A DNA stretch of 64,000 nt from NCBI GenBank assembly GCA_019358935.1, contig JAHHIK010000006.1, positions 71,597 to 135,596 on the forward strand, in the 5' to 3' direction. Under the pieces are notes generated by a model. The model searched no databases and had not been told where the DNA came from. It was given only the letters and a program-made list of their open reading frames with translations. Numbering within the stretch: the stretch's first letter is position 1; each line of letters starts with the position of its first letter. Position numbers and translations under genes: made by a program. Shown in pieces: positions 1 to 64,000 of this stretch. The stretch comes from Tolypothrix carrinoi HA7290-LM1. Its GTDB lineage: Bacteria; Cyanobacteriota; Cyanobacteriia; Cyanobacteriales; Nostocaceae.

Positions 1-2
1 AA

Positions 3-359
3 GGTAATTATGAAAGGACGTTGGAATTAATTAGGCGATCGCGTCAACTTGCACCGAAAATTTACACCAAATCCGGTATCATGGTTGGACTCGGTGAAAC
101 TGATGAGGAAATCCGCGCTTGTATGCAAGATTTGCGGAATGTAGATTGCGATATCTTGACAATTGGACAATATCTCCAACCCAGTCAAAAGCATCTGAAA
201 GTCGATAACTTCATTCATCCAGAACAATTCGCTGCTTGGAAAGCTTTCGGTGAAGAAATCGGATTTTTACAAGTTGTTTCCTCCCCATTGACAAGAAGTT
301 CATATCATGCAGAGCAGGTTAGGGAATTAATGGAACGGTATCCAAAGGGTGAGGAGTGA
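3..359 (+). CDS. lipA: Lipoyl synthase, C-terminal part (gene begins before the window)
   Basis: [22 protein letters not shown] and [11 protein letters not shown] motifs of LipA. Confidence 0.95.
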
Positions 360-398
360 GGATTTAGTGAGCGTTTTTGGGTTTGGGGCGATCGCGTT

Positions 399-485
399 TT
401 ATAACGATGCGGTTCAGCGGCAGCAAGTAACCTTGAACTGCCACTGACAACCTCTATTCCTTCCGCAGAATACGCATTGTTAGAT
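399..485 (+). mobile_element. attC-like integron cassette recombination site (solitary)
   Basis: TTATAAC...GTTAGAT ends with imperfect inverted arms taacgatgcggttcagcgg / ccgcagaatacgcattgtta; 87 bp; HIP1 at 388-395 just upstream. Confidence 0.55.
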
Positions 486-576
486 ACCCGTTAGCCTATC
501 TGTATTGTTTAAACTCAAAGTGGTAGACTTGACCTTTATCTATATCTAAGAGTAATCTGTATTCCCGATACCCAAA

Positions 577-2556
577 ATGCGGCAATTGTCTCTTGCTCTC
601 GAACTACTCAACTCTGAACCAGCTAATATAAATTGGTTTCAGGATATCTTAACTACTCTTCAGGTGAGGCAAGAGACTGTATGGACTGATAATTTCGGCA
701 AGTCTCTTCGTAAATGCTTGCGGCAACAGGGCATTGCTCCGGTTAAAACACTTAGCTTGTTTTCTGGGGGTGGTGGACTAGATATTGCATTTCACGATTC
801 TGGATTTGAAATAGTCCAGATGATTGAATTGGAAGCCAAATATATTCAGACACTACAAAAAAATTCTCAACCTGGGAAATGGTTAGAAGGTTCTAAACCG
901 ATTTGTATTGACATCAGAGACTATTCACCCGATCCCGATCTCAAAGTAGATTTCATAATTGGAGGTCCACCATGTCAAACCTTTTCTGCGGCAGGACGTA
1001 GAGCGGCTGGGGTATCTGGAACAACAGACGCTAGGGGAACACTATTTCAAGAATATGTTCGCATTCTAAAACTGCTTCAACCTAAAGGATTTCTATTTGA
1101 GAATGTATATGGAATTACTGGGGCAAACGGAGGAGAAGCATGGCAAGAAATCCAAGAAGCTTTTCGGGAAGTTGGATATAGTATTTATTTCCGTATTCTA
1201 GATGCTGCTGACTACGGTGTTCCTCAGCATCGGGAGCGTTTGTTTATTGTTGGTTTGAAACAAGGAAAATATTTATTCCCATATCCTACTCACGGTTTTG
1301 ATTCCCTCGACCAGCAGCCGTATTATTCGGCAGCAAAGGCTGTAGAAGGTGCTGATATTTCAGACATAGAAGCAGGTTTAGGTGGACGATTTGGTCATTT
1401 ACTTGGAGATATTCCACCTGGGCTTAACTACAGTTTTTATACAAAAGAAATGGGTTATCCCAACCCCATTTTTAGTTGGAGATCAAAATTCTCTGATTTC
1501 CTCTACAAAGCAGATCCAGATACCCCAGTGCGAACAATCAAAGCGGCTGGTGGGCAATATACTGGTCCCTTTAGTTGGGAAAACCGTAGATTTTCTATCT
1601 CTGAATTAAAGCGTTTACAGACTATTCCTGATGACTACGAAATAGTTGGTAATCGACAAGTTGCCCTACAGCAAATTGGAAATTCGGTTCCTTCTCAATT
1701 AGGCAGAATCCTAGCCCTTAGCATTTTAGATCAAGTAATAAACGTTGAATTACCCTTCAACCTAGCTTATTTACCTCAAAGTAAAAAATTAGGTTTCAGA
1801 CAGCGCAAAAGAAGGTTGACAGAGGTTTACCTTCAAAAAGCCCAAACTGCGATCGATGAACTGTTTAAGGAAGGGAAAATTACCGATTCAGCTGATTCTA
1901 AGTATGAGGATAAGGGAGAGTCTACCAGATTTTTATCTATAGAAACTTTTTCATGGACAAAAGAACCATCTCCTGAGTCTGTAAAGATTTACTTGGATTA
2001 TGAATTAAATGATTCTTCTTGGACGATTACAGCAAGTACTAATGGCAATTGGGAGGAACCGGATCAATTTGTCATTGATGTATATCCCTCATATGGTTAT
2101 GATGAGTGGTTTCTTGGTACGAACTCAGTTAAGCTGTGCGCTAAACAGTTAAATGCACAAGTCTTTACATCTGTTTGGAAAGCCTTTGAAGAAAAGTTAA
2201 ATGAGGCTACAGGCAAAGCAGATTTAGTGCAGTTATCTGGGTACTATCAGTACAAGGCTCGCATCAGTGGAGTAATGAACTTTTGTGCCAAGTCGAAAGT
2301 TAATTCGTTTTGGCGTGTAGTTCAATGTGTAACCAGATGTATTGGTACTGCTGCTCAACTTAAAGCAACAGGATTTTCAGAACAGTGGGGTGTCAAAGAA
2401 GAAGATATACTTTTCTACCTTCAGTCTTTAAAGGCTATGGGTTACGAAGTTAGAAGTCACAATACTAATCCGCAGATTCCCGCAGGTGAGTATCTGATCC
2501 CTTATGCCTTCCCTACACTGAATCCTCATAGCGTTCAACTCCGTAAAATTTTATAG
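577..2556 (+). CDS. DNA (cytosine-5)-methyltransferase with long C-terminal extension
   Basis: Motif I LFSGGGG, IV GGPPCQTFS, VI ENV, VIII PQHRER, X QQIGNSVP; about 270 extra aa after motif X. Confidence 0.92.
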   Translation: MRQLSLALELLNSEPANINWFQDILTTLQVRQETVWTDNFGKSLRKCLRQQGIAPVKTLSLFSGGGGLDIAFHDSGFEIVQMIELEAKYIQTLQKNSQPGKWLEGSKPICIDIRDYSPDPDLKVDFIIGGPPCQTFSAAGRRAAGVSGTTDARGTLFQEYVRILKLLQPKGFLFENVYGITGANGGEAWQEIQEAFREVGYSIYFRILDAADYGVPQHRERLFIVGLKQGKYLFPYPTHGFDSLDQQPYYSAAKAVEGADISDIEAGLGGRFGHLLGDIPPGLNYSFYTKEMGYPNPIFSWRSKFSDFLYKADPDTPVRTIKAAGGQYTGPFSWENRRFSISELKRLQTIPDDYEIVGNRQVALQQIGNSVPSQLGRILALSILDQVINVELPFNLAYLPQSKKLGFRQRKRRLTEVYLQKAQTAIDELFKEGKITDSADSKYEDKGESTRFLSIETFSWTKEPSPESVKIYLDYELNDSSWTITASTNGNWEEPDQFVIDVYPSYGYDEWFLGTNSVKLCAKQLNAQVFTSVWKAFEEKLNEATGKADLVQLSGYYQYKARISGVMNFCAKSKVNSFWRVVQCVTRCIGTAAQLKATGFSEQWGVKEEDILFYLQSLKAMGYEVRSHNTNPQIPAGEYLIPYAFPTLNPHSVQLRKIL

Positions 2557-2563
2557 CTGCTGT

Positions 2564-3904
2564 ATGAGTGAACTGCACTTGAGAGTTTATGCAAATAGGA
2601 GTGAACTGATTCTTCCTGATGGCACAGTTGAAGCCTTTCAGGAAGGAGGAATGAATCAAGCTGCAAAGACACGATACAGAAAAATAGCAACAGAGCTTTC
2701 TAACGGTTATTTAGAAAGACAAATCTTGGCTTGTAGAGATAGATCGTCAAATCTTGACTTTTCAGAACTAACACAAGCGCATAGATACCTTTTGGACAGA
2801 TTAATTCAGTCAATAACTAGTGAAGTTGGTAGAGCCTTAGTTGGGCTGACAATACTACAATTATGCGTTAAGTCAATTGAGCCAGAACAAAATATTAGAT
2901 TGCACAAAGGCAGCACAAGCACAAGAGATTTTTCTTGGTGTGATGGCATTTCTATGCGCTCTCTTGATAAACAATACATCACACCCGTTTTGCGAAGATA
3001 TGAATTGCTAAGGCTAAATGCTGATGGTTTTATGATGACTCGCAGCCTAGCAGAAAATTACCCATATTCAACCGTATACAAAGCAAACATGCGAGGTGCG
3101 CGTTCTGAGTGGGTAAGCCTTGTTGAAGCTACAGAGAAAGATGAAGTAGCTGCTGATGTTGCATTACAGTATCTTCTTTCACAGTTGCTCAATCAAGCAG
3201 ATAACTTTAAAAGATTAACTTCACAAGCGATCGAGAAACTTAATTTATTTTTTGAAGCAACGGTTATTAATCAAGAAATCGCATTAAGCCTCATTCTGCG
3301 TCACATTAATCAATCTGATTATGCTGCTCGATTAATGGAGATTGCCATGCACAGTTTGATGCAGGCTATGCAAGAGTATCAAGTTTTTCCAAACAGTCTT
3401 TTGAAACCTCTTTCACAAATGCGTTCAGCCAACAAAAAGCATGGGAATATCGGTGACATTGAACTTTTAGAAGATAGACAGATTGTGGAAGCTTGGGATG
3501 CCAAATATGGTAAATCATATCTACGAGATGAGATTGAGGAATTATCAGAAAAACTGGAGGTGCATCCTGCTGTTAGACGGGCTGGTTTTGTTACAAGTCT
3601 TGAACCTGAGCGGCTTGATGAGTTGGAACCCAGATGTGAGGAGATTTCGGAAATTTACGGAATATCTTTAGAAGTCCTGACTTTTGAAGAGTGGATTGGA
3701 GAACAGTTTGAACGTGCATTGACCGAGGAAACCGCTTCGGGGCAAGAACTTGCTGTGGCTTGGCTTACAGCGTACACCGAATCTTTGGCACAGCGACGCA
3801 GAGAAATTGCTCCGATTGACGAACCTTGTTACCAATGGCTGTTAACAATAAACGAAATCTTGACCCAAGAGCTACCGGATACCGCCCGCAGTCCCCTAGA
3901 TTAG
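2564..3904 (+). CDS. Putative type II restriction endonuclease
   Basis: Starts 7 bp after the MTase stop; PD-(D/E)xK-like GDIE...WDAK; no other recognisable domain. Confidence 0.6.
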   Translation: MSELHLRVYANRSELILPDGTVEAFQEGGMNQAAKTRYRKIATELSNGYLERQILACRDRSSNLDFSELTQAHRYLLDRLIQSITSEVGRALVGLTILQLCVKSIEPEQNIRLHKGSTSTRDFSWCDGISMRSLDKQYITPVLRRYELLRLNADGFMMTRSLAENYPYSTVYKANMRGARSEWVSLVEATEKDEVAADVALQYLLSQLLNQADNFKRLTSQAIEKLNLFFEATVINQEIALSLILRHINQSDYAARLMEIAMHSLMQAMQEYQVFPNSLLKPLSQMRSANKKHGNIGDIELLEDRQIVEAWDAKYGKSYLRDEIEELSEKLEVHPAVRRAGFVTSLEPERLDELEPRCEEISEIYGISLEVLTFEEWIGEQFERALTEETASGQELAVAWLTAYTESLAQRRREIAPIDEPCYQWLLTINEILTQELPDTARSPLD

Positions 3905-3939
3905 AGATAATATTTTTAAAGCAATAATCCTCAAAACCC

Positions 3940-4560
3940 ATGACTCAAGCCTTACCCAAGCTAGTAACCTTCGAGGAATTTGTCGATCGCCTAAGAAAAA
4001 ATTCTTCTTCACGCTACGAACTGCATAACGGAGAAATTGTTGAGATTGCACAACCAGTTGGGGAACATGAAGAAGTTAAAAGCTTTCTGGGTGTCGAAAT
4101 ACCTGTTGAAATCAAACGTCTCGGATTGCCCTACGGTATTCCCAACCAAGTTATAGTTAGACCCCCTGAAAAAGATTCTGGTTACTTTCCAGATGTTTTA
4201 GTACTAAACCGTGCAAATCTGGTAAACGAAACATTATGGAAAAAAGAATCTACCCTCAGTTTGGGTGCATCGATACCCTTAGTTATTGAGGTTGTATCAA
4301 CTAATTGGCGTGATGATTATCACTTTAAATATGCTGATTATGAAGAGATGGGCATACCTGAATACTGGATTGTCGATTATGCTGCATTAGGTGGACGTAA
4401 TTTTATCGGCAACCCCAAACAACCGACAATATCCGTCTGTAACTTGGTTGACGAGGAATATCAAATAACCAAGTTTCGAGATAATGACCGGATTGTATCC
4501 CAAACTTTTCCCGATTTAAACCTCACCGCAAACCAGATTTTTCAAGCTGGTGTAGTGTAG
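3940..4560 (+). CDS. Uma2 family endonuclease
   Basis: RYELHNGEIV, PDVLV, VIEVVS, YEEMGIPEYWIVD. Confidence 0.92.
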   Translation: MTQALPKLVTFEEFVDRLRKNSSSRYELHNGEIVEIAQPVGEHEEVKSFLGVEIPVEIKRLGLPYGIPNQVIVRPPEKDSGYFPDVLVLNRANLVNETLWKKESTLSLGASIPLVIEVVSTNWRDDYHFKYADYEEMGIPEYWIVDYAALGGRNFIGNPKQPTISVCNLVDEEYQITKFRDNDRIVSQTFPDLNLTANQIFQAGVV

Positions 4561-4636
4561 CAAACTTTTGTCTAGCTTGATGTAGCGCCCGGATGGTATT
4601 TCTCTCGAAAATCCCAAGCAAGAATTCTCAAAACCT

Positions 4637-5263
4637 ATGACCCAAGCCTTACCCAAACTACTAACCTTTGATGAATTTATCGCGTGGTATCCGGAGAAAT
4701 CTGAGGTACGCTACGAACTGCACAATGGGGTAATTGTTGAAATGCCGAAACCGAAAGGAAAACATAGTAATGTTACAGGCTTCATTATTGAAGAATTAAT
4801 CTTGGGTATCATCCAGATTGAAAAACGCGGTGTTTGGACAATTCCTAGAGAATCGATTGTAAAACCCAGTAGTGAAAAATCTGGTTATGAACCTGACATT
4901 ATTGTTTTAGATCGGGAAAACATGGGCAACGAAACACGTTGGGAAAGCGAATCAGTTATTGAAAAAGCTAGTTCAGTCAAATTAATTGTCGAGGTTGTAT
5001 CAACCAACTGGCGCGATGATTACTATTTGAAATATGCTGATTATGAAGAGATGGGTATCCCTGAATACTGGATTGTCGATTATGCTGCATTAGGTGGACG
5101 TAATTTTATCGGCAACCCCAAACAACCGACAATATCCGTCTGTAACTTAGTTGACGGAGAATATCAGATAATTAAGTTTCGAGATAGCGATCGCATTGTA
5201 TCCCAAACTTTTCCCGATTTAAACCTCACCGCAAACCAGATTTTTCAAGCTGGTGTAGTGTAA
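4637..5263 (+). CDS. Uma2 family endonuclease (tandem paralog)
   Basis: Same motifs; C-terminal ~90 aa nearly identical to the upstream copy. Confidence 0.92.
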   Translation: MTQALPKLLTFDEFIAWYPEKSEVRYELHNGVIVEMPKPKGKHSNVTGFIIEELILGIIQIEKRGVWTIPRESIVKPSSEKSGYEPDIIVLDRENMGNETRWESESVIEKASSVKLIVEVVSTNWRDDYYLKYADYEEMGIPEYWIVDYAALGGRNFIGNPKQPTISVCNLVDGEYQIIKFRDSDRIVSQTFPDLNLTANQIFQAGVV

Positions 5264-5310
5264 TGCACCTTATATTATTGATGGTGCGTTGCGCGTACCG
5301 CGACAACACA

Positions 5311-5436
5311 ACGCCAGTTGCTACAACGGAGGAAACCTCCCTTCTCCTTCGGAGACGCTCCGCGAACGGGTTCGCCACTTCGACGGGACCCAAACCGACA
5401 CCGCCGAGTGGACTCACCGCAACGCACTGGCTCCCC
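5311..5436. repeat. Nested small dispersed repeat (SDR-like)
   Basis: acgccagttgctacaacggaggaaacctcc [78-bp insert] gcaacgcactggctcccc; uninterrupted copies at 11036-11083, about 18919-18966 and about 19014-19061. Confidence 0.8.
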
Positions 5437-5461
5437 TACTACGAAAATTTCAAATCCAAAG

Positions 5462-6406
5462 TTGACTAATCTAAAATCGACTAATTTAAAATCAATTGCT
5501 GTTCTCGGTGCGGGTGCGTGGGGATCTAGTTTAGCATCTATAGCCGAAGCTAACAATCATCAGGTAAATATTTGGTCGCGTAATGGTTCCCAAACTTTGG
5601 CGGAAGTTGTGGAAAATGCCTCGGCGATCGTTTCCGCGATTTCCATGAAAGGAGTACGCGAAGTCGCTACGCAATTACAGGGTTTATCGATTCCACCAAA
5701 AGCGGTTTTTGTGACTGCGACAAAAGGGTTAGAGCCAGAAACAATTAGCACACCATCGCAAATTTGGCAAGAAACTTTTCCGAGTCATCCGGTTGTGGTG
5801 CTGTCGGGACCAAATTTATCGAAAGAAATTCAACTAGAATTACCAGCAGCAACGGTAGTAGCCAGCATAAGTAAAGATGCTGCTGAGTTTGTGCAGTTAG
5901 TATTTTCCTCTAGTCGTTTCCGGGTTTATACGAATTCCGACCCCTTGGGAGTGGAACTTGGGGGTACATTAAAGAATGTGATTGCGATCGCATCTGGTGT
6001 GTGTGATGGCTTACAATTGGGAACCAACGCCAAAGCTGCTTTAGTCACTCGTGGTTTGACAGAAATAATTCGCATCGGCAACTTATGGGGTGCGAAAACA
6101 GAAACATTTTATGGTTTATCTGGTTTAGGTGATTTGCTAGCAACCTGCAACAGTCCTCTAAGTCGCAATTATCAAGTTGGCTACCAAATGGCTTGTGGTA
6201 AAACACTCACAGAAGTTCTCGCTCATTTAGAAGGAACCGCAGAGGGAGTCAACACTTGCCAAGTTTTGATGCAACGAGCCAAGCAGCGGAATATATCCAT
6301 GCCGATTACCGAGCAAGTATATCGCTTACTTCAAGGTGAAGTCACCCCACGACAAGCGCTTGATGAACTGATGCTGCGAGACATCAAGCCAGAATACAGT
6401 TATTAA
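5462..6406 (+). CDS. gpsA: NAD(P)H-dependent glycerol-3-phosphate dehydrogenase
   Basis: GAGAWG, ATKGLE, SGPN, LKNVIAI, GLGDL, SRN motifs; start moved to TTG 5462 because the upstream in-frame extension is repeat DNA. Confidence 0.93.
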   Translation: MTNLKSTNLKSIAVLGAGAWGSSLASIAEANNHQVNIWSRNGSQTLAEVVENASAIVSAISMKGVREVATQLQGLSIPPKAVFVTATKGLEPETISTPSQIWQETFPSHPVVVLSGPNLSKEIQLELPAATVVASISKDAAEFVQLVFSSSRFRVYTNSDPLGVELGGTLKNVIAIASGVCDGLQLGTNAKAALVTRGLTEIIRIGNLWGAKTETFYGLSGLGDLLATCNSPLSRNYQVGYQMACGKTLTEVLAHLEGTAEGVNTCQVLMQRAKQRNISMPITEQVYRLLQGEVTPRQALDELMLRDIKPEYSY

Positions 6407-6417
6407 CCTTGTGGAAA

Positions 6418-6570
6418 TAGTTGGTTGTTAGCGGTTAGTTGTTAGTTGCTGGTTGTCTATGGATATTTCTTCACCACTATCCACTATCCACTATCCACTA
6501 TCCACTAACCACTAACCACTATCCACTATCCACTATCCACTATCCACTACCAATTACCCATTACCAATTA
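6418..6570. repeat. STRR heptamer tandem repeats (CCACTAT/CCAATTA and partly complementary TAGTTGG-like units)
   Basis: Tandem 7-mers seen directly. Confidence 0.9.
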
Positions 6571-6966
6571 CGAATATTCTCTGTTGAAAAATTAGTAAAT
6601 CATCAGGAAATCACTCAGATACCTGTGTAGATAGGACTATGCGTATGATAAACGTAATTTTTCCTTGTCTATGTTTATACCACGTTACAAAAGTCACAGT
6701 CAAGATAAATTAAGGTGGAAATCTTGACTAAGTAATTTCTAGTTTAACAACCAGCTGACGATTTGAATAGCTATTGGTTCAATCAGATTTCAGCTGCCGA
6801 ACAAGTAAGAAAATAAGGTATTAAATAAAATCAGTACAGTTTTTTTCAAAAAAATTGCTAACTGAACCCTTAACCGTGTTAGTTCACCTAAAATCACGGG
6901 AACAATAGCAACAGTTGATTAGCTGACCGAAATCTATTGTTACCTGGAGCCATTGAGACGAGCCTT

Positions 6967-8214
6967 ATGCCAGCAACATCTTTTTACGCAGATGCAGCCT
7001 ACGAAACCCAACAGTCCTCTCAGGTTTTTGACCCAGAACTCACAATTGATGAGACTGAGTTGCCAATAGAAGAACTGGAAGAACTGGAAATGGCTGCTGT
7101 TGAGCCTGCTAGCTTTTCTAGCACAAACCGTCGCAGCACAGATTTAGTACGTCTGTATCTTCAAGAAATTGGTCGGGTTCGGTTGTTAGGTCGGGATGAA
7201 GAGGTTTCAGAAGCTCAAAAAGTTCAACGTTACTTGCGGATGCGGACACTACTTGCTAGTGCTGCCAAGCAAGGAGATGCAATAATTTCACCATATCTCC
7301 GGTTAATCGAAGTTCAGGAACGTTTGACATCTGAACTAGGACATCGCCCGTCTTTAGAAAGATGGGCAGCCACTGCTGGTATAATCTTGTCGGATCTCAA
7401 GCCGACTTTAGCAGATGGCAAACGGCGGTGGGCAGAAATTGCCAAGATGACAGTGGAAGAACTGGAGCAAATTAAGACCCAAGGACTCCAGGCAAAAGAA
7501 CACATGATCAAGGCTAATCTTCGCCTAGTGGTGTCTGTAGCCAAAAAATATCAAAATCGCGGCTTGGAATTGTTGGATTTAGTCCAAGAAGGCACACTCG
7601 GCTTAGAGCGAGCAGTTGAGAAGTTTGATCCCACCAAAGGTTATCGTTTTAGCACCTACGCTTACTGGTGGATTCGTCAAGGAATTACACGAGCGATCGC
7701 TACTTCTAGCCGCACAATCCGTCTACCTGTCCACATCACCGAAAAGCTGAACAAAATCAAAAAAGCTCAACGCAAAATTGCCCAAGAAAAAGGTCGCACT
7801 CCGACTTTAGAAGATTTAGCTGTAGAGTTAGAAATGACCCCAGCTCAAGTTCGGGAAGTTTTGTTACGCGTACCTCGCTCCGTTTCTCTAGAAACTAAGG
7901 TTGGTAAAGATAAAGACACCGAATTAGGCGAATTGCTCGAAACCGACGGTGTTACCCCAGAAGAAATGTTAATGCGAGAATCTTTACAAAAAGACTTGCA
8001 GCATCTTTTGTCAGATTTAACCAGCCGCGAGCGCGATGTAATTCTCATGCGCTTTGGTTTAGCTGATGGTCATCCTTACTCCTTAGCAGAAATTGGACGC
8101 GCTCTCGACTTATCCCGCGAACGAGTACGGCAAATTGAATCCAAAGCTTTGCAAAAGCTGCGCCAACCCAAGCGCCGCAATTTGATCCGCGACTATTTGG
8201 AATCTCTAAGCTAG
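6967..8214 (+). CDS. sigC: Group 2 RNA polymerase sigma factor SigC
   Basis: DLVRLYLQEIGR, ANLRLVVSVAKKY, RFSTYAYWW, region 4 SRERVRQIE; upstream of furA as in Anabaena. Confidence 0.9.
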   Translation: MPATSFYADAAYETQQSSQVFDPELTIDETELPIEELEELEMAAVEPASFSSTNRRSTDLVRLYLQEIGRVRLLGRDEEVSEAQKVQRYLRMRTLLASAAKQGDAIISPYLRLIEVQERLTSELGHRPSLERWAATAGIILSDLKPTLADGKRRWAEIAKMTVEELEQIKTQGLQAKEHMIKANLRLVVSVAKKYQNRGLELLDLVQEGTLGLERAVEKFDPTKGYRFSTYAYWWIRQGITRAIATSSRTIRLPVHITEKLNKIKKAQRKIAQEKGRTPTLEDLAVELEMTPAQVREVLLRVPRSVSLETKVGKDKDTELGELLETDGVTPEEMLMRESLQKDLQHLLSDLTSRERDVILMRFGLADGHPYSLAEIGRALDLSRERVRQIESKALQKLRQPKRRNLIRDYLESLS

Positions 8215-8321
8215 GGGTAATGGGTAATGGGTAATGGGTAATGGGTAGTGGGTAATGGGTAATGGGTAATGGGTAAAAACTCTTACCAATTATCTATTAC
8301 CTATTACCTATTACCCATGAC
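8215..8321. repeat. STRR repeats (GGGTAAT)n followed by complementary (TTACC(T/C/A)A)n; can fold back as a hairpin
   Basis: Seen directly downstream of the sigC stop. Confidence 0.88.
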
Positions 8322-8459
8322 CAATCCCCTTACAGAAAATTATTTGCATTTGAATGAGCCTAAGTTGCCCCAGCATTTTTGTTACAAGTCCTTGAGGGCG
8401 GGGATCGCTGATTATTTCTCTTGTCATCAAGATCCCATGACTTGTATTTGAGCATTAAG

Positions 8460-8545
8460 TAAATATTCGCAATAAGCCATGATTGTTGCAAATTGCTCAA
8501 AATTTTTGTTATATTCTCAACTAACAATCTTTGTTGAGAAATATT
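8460..8545 (+). promoter_or_regulatory. Putative FurA autoregulatory AT-rich boxes
   Basis: aaatattcgcaataa and the inverted pair ttctcaac...gttgagaa directly upstream of furA; FurA autoregulation is known in Anabaena. Confidence 0.4.
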
Positions 8546-8548
8546 AGT

Positions 8549-9004
8549 ATGACTATCTACTCAGCTACTTCACTCAGGGCAGAACTAAACGAACGCGGGT
8601 GGCGTCTGACTCCGCAACGTGAAACAATTCTACACATTTTTCAGGAACTTCCGCAAGGGGAACATCTCAGTGCGGAGGATCTTTACCATAGATTAGAAGT
8701 CGATGGCGAAGGAATCAGCTTATCAACTATTTATCGCACGTTGAAGCTGATGGCAAGGATGGGAATTTTACGGGAACTAGAATTGGGAGAGGGACATAAA
8801 CATTATGAACTCAACCAGCCTTACCCGCATCATCACCATCACCTGATTTGTGTAAGATGCAACGCGACTATTGAGTTCAAAAACGATTCTATTTTAAAAA
8901 TTGGTGCAAAAACTGCTCAAAAAGAAGGCTATCAGTTGCTTGACTGTCAACTAGCAATCCATGCGGTTTGTCCCAAGTGCCAACGGGCACTAATGCCACT
9001 TTAG
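8549..9004 (+). CDS. furA: Ferric uptake regulator FurA
   Basis: RLTPQRE, STIYRTL, HHHHHLICVRC and CPKC motifs. Confidence 0.95.
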   Translation: MTIYSATSLRAELNERGWRLTPQRETILHIFQELPQGEHLSAEDLYHRLEVDGEGISLSTIYRTLKLMARMGILRELELGEGHKHYELNQPYPHHHHHLICVRCNATIEFKNDSILKIGAKTAQKEGYQLLDCQLAIHAVCPKCQRALMPL

Positions 9005-9126
9005 CACTTGGGGTTATCAGGGATCGCGCTACACAACCTTCACGAAATTTTTAGGTAATTTCCAATTGCTGTGATGGAGGGTAAGCAACCGATTGGGGAC
9101 TTATATTGACAACACCGAAGCGGATG

Positions 9127-10326
9127 CTAGTAGCGTCCGCTTTTAACGTCATTGAGACTGATGCCGTAAAATTGTTGTGCCTGTCTAATCGCTTTTTTGG
9201 TGTCATTCCCCATCACACCGTTGAGAGTACCTTTATAAAAACCTTTTTCATGTAGTCGTCGTTGAATTTCCAAGACATTAAATTCATTGTTGGAACCAGA
9301 GGTAACTAAACTATATAATTTGGCTCTGGTTGTGGGACCGGCTACACCACTTGATGCTAAATAATTAGCGGTTTGAAACCTGCGAACAGCATCTGCGGTA
9401 TAAGGACCGTAGTAGCCATTTGGGTCTCCTTCTAAATATCCGGCTTTAATCAACTGTTCTTGAACAACTCTAACTGCCTCACCGCGATCGCCGATTTGCA
9501 GTTTATCATCATTACTGCGTTTGGGAGTATCTTCTCCATAACCAATGCCACTTGCGGGCAATCTGCGTTGTGTTGCAGGTCCAACAACACCATCAGCATC
9601 TAATTTATAAGCTTGTTGAAAGCGCTTAACAGCTTCTTCAGTAATCGAACCAAATATGCCGGTCGAGTTACCGTAATAATAGCCTGCCACTCGCAACTGT
9701 TCTTGCAAAACTCTCACCTCTTCACCTTCGTCACCTTTAGCGAGTAAGTTGGGATTGCTACGCTTGGTGGCAACTGTAGTTTGAGTGGGTTTTTTCGCTT
9801 GTGTTGTTTGAGTGGGTTTTTTCGCTTGTGTTGTTTGTGGTTTTTTGGCAACTGTAGTTTGAGTGGGTTTTTTCGCTTGTGTTTCTGTGTTAACAACAAC
9901 AGGTTTGTTAGCTTGTCTACCCACAGATGGAGCACGCCAACTCTCTAATTTTTGCATCGTTGTTGCGCTGGCAACGCCATCAACTGGTAAACCAGCAGAT
10001 TTTTGAAAGCGTCTGACAGCATCTTCTGTCGGAAAGTCAAATACTTGACTTACGGGAGCTTGATAAAATCCTGTCCGTTGTAATTGTTGTTGCAAATTCC
10101 TGACAGAAGGTCCTTGATCGCCTCTTTCTAGCGCCAAGGCACTGCTGACAACAGAAAGAACAGATAAGGTGACGGCAAGGGGTAACATATATCCCCAAGC
10201 CTTGCTAGAAAGCCGTTTCCAGTCGGGTGCTGCTGCTTTATTTAATAAACCGCTAAGGGAAACTAATTCACTGGATGGGCTTTCTTCGTAAACAAAAGCT
10301 AAGTGTAAATACGCTAGATTCTCCAT
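9127..10326 (-). CDS. Peptidoglycan-binding domain protein (alr1690-like)
   Basis: Four PG_binding_1-like repeats (e.g. GDxGxxVRxLQ...AVxRFQ...DGVVGP), AKKPTQTT linker repeats; convergent with furA. Confidence 0.85.
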   Translation of the reverse strand: MENLAYLHLAFVYEESPSSELVSLSGLLNKAAAPDWKRLSSKAWGYMLPLAVTLSVLSVVSSALALERGDQGPSVRNLQQQLQRTGFYQAPVSQVFDFPTEDAVRRFQKSAGLPVDGVASATTMQKLESWRAPSVGRQANKPVVVNTETQAKKPTQTTVAKKPQTTQAKKPTQTTQAKKPTQTTVATKRSNPNLLAKGDEGEEVRVLQEQLRVAGYYYGNSTGIFGSITEEAVKRFQQAYKLDADGVVGPATQRRLPASGIGYGEDTPKRSNDDKLQIGDRGEAVRVVQEQLIKAGYLEGDPNGYYGPYTADAVRRFQTANYLASSGVAGPTTRAKLYSLVTSGSNNEFNVLEIQRRLHEKGFYKGTLNGVMGNDTKKAIRQAQQFYGISLNDVKSGRY

Positions 10327-10351
10327 ACTTGTTTCCTACACCTGTATTTCC

Positions 10352-13300
10352 TTATTTTTCTTCAATTGCTGCTTCAGCTTGATGAACTAAGTTTCGCAAA
10401 TTTTCCACTGTTTGTATATTTACATCCTGCCATAAACCGCGCTTATGTGCTTCTAACATTCTCTCAGCAATATCACGCAATGCCCACGGATTCTTTTCTT
10501 GGATAAATTCACAAACTGTGCGATCGCCTAAATAAGCTTCGACAATCCCCTGATACATATGGTCTTCGACGCATTTTGCTGTAGCATCGTAAGCAAATAA
10601 ATAATCCACCGTCGCTGCCATTTCAAATGCTCCTTTATAACCGTGACGCATCATTCCCGCAATCCATTTAGGATTAACTACACGAGAACGATATACCCGT
10701 GCGATTTCTTCTTTCAGGTGACGGACTCGCGGGTTAGCGGGAATAGAATTATCACCAAAATAGGTTTGAGGATTTTTTAAGCGTATCGAACGTACTGCTG
10801 CTGTTAAACCGCCTTGAAATTGATAATAATCATCAGAATCGAGCAGATCGTGTTCGCGGTTATCTTGGTTTTGCAGCACTATTTGCATGTGCTTTAGGCG
10901 TTGCTCAAATGCTTCAGGGTTGGGGAGTGGGGACTGGGGAGTGGGGGAGTGGGGGAGTGGGGGAGTGGGGAGTGAGGAGTTAGGAGTTAGGAGTGAGGAG
11001 TTATTAATTGCTTTGTCTTCTTGTCCTCCTTGTCCACGCCAGTCGCTACAACGGAGGGAACCTCCGCAACGCGCTGGCTCCCCTTGTCCTCCTTGTCCTC
11101 CTTGTCCTCCTTGTCCCGAAGAATAAGCATAGCAACTCCAATTTATGTAAGCACGGGCTAAATCCTCGTCATCTGTCCAATTTTGTGATTCGATTAAGCC
11201 TTGGAGTCCAGCACCGTAAGCACCTGGTTTAGAACCAAAAATCCGGTAACGCGATCGCACTTGCGCTTCTTCTGAAGTTAAACCTTCTGCAATCCAAAAA
11301 TCTGTTTCTTCCTGTACTTGCGCTGCTAGGGGGTTTTGTGCTATAGGTTCATCTAACGCCGCCACTGCTTGCACCGCCGTATCAAATAAATCAATTAAAT
11401 TCGGAAAAGCATCCCGAAAAAAGCCAGAAATTCGCAACGTTACATCTACGCGAGGACGCCCCAAAACCGAAAGGGGCAAAATTTCCAAATCCACCACCCG
11501 CCGCGCCATACCATCCCACACAGGCTGCACACCCAGCAAAGCCAACGCCTCAGCGATATCATCACCGCCAGTCCGCATTGTGGCAGTTCCCCACACAGAT
11601 AATGCCAATGTTTTTGGATACTCCCCATGTTCTTGCGTGTAACATTCAATGAGAGTTTCCGCTGCCTTTCTGCCTATATCCCAAGCCGTTTCTGTGGGAA
11701 TGGCGCGAATATCAATTGAGTAAAAGTTTTTACCTGTGGGCAAGACTTCCGGGCGTCCGCGTGTGGGAGCGCCGGCAGGAGCGCTAGGGACATATCCCCC
11801 ATCAAGTCCGTGTAACAAGTAGACAATTTCTTCGTCTGTTTGTTGGAGAGCAGGAAGAAGACGCGATTGTATCCAGTTTAGGACTGGGGGGAGTGGGGAG
11901 TTGGGAGTGGGGAGTTGGAAGTAGTGGGGTGCAATCAATTGTTCTACCAACTCGGCAGCGTATTCTTCTAATACTTCAACAACATCACCTGCCGTGCGGC
12001 AAGAATTAAGCCTCACGCAAAGACGCGAAGACGCAAAGGAATCTGACTTTGCGTCTTTGCGACTTTGCGTGAGAAAAAACTCTTTTCCCAAATCTGCCGT
12101 GAGGGGGTCGAAATCTAAACCTAAATCTTCAGCTATAGCGCGGGTGAATCCGATATGATGACGATTGGGTGTACGAGCGATCGCTACTATTAAATCTCGC
12201 AACTGACGACCATCAGGACATCGCCCAAAAATGTGCAACCCATCGCGGATTTGAGCCTCTTTTAATTCACAAAGATAACCATCAAGGTGGTTAATTGGTA
12301 ATAGGGAATTGGGAATGGGTAATTGGGAATTGGTGAGCAGTCCGTTGGGCGGCTCTGCCGACTTGAAGGAACTGCGAACCCGGAGGGTAATTGGGAATTG
12401 GTCTTGGCTATTACCTATTACCCATTCTCCATTACCCATTTTCAAATCTTGATGTAAATTTTCTTGAAGAATTAGTTGAGTAATGCGATCGCATATCGTT
12501 GGCAAACGCGAAGGATCTAAACTTTCAGCCTCATAATACTCATCAATCAAATTTTCCAACTGTTGCAAAGAACCATAAAGTTCCGCACGAGTCATCGGCG
12601 GCGTCAGATGATCTATAATCACCGCTTGAGCGCGACGCTTCGCTTGTGAACCCTCACCAGGGTCATTCACAATAAACGGATACAAATGAGGAAGCGCTCC
12701 CAAAGCCACTTCTGGATAACAACTATCCGATAAAGCCACACTTTTACCTGGTAGCCATTCCAGATTTCCATGTTTCCCCACATGAACCACAGCATCAGCA
12801 GCAAAACATGTCCTTACCCAATAATAAAAAGCTAGATAACCATGAGTCGGTTCCAAATCTGGCGCGTGATAATTCAAACTAGGGTCAATATCATAACCCC
12901 GCGCCGGCTGAACACCCACAAAGACATTACCGAACTGAATTCCGGGAATGGGGAAAGGAGGGGGAGAGGGGGGGAGGGGGAGAGGGGGGGAATAATACTT
13001 ACTTTGTTCTTCCTTCTTCGCGTCCTTCTCCTGTCGGAGACGCTGCGCGAACGCGACTTCGCGGTTCGTTTCAAAACCAAAACCCCACCGCTCACCAACA
13101 CCCTGCCTTACACCCTCCGGTAAACCAGCAAAATACTTTTCATACTCCGCCATAGAAACACATTGCTGTACCGGACGCCACTCTTTACCTTCCGGATCGT
13201 TCGTCACCCCACTTGTAAGACGTTGAATCAACTCGTCTCCATCTGCGGGTAGATTTTCTACATGATATCCAGCAGACTGCAAAGCCTTAAGAATTTCCAC

Positions 13301-14533
13301 ACAACTAGCCGGCGTATCGAGTCCCACACCATTAGCAATGCGACCATCGCGGGTGGGATAATTAGCCAAAATTAAAGCTACATGACGTTCTTCCGGTGGT
13401 GTTAAGCGCAGACGCACCCAATTTGCGGCTAAGTCCGCGACAAACGAAATCCGCGAAGCGATCGCTTCATAAACTACCACATCCGTTTGTAAATTCGGAT
13501 TGCGAGTTTGCACAGCCTTAAAAGACACAGCGCGGCTAATAATGCGTCCATCCACTTCAGGTAACGCCACATTCATCGCCATATCGCGGGGTGAAAGTCC
13601 TTGAAACTGCGACTCCCACTGTTCAACAGAACCACCAGAAAGAATAACCTGCAATACCGGCACATCTAATTTTTGCCATAATTCAAGCTGGGGTGTTTCT
13701 GTATCCAACCGCGCCAAAGAAAAACTGGTAGTATTTAGCAGCAGTGCAACTTGTTCTGAATCTTTTGGCTGAAAAAACTCGATTAACTCAGCTTGGACAT
13801 CGCGATCGCGCAACGAAGAAACAAACAAAGGCACAGCTTCTAAATTCCGCTTTGCCAAAGCTTCGCACAAAACATCAATTACCTTGGTATTTCCCGCTAG
13901 ATAATGAGCGCGGTAGAAGATGATGCCAACTTTGGGGAGGGGACGAGTGGGGGAGAGGGGGAGGGGAGGAGTGGGGGAGAGGGAGAGGGGGGAATATAAA
14001 CCGACACGCGGCACTACTTGCGGTAATGGGGGATTAAAAGAAGTTGAAAGGCAAATATCGGTAATATACTTGAGAGCATTGACAATATTTTCTACGCCAC
14101 CTTCGCGGAAGTATTGCCATACTAGGTTTACAGCAGTTACAGTCAAAGTTGAGAAAGTGATTAAATCGGCATCAAGAGCATCGTCTCCTGGCATTACAAT
14201 TAGGGTTGTGCCATTACGCTGGACAATTTCCTGCACTACTTCCAAACCGTAAGACCAGTAGGAGCGTCCTCCTAACAGTCGTAAAATTATTACCTGGGCA
14301 AATTCCAAAACTTGTTCGGCGTATGTGTCAATGTTTATTTGATTCTGTAACTGCAATAAATTGGCGACTCTTAATGCCGGAAACGTTGATGGTAATTTGG
14401 GGAATGCAGCTGCCAAAGTCTGAATATCCGTATCAGCAGCCGTAATAAATACCAAAGGGGCTGGAGTTTGTTCAAAAAAAACTACGCCTTCTGAGTTATT
14501 CCATCCTACAGATGTGGCATTTATTCGATGCAT
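10352..14533 (-). CDS. cobN: Cobaltochelatase subunit CobN with several repeat-derived in-frame insertions
   Basis: MHRI start, ALPEVDGRI, HVGKHGNLEWLPGK, LPTGKNFY, RISGFFRDAFP, NPKWIAGMMRHGYKGA. Confidence 0.95.
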   Translation of the reverse strand: MHRINATSVGWNNSEGVVFFEQTPAPLVFITAADTDIQTLAAAFPKLPSTFPALRVANLLQLQNQINIDTYAEQVLEFAQVIILRLLGGRSYWSYGLEVVQEIVQRNGTTLIVMPGDDALDADLITFSTLTVTAVNLVWQYFREGGVENIVNALKYITDICLSTSFNPPLPQVVPRVGLYSPLSLSPTPPLPLSPTRPLPKVGIIFYRAHYLAGNTKVIDVLCEALAKRNLEAVPLFVSSLRDRDVQAELIEFFQPKDSEQVALLLNTTSFSLARLDTETPQLELWQKLDVPVLQVILSGGSVEQWESQFQGLSPRDMAMNVALPEVDGRIISRAVSFKAVQTRNPNLQTDVVVYEAIASRISFVADLAANWVRLRLTPPEERHVALILANYPTRDGRIANGVGLDTPASCVEILKALQSAGYHVENLPADGDELIQRLTSGVTNDPEGKEWRPVQQCVSMAEYEKYFAGLPEGVRQGVGERWGFGFETNREVAFAQRLRQEKDAKKEEQSKYYSPPLPLPPSPPPFPIPGIQFGNVFVGVQPARGYDIDPSLNYHAPDLEPTHGYLAFYYWVRTCFAADAVVHVGKHGNLEWLPGKSVALSDSCYPEVALGALPHLYPFIVNDPGEGSQAKRRAQAVIIDHLTPPMTRAELYGSLQQLENLIDEYYEAESLDPSRLPTICDRITQLILQENLHQDLKMGNGEWVIGNSQDQFPITLRVRSSFKSAEPPNGLLTNSQLPIPNSLLPINHLDGYLCELKEAQIRDGLHIFGRCPDGRQLRDLIVAIARTPNRHHIGFTRAIAEDLGLDFDPLTADLGKEFFLTQSRKDAKSDSFASSRLCVRLNSCRTAGDVVEVLEEYAAELVEQLIAPHYFQLPTPNSPLPPVLNWIQSRLLPALQQTDEEIVYLLHGLDGGYVPSAPAGAPTRGRPEVLPTGKNFYSIDIRAIPTETAWDIGRKAAETLIECYTQEHGEYPKTLALSVWGTATMRTGGDDIAEALALLGVQPVWDGMARRVVDLEILPLSVLGRPRVDVTLRISGFFRDAFPNLIDLFDTAVQAVAALDEPIAQNPLAAQVQEETDFWIAEGLTSEEAQVRSRYRIFGSKPGAYGAGLQGLIESQNWTDDEDLARAYINWSCYAYSSGQGGQGGQGGQGEPARCGGSLRCSDWRGQGGQEDKAINNSSLLTPNSSLPTPPLPHSPTPQSPLPNPEAFEQRLKHMQIVLQNQDNREHDLLDSDDYYQFQGGLTAAVRSIRLKNPQTYFGDNSIPANPRVRHLKEEIARVYRSRVVNPKWIAGMMRHGYKGAFEMAATVDYLFAYDATAKCVEDHMYQGIVEAYLGDRTVCEFIQEKNPWALRDIAERMLEAHKRGLWQDVNIQTVENLRNLVHQAEAAIEEK

Positions 14534-14617
14534 AATCTTCTATTACCGTTTTAAACTGTTGGTTAGGAAACAAAAAAAACTTTATCGCACAGCATCCAGC
14601 CGTTCTCACTCTAATTT

Positions 14618-16612
14618 TTGAAAATGCTTAGTTCTCCTGATTTGAGCTTTTCTCGAATTTTGCCAATAGATGTATTTAATCAGCTTGGGGAATTGTTGCA
14701 GCAGATGCAACTTGAAGCAGTGGGAAGTGCAGCTTTGGTTCTGACAGAGGCTGTGCTAGCACGGATTATGAGCAAGAGTGAGAGGCAAAAGCAAAAGTTT
14801 ACGTTGGTGGTTTCAGAGCAGTTTAGCGCTCTGTTGGTGGGAAACCAAGAAGAAAACGTAGGAATGTGCGTTGCAGGAAGTTTTCCTGATTTAAATGAAG
14901 TGTCTTTGCCACAAGGGGAAAATCAGATCGAGAGAGAATTTATCCCACTGACTCCGGACGCTACATTATACGCTAGTTTGACGTTTAATTCACAAGCGAT
15001 CGCCGACTTTATCTCCCAACTGAAAGATTTGTTTGCTCATGATTCTCACACTTACCAGCACCTCGAACGCTATCTGCAAATTCCCAGTATTAATGATGCC
15101 ACGCTTCAAGGCAAATTCACGCTGTTGTTATTAGAATATCTGCTGCCGCTACAAAATCAGTTTTTTACAGCCTCAGATACCAACTTTAATCATGTTTCTG
15201 TCTGTCAGCCAATAGAAGATGCCCTGAAAAAACAGATTTCTCAAGAACGATTATTAAATCAGGTGACAACTCAGATCCGCAAAAGCCAGGATTTGCAGGT
15301 AATTATGGCAACAGCGATCGCACAAGTGCGGGAGTTTTTGCAATTAGATAGATTGGTAATCTATAAATTTGATGAATCAGCACTTAAGAGGAGCCAGTCA
15401 AGACTTGCCAAATCAAAGACGCAATCACAGCAAAATTGGCAGCAATATAGAGGTTGTATTGTATATGAAGCGCGTGCTACAGATACTATTCCATCGGTGT
15501 TGAATTATCAAGAAAAAAATTGCTTTGTGCCGCCTTTTGAATGTTGGGAGAAGTATCGCCAAGGCTTTACTTTAGCTGTTGATGATGTAGAAAAAACTTA
15601 TGTTTTGTCAGAGTGTTTGTTGAACTTTTTAAGGAGAAGTAAAGTCCGGGCAAAGTTAGCAGCACCGATTATTTATGAGGATAAACTTTGGGGACTGTTG
15701 ATTGCTAATCAGTGCCATGATTCACATCATTGGACTGAAAGTGAAATAAATTTGCTGACTTCTATAGCTGAACAATTAGCGATCGCTATTTATCAATCTG
15801 AGTTAATGCGATCGCTGACTGAAGAAAAACAAACTCTGGAACACCGAGTAATTGAGCGGACAATGGCGCTACGCGAAGCTTTAGTTGCTGCTGAAGCCGC
15901 TAGCCGCCTGAAAAGTGAATTTCTCGCGACTATCAGCCATGAATTGCTCACTCCTTTAACTTATGTAATCGGTATGTCTTCGACTTTGTTACGCTGGCCC
16001 ATAGGAGAATTAAGTCAGCGTCAACGAGACTATCTACAAACAATCCACGACAGTGGAGAACATTTATTAGAAATGATAAATGACATCCTCGATTTATCGC
16101 AAATAGAGGCAGGAAAAGCAGTTTTAAATATTTCGGAATTTTCTTTAACGAATATAGCTCAAAGAACTGTAGAATCGTTGCAAGAAAAAGCGATAAGCGA
16201 GCAGATACAATTTAAACTAGATTTACAAATCGATTGCCAACGCGATCGCTTTACCGCCGATGTATCGCGAGTAGAACAAATTCTCTGGAATCTGTCAAGT
16301 AATGCCATCAAATTTACCCCAGAAGGTGGTAATGTAACTTTACGTCTTTGGGTAGAAGACGACAACGCCATCTTTCAAGTAGAAGATACTGGTATTGGCA
16401 TTCCCGAAGAGCAATTGCCATTACTATTTGAAAAATTTCAACAACTAGATACACCACTACGCCGTCGCTATGAAGGCACCGGCGTTGGTTTGGCATTAAC
16501 CAAACAACTCATAGAACTGCATCGCGGTCGAATTGAAGTAGAATCAACGGTAGCCATTGGCTCAATTTTTACCGTCTGGATACCGCAACAACCGATGAAA
16601 GTGGGGAGTTAG
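14618..16612 (+). CDS. cikA: CikA-like GAF sensor histidine kinase lacking a C-terminal pseudo-receiver
   Basis: CikA-type N-terminus, GAF (DRLVIYKF, LWGLLIANQC), H-box SHELLTPL, HATPase; divergent from cobN; start may be ATG 14624. Confidence 0.8.
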   Translation: MKMLSSPDLSFSRILPIDVFNQLGELLQQMQLEAVGSAALVLTEAVLARIMSKSERQKQKFTLVVSEQFSALLVGNQEENVGMCVAGSFPDLNEVSLPQGENQIEREFIPLTPDATLYASLTFNSQAIADFISQLKDLFAHDSHTYQHLERYLQIPSINDATLQGKFTLLLLEYLLPLQNQFFTASDTNFNHVSVCQPIEDALKKQISQERLLNQVTTQIRKSQDLQVIMATAIAQVREFLQLDRLVIYKFDESALKRSQSRLAKSKTQSQQNWQQYRGCIVYEARATDTIPSVLNYQEKNCFVPPFECWEKYRQGFTLAVDDVEKTYVLSECLLNFLRRSKVRAKLAAPIIYEDKLWGLLIANQCHDSHHWTESEINLLTSIAEQLAIAIYQSELMRSLTEEKQTLEHRVIERTMALREALVAAEAASRLKSEFLATISHELLTPLTYVIGMSSTLLRWPIGELSQRQRDYLQTIHDSGEHLLEMINDILDLSQIEAGKAVLNISEFSLTNIAQRTVESLQEKAISEQIQFKLDLQIDCQRDRFTADVSRVEQILWNLSSNAIKFTPEGGNVTLRLWVEDDNAIFQVEDTGIGIPEEQLPLLFEKFQQLDTPLRRRYEGTGVGLALTKQLIELHRGRIEVESTVAIGSIFTVWIPQQPMKVGS

Positions 16613-16779
16613 AAGTTAGGAGTTAGGAGTTAAGAGTTAGAAGTTAGGAGTTAAGAGTTAGGAGTTAAAAGTTAGGAGTTAGTGTTAATTCTCCCCCTCA
16701 TCCCCCTCATCCCCCTCATCCCCCTCATCCCCCTCATCCCCCTTGTCTCCCCATCCCCCCATCCCCCCATCCCTCCTCC
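16601..16779. repeat. STRR (GGAGTTA-like)n and (CCCCTCATC)n tandem repeats
   Basis: Seen directly. Confidence 0.9.
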
Positions 16780-17460
16780 ATGTCAATAGAAACCCTACGC
16801 CACGGATTAATTGTCTCCTGCCAAGCGCCTGTTGATTCGCCACTGCATGAACCAAGAGTAATTGCAGCGATCGCGCAAGCAGCTGTGAATAACGGTGCGA
16901 TTGGCGTAAGAATCGATACCCCAGCACACATCAGCGCCGTGCGCGAACAAGTGAAAGTGCCAATTATTGGGCTATGGAAGCAAGTTATAGCAGGAACTGA
17001 AGTATACATTACGCCACAGTTTCATCATGCGTCTGCGGTGGCGAAAGCGGGAGCGGATATTATAGCGATTGATGCGACTACGAGAAATCGCCCTGAGGGT
17101 GAAACAGTAAGCGATATCATTGCTCGGATTCATCAGGAATTAGGCAAATTAGTAATGGCAGATGTAGATACAATCGAGGCGGCTGTTTTAGCTACAAAAG
17201 CTGGTGCTGACATTGTAGGGACAACGCTTTTTGGATACACTGCTGCAACTAAGCATCTTGCTCCCCCCGGTTGGGAACTCCTGAAGCAGATGGTAGAATT
17301 AGACATTCCCGCGATTTGTGAAGGTGGCATTTCCTCACCTCAGATGGCGCGTCAAGCTTTAGATTTAGGGGCATACGCAGTAGTCGTAGGTACTGCGATT
17401 ACCGGGATAGATTTGCAAGTTAAAGCGTATATCAGACAACTGACGTATTGCGATGCTTAA
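16780..17460 (+). CDS. nanE: N-acetylmannosamine-6-phosphate 2-epimerase
   Basis: GLIVSCQA, VPIIGLWK, VYITP, GTTLFGYT, EGGI, VVGTAIT. Confidence 0.92.
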   Translation: MSIETLRHGLIVSCQAPVDSPLHEPRVIAAIAQAAVNNGAIGVRIDTPAHISAVREQVKVPIIGLWKQVIAGTEVYITPQFHHASAVAKAGADIIAIDATTRNRPEGETVSDIIARIHQELGKLVMADVDTIEAAVLATKAGADIVGTTLFGYTAATKHLAPPGWELLKQMVELDIPAICEGGISSPQMARQALDLGAYAVVVGTAITGIDLQVKAYIRQLTYCDA

Positions 17461-17531
17461 AATTTGGAACAAAAGCCTCAAACTTTCTCAAGAACTCTCC
17501 CTCTGGAGCCTCAACGATAAAATTAAAAGCC

Positions 17532-18785
17532 TTACAGCTTATTAGCTATCAACTTAGCATAGCTTTCTGGACCAAATACTCCATCTGGCTCCAGTAAATT
17601 ATCTCTCTGAAATTTTTCAACAGCTGATTTTGTTAATGACCCAAAGTTGCCATCTGTTTTACCAACTTTATATCCTTTATCTTTTAGTTTTTGTTGAAGT
17701 TCTTGAACATCAGACCCTATATTGCCATATTGGAGATAAACTAAATTGGCATAGTTTTTGCTTTTCAGGAAGTTTGCTAAAGCTTGATTATTTGCTTTCA
17801 AACCTTCAAAAAAGAATAGGATTTCGCCACGAATTCCAGAACGACGATTGTGGCGAATAGATTCCCACAAGGTATCAGGAGTAATTTGATAGTTGCCAGA
17901 GCGAATTAAAATGCCTGGTGATATTTTAGATAGGTTTTTTTGTTGAAAACGATCCACAACATTATCAACAAACCCTTTGTATGCGTCTAAACCCTGTGTA
18001 TATAGCTGAGGATGAATTAAATCGACAATTTGACGATTTATCCAAGTAGGTACATCTTGTAAATATTCATTAAACCCAAAAGGATAAGAACTAGGAGACA
18101 TAGAAACAATCAGGTTTGGATTAATCTTTTTGACTTCTCGATATAACTTTGCCAAAAAGTCATTCAAAATATTTGCTCGCCATTCAAGCCAAGGACGATT
18201 TTTGAAGTCTAAGGGTGGCTCTTCTCCAAATTGATTGCGATACAATACTTTAGTTTTATTGTCATAGCCTCCTTCTGAAGGCATGGCTGGTAAGCGATCG
18301 TCTCCTTGCACCCCGGCTATTTGATAATTTTTTGCTACCTCTAAAAAGAGATTTAACAAAAAATTTTGAACTTCTGGATCGAGGGAATTCATCCAGACTA
18401 TATCATTTTTGATGAGGCGTTGTTGCTTTTTATCTTTACCTTCCCATTCAGGTTTTTTCTCGATGATATGCCCGCCATTGTTTTTATAGGCAGCAGCAAA
18501 ACCATATTCAAACCAAGGAATTACCTCTAGTCCTAATGGTGTGGCTGCTTCAATCACTTCAGAAAGAATATCTCTCTTTGTAAAGGCAGGTAAAATTTCT
18601 ACTCCAAAGTTCTTTTTTAAAGTAGCACTTGGATAAAGAGTGTAACCATTATTCCAAACCACTGGAAAGACTGTATTAAATCCAGTGTCTGCTAAGAGTT
18701 TCATTGCCTCAACGATATTTGCTTTGGAACTCAAGACATTACTAGCAGCAGTGGTTAACCAAACACCACGAATTTTTTTCATCAT
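17532..18785 (-). CDS. GHL10-family glycoside hydrolase with C-terminal peptidoglycan-binding domain
   Basis: IRGVWLT, GFNTVFPVVW, WFEYG, GVQGDD; C-terminal LQQKLK...DGNFG...FQ...DGVFG. Confidence 0.85.
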   Translation of the reverse strand: MMKKIRGVWLTTAASNVLSSKANIVEAMKLLADTGFNTVFPVVWNNGYTLYPSATLKKNFGVEILPAFTKRDILSEVIEAATPLGLEVIPWFEYGFAAAYKNNGGHIIEKKPEWEGKDKKQQRLIKNDIVWMNSLDPEVQNFLLNLFLEVAKNYQIAGVQGDDRLPAMPSEGGYDNKTKVLYRNQFGEEPPLDFKNRPWLEWRANILNDFLAKLYREVKKINPNLIVSMSPSSYPFGFNEYLQDVPTWINRQIVDLIHPQLYTQGLDAYKGFVDNVVDRFQQKNLSKISPGILIRSGNYQITPDTLWESIRHNRRSGIRGEILFFFEGLKANNQALANFLKSKNYANLVYLQYGNIGSDVQELQQKLKDKGYKVGKTDGNFGSLTKSAVEKFQRDNLLEPDGVFGPESYAKLIANKL

Positions 18786-18905
18786 CTTTCTCTAATTTTT
18801 GATTTCGCCTTACAGAAACTATCTTCTCCGATTTGGGACTCCTTTTTACGCTTGGTGTACTAAGTACAGCATTTCATTAATACGATCGCGAATTAAAGAA
18901 CCCCT

Positions 18906-19094
18906 CTCCAAACCTCTCACGCCAGGTGCTACAACGGGGGGAACCCCCGCAACGCACTGGCTCCCCGAAGCGGGGAGAGGCTAACAACGCATATTCTTTT
19001 CTCCAAACCTCTCACGCCAGGTGCTACAACGGGGGGAACCCCCGCAACGCACTGGCTCCCCGAAGGGGGGAGAGGCTAACAACGCATATTCTTT
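18906..19094. repeat. Two tandem ~95-bp direct repeats, each carrying an SDR-like element inside a larger palindromic repeat
   Basis: ctccaaacctctcacgccaggtgctacaacgggggg...ctaacaacgcatattcttt starts at 18906 and again at 19001. Confidence 0.85.
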
Positions 19095-19202
19095 CGTACC
19101 AAGTTGTAGATTTTTGCCCCTTCCTTTCAAGGGAAGGGGTTGGGGTTAGGTTCCGTCGAACTCACATTAAAGAAAGGCACTCAAGAGTGCAATGCCAATG
19201 CA

Positions 19203-19259
19203 TCCCCCCTTGTCCCCCTCGTCCCCCTTGTCCCCCTTGTCCCCCTTGTCCCCCTTGTC
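19203..19259. repeat. (CCCCTTGTC)n 9-mer tandem repeat
   Basis: Seen directly. Confidence 0.9.
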
Positions 19260-19276
19260 TAATTTCTCAGCTTGGT

Positions 19277-22200
19277 CTACCGTTGAGAGCAATTAGGAGG
19301 AGTAAAGCCGGAATTATTGGCATTAGGTGCAGACGATATAAGCGTTACTTCCCCTTTATCGTTGAATACCCAACCAGTAGCAGGTATAATTTCTACAGCT
19401 TTTGGTTTTGAGGGTGATGAGGCAACCGATGTTTTTGCGGGATGTTGCTGTGCTGTGATAGCGATCGCACGAGTATCTGACCACACTACATCACCACTAA
19501 GGAAATCGTCTGGACTAGAAGGTAAACCGCTACGTCCAGTCACAGTGAAGCTACTGCCATCCTTGTCAAAGGCTGCACAGCTAGAAGAAATAAGTCCTGG
19601 GGTATTTACCAAACCCGCAGGCAGTTTCAGTAAACCTTGGGTGGGGTCTACATAGGGAGTACTAATAATCACGTCACCGCTGAGTCCAAATTGAGAACTA
19701 GCAGTGATATCGCTTTGTGGTGTGGGTTGCGATCGCGCTGAAATCCCAAATAAGCCTTGTGAGGTGATATCAACTCTTCCACCCCTACCTGTGAAAGCGT
19801 TTGCCGTGATATCACTATCCTCTGTTGGAACAGCAATGATGAATGGAGCTTTGATTGTTATATTGCCACCATTGCCTCCAGCTTGTTGGACACCAGCGGT
19901 AGTAGAGATTTGACTGCCGTGACGCAGCAATAAAAAGTCTTCTAAAAACAGGTTAATGTCACCACCTTGGCTGCTGTCAGTTTGACCAGAAATTGAGGCT
20001 TGGTTGTCAAGAGTAAGAATACCTGCTTTTAGTGTGATATTACCTGCATCGCCTGTACCATCACTATTAACTGATATTCTTGCGCCATCTTTTATTATGG
20101 CTTGGCGGGGGTCAATGAAAATGCTACCACCATTACCTGTGGAACCAGGGGAAGTGCTAGCGAAGATTCCACTAGCAGCACCTTCACTTATGACGACATC
20201 TCCAAGCTGGTCAGTTTCACCTGGTTGACGCAGCCGTTGTTCAACTTGGGCGATGCGTTGAGTATAATTTGGATCGCTTCCTGCTACGGTGAGTCTGTCT
20301 CTGACATTGAGTTTGATAGTTCCAGCGTTACCACTACTGCGGGTGCTGGTAGTTACTTGCCCACCGTTAATGGCTTCAAAGGTGCGAGCATTAAGAGTAA
20401 TGTTGCCTCCATTATCAGGATTGGAGGTGAGAGCAGAGACGATTCCAGCATCTCGGACTGTAAATTTATCTGTAGAGATGATAATATTTCCTGCAGGTCC
20501 TGATGTACCGCGATCGCTTGTGGTAAATATTGCGCTAGAAAATCCGCGATCGCTTACTCCAGAAAGTGTTAGAGAATCAGAGGCATTGATACGGATATTT
20601 CCGGTACTTCCCCTACCACCAGCAATTAGCTGATTAGGCGATCGCAAGAGAACTGAATCAATTTCCGCACCATTTGTTAATGAGAGCGATCGCGTCAAAA
20701 TGTCAATATCGCCTGCCTTACCAACACCGCCAGGAAAAACAGCACCTGCAATATAACTATTGCTTAGTGAAATTGCGTTATCTACATTTAATGAGATATT
20801 ACCTGCATCGCCTTGCCCAAAAGTGCTGGAATTAATTTGAGCTTGATTAGCTAAAGAAAGCGACCCACTCGTTAGCTGAATATCTCCACCCTTGCCCACA
20901 CCGCTAGATTCTACTGTGCTGAAAACTCCGCTAGAGCGTCCATTACTGCCGATGCCGTTAAAAGTAATAGCATCGCGGGCGTTAATATCAATATCGCCTG
21001 CATTTCCTTGTCCAAACGTGGCAGCTGCAATTTGAGCGCCATTGTTTAAAGATAGCGACCCGCTTGTAACTCGGATATCACCTGCATTGCCAACACCGCC
21101 AGATTCTACATTGCTGTATGCACCACTAGAACTTCGATTAGTGCCGACACCATCAAACTTAACAGTATCGCGGGCATTGATGGTGATATCACCGCCATTA
21201 CCCTGTCCAGATGTGGTAGAAAGCAGTTGAGCGCCATTGCTTAGTGTAAATGATCCGGTTGTTATCTGGATGTCTCCCGCCTTGCCTGGGTTTCCTTGTA
21301 AAAGTGAGGTGAAAGCACCACCAGAACGGCTACTGTTATTGACACCTTCAAAGTTAACAGCATCACGCGCATCTATAGTAATATTACCTGCGTTCCTCGA
21401 TGAGAAGCTAGACAATTGACCACCATTAATCGATGAGAATGTTCCGGTTGTTATTGAGATATTTCCTCCATCTCCCCCATTCCCAGAAATAGTGCTGACA
21501 CCACTTTCCACTTCACTCCTGCTGATGCCATCAATGTCAACAGTATCGCGGGCATTAATGCTGATATTGCCTGCATTACCTTGCCCAAAGCCGCTAGCAG
21601 TAAGTTGACCACCATTTGTTAATGACAACGATCTAGCAGTCACTTCTATATTTCCACCATTGCCCACAGCATCAAATCCAACTGTGCTGGATGCTCTGCT
21701 ACCTGGGAACTCAATGTTGCCAACGCCATCAAAGGTAACGGTATCGCGAGCATTAATCGTGATATTACCACCATTTCCCCGCCCATCGGTGTTAGCAGCC
21801 AATGAAGCACGGTTAGTTACCGACAATGAGCCAGTTGTTACCCGGATGTCTCCCCCTTTACCTACACCTCCAGTTATCAAGGTGCTGAAAATACCAGTTG
21901 ATGAGTCGTTTCCTGCACCATCCAAGCTAACTTTATCGCGGGCTTCTACAGTGATATTACCCGCTTCCCCTTGCCCGGAAACGTTGGTAGTTAGTACAGC
22001 ACCGTTAGTTACTGATAGTGAGCCAGTTGTCACCCGGATATTTCCCCCCTTACCTATACCTGACACAGTGCTTCCGGCAAGGCTACCACTATCAAAGGTA
22101 ACTGTGTCGCGGGCATCAATTGTGATATTCCCAGCATCACCTTTACCTAAAGTGCTACTAGCTAAAAATGCACCGTTAGTTAAATTGAGCGAACCTGTTG

Positions 22201-24097
22201 CAATTCGGATATCTCCTGCCTTACCCACAGCATCACCGATGACTGCGGTGATTGCACGGCTAAAACTGCCACCATTTTTTTCTTGCCCATCAAAGCTAAC
22301 TGTATCGCGGGCATTGATAGTTATATTGCCTGCATTGCCTTGCCCTAAAGTTCTGCTGTTAAATTCGGAACCATTAGTTAATGAAACTGAGCCAGCATCG
22401 ATAGTAATATTGCCACCGTTACCCTCTCCAGCAGTACTTGCATTTATAGAAGTTCCCTCGCTTAAAGACAGCGAACCTGATTTGATATTAATGTTACCGC
22501 CATTGCCCTGTGCGCCATTCTCCAGGTCGGTAAAAATGGCAGTAGCAGATTGATTTGTAGAGACAGCAAGAGTTACTGCACCGCTGACATCAATGTTGAT
22601 ATTGCCGCCATTTCCCCGACCTCCCGGCAGGTTATTCTGAATATCAGTTCCACGCAACCCAGCTTGCAATTGAGAGCCATTTTGTAACGAGAGTGAAGGT
22701 GCGGTGATATTAATGTTGCCACCATTGCCTACTCCCCCAGATTCTATATTGCTGAAGATAGTGCTATTACTACCAGCAAGGGAAACAAAATCCCTAGCTT
22801 GTATCGAGATATTACCAGCATCCCCCTGTCCGTAAGTACTGGCATTTAGTTGAGAGCGATCGGCTAGGGAAACTGAGCCAGCAGTGATATTGATATTGCC
22901 ACCTTTACCTACGGCTTGCGATCGCACACTGCTTAAAATGGCACTGCTTCCGGTTTGACCCACACCTGATAAAGTTAGGGCATCACGGACATTAAGATTA
23001 ATGTTGCCACCATCTCCCTGTCCAAAGTTATTACTGTTAAGAAAACTGCCGTTAATTAGGGCAAGCGAACCTGTAGTAATGTTGATATTGCCACCTTTAC
23101 CCACTGATGTTGGTTGGGGAACATTGCCAATAAAGCTGTCATCAGTTAAAGTCGTTGACCCTGTAGCATTAATGTCAATATCTCCGGCTTTGCTTTCGGG
23201 TGTACCATTACCGGTGTCTATCCCGGCTCTTACTTTACTTGCTCCCGCCAAACTCAAGTTTTGAGCATTGATGGCAATACTACCAGCATCACTACCACGG
23301 ACATTTAACTCAGCGCCATTAGTTAAAGATACATTCGCTCTAGCCACATCAGGAACACCCAAGCTAAGTATATTCCCTGTGAAATTTAACCCAATATTCC
23401 CAGGTGCAGCTAATCCGGCTAACTCGATGCGACCGTTATAAGCTCTCAGGCTACCACCATCAATATTGACATCGCCACCCACCAATAGTAAACTCCTACC
23501 ATCTGGCACTCTCAAGCCTGTAACTTCAACACCTGCTAAATTCACCCCTGCGGGTGCGGTTGAGCTAGTTGTAATTGCTGCGGGTGAAGGTTGAAGAAAC
23601 AGCAATGCGGAAGGATTGATTGTCAATAATGGTGTGGGTGCATTTGGAGTAGTTGCGCTGAAAATCCCAGCAGTTCCAAATTGAATCGCGTTAGCTGTAG
23701 AACCAACAAAAGAACCGCCAGCATTTAAACTGGCATTATTGCCAAAAATAATTCCGTTGGGATTGAGTAGAAATACGTTAGCAGAGCCGTTGGCACGAAT
23801 CAACCCATCAATGTTGGAAATTGAATTACCCGTTACCCTGCTGATAATGTTACTAATGTCAAGAGCATTATTGAAAAAAGCGGTGCCACCAGTGGGAACG
23901 GAGAATTGTTGAAAACTGTGAAAAAGGTTACTTCCGGCTCGTGTTCCTCCGGTGATGTTCAGTATCTGCGCCTGCGGTGTAACAATAGAATTATTCGGTA
24001 AAGTGCTATCTGGGCTAATTTGCGCGATCGCACTATTTGCCCAAGAAATACTTCCAGCGATCGCTATCCCCAACAACCAGCCCCAACGGTTAATCAT
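19277..24097 (-). CDS. Filamentous haemagglutinin-like (TpsA-type) exoprotein
   Basis: Signal peptide, NLFHSFQQFS and LLNPNGIIFG haemagglutination-activity motifs, many GxAGNIxINARD repeats, cyanobacterial C-terminal FTVTGR/ATGWV motif. Confidence 0.9.
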   Translation of the reverse strand: MINRWGWLLGIAIAGSISWANSAIAQISPDSTLPNNSIVTPQAQILNITGGTRAGSNLFHSFQQFSVPTGGTAFFNNALDISNIISRVTGNSISNIDGLIRANGSANVFLLNPNGIIFGNNASLNAGGSFVGSTANAIQFGTAGIFSATTPNAPTPLLTINPSALLFLQPSPAAITTSSTAPAGVNLAGVEVTGLRVPDGRSLLLVGGDVNIDGGSLRAYNGRIELAGLAAPGNIGLNFTGNILSLGVPDVARANVSLTNGAELNVRGSDAGSIAINAQNLSLAGASKVRAGIDTGNGTPESKAGDIDINATGSTTLTDDSFIGNVPQPTSVGKGGNINITTGSLALINGSFLNSNNFGQGDGGNINLNVRDALTLSGVGQTGSSAILSSVRSQAVGKGGNINITAGSVSLADRSQLNASTYGQGDAGNISIQARDFVSLAGSNSTIFSNIESGGVGNGGNINITAPSLSLQNGSQLQAGLRGTDIQNNLPGGRGNGGNINIDVSGAVTLAVSTNQSATAIFTDLENGAQGNGGNINIKSGSLSLSEGTSINASTAGEGNGGNITIDAGSVSLTNGSEFNSRTLGQGNAGNITINARDTVSFDGQEKNGGSFSRAITAVIGDAVGKAGDIRIATGSLNLTNGAFLASSTLGKGDAGNITIDARDTVTFDSGSLAGSTVSGIGKGGNIRVTTGSLSVTNGAVLTTNVSGQGEAGNITVEARDKVSLDGAGNDSSTGIFSTLITGGVGKGGDIRVTTGSLSVTNRASLAANTDGRGNGGNITINARDTVTFDGVGNIEFPGSRASSTVGFDAVGNGGNIEVTARSLSLTNGGQLTASGFGQGNAGNISINARDTVDIDGISRSEVESGVSTISGNGGDGGNISITTGTFSSINGGQLSSFSSRNAGNITIDARDAVNFEGVNNSSRSGGAFTSLLQGNPGKAGDIQITTGSFTLSNGAQLLSTTSGQGNGGDITINARDTVKFDGVGTNRSSSGAYSNVESGGVGNAGDIRVTSGSLSLNNGAQIAAATFGQGNAGDIDINARDAITFNGIGSNGRSSGVFSTVESSGVGKGGDIQLTSGSLSLANQAQINSSTFGQGDAGNISLNVDNAISLSNSYIAGAVFPGGVGKAGDIDILTRSLSLTNGAEIDSVLLRSPNQLIAGGRGSTGNIRINASDSLTLSGVSDRGFSSAIFTTSDRGTSGPAGNIIISTDKFTVRDAGIVSALTSNPDNGGNITLNARTFEAINGGQVTTSTRSSGNAGTIKLNVRDRLTVAGSDPNYTQRIAQVEQRLRQPGETDQLGDVVISEGAASGIFASTSPGSTGNGGSIFIDPRQAIIKDGARISVNSDGTGDAGNITLKAGILTLDNQASISGQTDSSQGGDINLFLEDFLLLRHGSQISTTAGVQQAGGNGGNITIKAPFIIAVPTEDSDITANAFTGRGGRVDITSQGLFGISARSQPTPQSDITASSQFGLSGDVIISTPYVDPTQGLLKLPAGLVNTPGLISSSCAAFDKDGSSFTVTGRSGLPSSPDDFLSGDVVWSDTRAIAITAQQHPAKTSVASSPSKPKAVEIIPATGWVFNDKGEVTLISSAPNANNSGFTPPNCSQR

Positions 24098-24207
24098 TGC
24101 GTATATATACTAGTTTTCCGGCAGTAACCCAACAAAAGTTACCCGCACTACTAATAAATAAACCATATAACCAGAGATAATTCTAGTGGTCTGTTAAGAA
24201 TAAACCC

Positions 24208-25071
24208 CTAAATTTTGCGTTTAAAAATCACCATCTCAGTACCGACGACGGGGTTACGCGCTACTAATTCATCTTGAGAGTCGGTAATTTCCAAATGGCT
24301 GAAATCGAGTTCCTTCGAGCGTTGGAGAATATCGGCGGCGAGTTTGTCTTGTTCGGATTGTTTCAGGGTGTACCAATCGTCAGTAATTTTGACAGTGAGA
24401 TTGCTGGTGCTAAAGTTGGCTTGTATAGATTTTATTAAACCGGAGGCAAAGCGATCGCTAATTTCTCCTACTTGATTTTGAATCGCCGCAATCAATTGTT
24501 GTTCTGGTGTCAATTCTAATATTGGCGTCGGTGTCGGTGTTGGTTCTGGTTCCGGTGTCGGTTCTGGTGTCGGTTCGGGTTCTGGTGGAGGAATTTCGGC
24601 TGCTGGCGGGGTAATTTCGACTGGTGGCTGCGGTTCTGGTATGATTTCTGCTGGTGGCGTAGTTATAGTTGGGGATGGTGTTTCTTCCACCTGGGGAACA
24701 GTTGCGACTTCAGCAGGTTTATTAGTTAGCAGCGTCGAAGTTGTCCAAATCAAAATTACCGAAATTGCGGCAATAATTCCTGTCAAAGCTGTATCTGACA
24801 GCTTTGCTGACAAATTCTCTGGTAAGAAAGAGCGAATTTTTCCTAAAATTCCACCCCAGAAACCAGGGGTTTGTTTACTACCGGGTGCGGGTTCTGTCTC
24901 CAGTTTCTCCACCGCACCTTCTAAAGCACCAATTGTTCCGCGCAGAAGTTTGATGATTTGCGCTTTCCAAAATGGCTGCATTTGAGTTCGTCGCTGTCTG
25001 GGTGACGATTGACTCGGTGTCGGTTCTGGTTTGTTGCGTGGTGGTTGTGGATTCGGGTTGTCTTGTGACAT
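24208..25071 (-). CDS. Conserved cyanobacterial membrane protein with Pro/Glu-rich linker
   Basis: One hydrophobic segment, PEPTP repeats, globular C-terminus ending ARNPVVGTEMVIF. Confidence 0.7.
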   Translation of the reverse strand: MSQDNPNPQPPRNKPEPTPSQSSPRQRRTQMQPFWKAQIIKLLRGTIGALEGAVEKLETEPAPGSKQTPGFWGGILGKIRSFLPENLSAKLSDTALTGIIAAISVILIWTTSTLLTNKPAEVATVPQVEETPSPTITTPPAEIIPEPQPPVEITPPAAEIPPPEPEPTPEPTPEPEPTPTPTPILELTPEQQLIAAIQNQVGEISDRFASGLIKSIQANFSTSNLTVKITDDWYTLKQSEQDKLAADILQRSKELDFSHLEITDSQDELVARNPVVGTEMVIFKRKI

Positions 25072-25256
25072 GAAAGTTTCCTGACGTTACAGCGCGGTGC
25101 GGCTCAAACGGGATAAATTCTTAGAGGTAGCGCGTCTTCAGCCTTAATGTATCACCCTTTGGGGAGTGCCAGTTCGACGGAACTCCAAACCGTTCCCAAA
25201 AGACTGGACTCACGATTTGGAGTTCTGATATTGCTTCATTTTAAATTGAGTCAACT

Positions 25257-26138
25257 ATGAGCCTAAAACGCCGACAATTTTTATTATTCTCTAGCTTGAG
25301 TGCCTTGGCAGCAGTCGTCTATGCTGGCAAAAGCTTCAGTCGTCGGATTAACCCCAAGTTTGCGAAAAAAGACTTGCTATTACGTTTTGTTTCTGTAGCA
25401 GATACAGGAACTGGTGCGAGAGGACAGTATAATGTCGCTCAAGCGATGACGAGTTATCACAGCAAAAATCTTTACGATTTAATCGTTTTGGCTGGAGATA
25501 ACATCTATAACAATGGCGAAATTGAAAAAATAGAAGAAGTGTTTGAGCGTCCCTACGCAGCTTTGCTCAAACAAAACGTAAAATTTCAGGCTTGTTTAGG
25601 CAATCACGATATTCGCACGGCAAACGGCGAAAAGCAAGTTAAATATCCTGGCTTTAACATGAAAGGACGCTACTACACATTTAGTCGTGGACTTGTGCAA
25701 TTTTTCGCGTTAGATACCAACGACAATGCTGACTGGAAAAACCAGCTTTCTTGGTTAGAACAAGAATTAAGTCGCTCTCAAGCAACTTGGAAGGTAGTTT
25801 TTGGTCATCATCCAGTGTATGCGTCAGGTGTTTACGGGAATAATCCAGCTTTTATTCAAACCTTCACTCCCCTGTTTCAAAAATACAGCGTTCAGCTTTA
25901 TATCAACGGTCACGAACACCATTATGAACGCACTCGTGCGATTAATGGAACGACTTATATAATTTGTGGTGCAGGTGCGGGTAATCGTCCTGTAGGCAAA
26001 AATGAATGGACTGAATATTCTACCAGCAACTTGAGTTTTGCGGCATATGAAGTGTATGCAGATAGAATAGAAGTTAGCGCGATCGGCATTGATAACCGCG
26101 TTTTTGATCGAGGGGTTATTCCTCTCAAATCAACATAA
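25257..26138 (+). CDS. Metallophosphoesterase (purple acid phosphatase-like) with Tat signal
   Basis: KRRQFL twin-arginine; ADTG, GDNIY, LGNHD, GHHP, NGHEH metal motifs. Confidence 0.9.
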   Translation: MSLKRRQFLLFSSLSALAAVVYAGKSFSRRINPKFAKKDLLLRFVSVADTGTGARGQYNVAQAMTSYHSKNLYDLIVLAGDNIYNNGEIEKIEEVFERPYAALLKQNVKFQACLGNHDIRTANGEKQVKYPGFNMKGRYYTFSRGLVQFFALDTNDNADWKNQLSWLEQELSRSQATWKVVFGHHPVYASGVYGNNPAFIQTFTPLFQKYSVQLYINGHEHHYERTRAINGTTYIICGAGAGNRPVGKNEWTEYSTSNLSFAAYEVYADRIEVSAIGIDNRVFDRGVIPLKST

Positions 26139-26518
26139 TAATTTATCTCTCAAGAAAAATTAATCTCACAGAAACCGGGTTTGTTTGAGAATCGCAATCA
26201 TCAACCCGGTTTTTGCATTATTCAGATTATTTTTTTGAGCGCTTCAATATTTCATCTATTTAAATATATGTAAATATATTTTGTGTTAACTACAATTTTG
26301 TTGTATGTGTTTTCGCAAAATCGCGTCTAATTAATAGTCAGTGCGATTATTTGTAATCCTGAAAGCTTTGAATAACAAGCATTTGAGTAATTTGGAAAAT
26401 ATAAATCTCTGATTAGTGCATAATCTGAATTTGCGATGCCTATTAAGTATAAGAAGGGAAACAAAAAACTCAACCTTCTACATCAACGATTTCTTTACTA
26501 CCAAATAGAGTGTAAATT

Positions 26519-26773
26519 ATGGCTACCAACCAACCGAATGCTAACTATTGCGAATGCGAATTCACAATTCCCATCAAGTTGAATGTTCCCATTACCATCA
26601 GTCCCCAAGTTTACATAACTTCAGTACCTTCTATCAAGCAGAGATTACCTATTTTCCTTGAACCAGACTTGTTACTGTCACCAGAAGTTCGAGCAAATGC
26701 ACCTGTGTGTTATCCCCAAAATGACTGCGAACCCAAGCAGTTACCCGCTCAACAAACATTGCCTTCAGCGTAA
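26519..26773 (+). CDS. Small Cys-flanked repeat protein, copy 1 (84 aa)
   Basis: Paralog of the next two ORFs; CECEFTIPIKLNVPI...PVCYPQNDC. Confidence 0.85.
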   Translation: MATNQPNANYCECEFTIPIKLNVPITISPQVYITSVPSIKQRLPIFLEPDLLLSPEVRANAPVCYPQNDCEPKQLPAQQTLPSA

Positions 26774-26930
26774 TTTATGCATAAGTTCCTAGCGTTTTTA
26801 AACGCAGAGTGACGCAGAGTAAGCGCAAAGTAACGCAGAGTTTTCTGAATTTAATTCGTTACTTTATTTGTGCAATCTTGTACTTAGATAGTCAACTCAA
26901 ACAACTTGTAAATCAACAGGAGTCCAATTT

Positions 26931-27146
26931 ATGGCTACTTATCAACCGAATAATAACAACTGCGAATGTGAATTCACAGTTCCCATCAAACTGAATGTTC
27001 CGATTACCATCAATCCCCAAGTTTACGTAACTTCAGTACCTTCTGTTAAGCAGAGATTACCTATTTTCCTAGAACCAGATTTGTTACTTGAACCAGAAGT
27101 TCGGGCAAATTCACCTGTGTGTTACCCCCAAAATGGCTGCAATTAA
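26931..27146 (+). CDS. Small Cys-flanked repeat protein, copy 2 (71 aa, shortened tail)
   Basis: AGGAG RBS; paralog; core differences include many synonymous changes. Confidence 0.85.
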   Translation: MATYQPNNNNCECEFTVPIKLNVPITINPQVYVTSVPSVKQRLPIFLEPDLLLEPEVRANSPVCYPQNGCN

Positions 27147-27231
27147 CAACACTTACAATCAAAGAAATCTTGCCATCAGCAAGCGAAAATAGTCAACTCA
27201 AACAACTTGTAAATGAACAGGAATGCAACTT

Positions 27232-27498
27232 ATGGCTACCAACCAACCCAATTCCGCTAACTATTGCGAATGCGAATTCACAATTCCCATCAAATTGAAT
27301 GTTCCCATCACTATTAGTCCACAAGTTTATGTAACTCCAGTGGCTTCTATTAAGCAGAGATTACCTATTTTCCTAGAACCAGATTTGTTACTGTCACCAG
27401 AAGTTCGGGCAAAGGCACCCGTATGTTATCCTCAAAATGAATGTGAACCAAAACAGTTAGCTGCACAAGATGTACTACAATCAGCAGAGATGAGTTAG
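27232..27498 (+). CDS. Small Cys-flanked repeat protein, copy 3 (88 aa)
   Basis: MATNQPN start matches copy 1; about 45-bp upstream region duplicated with copy 2. Confidence 0.85.
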   Translation: MATNQPNSANYCECEFTIPIKLNVPITISPQVYVTPVASIKQRLPIFLEPDLLLSPEVRAKAPVCYPQNECEPKQLAAQDVLQSAEMS

Positions 27499-27536
27499 TC
27501 ATTTGATTGCTAATTGTTTGTTATGGGAAACATTAT

Positions 27537-27559
27537 CACCACCCTTTTTCAGGGTGGTG
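27537..27559 (+). terminator. Stem-loop after the three small genes
   Basis: caccaccct-ttttc-agggtggtg, perfect 9-bp stem. Confidence 0.6.
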
Positions 27560-27631
27560 TACCTCGTTTTGGATAGCTTTTTTGTTGATTGTACAAATTC
27601 AAATATAAAACTCTAGAATTTGTTAAAACTT

Positions 27632-28144
27632 ATGTCTGCTTTAAATGAACCTAACTCACGTTTAGAAGGTAACAAGCTTCATATCTCTTTAATGTTAAAA
27701 GTGCCTATTGACATTGAAGTAGAATTAGGAATCTCACCCAAAAATTACCAAAAAAAGCAAGATTTAGTTAGCCAGACAGAAGATTTTAAGTCTGCGGTGG
27801 TAATGAGTAAGCTGAATCAAGTTGAGTTTGAAGAACAAATTCGGGTTTTATCTAATCAAATAGTGACTCAACTTTTTCAAGAAGGTGAAGTATTTTCTAC
27901 CCTTCCAGAAACTCAAATTCTGGAGAATTTACCAGAGCAAATCAGTACATCTATACCAGATTCTTCGACTGGAGATATCTTATTATCAGAAAAAGATAAT
28001 GTATATATCGAAGAAGTTACGCAAATACCAGAAAGACAAAAGAGACGCTTTGTTGACTCGTTAAATGATGGTTTAACTTTAGCTGTTAACGCAGTCGGTA
28101 CAGCTTTGTTTTTGGGTAAACTTGCTAACTATAGCTGGGAGTAA
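27632..28144 (+). CDS. Hypothetical protein; N-terminus resembles the small repeat proteins, acidic linker, hydrophobic C-terminus
   Basis: MSALNEPNS...LHISLMLKVPIDIEV versus MATNQPNS...FTIPIKLNVPITISP; C-terminal GLTLAVNAVGTALFLGKLA. Confidence 0.65.
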   Translation: MSALNEPNSRLEGNKLHISLMLKVPIDIEVELGISPKNYQKKQDLVSQTEDFKSAVVMSKLNQVEFEEQIRVLSNQIVTQLFQEGEVFSTLPETQILENLPEQISTSIPDSSTGDILLSEKDNVYIEEVTQIPERQKRRFVDSLNDGLTLAVNAVGTALFLGKLANYSWE

Positions 28145-28362
28145 TGCAACGTCTAACCCCAGAACTGCTTCGCAACAAGATATGTAACGCCTTCCATCTT
28201 AACCCAGAAATGATCAATTTATCTCAGGAAGAGGCGAAGGCACTGCAAAATTATCTCTATGCTAATTACCTCATCATCCAGTGCAAAGAAGCAGCAGTGA
28301 AGGTGTCATCCAAAACCTGGTCAGCAATTGAGGAGCGCATGTTATTAGTTTGGAATGATTGA
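28144..28362 (+). CDS. Hypothetical protein (72 aa), translationally coupled
   Basis: TAATG stop/start overlap with the upstream gene. Confidence 0.6.
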   Translation: MQRLTPELLRNKICNAFHLNPEMINLSQEEAKALQNYLYANYLIIQCKEAAVKVSSKTWSAIEERMLLVWND

Positions 28363-28423
28363 AATCTTGAACCTTTCACCCAGTGTACCGGAAAAGAAAG
28401 TTCCTAAACCGAATCCGGAATTT

Positions 28424-30241
28424 TCAAATCCTGGAGTGGCTCAAGAACTCCTTTTGATTAGTAAGCACTGAGTTAATAACATAAAGTCTAAAGAAAAGGG
28501 AGCGATAACCAGGATGTTTTGAATTCCACATTTTCCTAATCTGCTTTGATTGGAAAATATCAATAGACATAATAGGACTGTCGCTTCCCAAAAACGCTTC
28601 TACTCTCTCCTCAAACTCGCTAGTGAACCAAATCTCTGAAGGAGTCGGAAATCCACACTTGCGACGCATGGCTATCTGATCGGGAACCACTCCTTGCAGT
28701 GCTTTCTTCCAAATCCACTTTTCAACGCCATCTTTCACCTTGAGCATTGGGTTGAAATTAAAAGCTGAACAGGTAACACGAGTATCAGCAAATGGACTTC
28801 GGACTTCTACACTATGAGCCATACTTGTAATATCCATCTGGCGGTATTCATAAGCGCTACATCGACCATGATAATTCATTAGTTGAATTAACTGAATGAC
28901 GTTATCGACACTATCCCGATAAGGCACTAAGATATCTTCGTATTTTTGAATTAAATAATCCGCTATGTCTACATTAGATAAAACCCGATCAATTTTAACA
29001 TTATAAAGCCATTTTAATTGGTAATAGTAATATTCTTTTGTACAATTTAATGAACTACATCCTTCTAGTTGAGAAATAGCTAATCCCTGCTTGTAACCAT
29101 CGAAAATTTCATCAGGACCACTGCCACAAAAGATGACTTTGCATTCAGGCTGAATCACTTCAAAGAGTTTTACAAGGCATGGACTATCTGGAGCAGCCAT
29201 AGGTAATCCGCTAATCCGAATCCATTTGTCAAGACATCGCAAATACTCGGAACTGTTAATGGAAATTTCCCGATGAGTGGTTCGGTAGAGTTTGGCAGCG
29301 TATCGAGAATACTCAAACTCATCGAAGGTACTTGTCAAGCCCGGTAAATGTTGACCTATGAGCTTTTCAAAACCAATCGAGTAAGTCTTCAGGTCAATTC
29401 CTGCTCGATATGCTTGGGCAAGAATGGCAGTCGAATCTATGCCACCACTAAGAACAAGACCGACAGGAACTTCAAAGTTAAACATATCACAACATGCGTC
29501 ATGAACAACTTGTCTAATCTCTTGTGAAATATCCTCCACGTTAGTTCTTTGCTGATTGCCGATGGGAATTTTGTAATAAGCCTTCTTGGTAATTCTATCG
29601 GGAGAGATTTTGAGGTAGTACCCTGGCTGTAGCTGCTTAATTTCTTGAATATGAGTATCTTCACCAATAATAAAGCGATGTGCTACTACCTCAGCGATCG
29701 CCTGATAATTCAAGCTTTTGCAATAGCGACGATTCCAAATTATCGGATTAATCTCTGAGGAAAAAATGATAACATCACGCTCAATGAGGTAAAACAGAGG
29801 CTTTTGTCCAGCCGGATCTACCGCTAAGAAGAATGTATTATCTCTGCGATCATAAATACAAAAGGCAAACATTCCTTCAAAATGCTCTAAGCAGGCTGTC
29901 CCCCACTTTTCATAAGCTGCTAGGATTACTTCAGAATCAGAACCCGTTGTAAACTTTTGGTTGTTAAGCTTGGCTTTTAACTGCTCAAAATTATAAATCT
30001 CGCCATTGAAGACAAGCAGGAGTCCATTTTTGTCCTTTCGCATCGGCATATCTGCTTGCCGATTTGTTGCATCTGTAATAGCTAGTCTACAGCAACCCAA
30101 GATACCATTTCTTCCAGCTCTAGCTATACCTTCGGAATCCGGTTCGCGATGTCGAAGATCAACTAACATTTGTTCGACTTCACTTAGTTCATCTTCACCT
30201 AGAATCTTTGAGAAGTTAATAACACCTGTAAAACCACACAT
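28424..30241 (-). CDS. asnB: Asparagine synthetase (glutamine-hydrolysing)-family amidotransferase
   Basis: N-terminal MCG nucleophile, FNGEIYN, SDSEV, GMFAF, LSGGIDS, GSGPDEIFDGY, EVRSPF. Confidence 0.88.
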   Translation of the reverse strand: MCGFTGVINFSKILGEDELSEVEQMLVDLRHREPDSEGIARAGRNGILGCCRLAITDATNRQADMPMRKDKNGLLLVFNGEIYNFEQLKAKLNNQKFTTGSDSEVILAAYEKWGTACLEHFEGMFAFCIYDRRDNTFFLAVDPAGQKPLFYLIERDVIIFSSEINPIIWNRRYCKSLNYQAIAEVVAHRFIIGEDTHIQEIKQLQPGYYLKISPDRITKKAYYKIPIGNQQRTNVEDISQEIRQVVHDACCDMFNFEVPVGLVLSGGIDSTAILAQAYRAGIDLKTYSIGFEKLIGQHLPGLTSTFDEFEYSRYAAKLYRTTHREISINSSEYLRCLDKWIRISGLPMAAPDSPCLVKLFEVIQPECKVIFCGSGPDEIFDGYKQGLAISQLEGCSSLNCTKEYYYYQLKWLYNVKIDRVLSNVDIADYLIQKYEDILVPYRDSVDNVIQLIQLMNYHGRCSAYEYRQMDITSMAHSVEVRSPFADTRVTCSAFNFNPMLKVKDGVEKWIWKKALQGVVPDQIAMRRKCGFPTPSEIWFTSEFEERVEAFLGSDSPIMSIDIFQSKQIRKMWNSKHPGYRSLFFRLYVINSVLTNQKEFLSHSRI

Positions 30242-30286
30242 TTTTTTAATGATTTACTTTTGGGACTTTCTGAAGCACGACATTGA

Positions 30287-31030
30287 CTAACTGCTCAAAG
30301 AGATAAAACTTCCAAAAGCTGAACCTCTTTCTTCGTCCGAAGTTCTTCGCCTAGCTGAAAAGAAAATATCTTTACTACATGACGTGCAAAAATTAATATT
30401 TTCAATGTGATGTTCTAGAATTCCATTATTAATTAGCTCCTGGTAAACAATAAATTTTAAGTTTAAGAAATATTTATCGTCTCTTGTTTCTAAGTATTGC
30501 ATCTAATCTAAATTTTGCAAAAATCCAAACATATCTTCTTTGACTTCATAACAACAAACATTAATAAACGGAGCAATTCCAATAAGTATGTCTGACATAT
30601 TAGAATTAAAAACTTGATGAAAATGTTTTAGACAATTATTAATTATTCCTTGAGAAAGACCTTTGTAACCTGCATGAACAGCCCCTACAACTCTATTTTT
30701 TGGATCAAATAAAAGCAGAGGAACACAATCAGACGAATAAATAGCTAAAATATGATTGCTCACATTACTAATCAAAGCATCAACCCCAAGTTTAATAGAA
30801 CCTTCATCACCCTGCTTACAGACATGAACATCTTTTCCATGTACTTGTTCAGCAAAAATGATCCGATTTAGAACTTGAGCTTCTTGTTGAGGAATTTGTA
30901 AACCTTCAGCAATTCTTGAAATAAAATTATAAGCAGTAAAAGGATTTATCGACTGTGTTTTTTTAGTAGAAATAATATTGAAAATTTGATACTCATCAAA
31001 ATGAGAGAAAGAAAATTTATTTTTTAACAT
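30287..31030 (-). pseudogene. pgeF: PgeF/YfiH (laccase-domain, purine nucleoside phosphorylase-like) gene split by one in-frame TAG
   Basis: EQVHG, DAL, SDCVPLLL, AVHAG, CYEV in the 5' part; CT, FFSARR in the 3' part; TAG at 30503-30505 in the same frame. Confidence 0.8.
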
Positions 31031-31436
31031 TCACAACTCCAAATTTCTTTTTTGCCCAATATAATAAGTATTTCAATTGAATAAAATCAAGTTTTATGTC
31101 CTGACAATGAAATACTTTTAATCCCAATCATGTATAGATATGGATTTAACTTTGTTCATACAGCAGTCTAATCTATTTTTTGCATAATCTTTCTATTTTC
31201 TCATCTGTATAATAAAAATGCAACGACAGATAACTGGAGTTTAGACTAAAGACGAGCGATCGTGAGCAAAGCTTACCTAACTTACAGAGATAAAACTTAA
31301 ATATTTAGTAGCAACTTATACAAATATTCTCATAGTGAAAGTAAGCCAGGAAAAAAAGAGAGAAAAACGAGCAACCATGAGTGATGGTTTACGCACTCGC
31401 GGAGCGGATCTTGAAACAAAACCGTCCCTTATAGTC

Positions 31437-31611
31437 AAAACTATTAATATTAGATATATAGCAATCCTATATGAGTTGTGAGAATCGAGCATACAAGATC
31501 CCCGACTTCTTGGAGAAGTCGGGGATCTTGTTTCTCACGAATGATTTAGGAATGCTATATATTAACCCATAGTGAGTATGTATGTATGATGAAGAAAAAT
31601 GGAAAAAATGA
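31437..31611 (+). pseudogene. higB: HigB toxin C-terminal remnant
   Basis: Removing the MITE and 8 nt of a (TATG)3 expansion gives KTINIRYILTHSEYDEEKWKK*, matching the HigB C-terminal LTHxEYD motif; lies upstream of higA. Confidence 0.65.
31455..31561. mobile_element. MITE-like element with terminal inverted repeats and an internal perfect 18-bp hairpin
   Basis: tatatagcaatcctatatgagttgtgaga / tctcacgaatgatttaggaatgctatata; acaagatccccgacttct-tgg-agaagtcggggatcttgt. Confidence 0.8.
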
Positions 31612-31734
31612 TGCAGATTTGGTGGGTTCGTTGCTTTAATAGTGTTGCAAGACTAGCTTGATTCATCTAATCTAAAGACACCGTAATACGGTGTCTCTAG
31701 ATAAATTAAGATATTCCACCCCAAGGGGGTTGAT

Positions 31735-32136
31735 ATGACTAGCACATTGAATAGAGAAGAATACATTAGGCTGCTTGCCGAAACTCTGCCACGAGTCATT
31801 GATAGCGTTGAAGAGTACAAGCGTCTATTAAATGAAGTTGAAAAGCTCATGGATTTGGGTGAAAACCTGACAGCAGAACAAGTTGAAGTGTTGCAGCTGC
31901 TAGTAACAGTAATTGAGCAGTATGAAAAGAAACACTATCAATTGAAAGCTGCAACTCCCCATGATGTACTGCATGAATTGATGCTGGCACAAGGCTTAAA
32001 ACAAAAAGACTTACTGGAAATTTTTGGTTCGTCGGGATTTACTTCAGAAGTGATAAATGGAAAAAGAGGTATTAGCAAGAGTCAAGCTAAAGCACTAGGA
32101 GCTTTTTTTCATGTATCACCTGCGCTATTTTTGTAA
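31735..32136 (+). CDS. higA: HigA-type HTH antitoxin (orphan)
   Basis: LPRVIDSVEEY, EQYEKKHY, LKQKDL...SEVINGKRGISK. Confidence 0.88.
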   Translation: MTSTLNREEYIRLLAETLPRVIDSVEEYKRLLNEVEKLMDLGENLTAEQVEVLQLLVTVIEQYEKKHYQLKAATPHDVLHELMLAQGLKQKDLLEIFGSSGFTSEVINGKRGISKSQAKALGAFFHVSPALFL

Positions 32137-32147
32137 GTTAAAAAATA

Positions 32148-32174
32148 GGGGCAACTTTTTAATAAATTTGCCCC
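32148..32174. terminator. Hairpin between convergent higA and pcrA
   Basis: ggggcaa...ttgcccc with an A-tract on the left. Confidence 0.5.
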
Positions 32175-32190
32175 GATAAATTGAAACTAT

Positions 32191-35100
32191 CTACTCGACT
32201 CGTTGTAATTGCGCTACTCTGGGGTCGATTATTTTTTGACCGAGAGTGGTGAATTTAATTGCTACAGATATTTTATTACCTGAGCCGAAAACATGAGTGA
32301 TTTGACCGATGCCAAAACTTTTATGCAAGACACGATCGCCTACTTGCCAATTTTGTATGTTCTGTTGTTTTCCAGGTGACACAGAAGCATTTACAGAGGG
32401 ACTTTTGGTGAAACTTTGTTTAATCTCATGAGCGCTGGTGAGTAATTCTTCTGGTAATTCGTTGAGAAACTGCGATCGCACTGCTGGTTCTCGATTTCCA
32501 TAAAGACGACGTTCGCGAGCATGTGATAAATATAACCGCTCTTGTGCGCGAGTAATACCCACATAACACAAACGACGTTCTTCTTCTAAAGCTGTTGGAT
32601 TATCTAAAGAACGATAGTTAGGAAATAATCCTTGTTCTAACCCTACCAAAAAGACAACCGGAAACTCTAATCCTTTAGAAGAATGTAAAGTCATCAGAGA
32701 AACCGCTTTTTGTCCTTCTTTTAAGTTATCCAAATCCGAACTGAGAGAAGTACTTTCCAAAAAAGCACCTAAAGAAACATCTTCGTTTTCTTCTTCAAAT
32801 TGCAGCACTGCGTTATAAAGTTCTTTGACGTTTAGCAAGCGGTTGTCAGCTTCTTCTGTACCTTGATTTTGCAAATCTTGAACGTAACCAGAAGCTTCTA
32901 GCAATTTTTCTACAATCTCGGAAACGGGAACTGTGCTGACTTGTTCTTGCAACTTGCGAATCATTTGGGCAAAGTTATTTACAGCTTTCGCTGAACGTCC
33001 AGCTAATGTATTAACTGATGTATCGTCGATAAGTATTTCCCACAATGTTGTCCCTAATTGTTGAGCCGCGTTAGTCAAAGCGTCTATGGTGGCTTTACCA
33101 ATACCGCGTCGAGGAGTGTTAATAACTCGTAACAAACTTAGAGTATCCGATGGGTTTGCGATCGCCTTTAAATAACTTAATACATCTTTAATTTCTTTGC
33201 GATCGTAAAATTTCAATCCTCCGACAATTGTATAAGGTATTCCCGCTCGCACTAAAGCTTCTTCAAAAGGACGAGATTGAGCATTGGTGCGATAAAGTAT
33301 GGCAAAGTTACCCCAATTAACTTCGGGATTTTGCCTTTCTAAAGTGCGAATTTGATTAATTACAAATGCGGCTTCCGCGATTTCATCATCTGCTTTGTGA
33401 CAATAAATTTGTTCACCGACTCCCCGCGTCGGTTTGAGAATTTTATCAATTCGTTGGGTGTTATTTTCTATTAGTTGGTTCGCAGCTTCAAGAATATTTT
33501 CGCACGAACGATAATTTTCTTCTAATTTTACCATTGTGCGGGTATCTTCATCTGGCAAATTATCACCAAAGTCTTGCTGAAACTCTAATAAGATGGTAAA
33601 ATCAGCCATTCTAAAAGAGTAAATGGAGTTATGTACTAGAACTCCGTTGGCAACGTAGGTATGAGCAATGTCCACTTCTAAATCGTAAACTGCGCCTTCA
33701 TACTCTTGTTGAAACACTTCTTCTATTTCATGCTCTTCTAATTGTCCATCCACATCCACCAAGACTTTCATCCCTGAGTGTAAGTGAGAAAGAGGCATAA
33801 AATCATAAGTGACACCTTTTACCAATGCTCGGCGGCGAATTTCTAAAGCCTCGGCTTCAGCTATTTTATGAGCCATAGCAAGAGCTTCTTTGTAGGAAAT
33901 GGCAGTTTCTAGTCGATAACCTTGATGATTTTTACCGGAACGAATTGAGAAACCAGCCGCTTGCAAATTGCTAGCAATGTCACTACGATTAGAACACCAC
34001 TGTAAGCGATGATAGCTAGCAGACCTCTGACTCTCAAGCCTGGGTGTACCAAACATTACCAAATTTAGTGTCTGTCTTCTGTCACCATTTTGTGGACGAT
34101 AATGGGGAAATTCTGGATGCAACCACAAATCCTGCATCAAGCAATGAGCATTAGTGATGGTATCAATTTCTTGGAACAAACGAAAAAACCATTCATCACT
34201 CATGCGTAATTTACGACCATCACTATGAAAAACTATAGTTGGTAGACCATATTTAGCTGCATAGTAGGCTTCATAGTACCAAGCTTCTTCATAAGAAGAA
34301 GTTGTTTTAAGTACCCAGAGTTTGTCAGCATGTTCTTGTGTCGCTCGGATTCTAAAGCCCAAATCCTCTTTGCCATAATCGTTACTACGCAAACTTTTGG
34401 TCATTCCTACGCGATAACCTCTGTCCGCCCTGTACATTAAGTAAACATAGTAACGCCCAGCTTGTGGAACCATCCTCGCGAGGACAATGTGATGAGGAGT
34501 ACCTTTAAGTAAGTGTTTCCCTGCACGAACACACCAAAGAGAACCAGAAAAGTATCCCTTTTTGATGTGAGTAACTGTGCTTGGATAAAGTTGATGTTGA
34601 CCACTGGGTGCTAAAACTTGATCTCCTACCTTCAAAGTCTCAATTGGTACAGAACCTTCGCAAGTATTGATTTCAGTTCCTGGTGGAAGGCACTGATCTG
34701 CATCACCGACAACAAAAACCGAGCGATCGCCCCAATCCCATTCACTCTTATTATTTTCACCGTTCGTTACCAACAAGCGAATCAGGTCGTACTGAGTGCG
34801 GTTAGTATCTTGATATTCATCTACAAGGATATGGCGGAATTTCCGATGCCAATAACCTAATACTTGTTCGTTTTGCTGAAACAGTTTGACAGGAATTAAA
34901 ATCAAATCATCAAAATCAAGAGCGTTATTTTGTGCTAGCCTATCTTGATAGCAACTATAAACTTCCGCAACGACTCGTCCCCAATATTTAGGGTTCTCTG
35001 TTTCAAATTCTTGAGGTGATAAACCTTGATTTTTCGCGTTACTGATAGCGTAACGCACCGAACGCGGTTCAAATTTCTTATCATCTAAATTTAATTGCTT

Positions 35101-35592
35101 GGTGACGATTTCTTTGACAATGCTTTGAGAGTCAGAGTCATCAAAAATCGAGAAATTGCGATTCCAACGCCGTCCTTTTTCATCTTGATATTTTTCGATA
35201 TCAAAGCGAAGAATCCGAGAAAATAAACTGTGGAAAGTTCCACACCACAAGTCTTTGATATAAATGCGATAAACTTTTGACTTTAGTTGAATTTGTTGGT
35301 ATTCTGTCAACAAATCAAAACGCTCACCGTATTCTGACATCGCCAACTGTTCGGCAAAAAGCTTTTGAATCCGCTCTTTCATTTCCCGTGCGGCTTTGTT
35401 AGTGAAAGTAACCGCTAGGATATTTTCTGGATCGACACGGTGTTTAAGAATCAGATTAGCAATGCGATAAGTCAGCGCTCGTGTTTTACCCGAACCGGCG
35501 CCAGCAACAACTAGCAGCGGACCGCAAAAGTGTTCGACGGCTTGACGTTGGGATGGGTTCAGGTGGCTGAGGAAATCAATTGTTGTCGTCAT
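32191..35592 (-). CDS. pcrA: ATP-dependent DNA helicase PcrA/UvrD, intein-containing
   Basis: AGAGSGKT, TFTNKAA, VDEYQD, GDADQ/SIY, LEENYRS, TLHSSKGLEF, EERRLCYVGITRA; 778 aa after intein removal. Confidence 0.95.
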   Translation of the reverse strand: MTTTIDFLSHLNPSQRQAVEHFCGPLLVVAGAGSGKTRALTYRIANLILKHRVDPENILAVTFTNKAAREMKERIQKLFAEQLAMSEYGERFDLLTEYQQIQLKSKVYRIYIKDLWCGTFHSLFSRILRFDIEKYQDEKGRRWNRNFSIFDDSDSQSIVKEIVTKQLNLDDKKFEPRSVRYAISNAKNQGLSPQEFETENPKYWGRVVAEVYSCYQDRLAQNNALDFDDLILIPVKLFQQNEQVLGYWHRKFRHILVDEYQDTNRTQYDLIRLLVTNGENNKSEWDWGDRSVFVVGDADQCLPPGTEINTCEGSVPIETLKVGDQVLAPSGQHQLYPSTVTHIKKGYFSGSLWCVRAGKHLLKGTPHHIVLARMVPQAGRYYVYLMYRADRGYRVGMTKSLRSNDYGKEDLGFRIRATQEHADKLWVLKTTSSYEEAWYYEAYYAAKYGLPTIVFHSDGRKLRMSDEWFFRLFQEIDTITNAHCLMQDLWLHPEFPHYRPQNGDRRQTLNLVMFGTPRLESQRSASYHRLQWCSNRSDIASNLQAAGFSIRSGKNHQGYRLETAISYKEALAMAHKIAEAEALEIRRRALVKGVTYDFMPLSHLHSGMKVLVDVDGQLEEHEIEEVFQQEYEGAVYDLEVDIAHTYVANGVLVHNSIYSFRMADFTILLEFQQDFGDNLPDEDTRTMVKLEENYRSCENILEAANQLIENNTQRIDKILKPTRGVGEQIYCHKADDEIAEAAFVINQIRTLERQNPEVNWGNFAILYRTNAQSRPFEEALVRAGIPYTIVGGLKFYDRKEIKDVLSYLKAIANPSDTLSLLRVINTPRRGIGKATIDALTNAAQQLGTTLWEILIDDTSVNTLAGRSAKAVNNFAQMIRKLQEQVSTVPVSEIVEKLLEASGYVQDLQNQGTEEADNRLLNVKELYNAVLQFEEENEDVSLGAFLESTSLSSDLDNLKEGQKAVSLMTLHSSKGLEFPVVFLVGLEQGLFPNYRSLDNPTALEEERRLCYVGITRAQERLYLSHARERRLYGNREPAVRSQFLNELPEELLTSAHEIKQSFTKSPSVNASVSPGKQQNIQNWQVGDRVLHKSFGIGQITHVFGSGNKISVAIKFTTLGQKIIDPRVAQLQRVE
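33628..34692 (-). mobile_element. Intein (355 aa) in PcrA motif III
   Basis: GDADQ|CLPPGT...GTPHH (block B)...VYDLEV...TYVANGVLVHN|SIYSFR. Confidence 0.95.
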
Positions 35593-35783
35593 GGGTGTGA
35601 GGAGTGCGTATGACTAAGATACAAGTCGCAGCATCTCCCGCTTGAGAATCGCTGCTATACAATTGGTATTTTAGCAGCGTCTTCCGTCAGGTTTTTGCCC
35701 CTGCCGCAGGAGAGTGCTTCATGCGATCGCCACTTAGAATAACTTATGGGGTAGCAAAGAATGAATGCACTAAAATCAAAACT

Positions 35784-35934
35784 ATGAAACAATTAACCAG
35801 AATCACCCTTAATCTTTGAAGTTATGGGTGGAAAACCCTGCATTAGAGGGTTGCGAGTTACTGTTGGTACTATAGTCGGGCTGATGGCATCGGGGCATTC
35901 TCCAGCAGAAATTTTGCAGGCTTATCCCGATCGC
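35784..35934 (+). pseudogene. DUF433 family antitoxin remnant (frameshifted, truncated)
   Basis: MKQLTRITLN / frameshift / EVMGGKPCIRGLRVTVGTIVGLMASGHSPAEILQAYP, after which similarity stops at CGATCGC. Confidence 0.8.
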
Positions 35935-35997
35935 CTACCATACAACTAGACACATGCATCGGCTATATCATAATTTATGTAGAAGTAAGAGAAAGCT

Positions 35998-36249
35998 ATG
36001 CTGTCAGTCAAAGGCACATTTCAAAACGGTGTGATTCATCCAACCGAACCGATTGAAGGACGTGAGGGACAATCAGTTATTATTGTTTTTGTAGAAGACG
36101 ACAACACACCTCAACCTGCACCAAAAGAGAACTCAGATTGGCATAAGCTCAGACAGTTGATAAAAGATTCTCAGGTTGATACTGGTATTGACGATTTAGC
36201 ACATCAACATGACCATTATCTATATAAAACGCCGAAGCGAGAAGAATAA
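35998..36249 (+). CDS. DUF104/AF2212-like antitoxin (VapB-type)
   Basis: VKGTFQNGVIHPTEPI...EGQSVII; DLAHQHDHYLY tail; precedes a PIN toxin. Confidence 0.8.
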   Translation: MLSVKGTFQNGVIHPTEPIEGREGQSVIIVFVEDDNTPQPAPKENSDWHKLRQLIKDSQVDTGIDDLAHQHDHYLYKTPKREE

Positions 36250-36252
36250 ACC

Positions 36253-36660
36253 TTGACGAAAGTTTTTGTAGATACAGCTGCTTGGATTGCCCTTCTTAAT
36301 GTTAGGGATGCACTTCACCAACAGGCAAATGATGTCATGGACAAACTAGTGCGTCTGAAAACACCTTTGGTAACAACAGAATTTGTACTATTGGAGGTGG
36401 CTGACGCTTTGTCTACACCAGCAAGCCGCAGTCAGACACTTGCTTTCATCAACAGTTTGCGAGTTTTGGAAAGTTTGCAAATCGTCTCTGTCAGCCAAAA
36501 ATTGCTTGATGAAGGTTGGGCGTTTTACAGCCAGCGTCCTGATAAAGATTGGGGGTTAACTGACTGTATCAGTTTTGTAGTAATGACACAGGAGGGAATT
36601 ACTCAAGCTTTTACATCCGATCGCCATTTTCAGCAAGCAGGATTTGTCAAACTGTTGTAA
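36253..36660 (+). CDS. vapC: PIN-domain toxin (VapC family)
   Basis: VFVDTAAWIAL, LTDCISF, AFTSDRHFQQAGF. Confidence 0.9.
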   Translation: MTKVFVDTAAWIALLNVRDALHQQANDVMDKLVRLKTPLVTTEFVLLEVADALSTPASRSQTLAFINSLRVLESLQIVSVSQKLLDEGWAFYSQRPDKDWGLTDCISFVVMTQEGITQAFTSDRHFQQAGFVKLL

Positions 36661-36712
36661 ATAAAAGCTGAAGCGGCTAATTGTTTAGCAATGAGGGCAA
36701 AACTAAAGTCTT

Positions 36713-36740
36713 GTAGGGGCAATTCATGAATTGCCCCTAC
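36713..36740. repeat. GTAG-type REP-like palindrome
   Basis: gtaggggcaattcatgaattgcccctac is a perfect palindrome; related GTAG-type hairpins at 50545-50570 and about 43236-43266. Confidence 0.8.
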
Positions 36741-36870
36741 GTAAATTCAATTGGTGACGACATGAGCGCGTAAGTCCTATTGTTATTGAAAGGCTGGTGT
36801 AACGACGTTGCATAACCTTGTTAATTGTCAAATCCCAAGCGCCAATATGCAACATCGGTGCAACTAACAA

Positions 36871-38511
36871 TCATTGCACAGTTTCTCTGAGCAGATTTAG
36901 TAGGTTGTGTTCTGTGTATGCGATCGCTTCCCCAGAATACCCGTGCAGCAATGAGCGCAAATTTTTCAAATGCATCTCTACCCCGCTTGCGTCTTTGAAT
37001 TTCAGGTGCAGACGTTCTTTAATCCGTGTCAGGATAAAACCTACTTGAATCGCTTTGATGTTGTCAGGCTCATCTTCCTTAACTAGTGCATGAATTCTTA
37101 GCAACCCTAGCTTTTCGATGGAGTTAGCTTGCATCGCTTCAATTATATCTTGAACAATTTGTTCGATGAATTGATTGATGACATAGCTCATCACTACAGG
37201 TTCAAGGGTGAATAAAGTTTCATGGCTACAGCAAGATGTTTGTTTTTCAATCAGCGCAGACGTAGTTTTATCAATTAAACATCGCCTTCCTAGAGATTCT
37301 AGCGCAGCCAGTAATTCCGAACAAGACACTTTAACCCCTAAGTTAGTTTTTAATTGAGCCAGGGAAATCGGCTGATATTCAATTGCCAAACAGTACAAAA
37401 TTGCCTTTTCTAAATCAGACAAGCGCTGAAAATGTTGGTTCAGAATGTGAGAAAAAATATCCCCAATTACTAAAGAGCTTTGTCCGATAAACTCAGTAAT
37501 ATTACCATTAAATAAATCTTGAATTGTAGTAGCAATAGTTTTTAAGGCGCTGGGATGACCTCGGTATATTTCAATTAACTCGTCTAACTTGTTCTCTGTA
37601 CCATAAAGACCTTTGGTAGCCAAAAGTTGTTTAGCATCTTTTGGCTTTAAGCCTTTAACTTCTAAAACACGTACAGGTGAAGTTTCACCAGCTTGAAAAA
37701 CAACTTCTATAGGTTTTTCCCGACTAACTAATACTAATGTGCTTTGGTGGCGTTCTCCTCCCACTCGTTTGAGAAATTCACCATAATCTTCATATCCTTG
37801 TCGATAGTATCCAGCGATATCTCCACCGCGCAAAATTGTCTCCCAATCATCTAGGATTAGCAAACAGCGGTGAGTTCGCAATTTTTTTAACAAAAGCGAT
37901 ATTTGAAGCTCGATTGTTGCTGGTAGTGTTTCTAATTCGCTGCCGAAAAATTGATTTAAATCTGTCAAAATTGCCAATAATGAAGGTGCATAGTGAAGAC
38001 TTCGCCAAATCAGATATTCAAACTCACCTTGAATCTGTTCTGCTAATTTAACGGCAAGAGATGTTTTGCCAATTCCCCCCATACCCAACAGCGTCACTAA
38101 ACGGCAACGGTCTTGTACTATCCATTGATTGAGGGTAGCAAGTTCATCAATGCGACCAAAGAAAACAGAAACATCAATTGCCTCACCCCAATCACAATGA
38201 TGAGTTTTGAATTCTGAGTTAGGAGTTATTATTCTCTCCATCACCTCAGGTGTTAATTGCCGTTCCAAGGCTACCTGAAAATTCGTTTTACTAACCTTTT
38301 CTCCCAGTACTTCCGAAAGTAGTTGCCATAATTTTGGACCAATATCTTGTTTTAAGTAGTCAGCAGTATATCCATAAGCTTCTGCAATCTCGTGATACTT
38401 CTGACCTTGCCACGAACCGCGAAGTATTGCCACTTCAATATCTTTTAGATGTCTTTTTCTCTTGGCAAAAACTGCTGTATCAACAACTTTGAATGCTTCT
38501 TCAAAGTCCAT
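36871..38511 (-). CDS. HTH + NB-ARC (STAND) protein without C-terminal WD40 sensor
   Basis: N-terminal HTH-like ILRGSWQGQKYHEIA...GPKLWQLLS; DWGEA..FFGR; Walker A GMGGIGKT; Walker B LLILDD; ends at NLLNLL; start set at MDFEEA. Confidence 0.85.
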   Translation of the reverse strand: MDFEEAFKVVDTAVFAKRKRHLKDIEVAILRGSWQGQKYHEIAEAYGYTADYLKQDIGPKLWQLLSEVLGEKVSKTNFQVALERQLTPEVMERIITPNSEFKTHHCDWGEAIDVSVFFGRIDELATLNQWIVQDRCRLVTLLGMGGIGKTSLAVKLAEQIQGEFEYLIWRSLHYAPSLLAILTDLNQFFGSELETLPATIELQISLLLKKLRTHRCLLILDDWETILRGGDIAGYYRQGYEDYGEFLKRVGGERHQSTLVLVSREKPIEVVFQAGETSPVRVLEVKGLKPKDAKQLLATKGLYGTENKLDELIEIYRGHPSALKTIATTIQDLFNGNITEFIGQSSLVIGDIFSHILNQHFQRLSDLEKAILYCLAIEYQPISLAQLKTNLGVKVSCSELLAALESLGRRCLIDKTTSALIEKQTSCCSHETLFTLEPVVMSYVINQFIEQIVQDIIEAMQANSIEKLGLLRIHALVKEDEPDNIKAIQVGFILTRIKERLHLKFKDASGVEMHLKNLRSLLHGYSGEAIAYTEHNLLNLLRETVQ

Positions 38512-38958
38512 TGTTCCGACGTACATCTCACTACAGGGATACATATTAAATTTGCAACTTTCCGGATTTGTTCGTTGTGTTGCGTAAATAGCGAATAATT
38601 CGAGACAAATCCCTATTTTCATAATTTTATTTGTAAACAGGGAAATTGCCTGAGTACTATTCAGCACTTACACATTGACAAAAATTTGATTATGTTAATC
38701 AGACTTATTAAATTCCTTCTTTAATTAAATGCAAGCAAAATCAACTTATGCAGTGCCTGAGATATAAATGAAAAGTTTTTGCGCTCATCTGACTATTGCC
38801 CAAGCGCACCTAAGTTAACACTGGCTCGTTACGCATACAATAATCGATTTGTCAAGTATTAAGCCTTACTATTGTAAAAAAGTTGCTGATACTTTCGCAG
38901 TACCCTCAAGGGTAATATTCAGTTGGAGTGTTGCAGAAAAGACTTCAATTTACAGCAC

Positions 38959-38992
38959 CTGAATTTTTCTGACTTTTTCTGAACTAACCTGC
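38959..38992. promoter_or_regulatory. Helically phased direct repeats in the divergent promoter region
   Basis: CTGA at 38959, 38969, 38979 and CTGC at 38989 (10-bp period); tttttctga occurs twice. Confidence 0.45.
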
Positions 38993-39147
38993 GTTTTGCA
39001 AATGCGATCGCCAAGATAAAAGTCCTTAACTTATCCATATCGACGGTTGAAAGTTTATAAGCGAACCTGTTAGTAACGGTTCAGAAACAAGCTTATGAAA
39101 GCAACTGAACCGCCAAAAAAGTCACAAACAAACAGGAGTTCAAATTT

Positions 39148-39261
39148 ATGAAAACTATGACATCCACAAAGCAAGAACTGAAACCGATGAAGAAATTCGT
39201 CATCCGCGAAGCCGAAACGCTCAAGACCACGAGACCAGCTATGTATAATCCTGATTGCTAG
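39148..39261 (+). CDS. Unannotated 37-aa peptide MKTMTSTKQELKPMKKFVIREAETLKTTRPAMYNPDC, putative precursor
   Basis: AGGAG RBS upstream of the ATG, double TAG TAG stop, downstream hairpins, precedes an RRE-like-M50 protease. Confidence 0.75.
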   Translation: MKTMTSTKQELKPMKKFVIREAETLKTTRPAMYNPDC

Positions 39262-39294
39262 TAGTTCACCAAAGCAAATTTGATGGTCGTGAAA

Positions 39295-39350
39295 GTTCGT
39301 AGTAAGGGCTTCAGCCCTTGTAATTGAGCGATAAATCGCTCACTACGAAC
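39295..39350. repeat. REP-like double-hairpin repeat
   Basis: gttcgtagt-aagggct/agccctt-gagcgat/atcgctc-actacgaac. Confidence 0.7.
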
Positions 39351-39385
39351 CACGCAAACATTGAGCGTCAGTTAAGTGCTTATGA

Positions 39386-39417
39386 TTGGAATCGCCATTC
39401 CTAGATGGCGGTTCCAA
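39386..39417 (+). terminator. Stem-loop between the peptide gene and the protease gene
   Basis: ttggaatcgccat-tcctag-atggcggttccaa, 13-bp stem with one G-U pair; no U-tract. Confidence 0.55.
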
Positions 39418-39439
39418 CTACCCTTGAAGGAAAATATCA

Positions 39440-40669
39440 ATGGGGCAGTATACAGGTGACATGCTTGTTGCGGTTTATCCGTTTACTCGGCAATCTGAGG
39501 GTGAGGAAGTCGTCATCGGACGTACAGATACTGCTGTGTTCTTGGTCTTACCGTCTGATGCTGTAGAACTGCTGGATTACCTGGCGGACGGTAAGACGGT
39601 GAGTCAAGCCCAATCATTATATCAGGAAAAGTATGGTGAAGTTCCTGATATCGAGGAGTTGCTGGACTTTCTAGAGCGCAAGGGGTTCGTCCAATTCTTA
39701 GAAAAAAATGGAAATACAGTATTTGTCTCAAGCGCTGAAAAACCAACTCAATTACGCTTTCACTTCGCGAATTTTCCCCGATCGCTAGCCCAAAGATTAT
39801 TCAGCCGTCCGGTGCTGATTAGCTGTGGTGTCCTAATCGGTCTAGCTTTGGTAGCGATCGCCCTCGAACCTTCTATTGTACCAGGATGGGGGGCGCACTT
39901 TTTCCAGAAAAACTTGACGCTGATGCGTTTGGTTTTGATTCTGATGAGCTACTTGGTGCTATTTTTACACGAAATGGCTCATTTAATTGCTGCGCGAGCC
40001 GTTGGTGTTTCCTCTCGCATGGGTATCAGCAATCGTCTCTGGATACTGGTAGCAGAAACAGATATGACCGGGGTCTGGGCAGTACCTAGAAATCAACGCT
40101 ATTTACCATTTATCGCTGGTTCACTGCTGGATGCAGTTTCTGCTTCGGTCCTGACTCTAATGTTGTTTGCCCACAGTCACGCATGGCTGGTGCTGCCTTT
40201 GGTTGTTTTCCAACTCAGTCGAGCGATGTTGCTGATCTATCTGCTTGGTCTGCTTTGGCAATGCTACTTTTTTGTCCGCACCGACTTTTATTATGTCATT
40301 GGCAATTTCTTCAGATGCAAAAGCTTGATGAAAGACACCGAGGTATACCTGCGTAACCAATTAGCTCGATTCACTCGCTCGGTACGCAAGGTAAATCAGT
40401 CTCACATCCCGGCATTTGAAAGACGTGTGATTCGCATTTATGCAATTCTCTGGCTCGTGGGTCGTATTGCCGCTTTTGGAGTCTTATTCTTGATTAGCAT
40501 TCCGTTGATGTGGCACTACTATTTGGCTGTTTTCGGTGTTTTAAGTGCTGGGTATCAGACTAACCCTTACGCCTTTATCGATGCATTATTAATGCTATTA
40601 CTTGTTCTCACCCCCAAGGGTGTCGGCTTTTGGCTTTGGATTCGTAGTTTTCGTTCTTCACAGAGGTGA
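39440..40669 (+). CDS. M50-like intramembrane zinc metalloprotease with N-terminal PqqD/RRE-like domain
   Basis: Short beta-strands then helices (AVELLDYLADGKTVSQAQSLY...IEELLDFLERKGFV); HEMAH in a TM segment; ETD, AGSLLD, RTDFYY; multiple TM helices. Confidence 0.8.
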   Translation: MGQYTGDMLVAVYPFTRQSEGEEVVIGRTDTAVFLVLPSDAVELLDYLADGKTVSQAQSLYQEKYGEVPDIEELLDFLERKGFVQFLEKNGNTVFVSSAEKPTQLRFHFANFPRSLAQRLFSRPVLISCGVLIGLALVAIALEPSIVPGWGAHFFQKNLTLMRLVLILMSYLVLFLHEMAHLIAARAVGVSSRMGISNRLWILVAETDMTGVWAVPRNQRYLPFIAGSLLDAVSASVLTLMLFAHSHAWLVLPLVVFQLSRAMLLIYLLGLLWQCYFFVRTDFYYVIGNFFRCKSLMKDTEVYLRNQLARFTRSVRKVNQSHIPAFERRVIRIYAILWLVGRIAAFGVLFLISIPLMWHYYLAVFGVLSAGYQTNPYAFIDALLMLLLVLTPKGVGFWLWIRSFRSSQR

Positions 40670-40675
40670 TTATTT

Positions 40676-42679
40676 ATGGAATGGCAGCATAACATGCCGA
40701 CACAACCCTTAAACTTGACTGGTGAGGTGATTTTGTTAGAAGCAGAACCCGGTCAGTCTCGTCGCGATCGCCTACAGCAATGTCTCCACCAAGCCCAAGC
40801 TAGTGGAGCATCTACTTGGCTGTTATCGTGCGATCGCGATCAAGGCGGTCTTTGGGCTGGTCTAAAGGATCTGTTAAACGATTTAATCCCCAAAATCCAG
40901 GCTGAAGCACCCGATTTGCTCATCAAGCACGATTATGAGTTAGTCAGTGTTTTACCTGCCTTGCAGCGAACAATATCGGTTCGGAACCCGACCTTAACGG
41001 ACACAGTTCGGGCACACGAGCAGGTGCGGAACTATCCAGCTGACCGAACTTTTCGGATCGTGCATGGACTGATCGATCTCCTGGCTGCTTGGCATCAACG
41101 CGATCCTCACTCTGCCTGGATAATTGCCTGCGATCGCTTTGATCGTGCTGGGGCTTTAGTACGCCGCTTTTTTGTTGAACTGATGCGTCGTCGCGGTCAA
41201 CAATTGCATCTGACTCTGCTGATTGCTACTGACCCAATGAAGAGTGAAACTGTAGTTAGTCAGTTTGACGCTAAGTACCTGGGACAGTGCATACGATTGA
41301 ACCTGCCAGCCGATCCGACTACCTCCGTCTGCCAACAGGAAATGCGCCGCTTGACCGAAGAACTTGAACAGCAGGTAGGAGAAGATGCAATCGAGCTAGA
41401 GATTTATCTGCCACAGCTGATTCGTTATTGCTTACTTAGTAACCAACCAGAGAAAGCTCTCAGCTATCAAATACAAGCTTGCATAATCTATACCAGACGG
41501 GGTTTTTACGAGGATGGCTTAGTTTATGGTGAAGCTGCCTTGGCACAGCTGGAGCGTTACTGCCCGGAGGACATGCAAAAGCGCTGTATTATTTATGCAA
41601 AGCTATACGGATGTTATACAGCTCTGGGCAGACCTTTGCAAGCCCTTCAGGTGATGGAGGAGACAATGGCTAAGGCAGACAATCCAGATCAGCTGTTTCG
41701 AGGCTGCTACATGATAGCTATGCTGTACGCCCGCTTTCTTCTGGACCGTGACCTAACTAAGGCTGAAGCTTACCTAGAACGAGGCTTGCAAGAACTAACG
41801 CGAACCGACCTACCGAAACACTTAAAACTTTTTCATACTGCCTTTAACCGCAATGGGTTGGCGCTGTTACGGCATCGCCAAGGGCGATCGCATGAGGCTG
41901 TGGAAATATGTCAGTTTTGCTTTGAGCAACTCAACGCTCATCTCAAACCAAATGAACATCTTCTTCATCGGTCGGTTTTGCTGTATAATATTGCTCAGGT
42001 TTATACTGCCATTGGTTCTCATGAAGAGGCTATTTCTTACCTAACCAATGCGATGGCAATGGACTCCAATTATTCCGAATACTACAACGATCGCGGCAAC
42101 TTATACTTTAAGCTCGGTCGCTTCCAGGATGCCCTGCAAGACTATTTGAAAGCGATCGAGTTAAGTCCCCCTTATTGGGAGGTTTGGTCAAATTTAGGAC
42201 AGTGCTATCGCTCCTTAAGTAAAATTACTGAAGCTATAAATGCTTTTTCCACCGCTATTGATTTAGATCCAAATCAATTTTCAGCTCTGCTAGCACGCGC
42301 AGAAGTATTTGAGATGTTAGAGCAGCCGGACGCAGCCTTGGCAGATTATAATGCAGCATTAGCTTTAGATGCCAACCAGCCTCTAGCACTAGCAAATCGT
42401 GCCATTTTACATTACGATGCCGGATGCTATGAAGAAGCTTTGGCAGATTTAGAAAGGGCGATCGCTCTCTCACCAGAAACTGCCGATTTATACCAAAATC
42501 GGGCAGTAGCATTAACTTCTTTGGGACGTTTTCAAGAAGCAGCACGGGATTTGAAGACTTACCTACAGTTGTGTCCTTTTGCCGAAGATCGTCCCGAAGT
42601 GGAAAGCCAGCTATTAGCTCTACAAACTAACTGTCAATCATTGTCCACATCTGCAAATACAGATTCTAAATCCCGATAA
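40676..42679 (+). CDS. TPR protein with degenerate ATPase-like N-terminal domain
   Basis: Multiple C-terminal TPRs (YYNDRGNLY, WSNLGQCY, LANRAILH, YQNRAVAL); N-terminal VILLEAEPGQSRR and WIIACDRFD resemble decayed Walker A/B. Confidence 0.8.
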   Translation: MEWQHNMPTQPLNLTGEVILLEAEPGQSRRDRLQQCLHQAQASGASTWLLSCDRDQGGLWAGLKDLLNDLIPKIQAEAPDLLIKHDYELVSVLPALQRTISVRNPTLTDTVRAHEQVRNYPADRTFRIVHGLIDLLAAWHQRDPHSAWIIACDRFDRAGALVRRFFVELMRRRGQQLHLTLLIATDPMKSETVVSQFDAKYLGQCIRLNLPADPTTSVCQQEMRRLTEELEQQVGEDAIELEIYLPQLIRYCLLSNQPEKALSYQIQACIIYTRRGFYEDGLVYGEAALAQLERYCPEDMQKRCIIYAKLYGCYTALGRPLQALQVMEETMAKADNPDQLFRGCYMIAMLYARFLLDRDLTKAEAYLERGLQELTRTDLPKHLKLFHTAFNRNGLALLRHRQGRSHEAVEICQFCFEQLNAHLKPNEHLLHRSVLLYNIAQVYTAIGSHEEAISYLTNAMAMDSNYSEYYNDRGNLYFKLGRFQDALQDYLKAIELSPPYWEVWSNLGQCYRSLSKITEAINAFSTAIDLDPNQFSALLARAEVFEMLEQPDAALADYNAALALDANQPLALANRAILHYDAGCYEEALADLERAIALSPETADLYQNRAVALTSLGRFQEAARDLKTYLQLCPFAEDRPEVESQLLALQTNCQSLSTSANTDSKSR

Positions 42680-42939
42680 CCACTAACTACCCGCACAATC
42701 ACAACACTATCTTCAAAAACTCGATAAAAAATAATGTAGCCATCCAACGGGATTCCTCTGGTCCTGGGGTCAAACTTGGCGTAACTTCGCCCTATATTCG
42801 GGAATTGAGCTATATTTTGGCATTTTTTATTAAATTCTCGAATAAATCTTTCCCCTGCGTTGACATTGCGAACTAAAAAATAATCCAAAATTTCATCTAA
42901 ATCTTGGCTTGCTTCCTTGGCAATAAAGTATTCCATCAT
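42634..42939 (-). CDS. parE: ParE/RelE family toxin
   Basis: ASQDLDEILDY, FPNIGR, YIIFYR, IVRVVSGYRDL. Confidence 0.9.
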   Translation of the reverse strand: MMEYFIAKEASQDLDEILDYFLVRNVNAGERFIREFNKKCQNIAQFPNIGRSYAKFDPRTRGIPLDGYIIFYRVFEDSVVIVRVVSGYRDLESVFADVDND

Positions 42940-43202
42940 CCTTGAGTGTCACGGGCTTTGCGTAATTTCTCCTCCAGTCGTGCCATCACCACTTCACCAT
43001 CTATTACGTCTCCACGTTCGATAGAAAAAAGCCCAGCAGCTAGTTTTTTCTTAGTTTCTTCTTCCCATTCCTGATAACCCTTCTCCCATTCTTCCAGCAG
43101 TTTCAATGCTTTAACAATCACATCTTCAGCATTTTCATATCTACCTGTAGCAATTCGGGTTTGTATAAATTGCTCATATTCCGCTTTCAGTTGGATGTTC
43201 AT
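42936..43202 (-). CDS. parD: ParD-family RHH antitoxin
   Basis: MNIQLKAEYEQFIQ...GRYENAEDVIVKALKLL; ATGA overlap with the toxin. Confidence 0.88.
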   Translation of the reverse strand: MNIQLKAEYEQFIQTRIATGRYENAEDVIVKALKLLEEWEKGYQEWEEETKKKLAAGLFSIERGDVIDGEVVMARLEEKLRKARDTQG

Positions 43203-43282
43203 AGTTTTTACCACACTTGATTTTTTCTGACTTTTGTACAGACGTTCGGTGTGGAACGTCTCTACAACTCCTGTATTCTTTT

Positions 43283-44956
43283 TTATTCTTTCTCAGTAAG
43301 TGGCAGACGGACAACAAAAACAGTACCAACTCCCGGCTCACTTTTCACAGTAATTTCACCACCCATCATCAAGCAAAAATGGCGACTAATTGCCAATCCC
43401 AATCCAGTACCGCCATACTTTTTCGTAGTTGAAGTATCGCCTTGAGTAAAAGGCTGAAATAACTGCTTTTGTTGACTTTCAGTCATGCCGATGCCTGTAT
43501 CGGCAACGGTGAAAGTAATCATGCCCAAAGGTGCGTATGGTAATAAATGTTCCTTATCTCTTTTAATTGCCAGCGTCACCTTGCCGTTAGTGGTAAACTT
43601 TGCGGCATTACTCAGCAAATTTAACAGCACTTGCCGCAGCCTAGTTTGATCGGCATACATCGTGCCAAGTTCGCGATCGTAATCGAGTTCTAAAGTATTG
43701 CCATTTTTTTCTACCGCAGGTTTGACTGTTGAGATGACGTTATTAATCAGCATGGCAATTTCAAACGTCTCCGGATAAAGAGTCATTTTCTCGGCTTCTA
43801 TTTTCGACAAGTCGAGGATATCGTTAATTAGTTCGAGTAAATGCCTGCCTGCGGAGTTGATTGTTTCCAAATCTGTGATAAAATCTCCCGTCACACCTAA
43901 ATCAACCGCATCATCTTGCAAAAGTTGGCTCAAACCGATAACAGCATTTAATGGTGTGCGTAACTCGTGACTTACATTTGCCAAAAATCGGCTTTTTGCC
44001 TTGTTAGCAGCTTCGGCTTGTTCTTTAGCTTGTTGTAGTTCTTTAGTCCGCTGAGATACGCGCTCAATCAGATGATTGAGAGATTTAGCTAACAAGCCAA
44101 TTTCATCTTCAGTGGTGATGGGAGCTCGCAAATCGAAATTAGATTTTCTTGCTACCTGTTCGGCAACTTGAGTGACAACGATTACAGGTTCAGCGATCGC
44201 TCTGGAAGTTCGCCATGCGATAATCGCGGCGATCGCTACTGACACTAACATGCTGAGGATAACGATAAATCTCTCAACTTTTTTCGTCTCTTCTACATCT
44301 TCTGTGCTTTTGCGCTCTTTCTCTTGGGCACTTTGTAAAATATTAGCTAATGTTTGAGAAAGCTGATCTAGCCGTGCGGCTTTTTCACCACGCATAACTG
44401 CCAACAATTTTTCTTGGGCTGTAGAAAGTTCCGTTTGTTGCACTTGCGGCTTGTCAATTTGCTGCAAAATAGGCTCGATTTCCCCAACATATGCATCTAA
44501 GCTAGTCGCGTAATCCTGCAATAAAGCCTGCAAACTTGCCTGACTAGAAGCTAACTTCTTCGGTTTGCTTTCTATAAAGCTGACAATTTCTGGTGTCAAT
44601 TTCTTTGCTCTGTCAACACTCTGGAGAAATTCGGCGTTTGTGGCAGCTAATCGTTCTTTTTCTTGGACTAGAGCAACCAAATTTGAGCTATGTAATTGCG
44701 CTCCTACTACCGCATTTTGATAATCAGACAGTAGTTGTCCTTGGTGGTGAGCTTGATTTAATTGGATAATTCCTTGTCCCCGATAGGAATTAGCGATTAC
44801 CAATCCGGTAAGCGAACCGAAAAAGCCAATCCCAATCGCCAGAAAGTACCCATAGCCAATTTTTTGATGGATGCGCCATGAGCTTGCTTTAAGTTTCCCT
44901 CTTGAGGGAAATTCTATAGTAGGGAGTTCATCCATCGATGGCTCTTCGGCTGACAC
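43283..44956 (-). CDS. Membrane sensor histidine kinase (2 TM, HAMP, HisKA, HATPase)
   Basis: [37 protein letters not shown]. Confidence 0.9.
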
Positions 44957-45232
44957 TGTTTTACTTTATAAATTACTGTCAATAGTTGATTGCAGCAAGA
45001 TAAACGACAGTATACTGCATCTCTAGCCTAATATAGCCTAAAGCCAGTTCTACGCCTGCACTCATAAAGCAGCAAACTGCGTTCAGCTTCGCCGATTAAT
45101 CTGCGGCATGAAAAAACATAAAGCCGCGCATCAAGCCAATAATAATGAGGGCATAAGCAACTTATATAGTTGCCCATACCCTCAATAGCACTTACTTCGT
45201 AGTCAGCGTGGATAGCGCTTATTCGCCACTCT

Positions 45233-46507
45233 TTAGGTGAGTGCCTTCGACATCGCTTGAGAAAGTGAACTATTTGCGGCTTGCTTCAACAATTCTGCCT
45301 TGTCAGTACGTTCCCAAGGCAAATCTAAATCAGTCCGTCCCAAATGACCGTAAGCCGCGATGTCCTGATAAAAACGTCCGCCTCTTTCACTTGGTTGGTT
45401 GCGTAAGTTGAAGCTATGAATAATCCCCAAAGGACGCAGTTCAAAGTGCTGTTTGACTAATTCCAGCAAAATTTCGTCATCTACTTTGCCTGTACCAAAA
45501 GTATCCACATAAATGCTTGTCGGTCTAGCTACGCCGATCGCATAACTCAACTGGACTTCACATTTTTCTGCCAATTCTGCGGCGACAATATTTTTCGCCA
45601 CATAGCGACAAGCATAAGCAGCACTGCGGTCTACTTTCGTGGGGTCTTTGCCAGAGAAAGCACCACCACCATGACGCGAGTAACCACCGTAGGTATCAAC
45701 GATGATTTTCCGTCCAGTCAAGCCGGAGTCACCTTGAGGACCACCAACAACAAATTTACCGGTGGGGTTGACTAAAAAGCGTGTCTCTTCATCCGGCTTA
45801 ATGTTGATGTCGGCAAAAACAGGTTCGACTACTGCTGTCCAGAGGTCTTGTTTAATTTTGGCTTGTACTGCGGCTTCATCGGTGATTTCCCCAATAGTGG
45901 CTGTATGTTGGGTGGAAATCAAAATAGTGTCAATACCTACCGGGCGTCCGTCTTCGTAGACGATGGTGACTTGAGTTTTGCCATCAGGACGCAGGTAAGG
46001 TAAATCGCCTGTTTTGCGGACTGCTGCCAATCGGCGAGCAATGCGGTGTGCCAAACAAATAGGCAGAGGCATCAATTCTGGTGTTTCGTTGCAAGCGAAG
46101 CCGAACATGATACCTTGGTCGCCAGCACCAGTTTTATCGAATAGTTCATCACTATCCTCTTCGCGGGTTTCTTGGGCGGTATTTACGCCTTGGGCAATGT
46201 CAGGCGATTGTTCGTCCAATGCTACCAAGACGCTGGCGCTATTTGCCGAAAAGCCGTTATCGGCATCGGTATAGCCAATTTCAGCAATTTTCTTTCTGGC
46301 GAGATTGACGAAATTGACATTCGCTTTGGTGGTTATTTCACCAGTGATTAACACCAAGCCAGTGTTAACCACGACTTCAGCTGCAACGCGGCTACTAGGG
46401 TCTTGTGCTAGTAGAGCATCCAGAATCGTATCAGAAATCTGATCGCAGATTTTATCGGGATGACCTTCGGTAACAGACTCGGAGGTAAATAAATAGCGAC
46501 GAGACAA
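45233..46507 (-). CDS. metK: S-adenosylmethionine synthetase
   Basis: [32 protein letters not shown] start behind GGAGG. Confidence 0.97.
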
Positions 46508-46710
46508 AGGCAATTCCTCCTGTGATTGTGCCACTGAACTAAGTGCAAGCATTTAGTTCAACTACTAATTTATGAAATCATAACAAGATTTTTACAATTA
46601 ACTCTTAGTGTTTCTTTTATCTTCATGAAAACACTAAATCTTTGGTAATCTCTTTAATATAAATAAAAATTACGCTACCTGTATTCAAGTTAAAATACTG
46701 ATTTTTAGAC

Positions 46711-46741
46711 AAAAAAATAGGGGCTGCACTCATGCACCCCC
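46711..46741 (-). terminator. Rho-independent terminator after prk
   Basis: ggggtgca...tgcagcccc stem followed by a T-tract on the minus strand. Confidence 0.65.
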
Positions 46742-46769
46742 AAAAGCTTTGACACAAAGACTGCTGCTT

Positions 46770-47777
46770 TTATACCCGAGCTGTTGCTAGCTTTGCCTCT
46801 GTAGCTGTCAACCGCTCATAAGCGGCACGCATTTTCAACCCTGTAAGCACTTGGAATAAACCAGTACCATTATTGGAACCAGGATACTCACGGTGTTGGA
46901 GTAGCAGGTGAGTCATTTCACCCTCGTATTTGGTAGATGTTTTGCTTAGGTGAGTTTCGATGTAAATGACTTCTTCTAAGTTGTCAAATTGACCATCTAC
47001 TTCGAGTACGGAGACATAACGACCGTAGTAAACATCGGAGCCGTAGTATAGTTGCATACCTGGGTATGAACAAGTCAGCTTACGTCCGCAAGGAGTCCAC
47101 TGGATGCTTGATCCTTCATCGAATAAATAAGTTGGCTCAAAGCCTTGCTTATCTTCGCGTTGAAGCATACGTACCCGCAGTACTTTGCGTTCTTTGTCTT
47201 CTTTAATCAGGTTGGTGGGTAATACCTGGAGAACTACATCAGCAAATTCTCTTTGGGGTTCGATGAACTTATCAAAGTCAGGTTTGCGGGAATTGATTTG
47301 CGCTAATACGTCTTCGTAGCGATGACCGCGTTCTGCCATGTCACGCTGGATTTTCCAGGCGATTTTTACTTCATCGCTGATATCGAAGTATACGCTAAAG
47401 TCGATTAGCGATCGCACTCGCTCATCATATAAAGGATGCAACCCTTCAATCACTAGAATGTGATTCGGCTCTATCCTTTCTGGAGGATCGAGCAAACCGG
47501 TTTCGTGGTTGTAAATCGGCTTATCAATTGCTTTACCTTCTTTGAGCGCTTTGATTTGCTCATACATCAGGTCAAAATTGTTTGCCCTTGGGTCAAGTGC
47601 TGTTATCCCTGTTTCTTTGCGCTGTTTGCGATCCAGGCAATGATAGTCATCCAAGCAGATAACTGTCATTAATTCTTCACCAAACAAATCTATTAAACGA
47701 CGCAAAAATGTCGATTTCCCGCATCCTGAGTCTCCAGCTACTCCAATCAATACCACGCGTTCCGGCTTACTTGTCAT
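46770..47777 (-). CDS. prk: Phosphoribulokinase
   Basis: GDSGCGKST, CLDDYH, RDMAERGH, YPGSNNGTG. Confidence 0.96.
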   Translation of the reverse strand: MTSKPERVVLIGVAGDSGCGKSTFLRRLIDLFGEELMTVICLDDYHCLDRKQRKETGITALDPRANNFDLMYEQIKALKEGKAIDKPIYNHETGLLDPPERIEPNHILVIEGLHPLYDERVRSLIDFSVYFDISDEVKIAWKIQRDMAERGHRYEDVLAQINSRKPDFDKFIEPQREFADVVLQVLPTNLIKEDKERKVLRVRMLQREDKQGFEPTYLFDEGSSIQWTPCGRKLTCSYPGMQLYYGSDVYYGRYVSVLEVDGQFDNLEEVIYIETHLSKTSTKYEGEMTHLLLQHREYPGSNNGTGLFQVLTGLKMRAAYERLTATEAKLATARV

Positions 47778-48844
47778 AAATTTCCTCTAAATGCTAAAGA
47801 TGTGTCAATGCAATAATTTTTTCACACAGCAGATTTTATGCTAGGAGTTTTCATGGTTGGTTTCTCCTGCGTTATTTCTATCCTGCGATCGCATGAAGTA
47901 TCTAACGGGTATACAGCAAAATACTCGTTACCCGTCGTATAATTCTGCTTTTTGGCAGGTAAGTATTTAATCCTAGTGATTATTTTGATTTTAACAGAAG
48001 GGGTTATTCTATACAATACTTGATGTCAATAAGAATCTTTGACTCAATCGACCATGCCAATAATAGATGAGCAGATTTTGAAAATAACCAGGACTTACGC
48101 ACATTATTGGCGTGGCAAGGGGGGATCGTTGGTTGTGAGTTAATGGTTTAAGAACATTTAAGTATAATCTTATAGCCTTGATAATGTTTGGAGAAATTTT
48201 TTTTGAGAAGGTGAGTTTGAGTAGCAGCGATCGCTCTTTAGCATAGATATTTCAAGCCGCGAATATATCCAAAGAAAGAGCTAGCAACTTAAATAAGGTA
48301 GAAATTTTCGGAGAAAGTGTTTGTATATCCTGACACTAATAGAGGTTGACAGAAGTTTCACCCTGATGTGAAACTTAATTGTAGTTGTCTAAACAAACTT
48401 GGCAGCCAGATAGAGCGATCGCCTATTTTTATCAATCTTGGGATGAAAATATAGGAGTGCGGTAGCAACCGTAGATAATTCTTGGCAAAAAAGCACGGGC
48501 ATGACATCATCTTGTGGGAAACTACATTATGTAAGAGCACAAGTTCTGCCCTGGAATTTCTGCCAGAGGTAGACACTATCAAATTACGTCTCCCGAAATC
48601 TGAATGTTTGTAGCCGCGTTTTAGTCGTGGAAATAGGCATCACAGACGAATAAATGCATTTATCTTATATTTTGATTGAATGCAGGAGACTGCCAAAGTC
48701 GGAGATATAAAACTAATCAGAAGAACACCTTCCGTGATTGGTATTCACCGATATAAACTAACTTTATGGGGGCAGCTTACCCAAAGGGTAGGTATAAGTT
48801 ATCTCCCTTTTGGGGGAAGAAGTTTGAGAAGAAAACATTAAATT

Positions 48845-48886
48845 GACTCATTATTAACATTCTCCAAAAGACATATCCTTTACCTT
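48845..48886 (+). promoter_or_regulatory. NtcA-type class II promoter of petH (non-canonical GAC-N8-AAC, N22, TAN3T)
   Basis: gac-tcattatt-aac, 22 nt, tacctt; predicted TSS about 188 nt upstream of ATG 49081, consistent with my recollection of the NtcA-dependent petH promoter in Anabaena. Confidence 0.65.
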
Positions 48887-49056
48887 AGAAGGTGAACAGG
48901 TGTGCTTTTTTCCATGCCTGCATGTCTTTGGCGAGTGTACCTAGCAAGGCATTTGTTTGTAATGCCACTTTTCCCAATTACAGCGCCCGTGTGAAACCGA
49001 AATTCGGTAAACTAAGACAGGCTTGTGGTGGGAAGGGTTTTTTCAGTAACGGTTAA

Positions 49057-50457
<1,401 letters not shown>

Positions 50458-50495
50458 TGGAGTTAGGAGTTAGGAGTTAGAAGTTAAGAGTTAAA
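50458..50495. repeat. STRR (GGAGTTA-like)n
   Basis: Seen directly. Confidence 0.8.
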
Positions 50496-50602
50496 GCTCA
50501 TAACAGATAACGATAACTTAGGACTCATAAAAAGATAAAAGATAGTAGGTGGGGCATATGCCTCACCTACAATTGTTATTGGTGGAATTTGGTATAAAGT
50601 TT

Positions 50603-51901
50603 GTGGGTGTGAAGCTGGGAATACTAGGATTAGGGACGGTGGGGACGGGTACGGTGCAGTTGTTGCAAGATTTGAACGGACGTCACCCGTTGTTACGAGA
50701 GATAGAAATATATCGGGTAGGAGTACGATCGCCCCAATTACCCCGTGCTGTAGAATTAGCAAAAAATGTTTTGACTACAGATTTAGAGGCAATTGTCAAT
50801 GACCCGGCGGTAGATATTGTTGTGGAATTGATTGGAGGATTAGAGCCGGCGCGATCGCTTATCTTGAAAGCGATTGAAAATGGTAAGCACATTGTCACCG
50901 CTAACAAAGCAGCGATCGCTCGTTTTGGTGATGAAATTTTCACCGCTGCCAATAAAGCCGGGGTATATGTAATGCTAGAAGCCGCTGTTGGTGGCGGTAT
51001 TCCAGTAATTCAACCTTTGAAGCAGTCTTTAAGTGTGAATCGCATTCACACCGTCACAGGTATCGTAAACGGTACAACTAACTACATCCTCACGCGGATG
51101 CAAACCGAAGGCAGCAACTTTAGCGATGTTTTAGCTGATGCTCAAAAGTTAGGTTACGCTGAAGCTGACCCCACAGCTGATGTGGATGGCTTAGACGCGG
51201 CAGATAAAATAGCCATCCTCGCATCATTAGCCTTTGGTGGACGGATTAAGTTGCAAGACGTTTATAGTGAGGGAATTCGGCAAGTTAGTAAAACAGATAT
51301 TGCCTACGCCGAGAAATTGGGATTTGTGATTAAATTGTTAGCGATCGCCAAAACAATCACCCCCTCCCCCTCTTCCCCCCCTCCCCTCTCCGTCAGAGTT
51401 CATCCCACCTTATTACCCAAAGAACATCCATTAGCCAGCATTAACGGCGTTTATAACGCCATTCTCGTCGAAGGCGAACCCTTAAAACAGGTGATGTTTT
51501 TTGGTCCTGGTGCTGGTGCTGGAGCAACAGCCAGTGCAGTATCCTCAGATATATTAAATTTAGTTGCAGCACTCAAAACCAGTACGGCAAACCCAAATCC
51601 CCTGTTAGGTTGCGCTCATCAAGATTACTGCCAAATTGTCCCAATGGCAGAACTAATTACTCGATTTTACGTCCGTTTCCTCACGAAAGACCAACCCGGA
51701 GTAATCGGTAAATTGGGTACTTGCTTTGGCACGTATGGCGTCAGCTTAGAGTCAATTGTGCAAACAGGTTTTCAAGGAGAACTAGCAGAAATTGTTGTTG
51801 TCACCCACGATGTACGCGAAGGCAATTTTCGGCAAGCATTGGCAGAAATTAACACCCTAGAAGCGATAGACAGCATTCCTAGTTTGTTGCGGGTGCTTTG
51901 A
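50603..51901 (+). CDS. hom: Homoserine dehydrogenase with ACT domain
   Basis: GLGTVG, VTANK, EAAVGGGIP, NGTTNYIL, GYAEADPTADVDG. Confidence 0.95.
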   Translation: MGVKLGILGLGTVGTGTVQLLQDLNGRHPLLREIEIYRVGVRSPQLPRAVELAKNVLTTDLEAIVNDPAVDIVVELIGGLEPARSLILKAIENGKHIVTANKAAIARFGDEIFTAANKAGVYVMLEAAVGGGIPVIQPLKQSLSVNRIHTVTGIVNGTTNYILTRMQTEGSNFSDVLADAQKLGYAEADPTADVDGLDAADKIAILASLAFGGRIKLQDVYSEGIRQVSKTDIAYAEKLGFVIKLLAIAKTITPSPSSPPPLSVRVHPTLLPKEHPLASINGVYNAILVEGEPLKQVMFFGPGAGAGATASAVSSDILNLVAALKTSTANPNPLLGCAHQDYCQIVPMAELITRFYVRFLTKDQPGVIGKLGTCFGTYGVSLESIVQTGFQGELAEIVVVTHDVREGNFRQALAEINTLEAIDSIPSLLRVL

Positions 51902-51925
51902 AGCTTATCGCCGACACCCACATTC

Positions 51926-51954
51926 AGGAGTCCAGCATCGCTGGACTCCTTTTC
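51926..51954 (+). terminator. Rho-independent terminator after hom
   Basis: aggagtccagc-atc-gctggactcct followed by ttt. Confidence 0.75.
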
Positions 51955-52466
51955 TCTCCCCCGCACGATTATCATTTATATTCAGAATATTTTGAGTATT
52001 TTAACTGATTGACATGTATGCGCTTTATCTTAACCTCTCACAGATGGGATGAGATAGGGTGATGGATTGGTGGTAGCACGATGATTTTATTAAGTCTTAT
52101 TGCAGAGCTTGTTCAAAACTGCATAATTTGCTTTTGCTTACAACTATATAAATATTTTGGGAGAATTAAGTTGAATAATTAATTATCTATCTTAAGATAG
52201 ATATTTTTATTTTCACTTTCTTGAAAGGGATTTTAATAACCAATTATGCAAAAATAGTTCTTATTACTACATAAGATTTCTGTTTTTCATGTGTATAAAA
52301 ATATTAACATAACCAATAAAAAGACTCACATTATAATTGCTAAACAATGAATCTAATCTATTGGAAAGCTATTGTTTAGAAAAAACAAGTCTCTGTTGAG
52401 ACACTACATTTGTGTACCAAAGAAGCTCAAAATTTTGTTGTTTGAAATTAAGCTGATAAATTCATA

Positions 52467-53777
52467 ATGTCACAAAATCCTTTCATCGTTGGACAACCAG
52501 TTCCTCCAGAACGTTTTGTGGGGCGGACTTCTGAAATTGAAGCTGCATTTGATCAAATCTTTAACCAAAGTCACTTAGCAATTTGGGGTGGTCCAGGAAT
52601 GGGCAAGTCCTCCTTTTTGGAGAAAGTAGCATCGCCTGAAGCTTGGGAAGAACGTGGAGAAGATCCATCAAATGTTGTGATTGTTCTTTTGAGTTGCGAG
52701 AGTATCAATCCCTTCAGTGCCTCTAGCTTTTGGCGGGAAGTCCTAACCATTATGAGAGATAAGTTAGACGGTGAGCCAGCGTTACAAACTGAAATCGAGA
52801 CATTGTTGGAAAATGGGCAAACAACGAAAGATAGCCTACGCCCGATCCTGCGGAAGCTAGGGAAAACAGGAAAATTCTTGGTGCTGCTAGTAGATGATTA
52901 TGATGCTGCTCTTCGCGAACATGAGCAATACACTAACGTTGAGATGCAAACTTTCTTGAACGAGTGCCGTAATTTAACTTATCACTCTCAGGAGAGAAAA
53001 CATCTCTCAATGATTGTCACCTCACTCAAGCGTCTCAATGAACTTGGTCCTCCCCTTAATCCAGCCAGTTCTCCGTGGTACAACCACTATCTCTTCCAAT
53101 CGCTCAAACCATTTACTGAAACTGAAGTTAAGCGACTACTTGGAATTATATTTATGACACCAGAATTACGGGAGGCAATTCAAAAAATTGCTGGTGGACA
53201 CCCAATTCTGCTACAAACTACTGGCGGTCTTCTGTACAGAGAACTACAAACAGGAATTGGGCAAGCAATAGACGATCAAGCATTTGCCAGAAGCTTTGAA
53301 AACGATACTAGACAAATTTTTGAAAACATTTGGGCAAGGTGTTCTGAAGTAGAGCAAACTTTGTTGATGCTGATGGCTTTGTCAGGCTTGAAAGGTCGTT
53401 TGCCTCAGGGACGCTATGACTTGGGCGGCATTGACATTATCTTTAGCCAAAAAGAGCGAGAGTTGATCAATTTAGAAGAACAAGGCGTAATTATCCGTTC
53501 AGCAGATCGGGCAGGAAAAAAAGTACCTTCCTTCACTTCATCCATAATGGAGCGGTGGGTGATTCAAGAACTTGGGAATAGTAATGATACGTCACTGCAA
53601 AAACGGCAAAAAGTGTTTCTCAATTTGATGAGCCATGAACAAGCCAAGAAAGTCACAGAGGCAATTCGTTGGTTATGGCAGCATAAAAATGAGATCCCCT
53701 CTACCCTTGAATGGGTTGGCAAGATTTCATCTGCCTTACCAAAGGGAGCGATCCAAACCTTATTTAATTGGATGTAA
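52467..53777 (+). CDS. STAND-like AAA ATPase (module type A)
   Basis: NPFIVG..FVGR, GGPGMGKSS, VLLVDDYD, AGGHP. Confidence 0.85.
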   Translation: MSQNPFIVGQPVPPERFVGRTSEIEAAFDQIFNQSHLAIWGGPGMGKSSFLEKVASPEAWEERGEDPSNVVIVLLSCESINPFSASSFWREVLTIMRDKLDGEPALQTEIETLLENGQTTKDSLRPILRKLGKTGKFLVLLVDDYDAALREHEQYTNVEMQTFLNECRNLTYHSQERKHLSMIVTSLKRLNELGPPLNPASSPWYNHYLFQSLKPFTETEVKRLLGIIFMTPELREAIQKIAGGHPILLQTTGGLLYRELQTGIGQAIDDQAFARSFENDTRQIFENIWARCSEVEQTLLMLMALSGLKGRLPQGRYDLGGIDIIFSQKERELINLEEQGVIIRSADRAGKKVPSFTSSIMERWVIQELGNSNDTSLQKRQKVFLNLMSHEQAKKVTEAIRWLWQHKNEIPSTLEWVGKISSALPKGAIQTLFNWM

Positions 53778-53788
53778 GGAGAATAACT

Positions 53789-53881
53789 ATGAGTGATCAA
53801 TGTAGAATAAATCCTTACATTATTACTCGCCCAATAGAAAAAAAATTATTTTTCGGACGAAAAAGTTTGTTCATAAACTAG
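53789..53881 (+). pseudogene. Truncated N-terminus of another STAND-like module (MSDQCRINPYIITRPIEKKLFFGRKSLFIN*)
   Basis: Matches RNPYIIGRPIVERELFFGRESLF of the neighbours; AAGGAG RBS. Confidence 0.7.
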
Positions 53882-53936
53882 TACATGCGTTTTCAAAGGT
53901 ATTTATTTAAGTTTGACTGTACTCTAGTTTTATAAA

Positions 53937-56795
53937 ATGAATATGAATACTACAAAAATTAATAGAAATCCTTATATCATTGGTCGCCCCATCACTGAAC
54001 CAGAATTATTCTTTGGTCGAGAAAATCTATTTCATTTTATTGATGATAATCTAAAGAACAGCGAAAAAGTTATCCTCTTACATGGTCAAAGACGTATTGG
54101 TAAGTCGTCTGTCCTTTCCCAGATTCCCAATTTTGTTAACCGAGATGATTTTGTCTTTGTTCCATTTGATCTGCAAGACCAAAGTCAATTATCTTTGAGT
54201 GCTATCCTACACCGCCTTGCTACAAAAATCATCGATTGTTTTAACTTATCTCCGGATCAGGTAACGCTGCCTTTAGCTACAGAGTTGGAAAAAGACCTAA
54301 ATATCTTTTCTTGTAACTTCTTGCCCAAAGTCTATCAAGCAGTGAACGGAAAAAATCTTGTGTTGTTGCTGGATGAGTTTGATGTTTTAAGTAATGATGC
54401 TCCCAACTTAGCAGATCAGCATTTCTTCCCCCATTTAAAATCGATCCTTCAAGAGCAGGAGAAATTATTTGTCATTCCAGTAGTGGGACGGGAACTGGAA
54501 GATATGCCTAAGCTGCTAGATTTATTTAAGGGAGCGCCCAAACAAAAAATTGCTCTGCTGGACGAGTCAAGTGCCAAGCAGCTGATTACCGAACCAGCTG
54601 AAGGTATGCTGAAATATGACCCAAATGCAATACAAGCAATTCTTGAACTGTCAGCGGGGCATCCCTATTTCACGCAAATAATATGCTTCGCTATTTTTGG
54701 ACAAGCTAGGGGGGAACAGCGATGGCAGGTAACTCGCACTGATGTAGAGAATATTGTAGACAAGGCGATAGAGATTGGTGAGGCAGGACTGGTATGGTTT
54801 CGGCAAGGACTGCCTATTCCAGAGCGAGTGATCTTTTCTACTGTGGCAACTAAACCTGTGGTTAAGGAACCGCTGAAACTACTTAAAGAATATGGAGTTG
54901 TTCAGACAGAGCAGCTAGATAGGGCACAGAAGCTATTGGTTGAGTGGGGCTTCTTGCAGAAGGTAAACAGTCCTCAGTTGCCAAATGTTGTAGTTTCTAC
55001 TTATAGCGTGACTGTAGAATTAGTACGCAGATGGTTGTTGAACCAGCATTCTTTAAGAGAAGAAATCTACGAACTAGAAAAACTTAACCCAGAAGCACAT
55101 AATACCTACCTAGAAGCGAGTAAACTACATGAACAGGGCAATATTGCCGCTGCGCTCCAATTGTATGAGCAGGTATTAGCAATTAATCCCAACCATTTCA
55201 GTACTTTACTTTGTTTACTACAGGGATATTTAGATTTAGATACTAAGGAATTCCAAAAAGCAGTAGAATCCTACGAAAGAGCCTACAAGTTTAATCCAGA
55301 AGACACCAAAGAAGGGTTTATACAATTACTGTTGAACTACGGTAATGAGTTGATGCTACAAAAGCAGTTTCAGTTAGCTCAACAGCAGTTTAACAAGGTA
55401 TTAGAACTAGAAGGAAACCATAAGCTTGCAAAAGACCTTTTGGCAAAGGCAAAGAATGAAATTCGTAAGGCATCAACAAATCCTTATTTCGTAGGTAATA
55501 TCGTTCCCCTCGAACAATTTGTGGGTCGAAAAGAAGAAGTTGACAAAGCCTGGGATATTATTATGAACTCCAGTAAAATGTTTTTCTATGGCAGCGCAGG
55601 CACAGGTAAATCCTCATTCCTAAAGTATTTAGCTGCTCCTGAAACTTGGCAGGAGCGAGAAATCAATCTTGAGCATGGTCAATATCTGATTGTTGAGATA
55701 AATTGCCAAGATATTCGTCCTTTCCAACCATCAGCTTTTTGGAGAGAACTATTAATTCGGCTAAAAGATGTGTTGAGTGATTTGCACACGAAATTGCCAG
55801 AACAAGATCAAAGTGATACTTCTGTAAATTTGAGATTGATTCAATGCGAAATAGAGAAGATTTTGCAGAAAGTAACGGTGGACAAGGCTGATGTCAAGCA
55901 GATATTAAAGGAAATTAAGCGCCAAGATAAATTCCTAGTGCTACTGTTGGATGAATATGATGCGGTTCTCCATCCTAATGACAACTATGCTGAATCAGCA
56001 ATACAGCAGTTTCTTTCTGAATGCCGTATTTTGCAAGAACAGGATGCAAATAGGTGTCTGTCTACTATTATGATTCTGTCCCAATCTCCGATTGGACTTA
56101 GTTCAACATCTAGGCACAATAACTTACCTGATATTTCCTCACCACTCAAACCGTTTAAAGATAATGAATTGAAGATTTTGTGGCAACATATGCCTAAACC
56201 TTGGAACCAGAAGCAGAGCCTACAGATAATTCTAAAAGAAATTACTGGTGGTCATCCAGCGCTTTTTCAAATGCTTTGTTCTCTTTTATATAACCAGTTA
56301 AAGCAGAAGGGAAGTCCTGATATTGAGACATTAACAGCCGACTTTGAAAATATGACTGAACTTATTTTTAGGCGAATATGGGAATCACTAAATGAGACAC
56401 AACGGATGGTTTTGCGATTAATTTGTCTATACAGTTTAGAAGGTAAAATAAATAAAAATTTTTACGATCTAAAGGGTGTTGAAGATTATTTAAAAAATAA
56501 TTATGCGATACTAAATGATTTCAAAGGGAGTGGATTTATTCAAAGTAATAGGCAAAGAAACAAAGAAAGCTATTCTTTTACTGCGTCAGCAATGCAGCAG
56601 TGGGTAATTAGGGAGATTGTCAGTAACAAAGAAGGAGAAGTTAAAGAGAGAGAAAGGGTATTCGGTGTAATGAACCAAGGACAGATAAACAAGATAACGC
56701 AACCAATAAAGTGGTTAAGAGAAAATCCAGATGTTATCAAATCTGTGGCAGGAGGTTTTCAGGAATTAGCGAAAGTTTTTTTACCATCATTATAA
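53937..56795 (+). CDS. Double STAND-like ATPase with central TPRs (type B-TPR-type A)
   Basis: HGQRRIGKSS/LLLDEFD/SAGHPY; TPRs; second module NPYFVG, GSAGTGKSS, LLLDEYD, TGGHP. Confidence 0.85.
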   Translation: MNMNTTKINRNPYIIGRPITEPELFFGRENLFHFIDDNLKNSEKVILLHGQRRIGKSSVLSQIPNFVNRDDFVFVPFDLQDQSQLSLSAILHRLATKIIDCFNLSPDQVTLPLATELEKDLNIFSCNFLPKVYQAVNGKNLVLLLDEFDVLSNDAPNLADQHFFPHLKSILQEQEKLFVIPVVGRELEDMPKLLDLFKGAPKQKIALLDESSAKQLITEPAEGMLKYDPNAIQAILELSAGHPYFTQIICFAIFGQARGEQRWQVTRTDVENIVDKAIEIGEAGLVWFRQGLPIPERVIFSTVATKPVVKEPLKLLKEYGVVQTEQLDRAQKLLVEWGFLQKVNSPQLPNVVVSTYSVTVELVRRWLLNQHSLREEIYELEKLNPEAHNTYLEASKLHEQGNIAAALQLYEQVLAINPNHFSTLLCLLQGYLDLDTKEFQKAVESYERAYKFNPEDTKEGFIQLLLNYGNELMLQKQFQLAQQQFNKVLELEGNHKLAKDLLAKAKNEIRKASTNPYFVGNIVPLEQFVGRKEEVDKAWDIIMNSSKMFFYGSAGTGKSSFLKYLAAPETWQEREINLEHGQYLIVEINCQDIRPFQPSAFWRELLIRLKDVLSDLHTKLPEQDQSDTSVNLRLIQCEIEKILQKVTVDKADVKQILKEIKRQDKFLVLLLDEYDAVLHPNDNYAESAIQQFLSECRILQEQDANRCLSTIMILSQSPIGLSSTSRHNNLPDISSPLKPFKDNELKILWQHMPKPWNQKQSLQIILKEITGGHPALFQMLCSLLYNQLKQKGSPDIETLTADFENMTELIFRRIWESLNETQRMVLRLICLYSLEGKINKNFYDLKGVEDYLKNNYAILNDFKGSGFIQSNRQRNKESYSFTASAMQQWVIREIVSNKEGEVKERERVFGVMNQGQINKITQPIKWLRENPDVIKSVAGGFQELAKVFLPSL

Positions 56796-56941
56796 AAAAT
56801 AGGTATATAGGAACAGCTGAGCCAAGAATAGAAATTAGGCAAAACAAAAAAGACTATTATTTGACAGGTGTTGTCAATTCTATTGCTGGGTAAATTCAGC
56901 ACTAGTGAAGATTCTAATCTACTAAGAGTCTCTAAAAGAAT

Positions 56942-59900
56942 ATGGCTGCTGCGAAGATTCCGCGAAATCCATACATTATCGGTGGTCCAATTGATAACCA
57001 TACATTGATTTTTGGACGGGAAACTCTGTTCAATTTCATTGAGGATAATTTGAACCTAGGTGTACAAGTTATATTTTTGTCTGGTCAAAGAAGGATAGGT
57101 AAGTCATCTGTACTCAAACAGATTCCTCACTTTGTTGCTCAAGGCAAATTTGTCTTTGTTTCCTTTGATATGAAACAAAAAAGTCAATCATCATTAGGTG
57201 AACTTCTTCACTATATTGGTAAAGAAATCGTAGATTACCTTGAGCTAGATTATAAAAGAGTCAAACTGCCTTCAGTTAAAGAGTTAGAAACAGAGCCAAA
57301 TATATTTTCTCTGAACTTATTGCCAAAAATTGATCAGGAATTAGGTGATCGGTATTTGGTATGGTTGTTGGATGAGTTTGATGTTTGGAGTGAGGAAAAA
57401 GCTGACACATTACCTCAAGGTTGGTGTTTCTATTCTTATTTACAATCGCTTATTCAAAAACATGAGAAATTATTTCTCATTCCAGTAGTGGGACGGAAAC
57501 CAGGTGATATGCCAAAGCTAGATGGTTTGTTTAACCATGCAGCTTTCAAAGAAATTGGCTTGCTAGACGAGCCAAGTACTAAAGAGCTGATTACTGTACC
57601 AGCTCAAGGTGTACTGGAATACTACCCGGATGCGATACAAGCAATTTGGGAACTGTCGTTAGGAGATCCGTATTTTACACAAATAATCTGCTTTGCTCTT
57701 TTTGGGAGAGCGCGGGAGCGACACAATTGGAAGGTTATCTGTGAAGACGTGGAGGGTATTGTAGACAAAGCAATTGAGCTTGCTGAGGGGGGCTTGGCAG
57801 GGTGCTGGGCTGGACTGTCTATCCCAGAACGAGTAGTTTTTTCAGCCGTGGCGGAGGCTCAAAGGATAGCAATCTTAGAAAACCAACGGTTGCCAAAAGA
57901 CCCATCAACGCTGCTCAAAAGCTATGGAGTTATTCAGACAGAGCAACTTGTTCAAGCAGGAAAACGATTAGCCACAGAGGGTTTATTAGATGACACAGGA
58001 CATAGAGTAAAAGTTGAATTAGTTCGCCGATGGTTAGTTCAACATCACTCTTTGCGGCAAGAGAGATGGCAACTGGAGAGACTTGAGCAAGAAGAAGTGA
58101 ATCCCCTTTTGCTCGTAGCAGCTAAATTGCATCAACAAGGTAGAAAGCAGAATGCACTGACTTTTTATGAGCAGATTTTAAAGATTAATCCCAATCATTT
58201 TAGTTCAATCGTAGCGCTGGCTGATGGATACTTGGAGGTTGAAGATTTCGACAAAGCCGTGGAACTGTACACGCGAGCTTATAAAGTTGACCCAATCAGC
58301 AACAAAGAAGGACTGTTACGTGCGCTCGTAGCGCTGGCTGATGGATACTTGGAGGTTGAAGATTTCGACAAAGCCGTGGAACTGTACACGCGAGCTTATA
58401 AAGTTGACCCAATCAGCAACAAAGAAGGACTGTTACGTGCGCTGCAAGCTTTCGGACAAAAGTTAATAACGCAACGAGAGTTTACACGGGCAAACGAGCT
58501 GTTCAACCTCGTATTGGAAATTGAACCTGACAACCTAGCAGTGAAGGAGAAGCTAGGAAAAGATTATGGTTGGTTTGAATCTAGAGGTCGAAGAAGAAAT
58601 CCTTACATCATTGGTCGTCCAATTGTAGAACGAGAATTATTTTTCGGACGAGAAAGTTTGTTCGGCTTTATTGAGGATAACCTTCAACAGAATGTAAAGG
58701 TTATCTTATTACATGGTCAACGACGTATCGGCAAGTCATCTGTACTCAAACAGATTCCCCAACTTTTTGCTCAATTTCCTCAGAATGAGTTTGTTTTTGT
58801 TAACTTTGATCTTCAAGATAAAGCTGCGCTCTCCCTGAGTCAAATTCTGCACTTACTTGCTACAGAAATCTTAACTCATCTTGTTGATTACCTTGATCCG
58901 ATAGCTTATGATAGGGTGTCACTACCCCATAGTGCAGATTTAGAAACAGATCCAGATATCTTTTATGGTAACTTTTTACGTCAAGTTTATCAGGAATTGG
59001 GTGATAAAAAGCTGGTGTTGTTGCTGGATGAATTTGATCTTTTGAGTGGCGATCGCACCCAATCAGCAGAAGAGCATTTCTTTCCATATTTAAAAAGGCT
59101 GATTGAGCAGCATGAGAAATTATTTATCATTCCAGTAGTGGGAAGGAATCTGGGCGATCTGCCAAAGCTGCTTAGTTTGTTTGGGCGTGCCCCCTACCAA
59201 GAAATTGGTTTATTGGATGAGCTAAGTGGACAGCGGTTAATTACCAAACCAGCTCAGGGTATACTGGAGTACAAGCAGGATGCGATACAAGCAATTCTGG
59301 AACTGTCAGCAGGGCATCCCTACTTTACTCAAATAATATGTAATGCTCTTTTCGGGCAAGCAAGGGCTGATAATAATTCTCAGCTCACTCGTGTAGATGT
59401 AGAGGGTATTGTAGATCGAGCAATTGAGAATGCTGAAGGTGGATTAGACTGGTTTTGGCAGGGACTGCCTACCCCAGAGCAAGTGGTTTTCTCAGCCGTA
59501 GCAAAGGCTCAAACGATAGCTATCTCCAAAGCCGAGCGAGTTCCGGAAGAACCGTTAACGCTGCTCAGAAGCTATGGAGTTACCCTGACAGATTCCCTGA
59601 TTCAGGCAAACGAGCGACTAGCTAGCAACGATAGAGGTTTCTTGGATGACACGGGGCGTAGAGTAAAAGTTGAATTAGTCCGTCGCTGGTTAGTCGAGCG
59701 TCACCCACTGCGGCAAGAGATATGGCAGCTGGAGAATCTTGAGCAACAAGAAGTTAATCAGCTTTGGGAACAAGCAACTCAGTTCCATCAACAAGGTAGA
59801 AAACGGAATGCACTGGCTCGTTATGAGCAGATTCTGGAAATTAATCCCAATCACTTCAGTACTGTCGCGGCTCTAGCTGAAGGATACTTGGAAGTGGAAG

Positions 59901-61576
59901 AGTTCGACAAAGCTGTGGAACTGTACACGCGAGCTTATCAAGTTGACCAAATCCGCCACAAAGAAGGACTGTTGCGTGCGCTGCAAAAATCCGGACAAAA
60001 GTTGATGAACCAACGAGAGTTTACAGGGGCAGACGCACAGTTCAATCGCATATTAGAAATTGAACCTGATAATCGAGCAGCACAGGAAAAACTGCTAGAA
60101 ATTAATCAAGAGCTTGGAGGAAGGTTAGCCGGGACAGGTCAAATTAGCAATACCATTACTCGGGTTAGACCTTGGCGAATTCCGTTAGGCGGTATAGCAG
60201 CGACGCTTGGAATCATTGCCCTTATTGGTGTTGGTGGCGTTTATCGGTGGATAACCCCTTGCTCAGCAGGTCAACAGAAGGTATTCGGTATTGGCTGCGT
60301 AGCAGATTTAAGTAGAATTAGTCGCGGTGAGCGCACCCTCTTTCCTAGAATTAATAACTCAGATCGCGACAAAGGTATTGAAGCTTTCAAACAAGGCAAC
60401 TACTCCCAAGCTGCTGAATTATTTAAAAAATCTGTAGCAGTTAATCGTAATGACCCAGAATTGTTGATTTACTATAATAATGCGCGAGCTAGGCAACAAC
60501 AAGGTTCTCCTTTAACTTTAGCAACGGTTGTGCCAGTAAACAACGAAGAATCCACGGCTAAGGAAATGTTGCGAGGCGTAGCGCAGGCACAACATCAGTT
60601 CAATGAGAAAGGGGGATTCAATGGTCGATTACTGGAAATAGCGATCGCCAACGATGGGAATGAACCGAACAATGCTCGACAAGTAGCGCAGGAGTTGGTA
60701 AAAGACTCATCTGTACTGGGAGTGATTGGACATAACTCTAGTGATGCTACCAAAGCGGCACTAGGCAAATATGAAAAAGCTGGTCTACCTATAATATCTC
60801 CTACTAGCACCAGTCCATTTTTGACTAGCGATGTTTTCTTTCGGACAGTGCCTTCTAACGCCGCCTCTGGAAAAAAGTTAGCTGAATATGCCAAAAACTC
60901 CCTTGGCTTAAACAAAGTTGTGATTTTTTATAATCCTGATAGTGCCTATAGCAATAGTATGAGGGAGGAATTTACAAAAAATTTTGAATCAATAGGGGGT
61001 CAGGTTATACTAGGGGATTTGACTGACTCTAGACTAGATGCTGACAAGCAAGTTGCAAAGAGTCTGTTTAGACACCAGGCACAAGCAGTTGTGTTGTTCC
61101 CGGACATAAAAAAACAAGACACTTCTACCGCGCTCAAAATAGCAACAGCTAAAGCCGACCTGATGGCTAGATCTTCAAACGCAAGAAAGCGAGGGCTAAA
61201 ATTGTTAGGTGGAAATACTCTGTACAGCAACACAACCTTGCAAGAAGGAGGGAAAGCTGTTGAAGGCTTAATTCTAGCAGTGCCCTGGTTTAGGGAAGCA
61301 CCACAATCAAAAAACTTTGCACAAGCAGCCGCGAAACAATGGGGAGGGTCGATTAGCTGGCGTACAGCTACTAGTTATGACGCAACTCAAGCTTTTATTA
61401 AAGCTTTAGATTCTCCCAATCCCTCTGGCTCAACCGTTTTGCAAAAACTTCGACAGACAAAGCTTTCATCGAGTGAAACATCAGGAGAGAGTTTAGAGTT
61501 TAAAAATGGGGAGCGTCAAAGCAAACCTATTCTTGTTAAGGTTGTTAACAGTCAATTTATAATTTTGAAGGAGTAA
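56942..61576 (+). CDS. Double STAND-like ATPase-TPR protein with TM helix and C-terminal LivJ-type periplasmic binding domain
   Basis: Two GQRRIGKSS modules, TPRs, TM LGGIAATLGIIALIGVGGVY, then GVIGHNSS, ISPTST, FFRTVPSN, WRTATSYDA. Confidence 0.87.
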   Translation: MAAAKIPRNPYIIGGPIDNHTLIFGRETLFNFIEDNLNLGVQVIFLSGQRRIGKSSVLKQIPHFVAQGKFVFVSFDMKQKSQSSLGELLHYIGKEIVDYLELDYKRVKLPSVKELETEPNIFSLNLLPKIDQELGDRYLVWLLDEFDVWSEEKADTLPQGWCFYSYLQSLIQKHEKLFLIPVVGRKPGDMPKLDGLFNHAAFKEIGLLDEPSTKELITVPAQGVLEYYPDAIQAIWELSLGDPYFTQIICFALFGRARERHNWKVICEDVEGIVDKAIELAEGGLAGCWAGLSIPERVVFSAVAEAQRIAILENQRLPKDPSTLLKSYGVIQTEQLVQAGKRLATEGLLDDTGHRVKVELVRRWLVQHHSLRQERWQLERLEQEEVNPLLLVAAKLHQQGRKQNALTFYEQILKINPNHFSSIVALADGYLEVEDFDKAVELYTRAYKVDPISNKEGLLRALVALADGYLEVEDFDKAVELYTRAYKVDPISNKEGLLRALQAFGQKLITQREFTRANELFNLVLEIEPDNLAVKEKLGKDYGWFESRGRRRNPYIIGRPIVERELFFGRESLFGFIEDNLQQNVKVILLHGQRRIGKSSVLKQIPQLFAQFPQNEFVFVNFDLQDKAALSLSQILHLLATEILTHLVDYLDPIAYDRVSLPHSADLETDPDIFYGNFLRQVYQELGDKKLVLLLDEFDLLSGDRTQSAEEHFFPYLKRLIEQHEKLFIIPVVGRNLGDLPKLLSLFGRAPYQEIGLLDELSGQRLITKPAQGILEYKQDAIQAILELSAGHPYFTQIICNALFGQARADNNSQLTRVDVEGIVDRAIENAEGGLDWFWQGLPTPEQVVFSAVAKAQTIAISKAERVPEEPLTLLRSYGVTLTDSLIQANERLASNDRGFLDDTGRRVKVELVRRWLVERHPLRQEIWQLENLEQQEVNQLWEQATQFHQQGRKRNALARYEQILEINPNHFSTVAALAEGYLEVEEFDKAVELYTRAYQVDQIRHKEGLLRALQKSGQKLMNQREFTGADAQFNRILEIEPDNRAAQEKLLEINQELGGRLAGTGQISNTITRVRPWRIPLGGIAATLGIIALIGVGGVYRWITPCSAGQQKVFGIGCVADLSRISRGERTLFPRINNSDRDKGIEAFKQGNYSQAAELFKKSVAVNRNDPELLIYYNNARARQQQGSPLTLATVVPVNNEESTAKEMLRGVAQAQHQFNEKGGFNGRLLEIAIANDGNEPNNARQVAQELVKDSSVLGVIGHNSSDATKAALGKYEKAGLPIISPTSTSPFLTSDVFFRTVPSNAASGKKLAEYAKNSLGLNKVVIFYNPDSAYSNSMREEFTKNFESIGGQVILGDLTDSRLDADKQVAKSLFRHQAQAVVLFPDIKKQDTSTALKIATAKADLMARSSNARKRGLKLLGGNTLYSNTTLQEGGKAVEGLILAVPWFREAPQSKNFAQAAAKQWGGSISWRTATSYDATQAFIKALDSPNPSGSTVLQKLRQTKLSSSETSGESLEFKNGERQSKPILVKVVNSQFIILKE
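58209..58443 (+). repeat. Exact 117-bp (39-aa TPR) in-frame tandem duplication
   Basis: VALADGYLEVEDFDKAVELYTRAYKVDPISNKEGLLRAL twice, identical DNA. Confidence 0.92.
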
Positions 61577-61699
61577 AGATACCCGGAATCTTTGGTAAGT
61601 ACAGGCCTAGCTCCAAATCCTAATAAAACAGTGGTGTAAAGGTGTCATTTATGGCTTAATTTGTTTAGATACAAATTTTACCTTTATAAAGTAATTACG

Positions 61700-62731
61700 A
61701 TGACAAACACACCTCCTGACCCTGAGTCATCTCAAAGAACTGCCCTCGGCTTTGATGAATTCATTGCTATTCTGGTTGCTTTTGCGACTATTGGGGCAGT
61801 TCTGTTTTGGGCATTTTCCCGCAGAGATTCTGGCTGGAACTTCAACGTTTTGCCGTCACCCTCTCCGGAGGCGTCTGTTGCGGTTCCCCCTACGACTCAG
61901 ATACAACCAAATGCAAACTCGAATTTAAATACTGTACCGTCGGCTCCACCTGTTACTGTAAATGAACCTACTTTAGTAAATCCATCTCCATCTCCAGGAG
62001 CGATTCCGACGCTAATTTTGCCATTTCCGGTTGCTCCAGCTGCACCACCACAGGTGCAATTGTCACCTTCTCCTAACATTCAAGAACCATTTCGCGTGGT
62101 GACTCCCTCTGAGCAAAAGTCTACCATTCCACCGCCAATTGCATTTAGCGATGTGCCTAATGACTTCTGGGCGAGCCGGTTTATTAATGTTCTTTCTTCT
62201 CGTAGGATTATTAAGGGCTTTCCGGATTATTCTTTTAGACCAAATCAGCCTGTAACTCGTGCTGAATTTGCGGCGATACTAGAAGAAGCTTTCAATAATA
62301 AGCTTGCCACGAATGCGATCGCTTTTAACGATATCCCATCAAATTACTGGGCAAATCCAGCAATTAAGCAAGCTATCAACACCGGATTTCTCAAAGGCTA
62401 CCCTGACAATACTTTCAAACCAAACCAAAAAATTCCGCGAGTGCAAGTTTTAGTTGCCCTTGTCAGCGGATTAAATTTGAAAGAACCTACTTCTGCCGAT
62501 AAGACTTTAAGCGTCTTCAAAGATGCCAAAGAGATTCCTAACTACGCCATTGGCAAGACAGCGGCTGCTACAGCGAATAATCTTGTGGTAAACTATCCAG
62601 ATCCAAACACTTTTGCTCCCAACAGAGAAGCTACCCGTGCTGAGGTAGCAGCGATGGTTCATCAAGCTTTAGTGCGAACCGGAAGGCTACAACCAATTCA
62701 ATCGGAAAATATTGTGCGATCGCCACAATAA
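61700..62731 (+). CDS. S-layer homology (SLH) domain protein with N-terminal membrane anchor
   Basis: FSDVPNDFWA, GFPDYSFRPNQPVTRAEFA, GYPDNTFKPN, ATRAEVAA. Confidence 0.9.
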   Translation: MTNTPPDPESSQRTALGFDEFIAILVAFATIGAVLFWAFSRRDSGWNFNVLPSPSPEASVAVPPTTQIQPNANSNLNTVPSAPPVTVNEPTLVNPSPSPGAIPTLILPFPVAPAAPPQVQLSPSPNIQEPFRVVTPSEQKSTIPPPIAFSDVPNDFWASRFINVLSSRRIIKGFPDYSFRPNQPVTRAEFAAILEEAFNNKLATNAIAFNDIPSNYWANPAIKQAINTGFLKGYPDNTFKPNQKIPRVQVLVALVSGLNLKEPTSADKTLSVFKDAKEIPNYAIGKTAAATANNLVVNYPDPNTFAPNREATRAEVAAMVHQALVRTGRLQPIQSENIVRSPQ

Positions 62732-62915
62732 TTTTTGTAAAGCAGCGCGATCGGCTAAACGATAAAATATGTTCTCTTTAGTCTTTGATAAGAGAAGGAT
62801 AAAGTATATAAAAATTTATACTTTATCCTTCATCATTTATTCGCTAAACTATCAAACCCCACGCAGGTCGGCTTTGTATCTTTAGCCCTACCCTTAGTGG
62901 GTAGGTGCTAAATTA

Positions 62916-63356
62916 TTAATCGTCTTTACCGACAACTTGTGATTTGAGCGTTGTGATTTCACTAGTTAACTCTTCACGAGTTGAGGCTTTGAGTAAATAG
63001 CGGTAAACAAACCAGGCAGAGTATCCAATACCAATCAACTCAAAGGTAGGTGCTACTAAAGGAATATCATTCAAAGCATCCAATACTGCCAAGAGTACCT
63101 TGACACCTACAATCGCTCCCAAAATTAAACCAATGCTAACTAGCGGCTGTTTATACTCATTGAAGAAGTTTCCCACGTATTCGGGCAGTGTCGCCAAAAA
63201 TCGCGAAACTTGCTCTCCGTATTGTCGCAATTGATCCTGAGTTTCCACCGGAGGCTGGATTTTGGTTATGGTTCCTGTTTGATTGTTGATATCTGTCATA
63301 GTTGCTTCTGGGGACTTGGTTTCCTTGTATTCCGGTTCTTGCATTTGGGCTTCCAT
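62916..63356 (-). CDS. CAAD/CURT1-domain thylakoid curvature protein
   Basis: VLDALNDIPLVAPTFELIGIGYSAWFVYRYLL. Confidence 0.88.
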   Translation of the reverse strand: MEAQMQEPEYKETKSPEATMTDINNQTGTITKIQPPVETQDQLRQYGEQVSRFLATLPEYVGNFFNEYKQPLVSIGLILGAIVGVKVLLAVLDALNDIPLVAPTFELIGIGYSAWFVYRYLLKASTREELTSEITTLKSQVVGKDD

Positions 63357-63874
63357 AATTTTTACAGTTGAGTGACTCTCATCCGGACAGTTACAACCAA
63401 TCAGCACGACTGATTATAGAGTACAAAAAAGTTTCGGTTTGCTATCACCATAATTGCGTCTTTCTACTACTTCATCGACTACAAGGTAGAAACCCTGTAG
63501 GAAGATATAAGTTAGAAAGCAGCTTTGCGCTCGTTCAAAGTGAGGATTCATTCGTTGATTTCACTCTTCTCCAACTCGAATCCATTTGAAGGTAGTTATC
63601 CAACCGAAGTGTAAGTTAAGAGCGATCGCCCTCAAATCAGTACAAATCATGCGAAAATCAGTCCACCTCTTACTTATACAAGTCTAAACGCCGATTTTAC
63701 ACGATTTTAAAGCCAGTCGTAGCTGTGATCGTCAATTAACTCATTAGTATTAAGATTCAGGCGTTAGAAAAATTTTTATATATTAACATAACCTTGACTT
63801 ATATACGATTATGTAGTAAGCGCTTTAGCGCTTTCAAAACTTGAGTCTATTCGACTCAATCAAGAATAAACATA

Positions 63875-64000
63875 GTTAGAGTCGAGAGGGGATATTATTC
63901 CCCGTCCCTCTCTGTTAGAACCGTGCGTGCAACTTTTGCTGCACACGGCTCCCGATATTCTTAAGGGATAACCCTTTTACTCATGTGGGTATAATCGTGA
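63875..64000 (-). mobile_element. Group II intron 3' end (domains V and VI), extending beyond the window
   Basis: Minus strand DV gagccgtgtgcagcaaaagttgcacgcacggttc with AGC triad; DVI region gagagggacgggg...cccctctcgactctaac ending AAC. Confidence 0.9.
63961..63999 (-). CDS. C-terminus of the intron-encoded RT/maturase (HNH tail HDYTHMSKRVIP*)
   Basis: Stop codon lies just upstream of DV; HxxxH tail typical of HNH-containing intron-encoded proteins. Confidence 0.65.
   Translation of the reverse strand, partial: HDYTHMSKRVIP

Follow-up and report, generated by a model that had tools for sequence, protein, structure and literature searches.

A cassette of small two-unit, two-cysteine proteins and a unit-bearing partner in Tolypothrix carrinoi, a candidate beta-strand polymer system of cyanobacteria

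The chaplins of Streptomyces (ChpA-H, PF03777) comprise short, strand-rich paralogs with two cysteines, together with longer, C-terminally anchored members carrying the same domain. The long chaplins are thought to tether the fibres via their C-terminal anchor, according to the part of PMC5618241 drawn on here. In Bacillus, the endospore appendages (S-ENA, F-ENA) are described in a portion of bioRxiv 10.1101/2020.08.21.260141 as beta-augmented polymers locked by disulfides between subunits, and an excerpt of 10.1101/2025.02.11.637640 reports dedicated anchor proteins for ENA appendages. The bacterial amyloid signalling sequences (BASS), which resemble fungal HET-s motifs, have a length of about 25 residues and occur doubled in one partner and singly in the other in filamentous bacteria (10.1101/2020.01.06.895854, in part). 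Neighbourhoods of EACC2-caspases with an ECF sigma factor and DUF1822 were described computationally (Kaur et al. 2021, PMC8195603, excerpt). Finally, the cyanobacterial tubular (CT) pilus of Microcystis is an antiparallel beta-sheet polymer (PMC12397347, excerpt).

Here, we analyzed a locus of Tolypothrix carrinoi which, like the chaplins, combines short two-cysteine paralogs with a longer protein bearing the same element and which, like the BASS pairs, holds a motif of similar length twice in one partner and once in the other. It lies in a stretch of 64,000 nucleotides (i.e. the window, to which all positions refer) and has the following features:

26416-26447, forward strand: conserved promoter-like box (GCATAA, 13-14 nt, TATTA-like element) about 100 nt before A, with a putative promoter function
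26519-26773, forward strand: small subunit A, 84 aa; core at 26555-26710, made of unit 1 (26555-26632) and unit 2 (26633-26710)
26931-27146, forward strand: small subunit B, 71 aa; core at 26967-27122; AGGAG ribosome site
27232-27498, forward strand: small subunit C, 88 aa; core at 27271-27426
27537-27559, forward strand: stem-loop between the array and D, a 9-bp hairpin (z = -2.4)
27632-28144, forward strand: partner D, 170 aa, with a Cys-free unit at about 27671-27748, a predicted helix (aa 60-86), an acidic variable linker, a basic patch and a C-terminal helix ending NYSWE (28046-28144)
28144-28362, forward strand: 72-aa ORF, a fragment of a NACHT C-terminal helical domain at the edge of an insertion, outside the cassette

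The positions that a preliminary description had given for the four cassette genes were confirmed, and A, B, and C are indeed paralogs with a near-invariant core. They share 85-89% pairwise identity and originated by tandem duplication of about 230 nt. Pairwise dN/dS values over the 52-codon core were between 0.08 and 0.22 (0.062/0.28, 0.035/0.45, and 0.081/0.40 for the three pairs), and the three genes are thus under purifying selection. For gene C, an alternative in-frame ATG at 27223 would give a protein of 91 aa. A second copy of the cassette, with two small genes and D, was detected on contig C109 of the same genome, with a relaxase gene nearby. Genome-wide, the profile of the unit matched five small proteins and two D proteins, and nothing else.

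The 72-aa ORF had been described as coupled to D. Its start does overlap the stop of D by one base, but it is not a member of the cassette. It matches the NACHT C-terminal helical domain PF22727 (E = 2.6e-14), and it shares 74% identity (residues 15-72) with the end of an open frame of 868 codons on contig C128. The first 14 codons belong to a flank common to relatives, and the rest is located inside an insertion of about 3.4 kb (28190-31550) that is missing in all seven close relatives aligned. Besides the NACHT fragment, the insertion contains a gene of the asparagine synthetase family and a laccase-like gene that is broken up into two ORFs. The asparagine synthetase family gene was rejected as a cassette partner, as it is convergent and lies within this strain-specific insertion. 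Further along the window, an in-frame insertion of about 1.07 kb (33627-34694, reverse strand) in a UvrD/PcrA helicase gene is likewise not found in close relatives; it shows a sub-threshold match to intein splicing domains (E = 1.3e-6) and is a probable intein.

Pfam searches with A-D at E ≤ 1 returned no family, and 15 one-unit members of the small-protein family (see below) gave chance-level Pfam matches only, as did PHROGs. No matches were obtained from NCBIfam (including its RiPP precursor families), from PDB sequences at E ≤ 10, or from Rfam. Fold searches (Foldseek PDB, viral and VIA wide) were also without match, which is weak evidence as the query was an unfolded model. One ESM Atlas query retrieved three unnamed cyanobacterial clusters, and a second search gave no usable match; viral contigs yielded 0 of 88 candidate stretches. 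Searches of open-access papers brought up nothing relevant on the family or its genomic setting, on the box, or on six locus tags. That no known family could be assigned, as stated in the preliminary description, therefore holds: the cassette and its small-protein family are real and previously undescribed.

The small proteins are built from a simple element. In 109 of 113 proteins checked, the two end cysteines enclose 50 residues without indels, and this Cys-to-Cys core consists of exactly two 26-residue units. A subfamily of shorter proteins (51-78 aa) carries a single 26-residue Cys-to-Cys unit; such one-unit relatives are also present in other lineages. This subfamily, like the upstream box, had gone unnoticed in the preliminary description. 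Comparison of the one-unit profile with that of the long form showed a gap of exactly 26 residues (hhalign P = 99.5%), and the one-unit profile scored best on the long form at offsets 0 and 26. The long form is therefore two units in register, and its self-match at offset 26 (permutation p = 0.003) agrees with the internal two-fold repeat noted before, whose period is exactly 26 residues. Hydrophobic residues alternate strictly along the whole core, occupying its odd positions (mean Kyte-Doolittle value +2.2 at odd and -1.6 at even positions). The composition comprises 15% Pro, with a period of about 6, and 0.4% Gly. The 6-residue periodicity fits a triple-stranded beta-helix fibre; the near-absence of Gly, which such fibres are expected to contain, fits poorly, and the viral fold search gave no match.

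Only the end cysteines, Cys13 and Cys64, are near-invariant in the family. The CxC and CxxxxxC motifs, which had been taken to bracket the core, proved to be local features (46 and 26 of 129 long cores, respectively). Exactly two cysteines occur in 96 of 128 unique cores, and no conserved His was found in the cores, so that a multi-Cys metal motif is not conserved. A hydrophobic 8-mer ahead of the first cysteine was found in just three of 171 family members, in agreement with the reported lack of a signal peptide. The tails are short, with Tyr, Asn, Gln, and Pro as abundant residues. Conservation is found in the middle of the protein and variability at its ends, which favours a structural role over a leader with a variable core, as had been argued. 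The word LEPD, which we presume to resemble a caspase site, was rejected as such, being absent from unit 1 and from the one-unit forms.

An AlphaFold2 model of the monomer (109 sequences) reached a pLDDT of 72 and a pTM of 0.18 and contained no DSSP structure; the monomer is thus predicted to be an extended chain without a fold of its own. Covariation in the core (mutual information) was shallow (Neff 55), too little to fix contacts. The two-unit core also occurs with other C-terminal extensions, namely a strongly hydrophobic helix (P0223 and P0226, Kyte-Doolittle 2.8) or a long polar stretch (P0233); in P0117, half a small protein is joined to the body of D. From these fusions, it follows that the unit works as a portable module.

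The same unit opens D. Its N-terminus matches one unit without cysteines (P = 92.9%, E = 3.7e-7; E = 1.9e-5 against a profile from small proteins only), which bears out the earlier remark that D starts with a strand similar to those of the small proteins. The acidic linker is present as well and varies between 59 and 160 residues across the family. Less of the supposed hydrophobic end remains: the best 19-residue Kyte-Doolittle mean of the C-terminal segment is 1.44, which is marginal and not clearly hydrophobic, and a value of 1.6 is reached by only eight of 92 D proteins. This segment was found in 92 of 97 proteins examined, is terminal in 83, and bears near-invariant Arg, Asp, Asn, Gly, Lys, and Trp residues, of which Asn, Gly, Lys, and Trp belong to the hydrophobic end itself. 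An Arg precedes the tail in 92% of 92 sequences. The structure model of D was poor (pLDDT 47), with the C-terminal segment modelled as a helix at low confidence. As the segment is amphipathic and marginally hydrophobic, it could equally well be an interfacial membrane helix or a motif for protein binding as a membrane span. Short ORFs resembling the C-terminal motif of D only were noted in genomes without a small gene (L070:3203-3412 and L071:5337-5546); these are probably remnants.

The hairpin reported between the small genes and D was found again, with a 9-bp stem. Upstream regions of D contained a hairpin beating all 10 shuffles in 33 of 42 cases, compared with 19 of 57 control regions, and 5 of 8 stem pairs showed a compensatory change among 12 hand-picked sequences. 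The stem-loop is likely a partial terminator or an mRNA-stability element. Ribosome-site words were present ahead of 45 of 57 small genes that come first in their array and of 71 of 78 that lie further inside, compared with only eight of 42 D genes; these and the hairpin counts refer to unique sequences, close kin included. Together, the strong ribosome sites of the small genes as opposed to the weak one of D, the hairpin, and arrays of up to six copies point to many small subunits being made per D. In two soil metatranscriptomes, themselves identified by means of this stretch, contigs from relatives, mostly with 90-99% similarity, cover the three small genes and, for one of the runs, part of D; as contigs, they indicate neither level nor strand, and a 20-kb control stretch was also covered in places.

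The cassette, which occurs in filamentous cyanobacteria, is accessory. A genome scan detected 31 loci, with titles naming Tolypothrix, Hassallia, Scytonema, Rivularia, Calothrix, Mastigocoleus, Nostoc, Lyngbya, and Caldora. Profile searches yielded 117 small proteins and 98 D proteins, and the one-unit profile gave 70 matches. Among 1.84 billion proteins, 34 representatives matched, two of them spurious (P0228 and P0240, unrelated repeat proteins that were left out of all counts). Every named source was cyanobacterial. In a sample of the phylum, the cassette occurred in four of 401 genomes, including that of T. carrinoi. Within the taxonomic family, 68 of 389 genomes had the small gene and 64 had D, when 9-14 candidates per genome were scored; both were present in 57 genomes, compared with 11 expected by chance, although related genomes are not independent. 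The preliminary description had considered a role in akinetes. Lyngbya, Symploca, and Caldora are not known to form akinetes, and since the family is present in records of these genera, such a role is doubtful.

Arrays of one to six small genes are nearly always followed by D. A D-like gene was found in 27 of 33 loci and was the only neighbour common to more than seven of them. Of five genomes searched for D, four yielded none: three are drafts of the Lyngbya/Caldora type, and the fourth has a truncated small gene. D has stayed intact in two near-complete genomes from one genus in which the array was recently deleted. The pair is therefore not obligate.

Several other arrangements were noted. 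In L001 (10038-13307), L029, and L030, a plasmid-like copy of the cassette faces a gene for a GH64 beta-1,3-glucanase. L021 and L022 have an extra copy of the small gene with its own box on the opposite strand, converging on D. In L020 (1899-6910), the cassette lies between a DUF1822 gene and a gene for a contractile tail sheath, all on the same strand. In L007, L008, L009, and L011, it is located just past a large serine recombinase gene next to a gene for nitrogenase component 1, which suggests that it is carried there on what we take to be a nif-interrupting excision element.

The box upstream of gene A scored 19.6 bits on a matrix of 31 sites, from which the own-genome site and two off-pattern rows had been left out. 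A box was found ahead of 35 of 57 small genes that are first in their array. It precedes both genes where the small gene and D diverge and, in a Calothrix array, was duplicated along with every gene; the plasmid-like second copy had none within 250 nt. In the genome of T. carrinoi, 51 sites reached 15 bits and 26 of them 18 bits or more (e.g. C24:1002, C6:110349, C73:26231, C144:10859, and C161:5883 and 6141), whereas 2 Mb of shuffled sequence contained no site of 15 bits. Many Nostocales genomes showed a strong over-representation relative to a reversed control. For a 14-nt pattern of the box, the median copy number was 14 among 36 genomes that have the small gene and 4 among 37 that lack it; this pattern was tuned on the own genome, and the genome groups were hand-chosen and are confounded by kinship and size.

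Twenty regions behind the box were scanned (31 proteins). They encode (i) two ECF-type sigma factors; (ii) NB-ARC and caspase-nSTAND1 proteins; (iii) DUF928, astacin, CAP, and GH17 proteins; and (iv) two operons combining a gene of 476-520 aa without Pfam match with a DUF1822 gene. Cupin, DUF3598, and hypothetical proteins were also found, and several genes behind the box seem to have no link to defence. In six fetched loci, some of which represent the same place in one genome, the cassette is flanked by DUF1822 genes. The box marks a candidate alternative-sigma regulon, and the cassette is probably tied to a regulon of stress or defence.

On the basis of sequence patterns and structure models, we lean, with modest confidence, towards the small proteins forming a beta-strand polymer for which D would be a minor membrane tether. 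A major subunit with a minor anchor, as proposed before, fits the copy amplification, the covarying hairpin, the asymmetry of ribosome sites, the unit in D, and the independent fusions of the core to transmembrane helices; polymerisation itself we infer. A single transcript would start at a promoter for an alternative sigma factor, which caspase/STAND, sigma-DUF1822, and glucanase genes would have in common with the cassette. The signal-less two-unit proteins would then pair strands between chains, giving a fibre or sheet with the hydrophobic faces buried between the chains. Its topology could be that of a ribbon with two or three strands, a triple helix, or a sheet. The cytoplasm disfavours disulfides, and the two end cysteines would probably lock the polymer end to end by inter-chain disulfides (or a metal site) once the cell oxidises or breaks. 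D, with its one Cys-free unit, would join as a rarer cap or seed and tie the polymer to the membrane via its conserved C-terminal helix. Synthesised in the cytoplasm when the cell is stressed or attacked, the polymer would reinforce or plug the cell, or coat the filament after lysis. A proline content of 15% is unusual for cross-beta amyloid, and such a polymer could therefore not be a classic amyloid.

In a bolder version, which we put forward only tentatively, the cassette may encode a new class of beta-strand polymer that is inducible, lacks a signal peptide, is locked by disulfides, and is neither amyloid nor pilus. Its genes would be controlled by a caspase-gated sigma factor; pinned to a membrane by D, it would plug or armour damaged cells or trigger the helix of D to sacrifice the cell. 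If true, an inducible polymer pinned by D would be a bacterial counterpart of fungal wound plugs.

A different use of the shared unit appears unlikely. Here, the small proteins would nucleate D via that unit, and the C-terminal helices of D, possibly released by cleavage after the conserved Arg139, would cluster into a membrane-damaging assembly similar to HET-s and BASS. Two units in one protein and one in its partner do parallel the BASS/HRAM pairs as presented in the part of Dyrka et al. (bioRxiv 10.1101/2020.01.06.895854) considered here. Moreover, the invariant polar residues of the D tail exceed the needs of a plain anchor, an Arg precedes this tail in most sequences, the box is also found ahead of caspase-STAND and NB-ARC genes, and orthocaspases cleave after basic residues (excerpt of PMC6426788). 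However, an NLR or Bell-domain neighbour was found in none of 33 loci, no other protein of the own genome carries the unit, and the composition is Pro-rich and practically Gly-free. One genome keeps D under its box without small genes, and amplification to six copies is more than a trigger needs.

It is still less probable that the small proteins are soluble strand peptides whose binding neutralises either D or a regulon protease, with no polymer being formed. The excess of small protein over D suggested by the expression signals, the extended monomer model, and co-regulation with proteases (e.g. astacin and caspase-like genes) would suit such an inhibitor, but D occurs alone in two genomes and the small genes alone in three, and the exact doubling of the unit and the membrane-helix fusions are better suited to modular assembly.

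Very improbable, too, is a role as RiPP precursors whose modifying enzymes lie elsewhere in the regulon. RiPP precursors had been raised as an option in the preliminary description; short tandem paralogs without signal peptide, tails rich in Tyr, Asn, and Gln, and the asparagine-synthetase-family gene 62 nt past the 72-aa ORF could be taken in favour of this idea. It is unsupported, as no modifying enzyme or transporter is conserved near 33 loci and the asparagine synthetase gene, as described above, is convergent and strain-specific; a double Gly was found in 3 of 171 members only, conservation spans the whole core, and NCBIfam precursor families did not match. Metal binding or storage is hardly tenable, since, despite the two invariant cysteines and the CxC and CxxxxxC of the own-strain copies, most cores have two cysteines only, CxC is a minority feature, and no His is conserved. 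Two known types did not fit: a metallothionein-like protein, as many conserved Cys/His are lacking, and the gas vesicle protein GvpA, as no Pfam or NCBIfam match and no conserved neighbour but D was found.

If the polymer with its D tether is right, the cassette would represent an undescribed self-assembling protein with a minimal building block of 26 residues. Nature has varied this block, with one or two units, with or without cysteines, and with different tails; this should make the fold readily accessible to structure determination and engineering. The cassette would also provide a concrete structural output for the putative caspase/sigma/DUF1822 signalling circuits of mat- and crust-forming cyanobacteria, as well as a handle on the response of filaments to damage.

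Returning to the described systems, the cassette shares with the chaplins the short paralogs and a long form bearing the same domain, with D as the presumed anchor. Yet A-D gave no match to PF03777, and whereas chaplins are secreted and sortase-anchored, the cassette proteins have neither signal peptide nor sortase motif, D ending in NYSWE. They further differ by 15% Pro and almost no Gly, and by an anchor form with one unit and a short form with two. ENA subunits are folded jellyroll or head-neck proteins, in contrast to the cassette subunit, which lacks a monomer fold and has no sequence or fold match in PDB (a weak result for an unfolded query). Unlike BASS, the cassette has no NLR or Bell-domain gene, is Pro-rich, and has multi-copy stand-alone motif genes. 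CT pili are extracellular and glycosylated, and the cassette proteins matched no PDB sequence or fold. With the EACC2-caspase systems, there is an overlap in the genome of T. carrinoi, where the box of the cassette precedes DUF1822 operons, an ECF sigma factor, and caspase-STAND genes; the part of Kaur et al. (2021, PMC8195603) covered here mentions neither the cassette nor a promoter. Since their defining features failed in each test, the cassette belongs to none of chaplins, ENA, and BASS. Most likely, it is a new realisation of the theme of a beta polymer with a major subunit and an anchor.

Follow-up and report, generated by a model that had tools for sequence, protein, structure and literature searches.

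A candidate RiPP class that pairs short leader-core peptides with a STAND-derived TPR protein that may oxidize an internal tyrosine

Epipeptide (Yyd) systems require an adjacent radical SAM epimerase. RRNPP receptors carry an N-terminal HTH domain or a three-helix bundle in front of their TPRs, and their pro-peptides are secreted and have a hydrophobic signal region. In daptides (MpaA/MpaP), an N-terminal RRE is fused to an intramembrane site-2 protease (bioRxiv 10.1101/2023.03.08.531785). BhaC1 and AmmC1 are FMN-dependent Trp trihydroxylases of the pearlin (ammosamide-type) pathways (PMC9850906, PMC11002830), with K391 and N472 of BhaC1 as modelled substrate contacts (PMC9850906), and AmmC2, a TPR protein of the ammosamide cluster, is thought to be non-catalytic (PMC12424672).

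Here, we analyzed a locus in a 64,000-nucleotide stretch of Tolypothrix carrinoi DNA (the window), for which the original prediction had proposed a minimal module of peptide maturation and sensing rather than a classical RiPP cluster. It comprises the following features:

36871..38667, reverse strand: divergent NB-ARC STAND gene (Pfam NB-ARC, E 1.3e-11)
39134..39138, forward strand: Shine-Dalgarno-like AGGAG in the sequence, with the precursor ATG 9 nt downstream
39148..39261, forward strand: precursor peptide gene (37 aa; leader MKKFVIREAETLKTT, core RPAMYNPDC)
39244, forward strand: codon of the conserved Tyr33 of the precursor
39303..39342, forward strand: two short stem-loops 3' of the precursor gene, from sequence folding
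39386..39417, forward strand: strong 14-bp hairpin directly 5' of the protease gene, from folding; a near-identical hairpin is present in L001
39440..40669, forward strand: RRE (residues 1-90) and site-2/M50 intramembrane zinc protease in one fused protein
40676..42679, forward strand: STAND-derived pseudo-NTPase and TPR protein (667 aa)

The two stem-loops at 39303..39342 are likely elements of mRNA stabilization or attenuation, and the NB-ARC STAND gene is possibly a regulator of the operon, its operon membership not being established; divergent STAND-like genes also occur in L001-L004 and L019, and XRE-STAND genes in L009 and L011. Scans for promoters and terminators gave chance-level counts (10 vs 11.1 and 6 vs 5.7, respectively). 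Toxin-antitoxin (TA) modules flank the window locus on both sides. As originally noted, the window operon contains no rSAM, YcaO, LanM or ABC gene. A full-text search of mainly open-access literature returned no description of such a system. We give about even chances to the reading that the locus represents a RiPP class not described before, with the TPR protein oxidizing an internal Tyr and the RRE-protease then removing the leader.

The 37-aa ORF is a conserved precursor gene, with a constant leader and hypervariable core, tandem copies and post-gene hairpins as its hallmarks. A precursor lies upstream of the protease in 30 of the 31 protease-bearing genome loci, which agrees with the expectation that this small ORF is a real gene conserved beside homologous proteases. 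Up to 5 copies stand in tandem, and hairpins with z <= -2 follow the gene (70 nt beyond the stop) in 21/31 loci tested. The predicted division into a conserved KFVIREAETLKTT leader and a variable core was borne out across 92 distinct peptides, whose basic leaders share the consensus KKFxIRExETxKTT. A Tyr shortly after the leader is kept in 91/92 of them, recovered with a search pattern that spanned the leader only and not the Tyr position, and 89/92 have a Cys beyond this Tyr, with Cys-rich cores in the M50 clade. The window core RPAMYNPDC does end in Cys as first described, but the emphasis given to that residue did not hold: it is the Tyr and not the terminal Cys that is the most conserved core residue, at a near-invariant aromatic position (Tyr, occasionally Trp or His) that lies 3-5 positions past the leader. 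A hydrophobic signal region was not found in the window precursor (maximal 7-residue hydropathy 0.57).

The second gene encodes a predicted leader peptidase. Its first 90 residues adopt the anticipated RRE (PqqD-like) fold of three strands and three helices, and the site-2 motif is intact, with HExxH and a downstream Asp zinc ligand placed in TM helices and H177, E178, H181 and D282 invariant; the description as an RRE-like M50 membrane protease is thus well founded. Many homologues carry the JGI label "putative peptide zinc metalloprotease". The protein scores 16.6 bits against the YydH/LiaK equivalog (NCBIfam NF058609; cutoff 225), and its profile had 0 matches among solved structures at E <= 1.

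The constant partner of the peptide is the TPR protein, which recurs with it in eight bacterial phyla, and the protease is in relatives replaced by MFS/ABC exporters, S9 peptidases or tailoring enzymes, or is absent. Inspection of the ORF lists of 31 loci identified the TPR gene as the only conserved neighbor of the protease. Among 80 metagenome loci found via the TPR protein, 58 have an upstream M50 gene, 1 an M50 fragment and 2 a divergent M50 gene, 6 have none, and 13 were too short to judge. Plasmid-borne relatives pair a K-rich peptide and TPR gene with MFS or S9/alpha-beta hydrolase genes and also with Methyltransf_3 O-methyltransferase, GNAT, ThiF, cupin or PCMT genes, and at L154, L156 and L157 no adjoining protease or exporter was recognized beside the peptide and TPR gene. 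In L119 and L125 (both Acinetobacter) and in L152, no peptide was found. The M50 clade has no conserved exporter. An ATP-grasp gene in L145 was considered as a partner and left out, as it has its own precursor. The distribution is patchy (2/301, 3/401 and 11/251 sampled genomes), and the settings of relatives include plasmids and transposons; a Klebsiella homologue had no phage match. Two-gene loci with the small gene first, the patchy occurrence, the mobile settings and the TA modules beside the window locus would all suit a toxin-antitoxin or defense system in which the peptide neutralizes a toxic TPR protein until the protease removes it under stress. We nevertheless hold this to be highly improbable in view of tandem precursors with variable cores, the RRE, the exporters and tailoring enzymes, and a TPR protein that is devoid of an effector domain.

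The TPR protein consists of a pseudo-NTPase domain (residues ~15-210) with conserved lid residues T108 and R118, atypical TPRs (~255-450) in which Y345, R353, F390 and N438 are invariant and N393 is kept in 47/49 family members, and canonical TPRs (~435-650); H431 and R432 are further conserved residues. The N domain is homologous to AAA_16 STAND proteins (E 1e-6; residues 14-450, E 2.8e-10), and Atlas structure matches (rows 6-10) also support its STAND-like nature. In the window protein the Walker A motif GxxGxGK[ST] is not intact and reads AEPGQSRR. Three of four ~780-aa members inspected, as well as L128, have GxxGxGK without S/T, and the P-loop is missing altogether in members from Klebsiella, Pantoea, Listeria and B. 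cereus; the ~780-aa clade still matches AAA_16 and keeps a GxP-like motif. Judged by these sequence features the protein is a STAND-derived pseudo-ATPase, much as the original label of a degenerate ATPase with a TPR array had it. TPR profiles and a model compared with solved structures retrieved generic TPR proteins only, the N domain being barely probed, an Atlas search with the core alone likewise gave generic TPRs, and no Pfam or NCBIfam model names the TPR protein or its peptide.

A prediction of the TPR-peptide complex scored 0.55 vs 0.01 for the best control, with at least 43% of contacts shared between runs and a partner pLDDT of at least 52. The mark was reached by 116/157 solved and 2/215 mismatched pairs, of which only 18 solved pairs and both mismatches reached it at <= 0.60, so that the modelled peptide-TPR pairing that had been anticipated is weakly favored. 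A receptor or chaperone role of the TPR protein is possible, and the invariant Asn, Arg, Tyr and Phe of the TPR helices are just as compatible with simple peptide binding. The protein had originally been cast as an RRNPP-like sensor; in such a signaling system the core freed by the M50 protease would carry no modification and would, after re-import, bind to the TPR protein, a Rap-like receptor acting through protein-protein contacts. Several observations led us to give up the sensor role as the leading reading and to rate this scenario as rather unlikely: the TPR protein lacks a DNA-binding domain or any other kind of output domain, it accompanies the peptide even in loci where the protease is replaced or missing, and a separate HTH-RNPP regulator is already found near two Bacillales clusters. 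Genuine RNPP_C proteins lie near the L116 and L124 loci, and RNPP_C is not among the best 25 of 32 Pfam families for the window TPR protein. The distinction drawn between a sensing module and a RiPP pathway is no longer favored either, as the protein matches the peptide-oxidizing BhaC1/AmmC1 family.

This match was computed with five BhaC1-like homologues, one of them encoded alongside a BhaA-like precursor and PEARL-type genes in a single cluster; for BhaC1 and AmmC1 proper, the comparison was made by eye from the published alignment. In hhalign, the TPR family aligns with the five proteins over 420 columns (probability 97.5%, E 5e-12), and the match survives removal of the canonical TPR tail (96.4%, E 1.1e-9, score 76.9; 20 block shuffles scored at most 22.2). 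Taken alone, the N half and the C half each match as well (E 1.3e-5 and 1.2e-5), although generic TPRs, used as a control, likewise align with the TPR half of BhaC1 (E 7.5e-6, score 53.9). Earlier hhalign comparisons, in which the query was of low diversity, fell short of significance (probability 2.3% and 1.2%), and searches with the family HMM against sequences missed the BhaC1-like proteins (E > 1). Canonical AAA_16 STANDs do not match the BhaC1-like proteins (E 0.7 and 0.14), a contrast that may in part be one of power because the control alignment of 9 sequences is less diverse (Neff 3.2 vs 7.6 for the TPR family), and they lack the lid insertion common to the TPR family and the BhaC1-like proteins. 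K391 and N472 of BhaC1 align with R353 and N438, each invariant in 49/49 family members. The C-terminal TKLNRPF motif that holds K654 is present in the published BhaC1 alignment and in L178-L182 and L184, and was not found in the window TPR protein. Overall, profile comparison indicates that the TPR protein is likely a remote BhaC1/AmmC1 homologue. Searches for BhaC1 homologues themselves gave 0/301 actinobacterial family genomes with the precursor motif and 0/381 at the protein level, with no C1 gene in the regions around myxobacterial precursors and no relative in a viral scan with a Kitasatospora BhaC1-like protein; the single match of a C-terminal-motif search in the same 301 genomes was a chance frame.

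We regard the TPR protein as probably catalytic. It might instead be a non-catalytic chaperone or adaptor that shields the peptide and hands it to proteases, exporters or enzymes encoded elsewhere, the product being a proteolysed and possibly disulfide-bonded or metal-binding peptide. No recognizable catalytic or metal motif exists among the invariant residues, the C-terminal motif of BhaC1 is lost, AmmC2 offers the precedent of a presumed scaffolding TPR protein, and the Cys-rich cores of the M50 clade would also fit. Yet loci with only peptide and TPR genes offer no recipient for the peptide, homology to a proven enzyme family covers both domains, and a single aromatic position of an otherwise free core is conserved; we consider this alternative unlikely. 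Still somewhat less credible is an enzyme with non-flavin chemistry, such as one that modifies the Tyr hydroxyl in a nucleotide-dependent manner or cross-links an aromatic residue to Cys by another route. The NTPase ancestry, the near-intact Walker A and AAA_16 matches of the ~780-aa clade and the possibility that T108, R118, R353, H431 and R432 bind phosphate speak for it, against which stand the degenerate or missing P-loops described above and the fact that the only characterized relatives are flavin hydroxylases. Flavin-type ring oxidation by the TPR protein has, in our estimate, slightly less than an even chance.

Under the Tyr-oxidation reading, the hairpins 3' of the precursor gene would raise precursor mRNA over enzyme mRNA. 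The TPR groove would bind the precursor with the pseudo-NTPase lid closing over the Tyr, whose ring a bound flavin could hydroxylate by analogy with BhaC1 to yield a catechol or quinone. This product could be trapped by a nearby Cys in the Cys-rich clade of the window, and a catechol-type O-methyltransferase could cap the oxidized ring in the Bacillales clade. The RRE would read the leader, and a cut by the M50 site near ETLKTT would free the core at the inner membrane. With Tyr, Trp and His all occurring at the key position, the enzyme would need to be tolerant, which counts against this reading. Our fullest proposal, more tentative again than flavin chemistry as such, is a widespread RiPP class in at least eight phyla in which a STAND-derived pseudo-NTPase/TPR flavoenzyme, sister to BhaC1/AmmC1, oxidizes an internal Tyr (or Trp/His) without PEARLs to catechol/quinone or Tyr-Cys-linked products.

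Should the TPR protein prove catalytic, the system would offer new chemistry at aromatic residues from two genes, with a core that is free and hypervariable. If the homology is true, the orphan BhaC1 enzyme family would acquire a sister group far larger than itself and would trace back to STAND signaling ATPases, a receptor-to-enzyme transition. If it is a receptor instead, a peptide-sensing system unreported in the literature searched would be common to cyanobacteria, myxobacteria, enterobacteria and bacilli. Clusters with a "tetratricopeptide repeat protein" as their sole constant gene are easily overlooked because RiPP mining keys on known enzymes. Passages of the papers on LPPs (PMC13381572) and biphenomycin-like clusters (PMC12257519) describe different systems or do not mention the present one, and the main text of the RRE-Finder paper (PMC7470986) contains no TPR or M50 wording, though the supplementary RRE tables of that paper and of the daptide preprint could list the protease.

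Among described systems, daptides share the RRE-site-2 protease fusion and several short precursor genes per cluster, but their leader is ELExMEAP rather than KKFxIRExETxKTT and their invariant C-terminal Thr is absent here. In place of a daptide-type aminotransferase, dehydrogenase or DUF-RRE, the present loci have the TPR protein (ORF lists of 31 loci, with neighbors judged by inspection and some scanned against Pfam). The pairing of a HExxH membrane protease with an adjacent short precursor recalls epipeptide YydFGHIJ and the LiaK-type protease, without the radical SAM epimerase or a conserved ABC pair. RRNPP receptors (Rap, NprR, PlcR) likewise have a TPR superhelix with conserved Asn residues and an adjoining short peptide gene; here, however, the N terminus is an alpha/beta, STAND-like pseudo-NTPase, and the peptide gene lies upstream, lacks a signal region and shows RiPP-type leader/core anatomy. 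AAA_16/MalT-type STAND NTPases share the homologous N domain and TPR array, relative to which the P-loop is degenerate or deleted, a lid insertion is gained, the effector domain is absent and the middle helical domains are lost in the window's clade. BhaC1/AmmC1 are also TPR-annotated proteins with no obvious cofactor domain, match colinearly across pseudo-NTPase, lid and atypical TPRs, and act with a partner peptide that presents an aromatic residue. Unlike in their pathways, no PEARL genes accompany the present family (no Lant_dehydr-type gene was seen in the operons) and the partners are RRE-M50 proteins, MFS/ABC exporters or S9 peptidases; the peptide has a basic leader instead of an acidic scaffold, its aromatic residue, in most cases Tyr, is gene-encoded and internal rather than a tRNA-appended C-terminal Trp, and about six canonical TPRs take the place of the TKLNRPF motif of BhaC1.

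The operon under study comprises genes for a 37-aa precursor peptide, an RRE-M50 protease and a TPR protein, whose relatives we call the family. The layout given in the original prediction, from the AGGAG and double stop of the 37-codon ORF through the hairpins and the membrane protein to a TPR gene 6 nt on, is borne out by the sequence:

32191-35592, minus strand: UvrD/PcrA-like helicase with an apparent intein insertion, which by eye begins with Cys and ends with His-Asn before Ser
35998-36660, plus strand: PIN gene preceded by a small partner gene
36871-38667, minus strand: divergent NB-ARC STAND gene ending without an obvious sensor repeat
39148-39261: 37-codon precursor ORF with a double stop (AGGAG at 39134)
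39303-39320, 39325-39342 and 39386-39417: hairpins in the precursor-protease spacer
39440-40669: 409-aa membrane protein (RRE-M50 protease)
40676-42679: 667-aa TPR protein, starting 6 nt past the membrane protein gene
42634-43214, minus strand: ParE/ParD pair, sharing 46 nt with the 3' end of the TPR gene

The spacer 3' of the precursor gene folds with a z of -6.58 (0/200 shuffles fold as well), the protease and TPR protein genes are each single copy in the genome, and the closest protease relative (90% identical) is from Tolypothrix. Together with the flanking genes, such relatives point to a filamentous cyanobacterium as host. Divergent STAND genes or fragments related to the NB-ARC STAND gene flank the precursor in loci L001-L004 and L019, while XRE-STAND-TPR genes do so in L009 and L011. 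Toxin-antitoxin modules surround the operon, with ParE/ParD on one side and the PIN pair on the other. Possibly, the NB-ARC STAND gene at 36871-38667 is a regulator of the operon.

Using the protease as query, we obtained 31 genome loci from Cyanobacteria, Chloroflexota, Myxococcota, Acidobacteriota, Actinomycetota, and Pseudomonadota. Small upstream ORFs with a conserved leader motif and variable tails, which had been proposed as a check, are present in 30 of these as one to five peptide copies with the leader KKFxIRExETxKTT; the lone locus without a peptide has just 202 nt of upstream sequence. A leader-only pattern applied to loci L001-L112 matched 109 ORFs in 80 loci, of which 92 are distinct but do not represent 92 independent events because many Nostoc copies are near-identical. 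Tyr lies three to five positions past the leader in 91 of these distinct peptides and is replaced by His in the other; 89 contain one or more Cys after this position, and the tails extend 4-29 residues beyond the Tyr. In 21 of the 31 loci tested, hairpins 3' of the last precursor gene have a z of -2 or lower. Judged by its conservation, the 37-aa precursor peptide is real. Natural substrate-scope variants with His or Trp replacing the conserved Tyr are found at L006, L115, L122, L129, L156, and L157. At a contig start (L018:1-135), one precursor has an internally repeated leader-core unit, possibly an assembly artefact of tandem copies.

The constant partner of the peptide is the TPR protein. 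Its core gene follows the protease in 28/31 genome loci, and the remaining three contigs stop shortly past the protease. For the 80 metagenome loci kept of 196, the upstream protease is present in 58, a fragment in 1, divergent in 2, and missing in 6, while 13 are too short. All six protease-less loci keep the peptide, and in four of them, where the contig extends that far, ABC genes adjoin the TPR gene (L038, L039, L053, L100 region). More distant members came from plasmid searches, with a K-rich upstream peptide (judged by eye) in 13 of 15 opened loci; the short core of these peptides contains Tyr in 10 and His, Phe/His or Trp in 3. Gene content varies across hosts:

Bacillus cereus, Listeria: TPR and MFS
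Klebsiella, Pantoea: TPR, MFS, and S9 or alpha/beta hydrolase
Priestia, B. badius: TPR, small protein, O-methyltransferase, MFS (and GNAT)
Exiguobacterium: three peptide copies, ThiF, O-methyltransferase, MFS
B. thuringiensis: MFS, cupin, S9 peptidase
Kitasatospora: PCMT-type methyltransferase
Streptomyces: RRE-M50
Streptobacillus, Nonomuraea: peptide and TPR

Three myxobacterial loci (L154, L156, L157) likewise have the peptide and TPR gene, with neither protease nor exporter recognised alongside. The family spans eight phyla once Bacillota and Fusobacteriota are counted, yet is rare and patchy (2/301 sampled cyanobacterial genomes including that of the window; 3/401 and 11/251 in the phyla of genomes G301 and G302). 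When 1.84 billion representatives were searched with the profile, 208 matched at E <= 1e-30, a few of them generic multi-TPR proteins.

Some loci have features of their own. Acinetobacter plasmid loci L119 and L125 carry TPR and MFS genes, the TPR gene of L125 being in pieces, and an upstream precursor was not found in either. The Bacillales loci L116, L121, and L124 share an unannotated acidic 77-84-aa protein and an O-methyltransferase, and their peptides end in Asn; L124 additionally carries a ThiF adenylyltransferase, a combination that we take to be reminiscent of microcin C logic. Directly upstream of the L116 cluster (L116:4115-5178) lie an HTH-RNPP_C regulator and then an unannotated 40-aa ORF that resembles a PapR-type signal precursor. 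Directly downstream of the family operon in L145 (3012-4100, minus strand) is a separate graspetide-like cluster with, by inspection, its own precursor, ATP-grasp, PpiC-like, and C39-ABC-like genes.

The TPR protein is modelled (pLDDT 94) as an alpha/beta N domain followed by atypical and then canonical TPRs. This N domain shares ancestry with AAA_16 STAND NTPases (E 1e-6; also Atlas structure rows). A clade of ca. 780-aa proteins retains the AAA_16 match and a near-intact Walker A, but the motif is degenerate in the window protein (AEPGQSRR) and deleted in several plasmid members, and ATP hydrolysis therefore seems unlikely as a function common to the family. Across 49 diverse members, Y345, R353, F390, and N438 are invariant and D463 (48), N393 (47), G276 (47), R118 (45), H431 (43), and T108 (42) nearly so; T108 and R118 sit in an insertion missing from canonical STANDs. 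Weak support for a pairing comes from a predicted complex with the precursor, which scored 0.55 versus 0.01 for the best control, with at least 43% contact agreement between runs and a partner pLDDT of at least 52. The score mark used is reached by 116/157 solved and 2/215 mismatched pairs, but among the pairs reaching it, those with scores <=0.60 comprise just 18 of the 157 solved pairs and both mismatches.

In the most likely reading, the precursor is bound by the TPR protein, which modifies the peptide's aromatic residue, probably hydroxylating the ring in a flavin-dependent reaction. The RRE would then bring the leader to the M50 site and the core would be freed at the membrane, while S9 peptidases and MFS/ABC exporters would serve leader removal and release outside the M50 clade. 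The Pfam family of the neighbouring O-methyltransferases includes catechol methyltransferases; speculatively, a newly introduced ring hydroxyl would be a fitting target for these enzymes, and a quinone could be captured by the Cys-rich tails. The original prediction had instead seen the TPR protein as the RRNPP-like part of a minimal maturation/export and sensing module. Against such a Rap-like receptor, it resembles NprR and Rap in structure no more closely than LGN or OGT, and two clusters have a distinct RNPP regulator nearby. Alternatively, the TPR protein may perform other chemistry, form a toxin-antitoxin pair with the peptide, or act as a non-catalytic chaperone, for which PMC12424672 offers AmmC2 as precedent.

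Neither the peptide nor the TPR family is named by any NCBIfam or Pfam model, and full-text searches of the literature gave no description of the system, though supplements and subscription papers may still list the protease. We regard the system as a candidate new RiPP class.

The proposed modification by the TPR protein itself invites comparison with BhaC1/AmmC1, the Trp trihydroxylases of pearlin (ammosamide-type) pathways. BhaC1 is an FMN-dependent TPR enzyme acting on Trp of a scaffold peptide (PMC11002830). An obvious flavin domain is lacking in BhaC1, and K391, K654, and N472 are modelled as substrate contacts (PMC9850906). Motif order in the alignment published there matches that of the window protein. 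As homologues we used five myxobacterial proteins fitting the Myxococcus row of the PMC9850906 supplement and one Kitasatospora protein whose gene is flanked by a BhaA-like precursor on one side and PEARL-type genes on the other. The latter belongs to a complete-looking pearlin cluster on a plasmid (L184:8300-19773) with the precursor, the BhaC1-like gene (annotated "hypothetical"), an MFS gene, and three lantibiotic dehydratase-annotated genes, two matching Lant_dehydr_N. In the myxobacterial genus of genome G882 (L158-L171, L178-L182), the BhaA-like precursor motif occurs in 24/26 genomes and the BhaC1-like gene is far from it in 5/5 checked (by megabases in four, on a different contig in the fifth), which suggests a dispersed, near-core pearlin-type pathway.

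BhaC1-like proteins escaped the family HMMs (E > 1), and a query built from nothing but the five near-identical myxobacterial sequences reached probabilities of 2.3% and 1.2%, yet in the expected register. With Kitasatospora plus four myxobacterial sequences as query, the probability was 64% for the close family (E 6.5e-5) and rose to 97.5% for 59 diverse members (E 5e-12, 420 columns). Residues 14-450 by themselves matched the BhaC1-like profile at 96.4% (E 1.1e-9, score 76.9; 20 block shuffles <=22.2), as did the halves separately (E 1.3e-5 for the N half, 1.2e-5 for the C half). The match of a generic TPR control was confined to the TPR half (E 7.5e-6), and nine canonical STANDs, a less diverse control set, gave no match (E 0.7 and 0.14). 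In the alignment, R353 is equivalent to the K391-type Lys and N438 to the N472-type Asn, and the BhaC1-like W-x-x-N-x-x-A-L helix aligns with F390-N393-A396-L397. Unlike BhaC1, the window protein is missing the C-terminal TKLNRPF motif with K654. In PMC9850906, K654 is modelled on the free carboxylate of the substrate; its absence would fit an internal rather than a terminal target. On these alignments, we do not place the TPR protein in the BhaC1 family, but its homology to BhaC1-like proteins is probable, and a sister relationship of the two families plausible.
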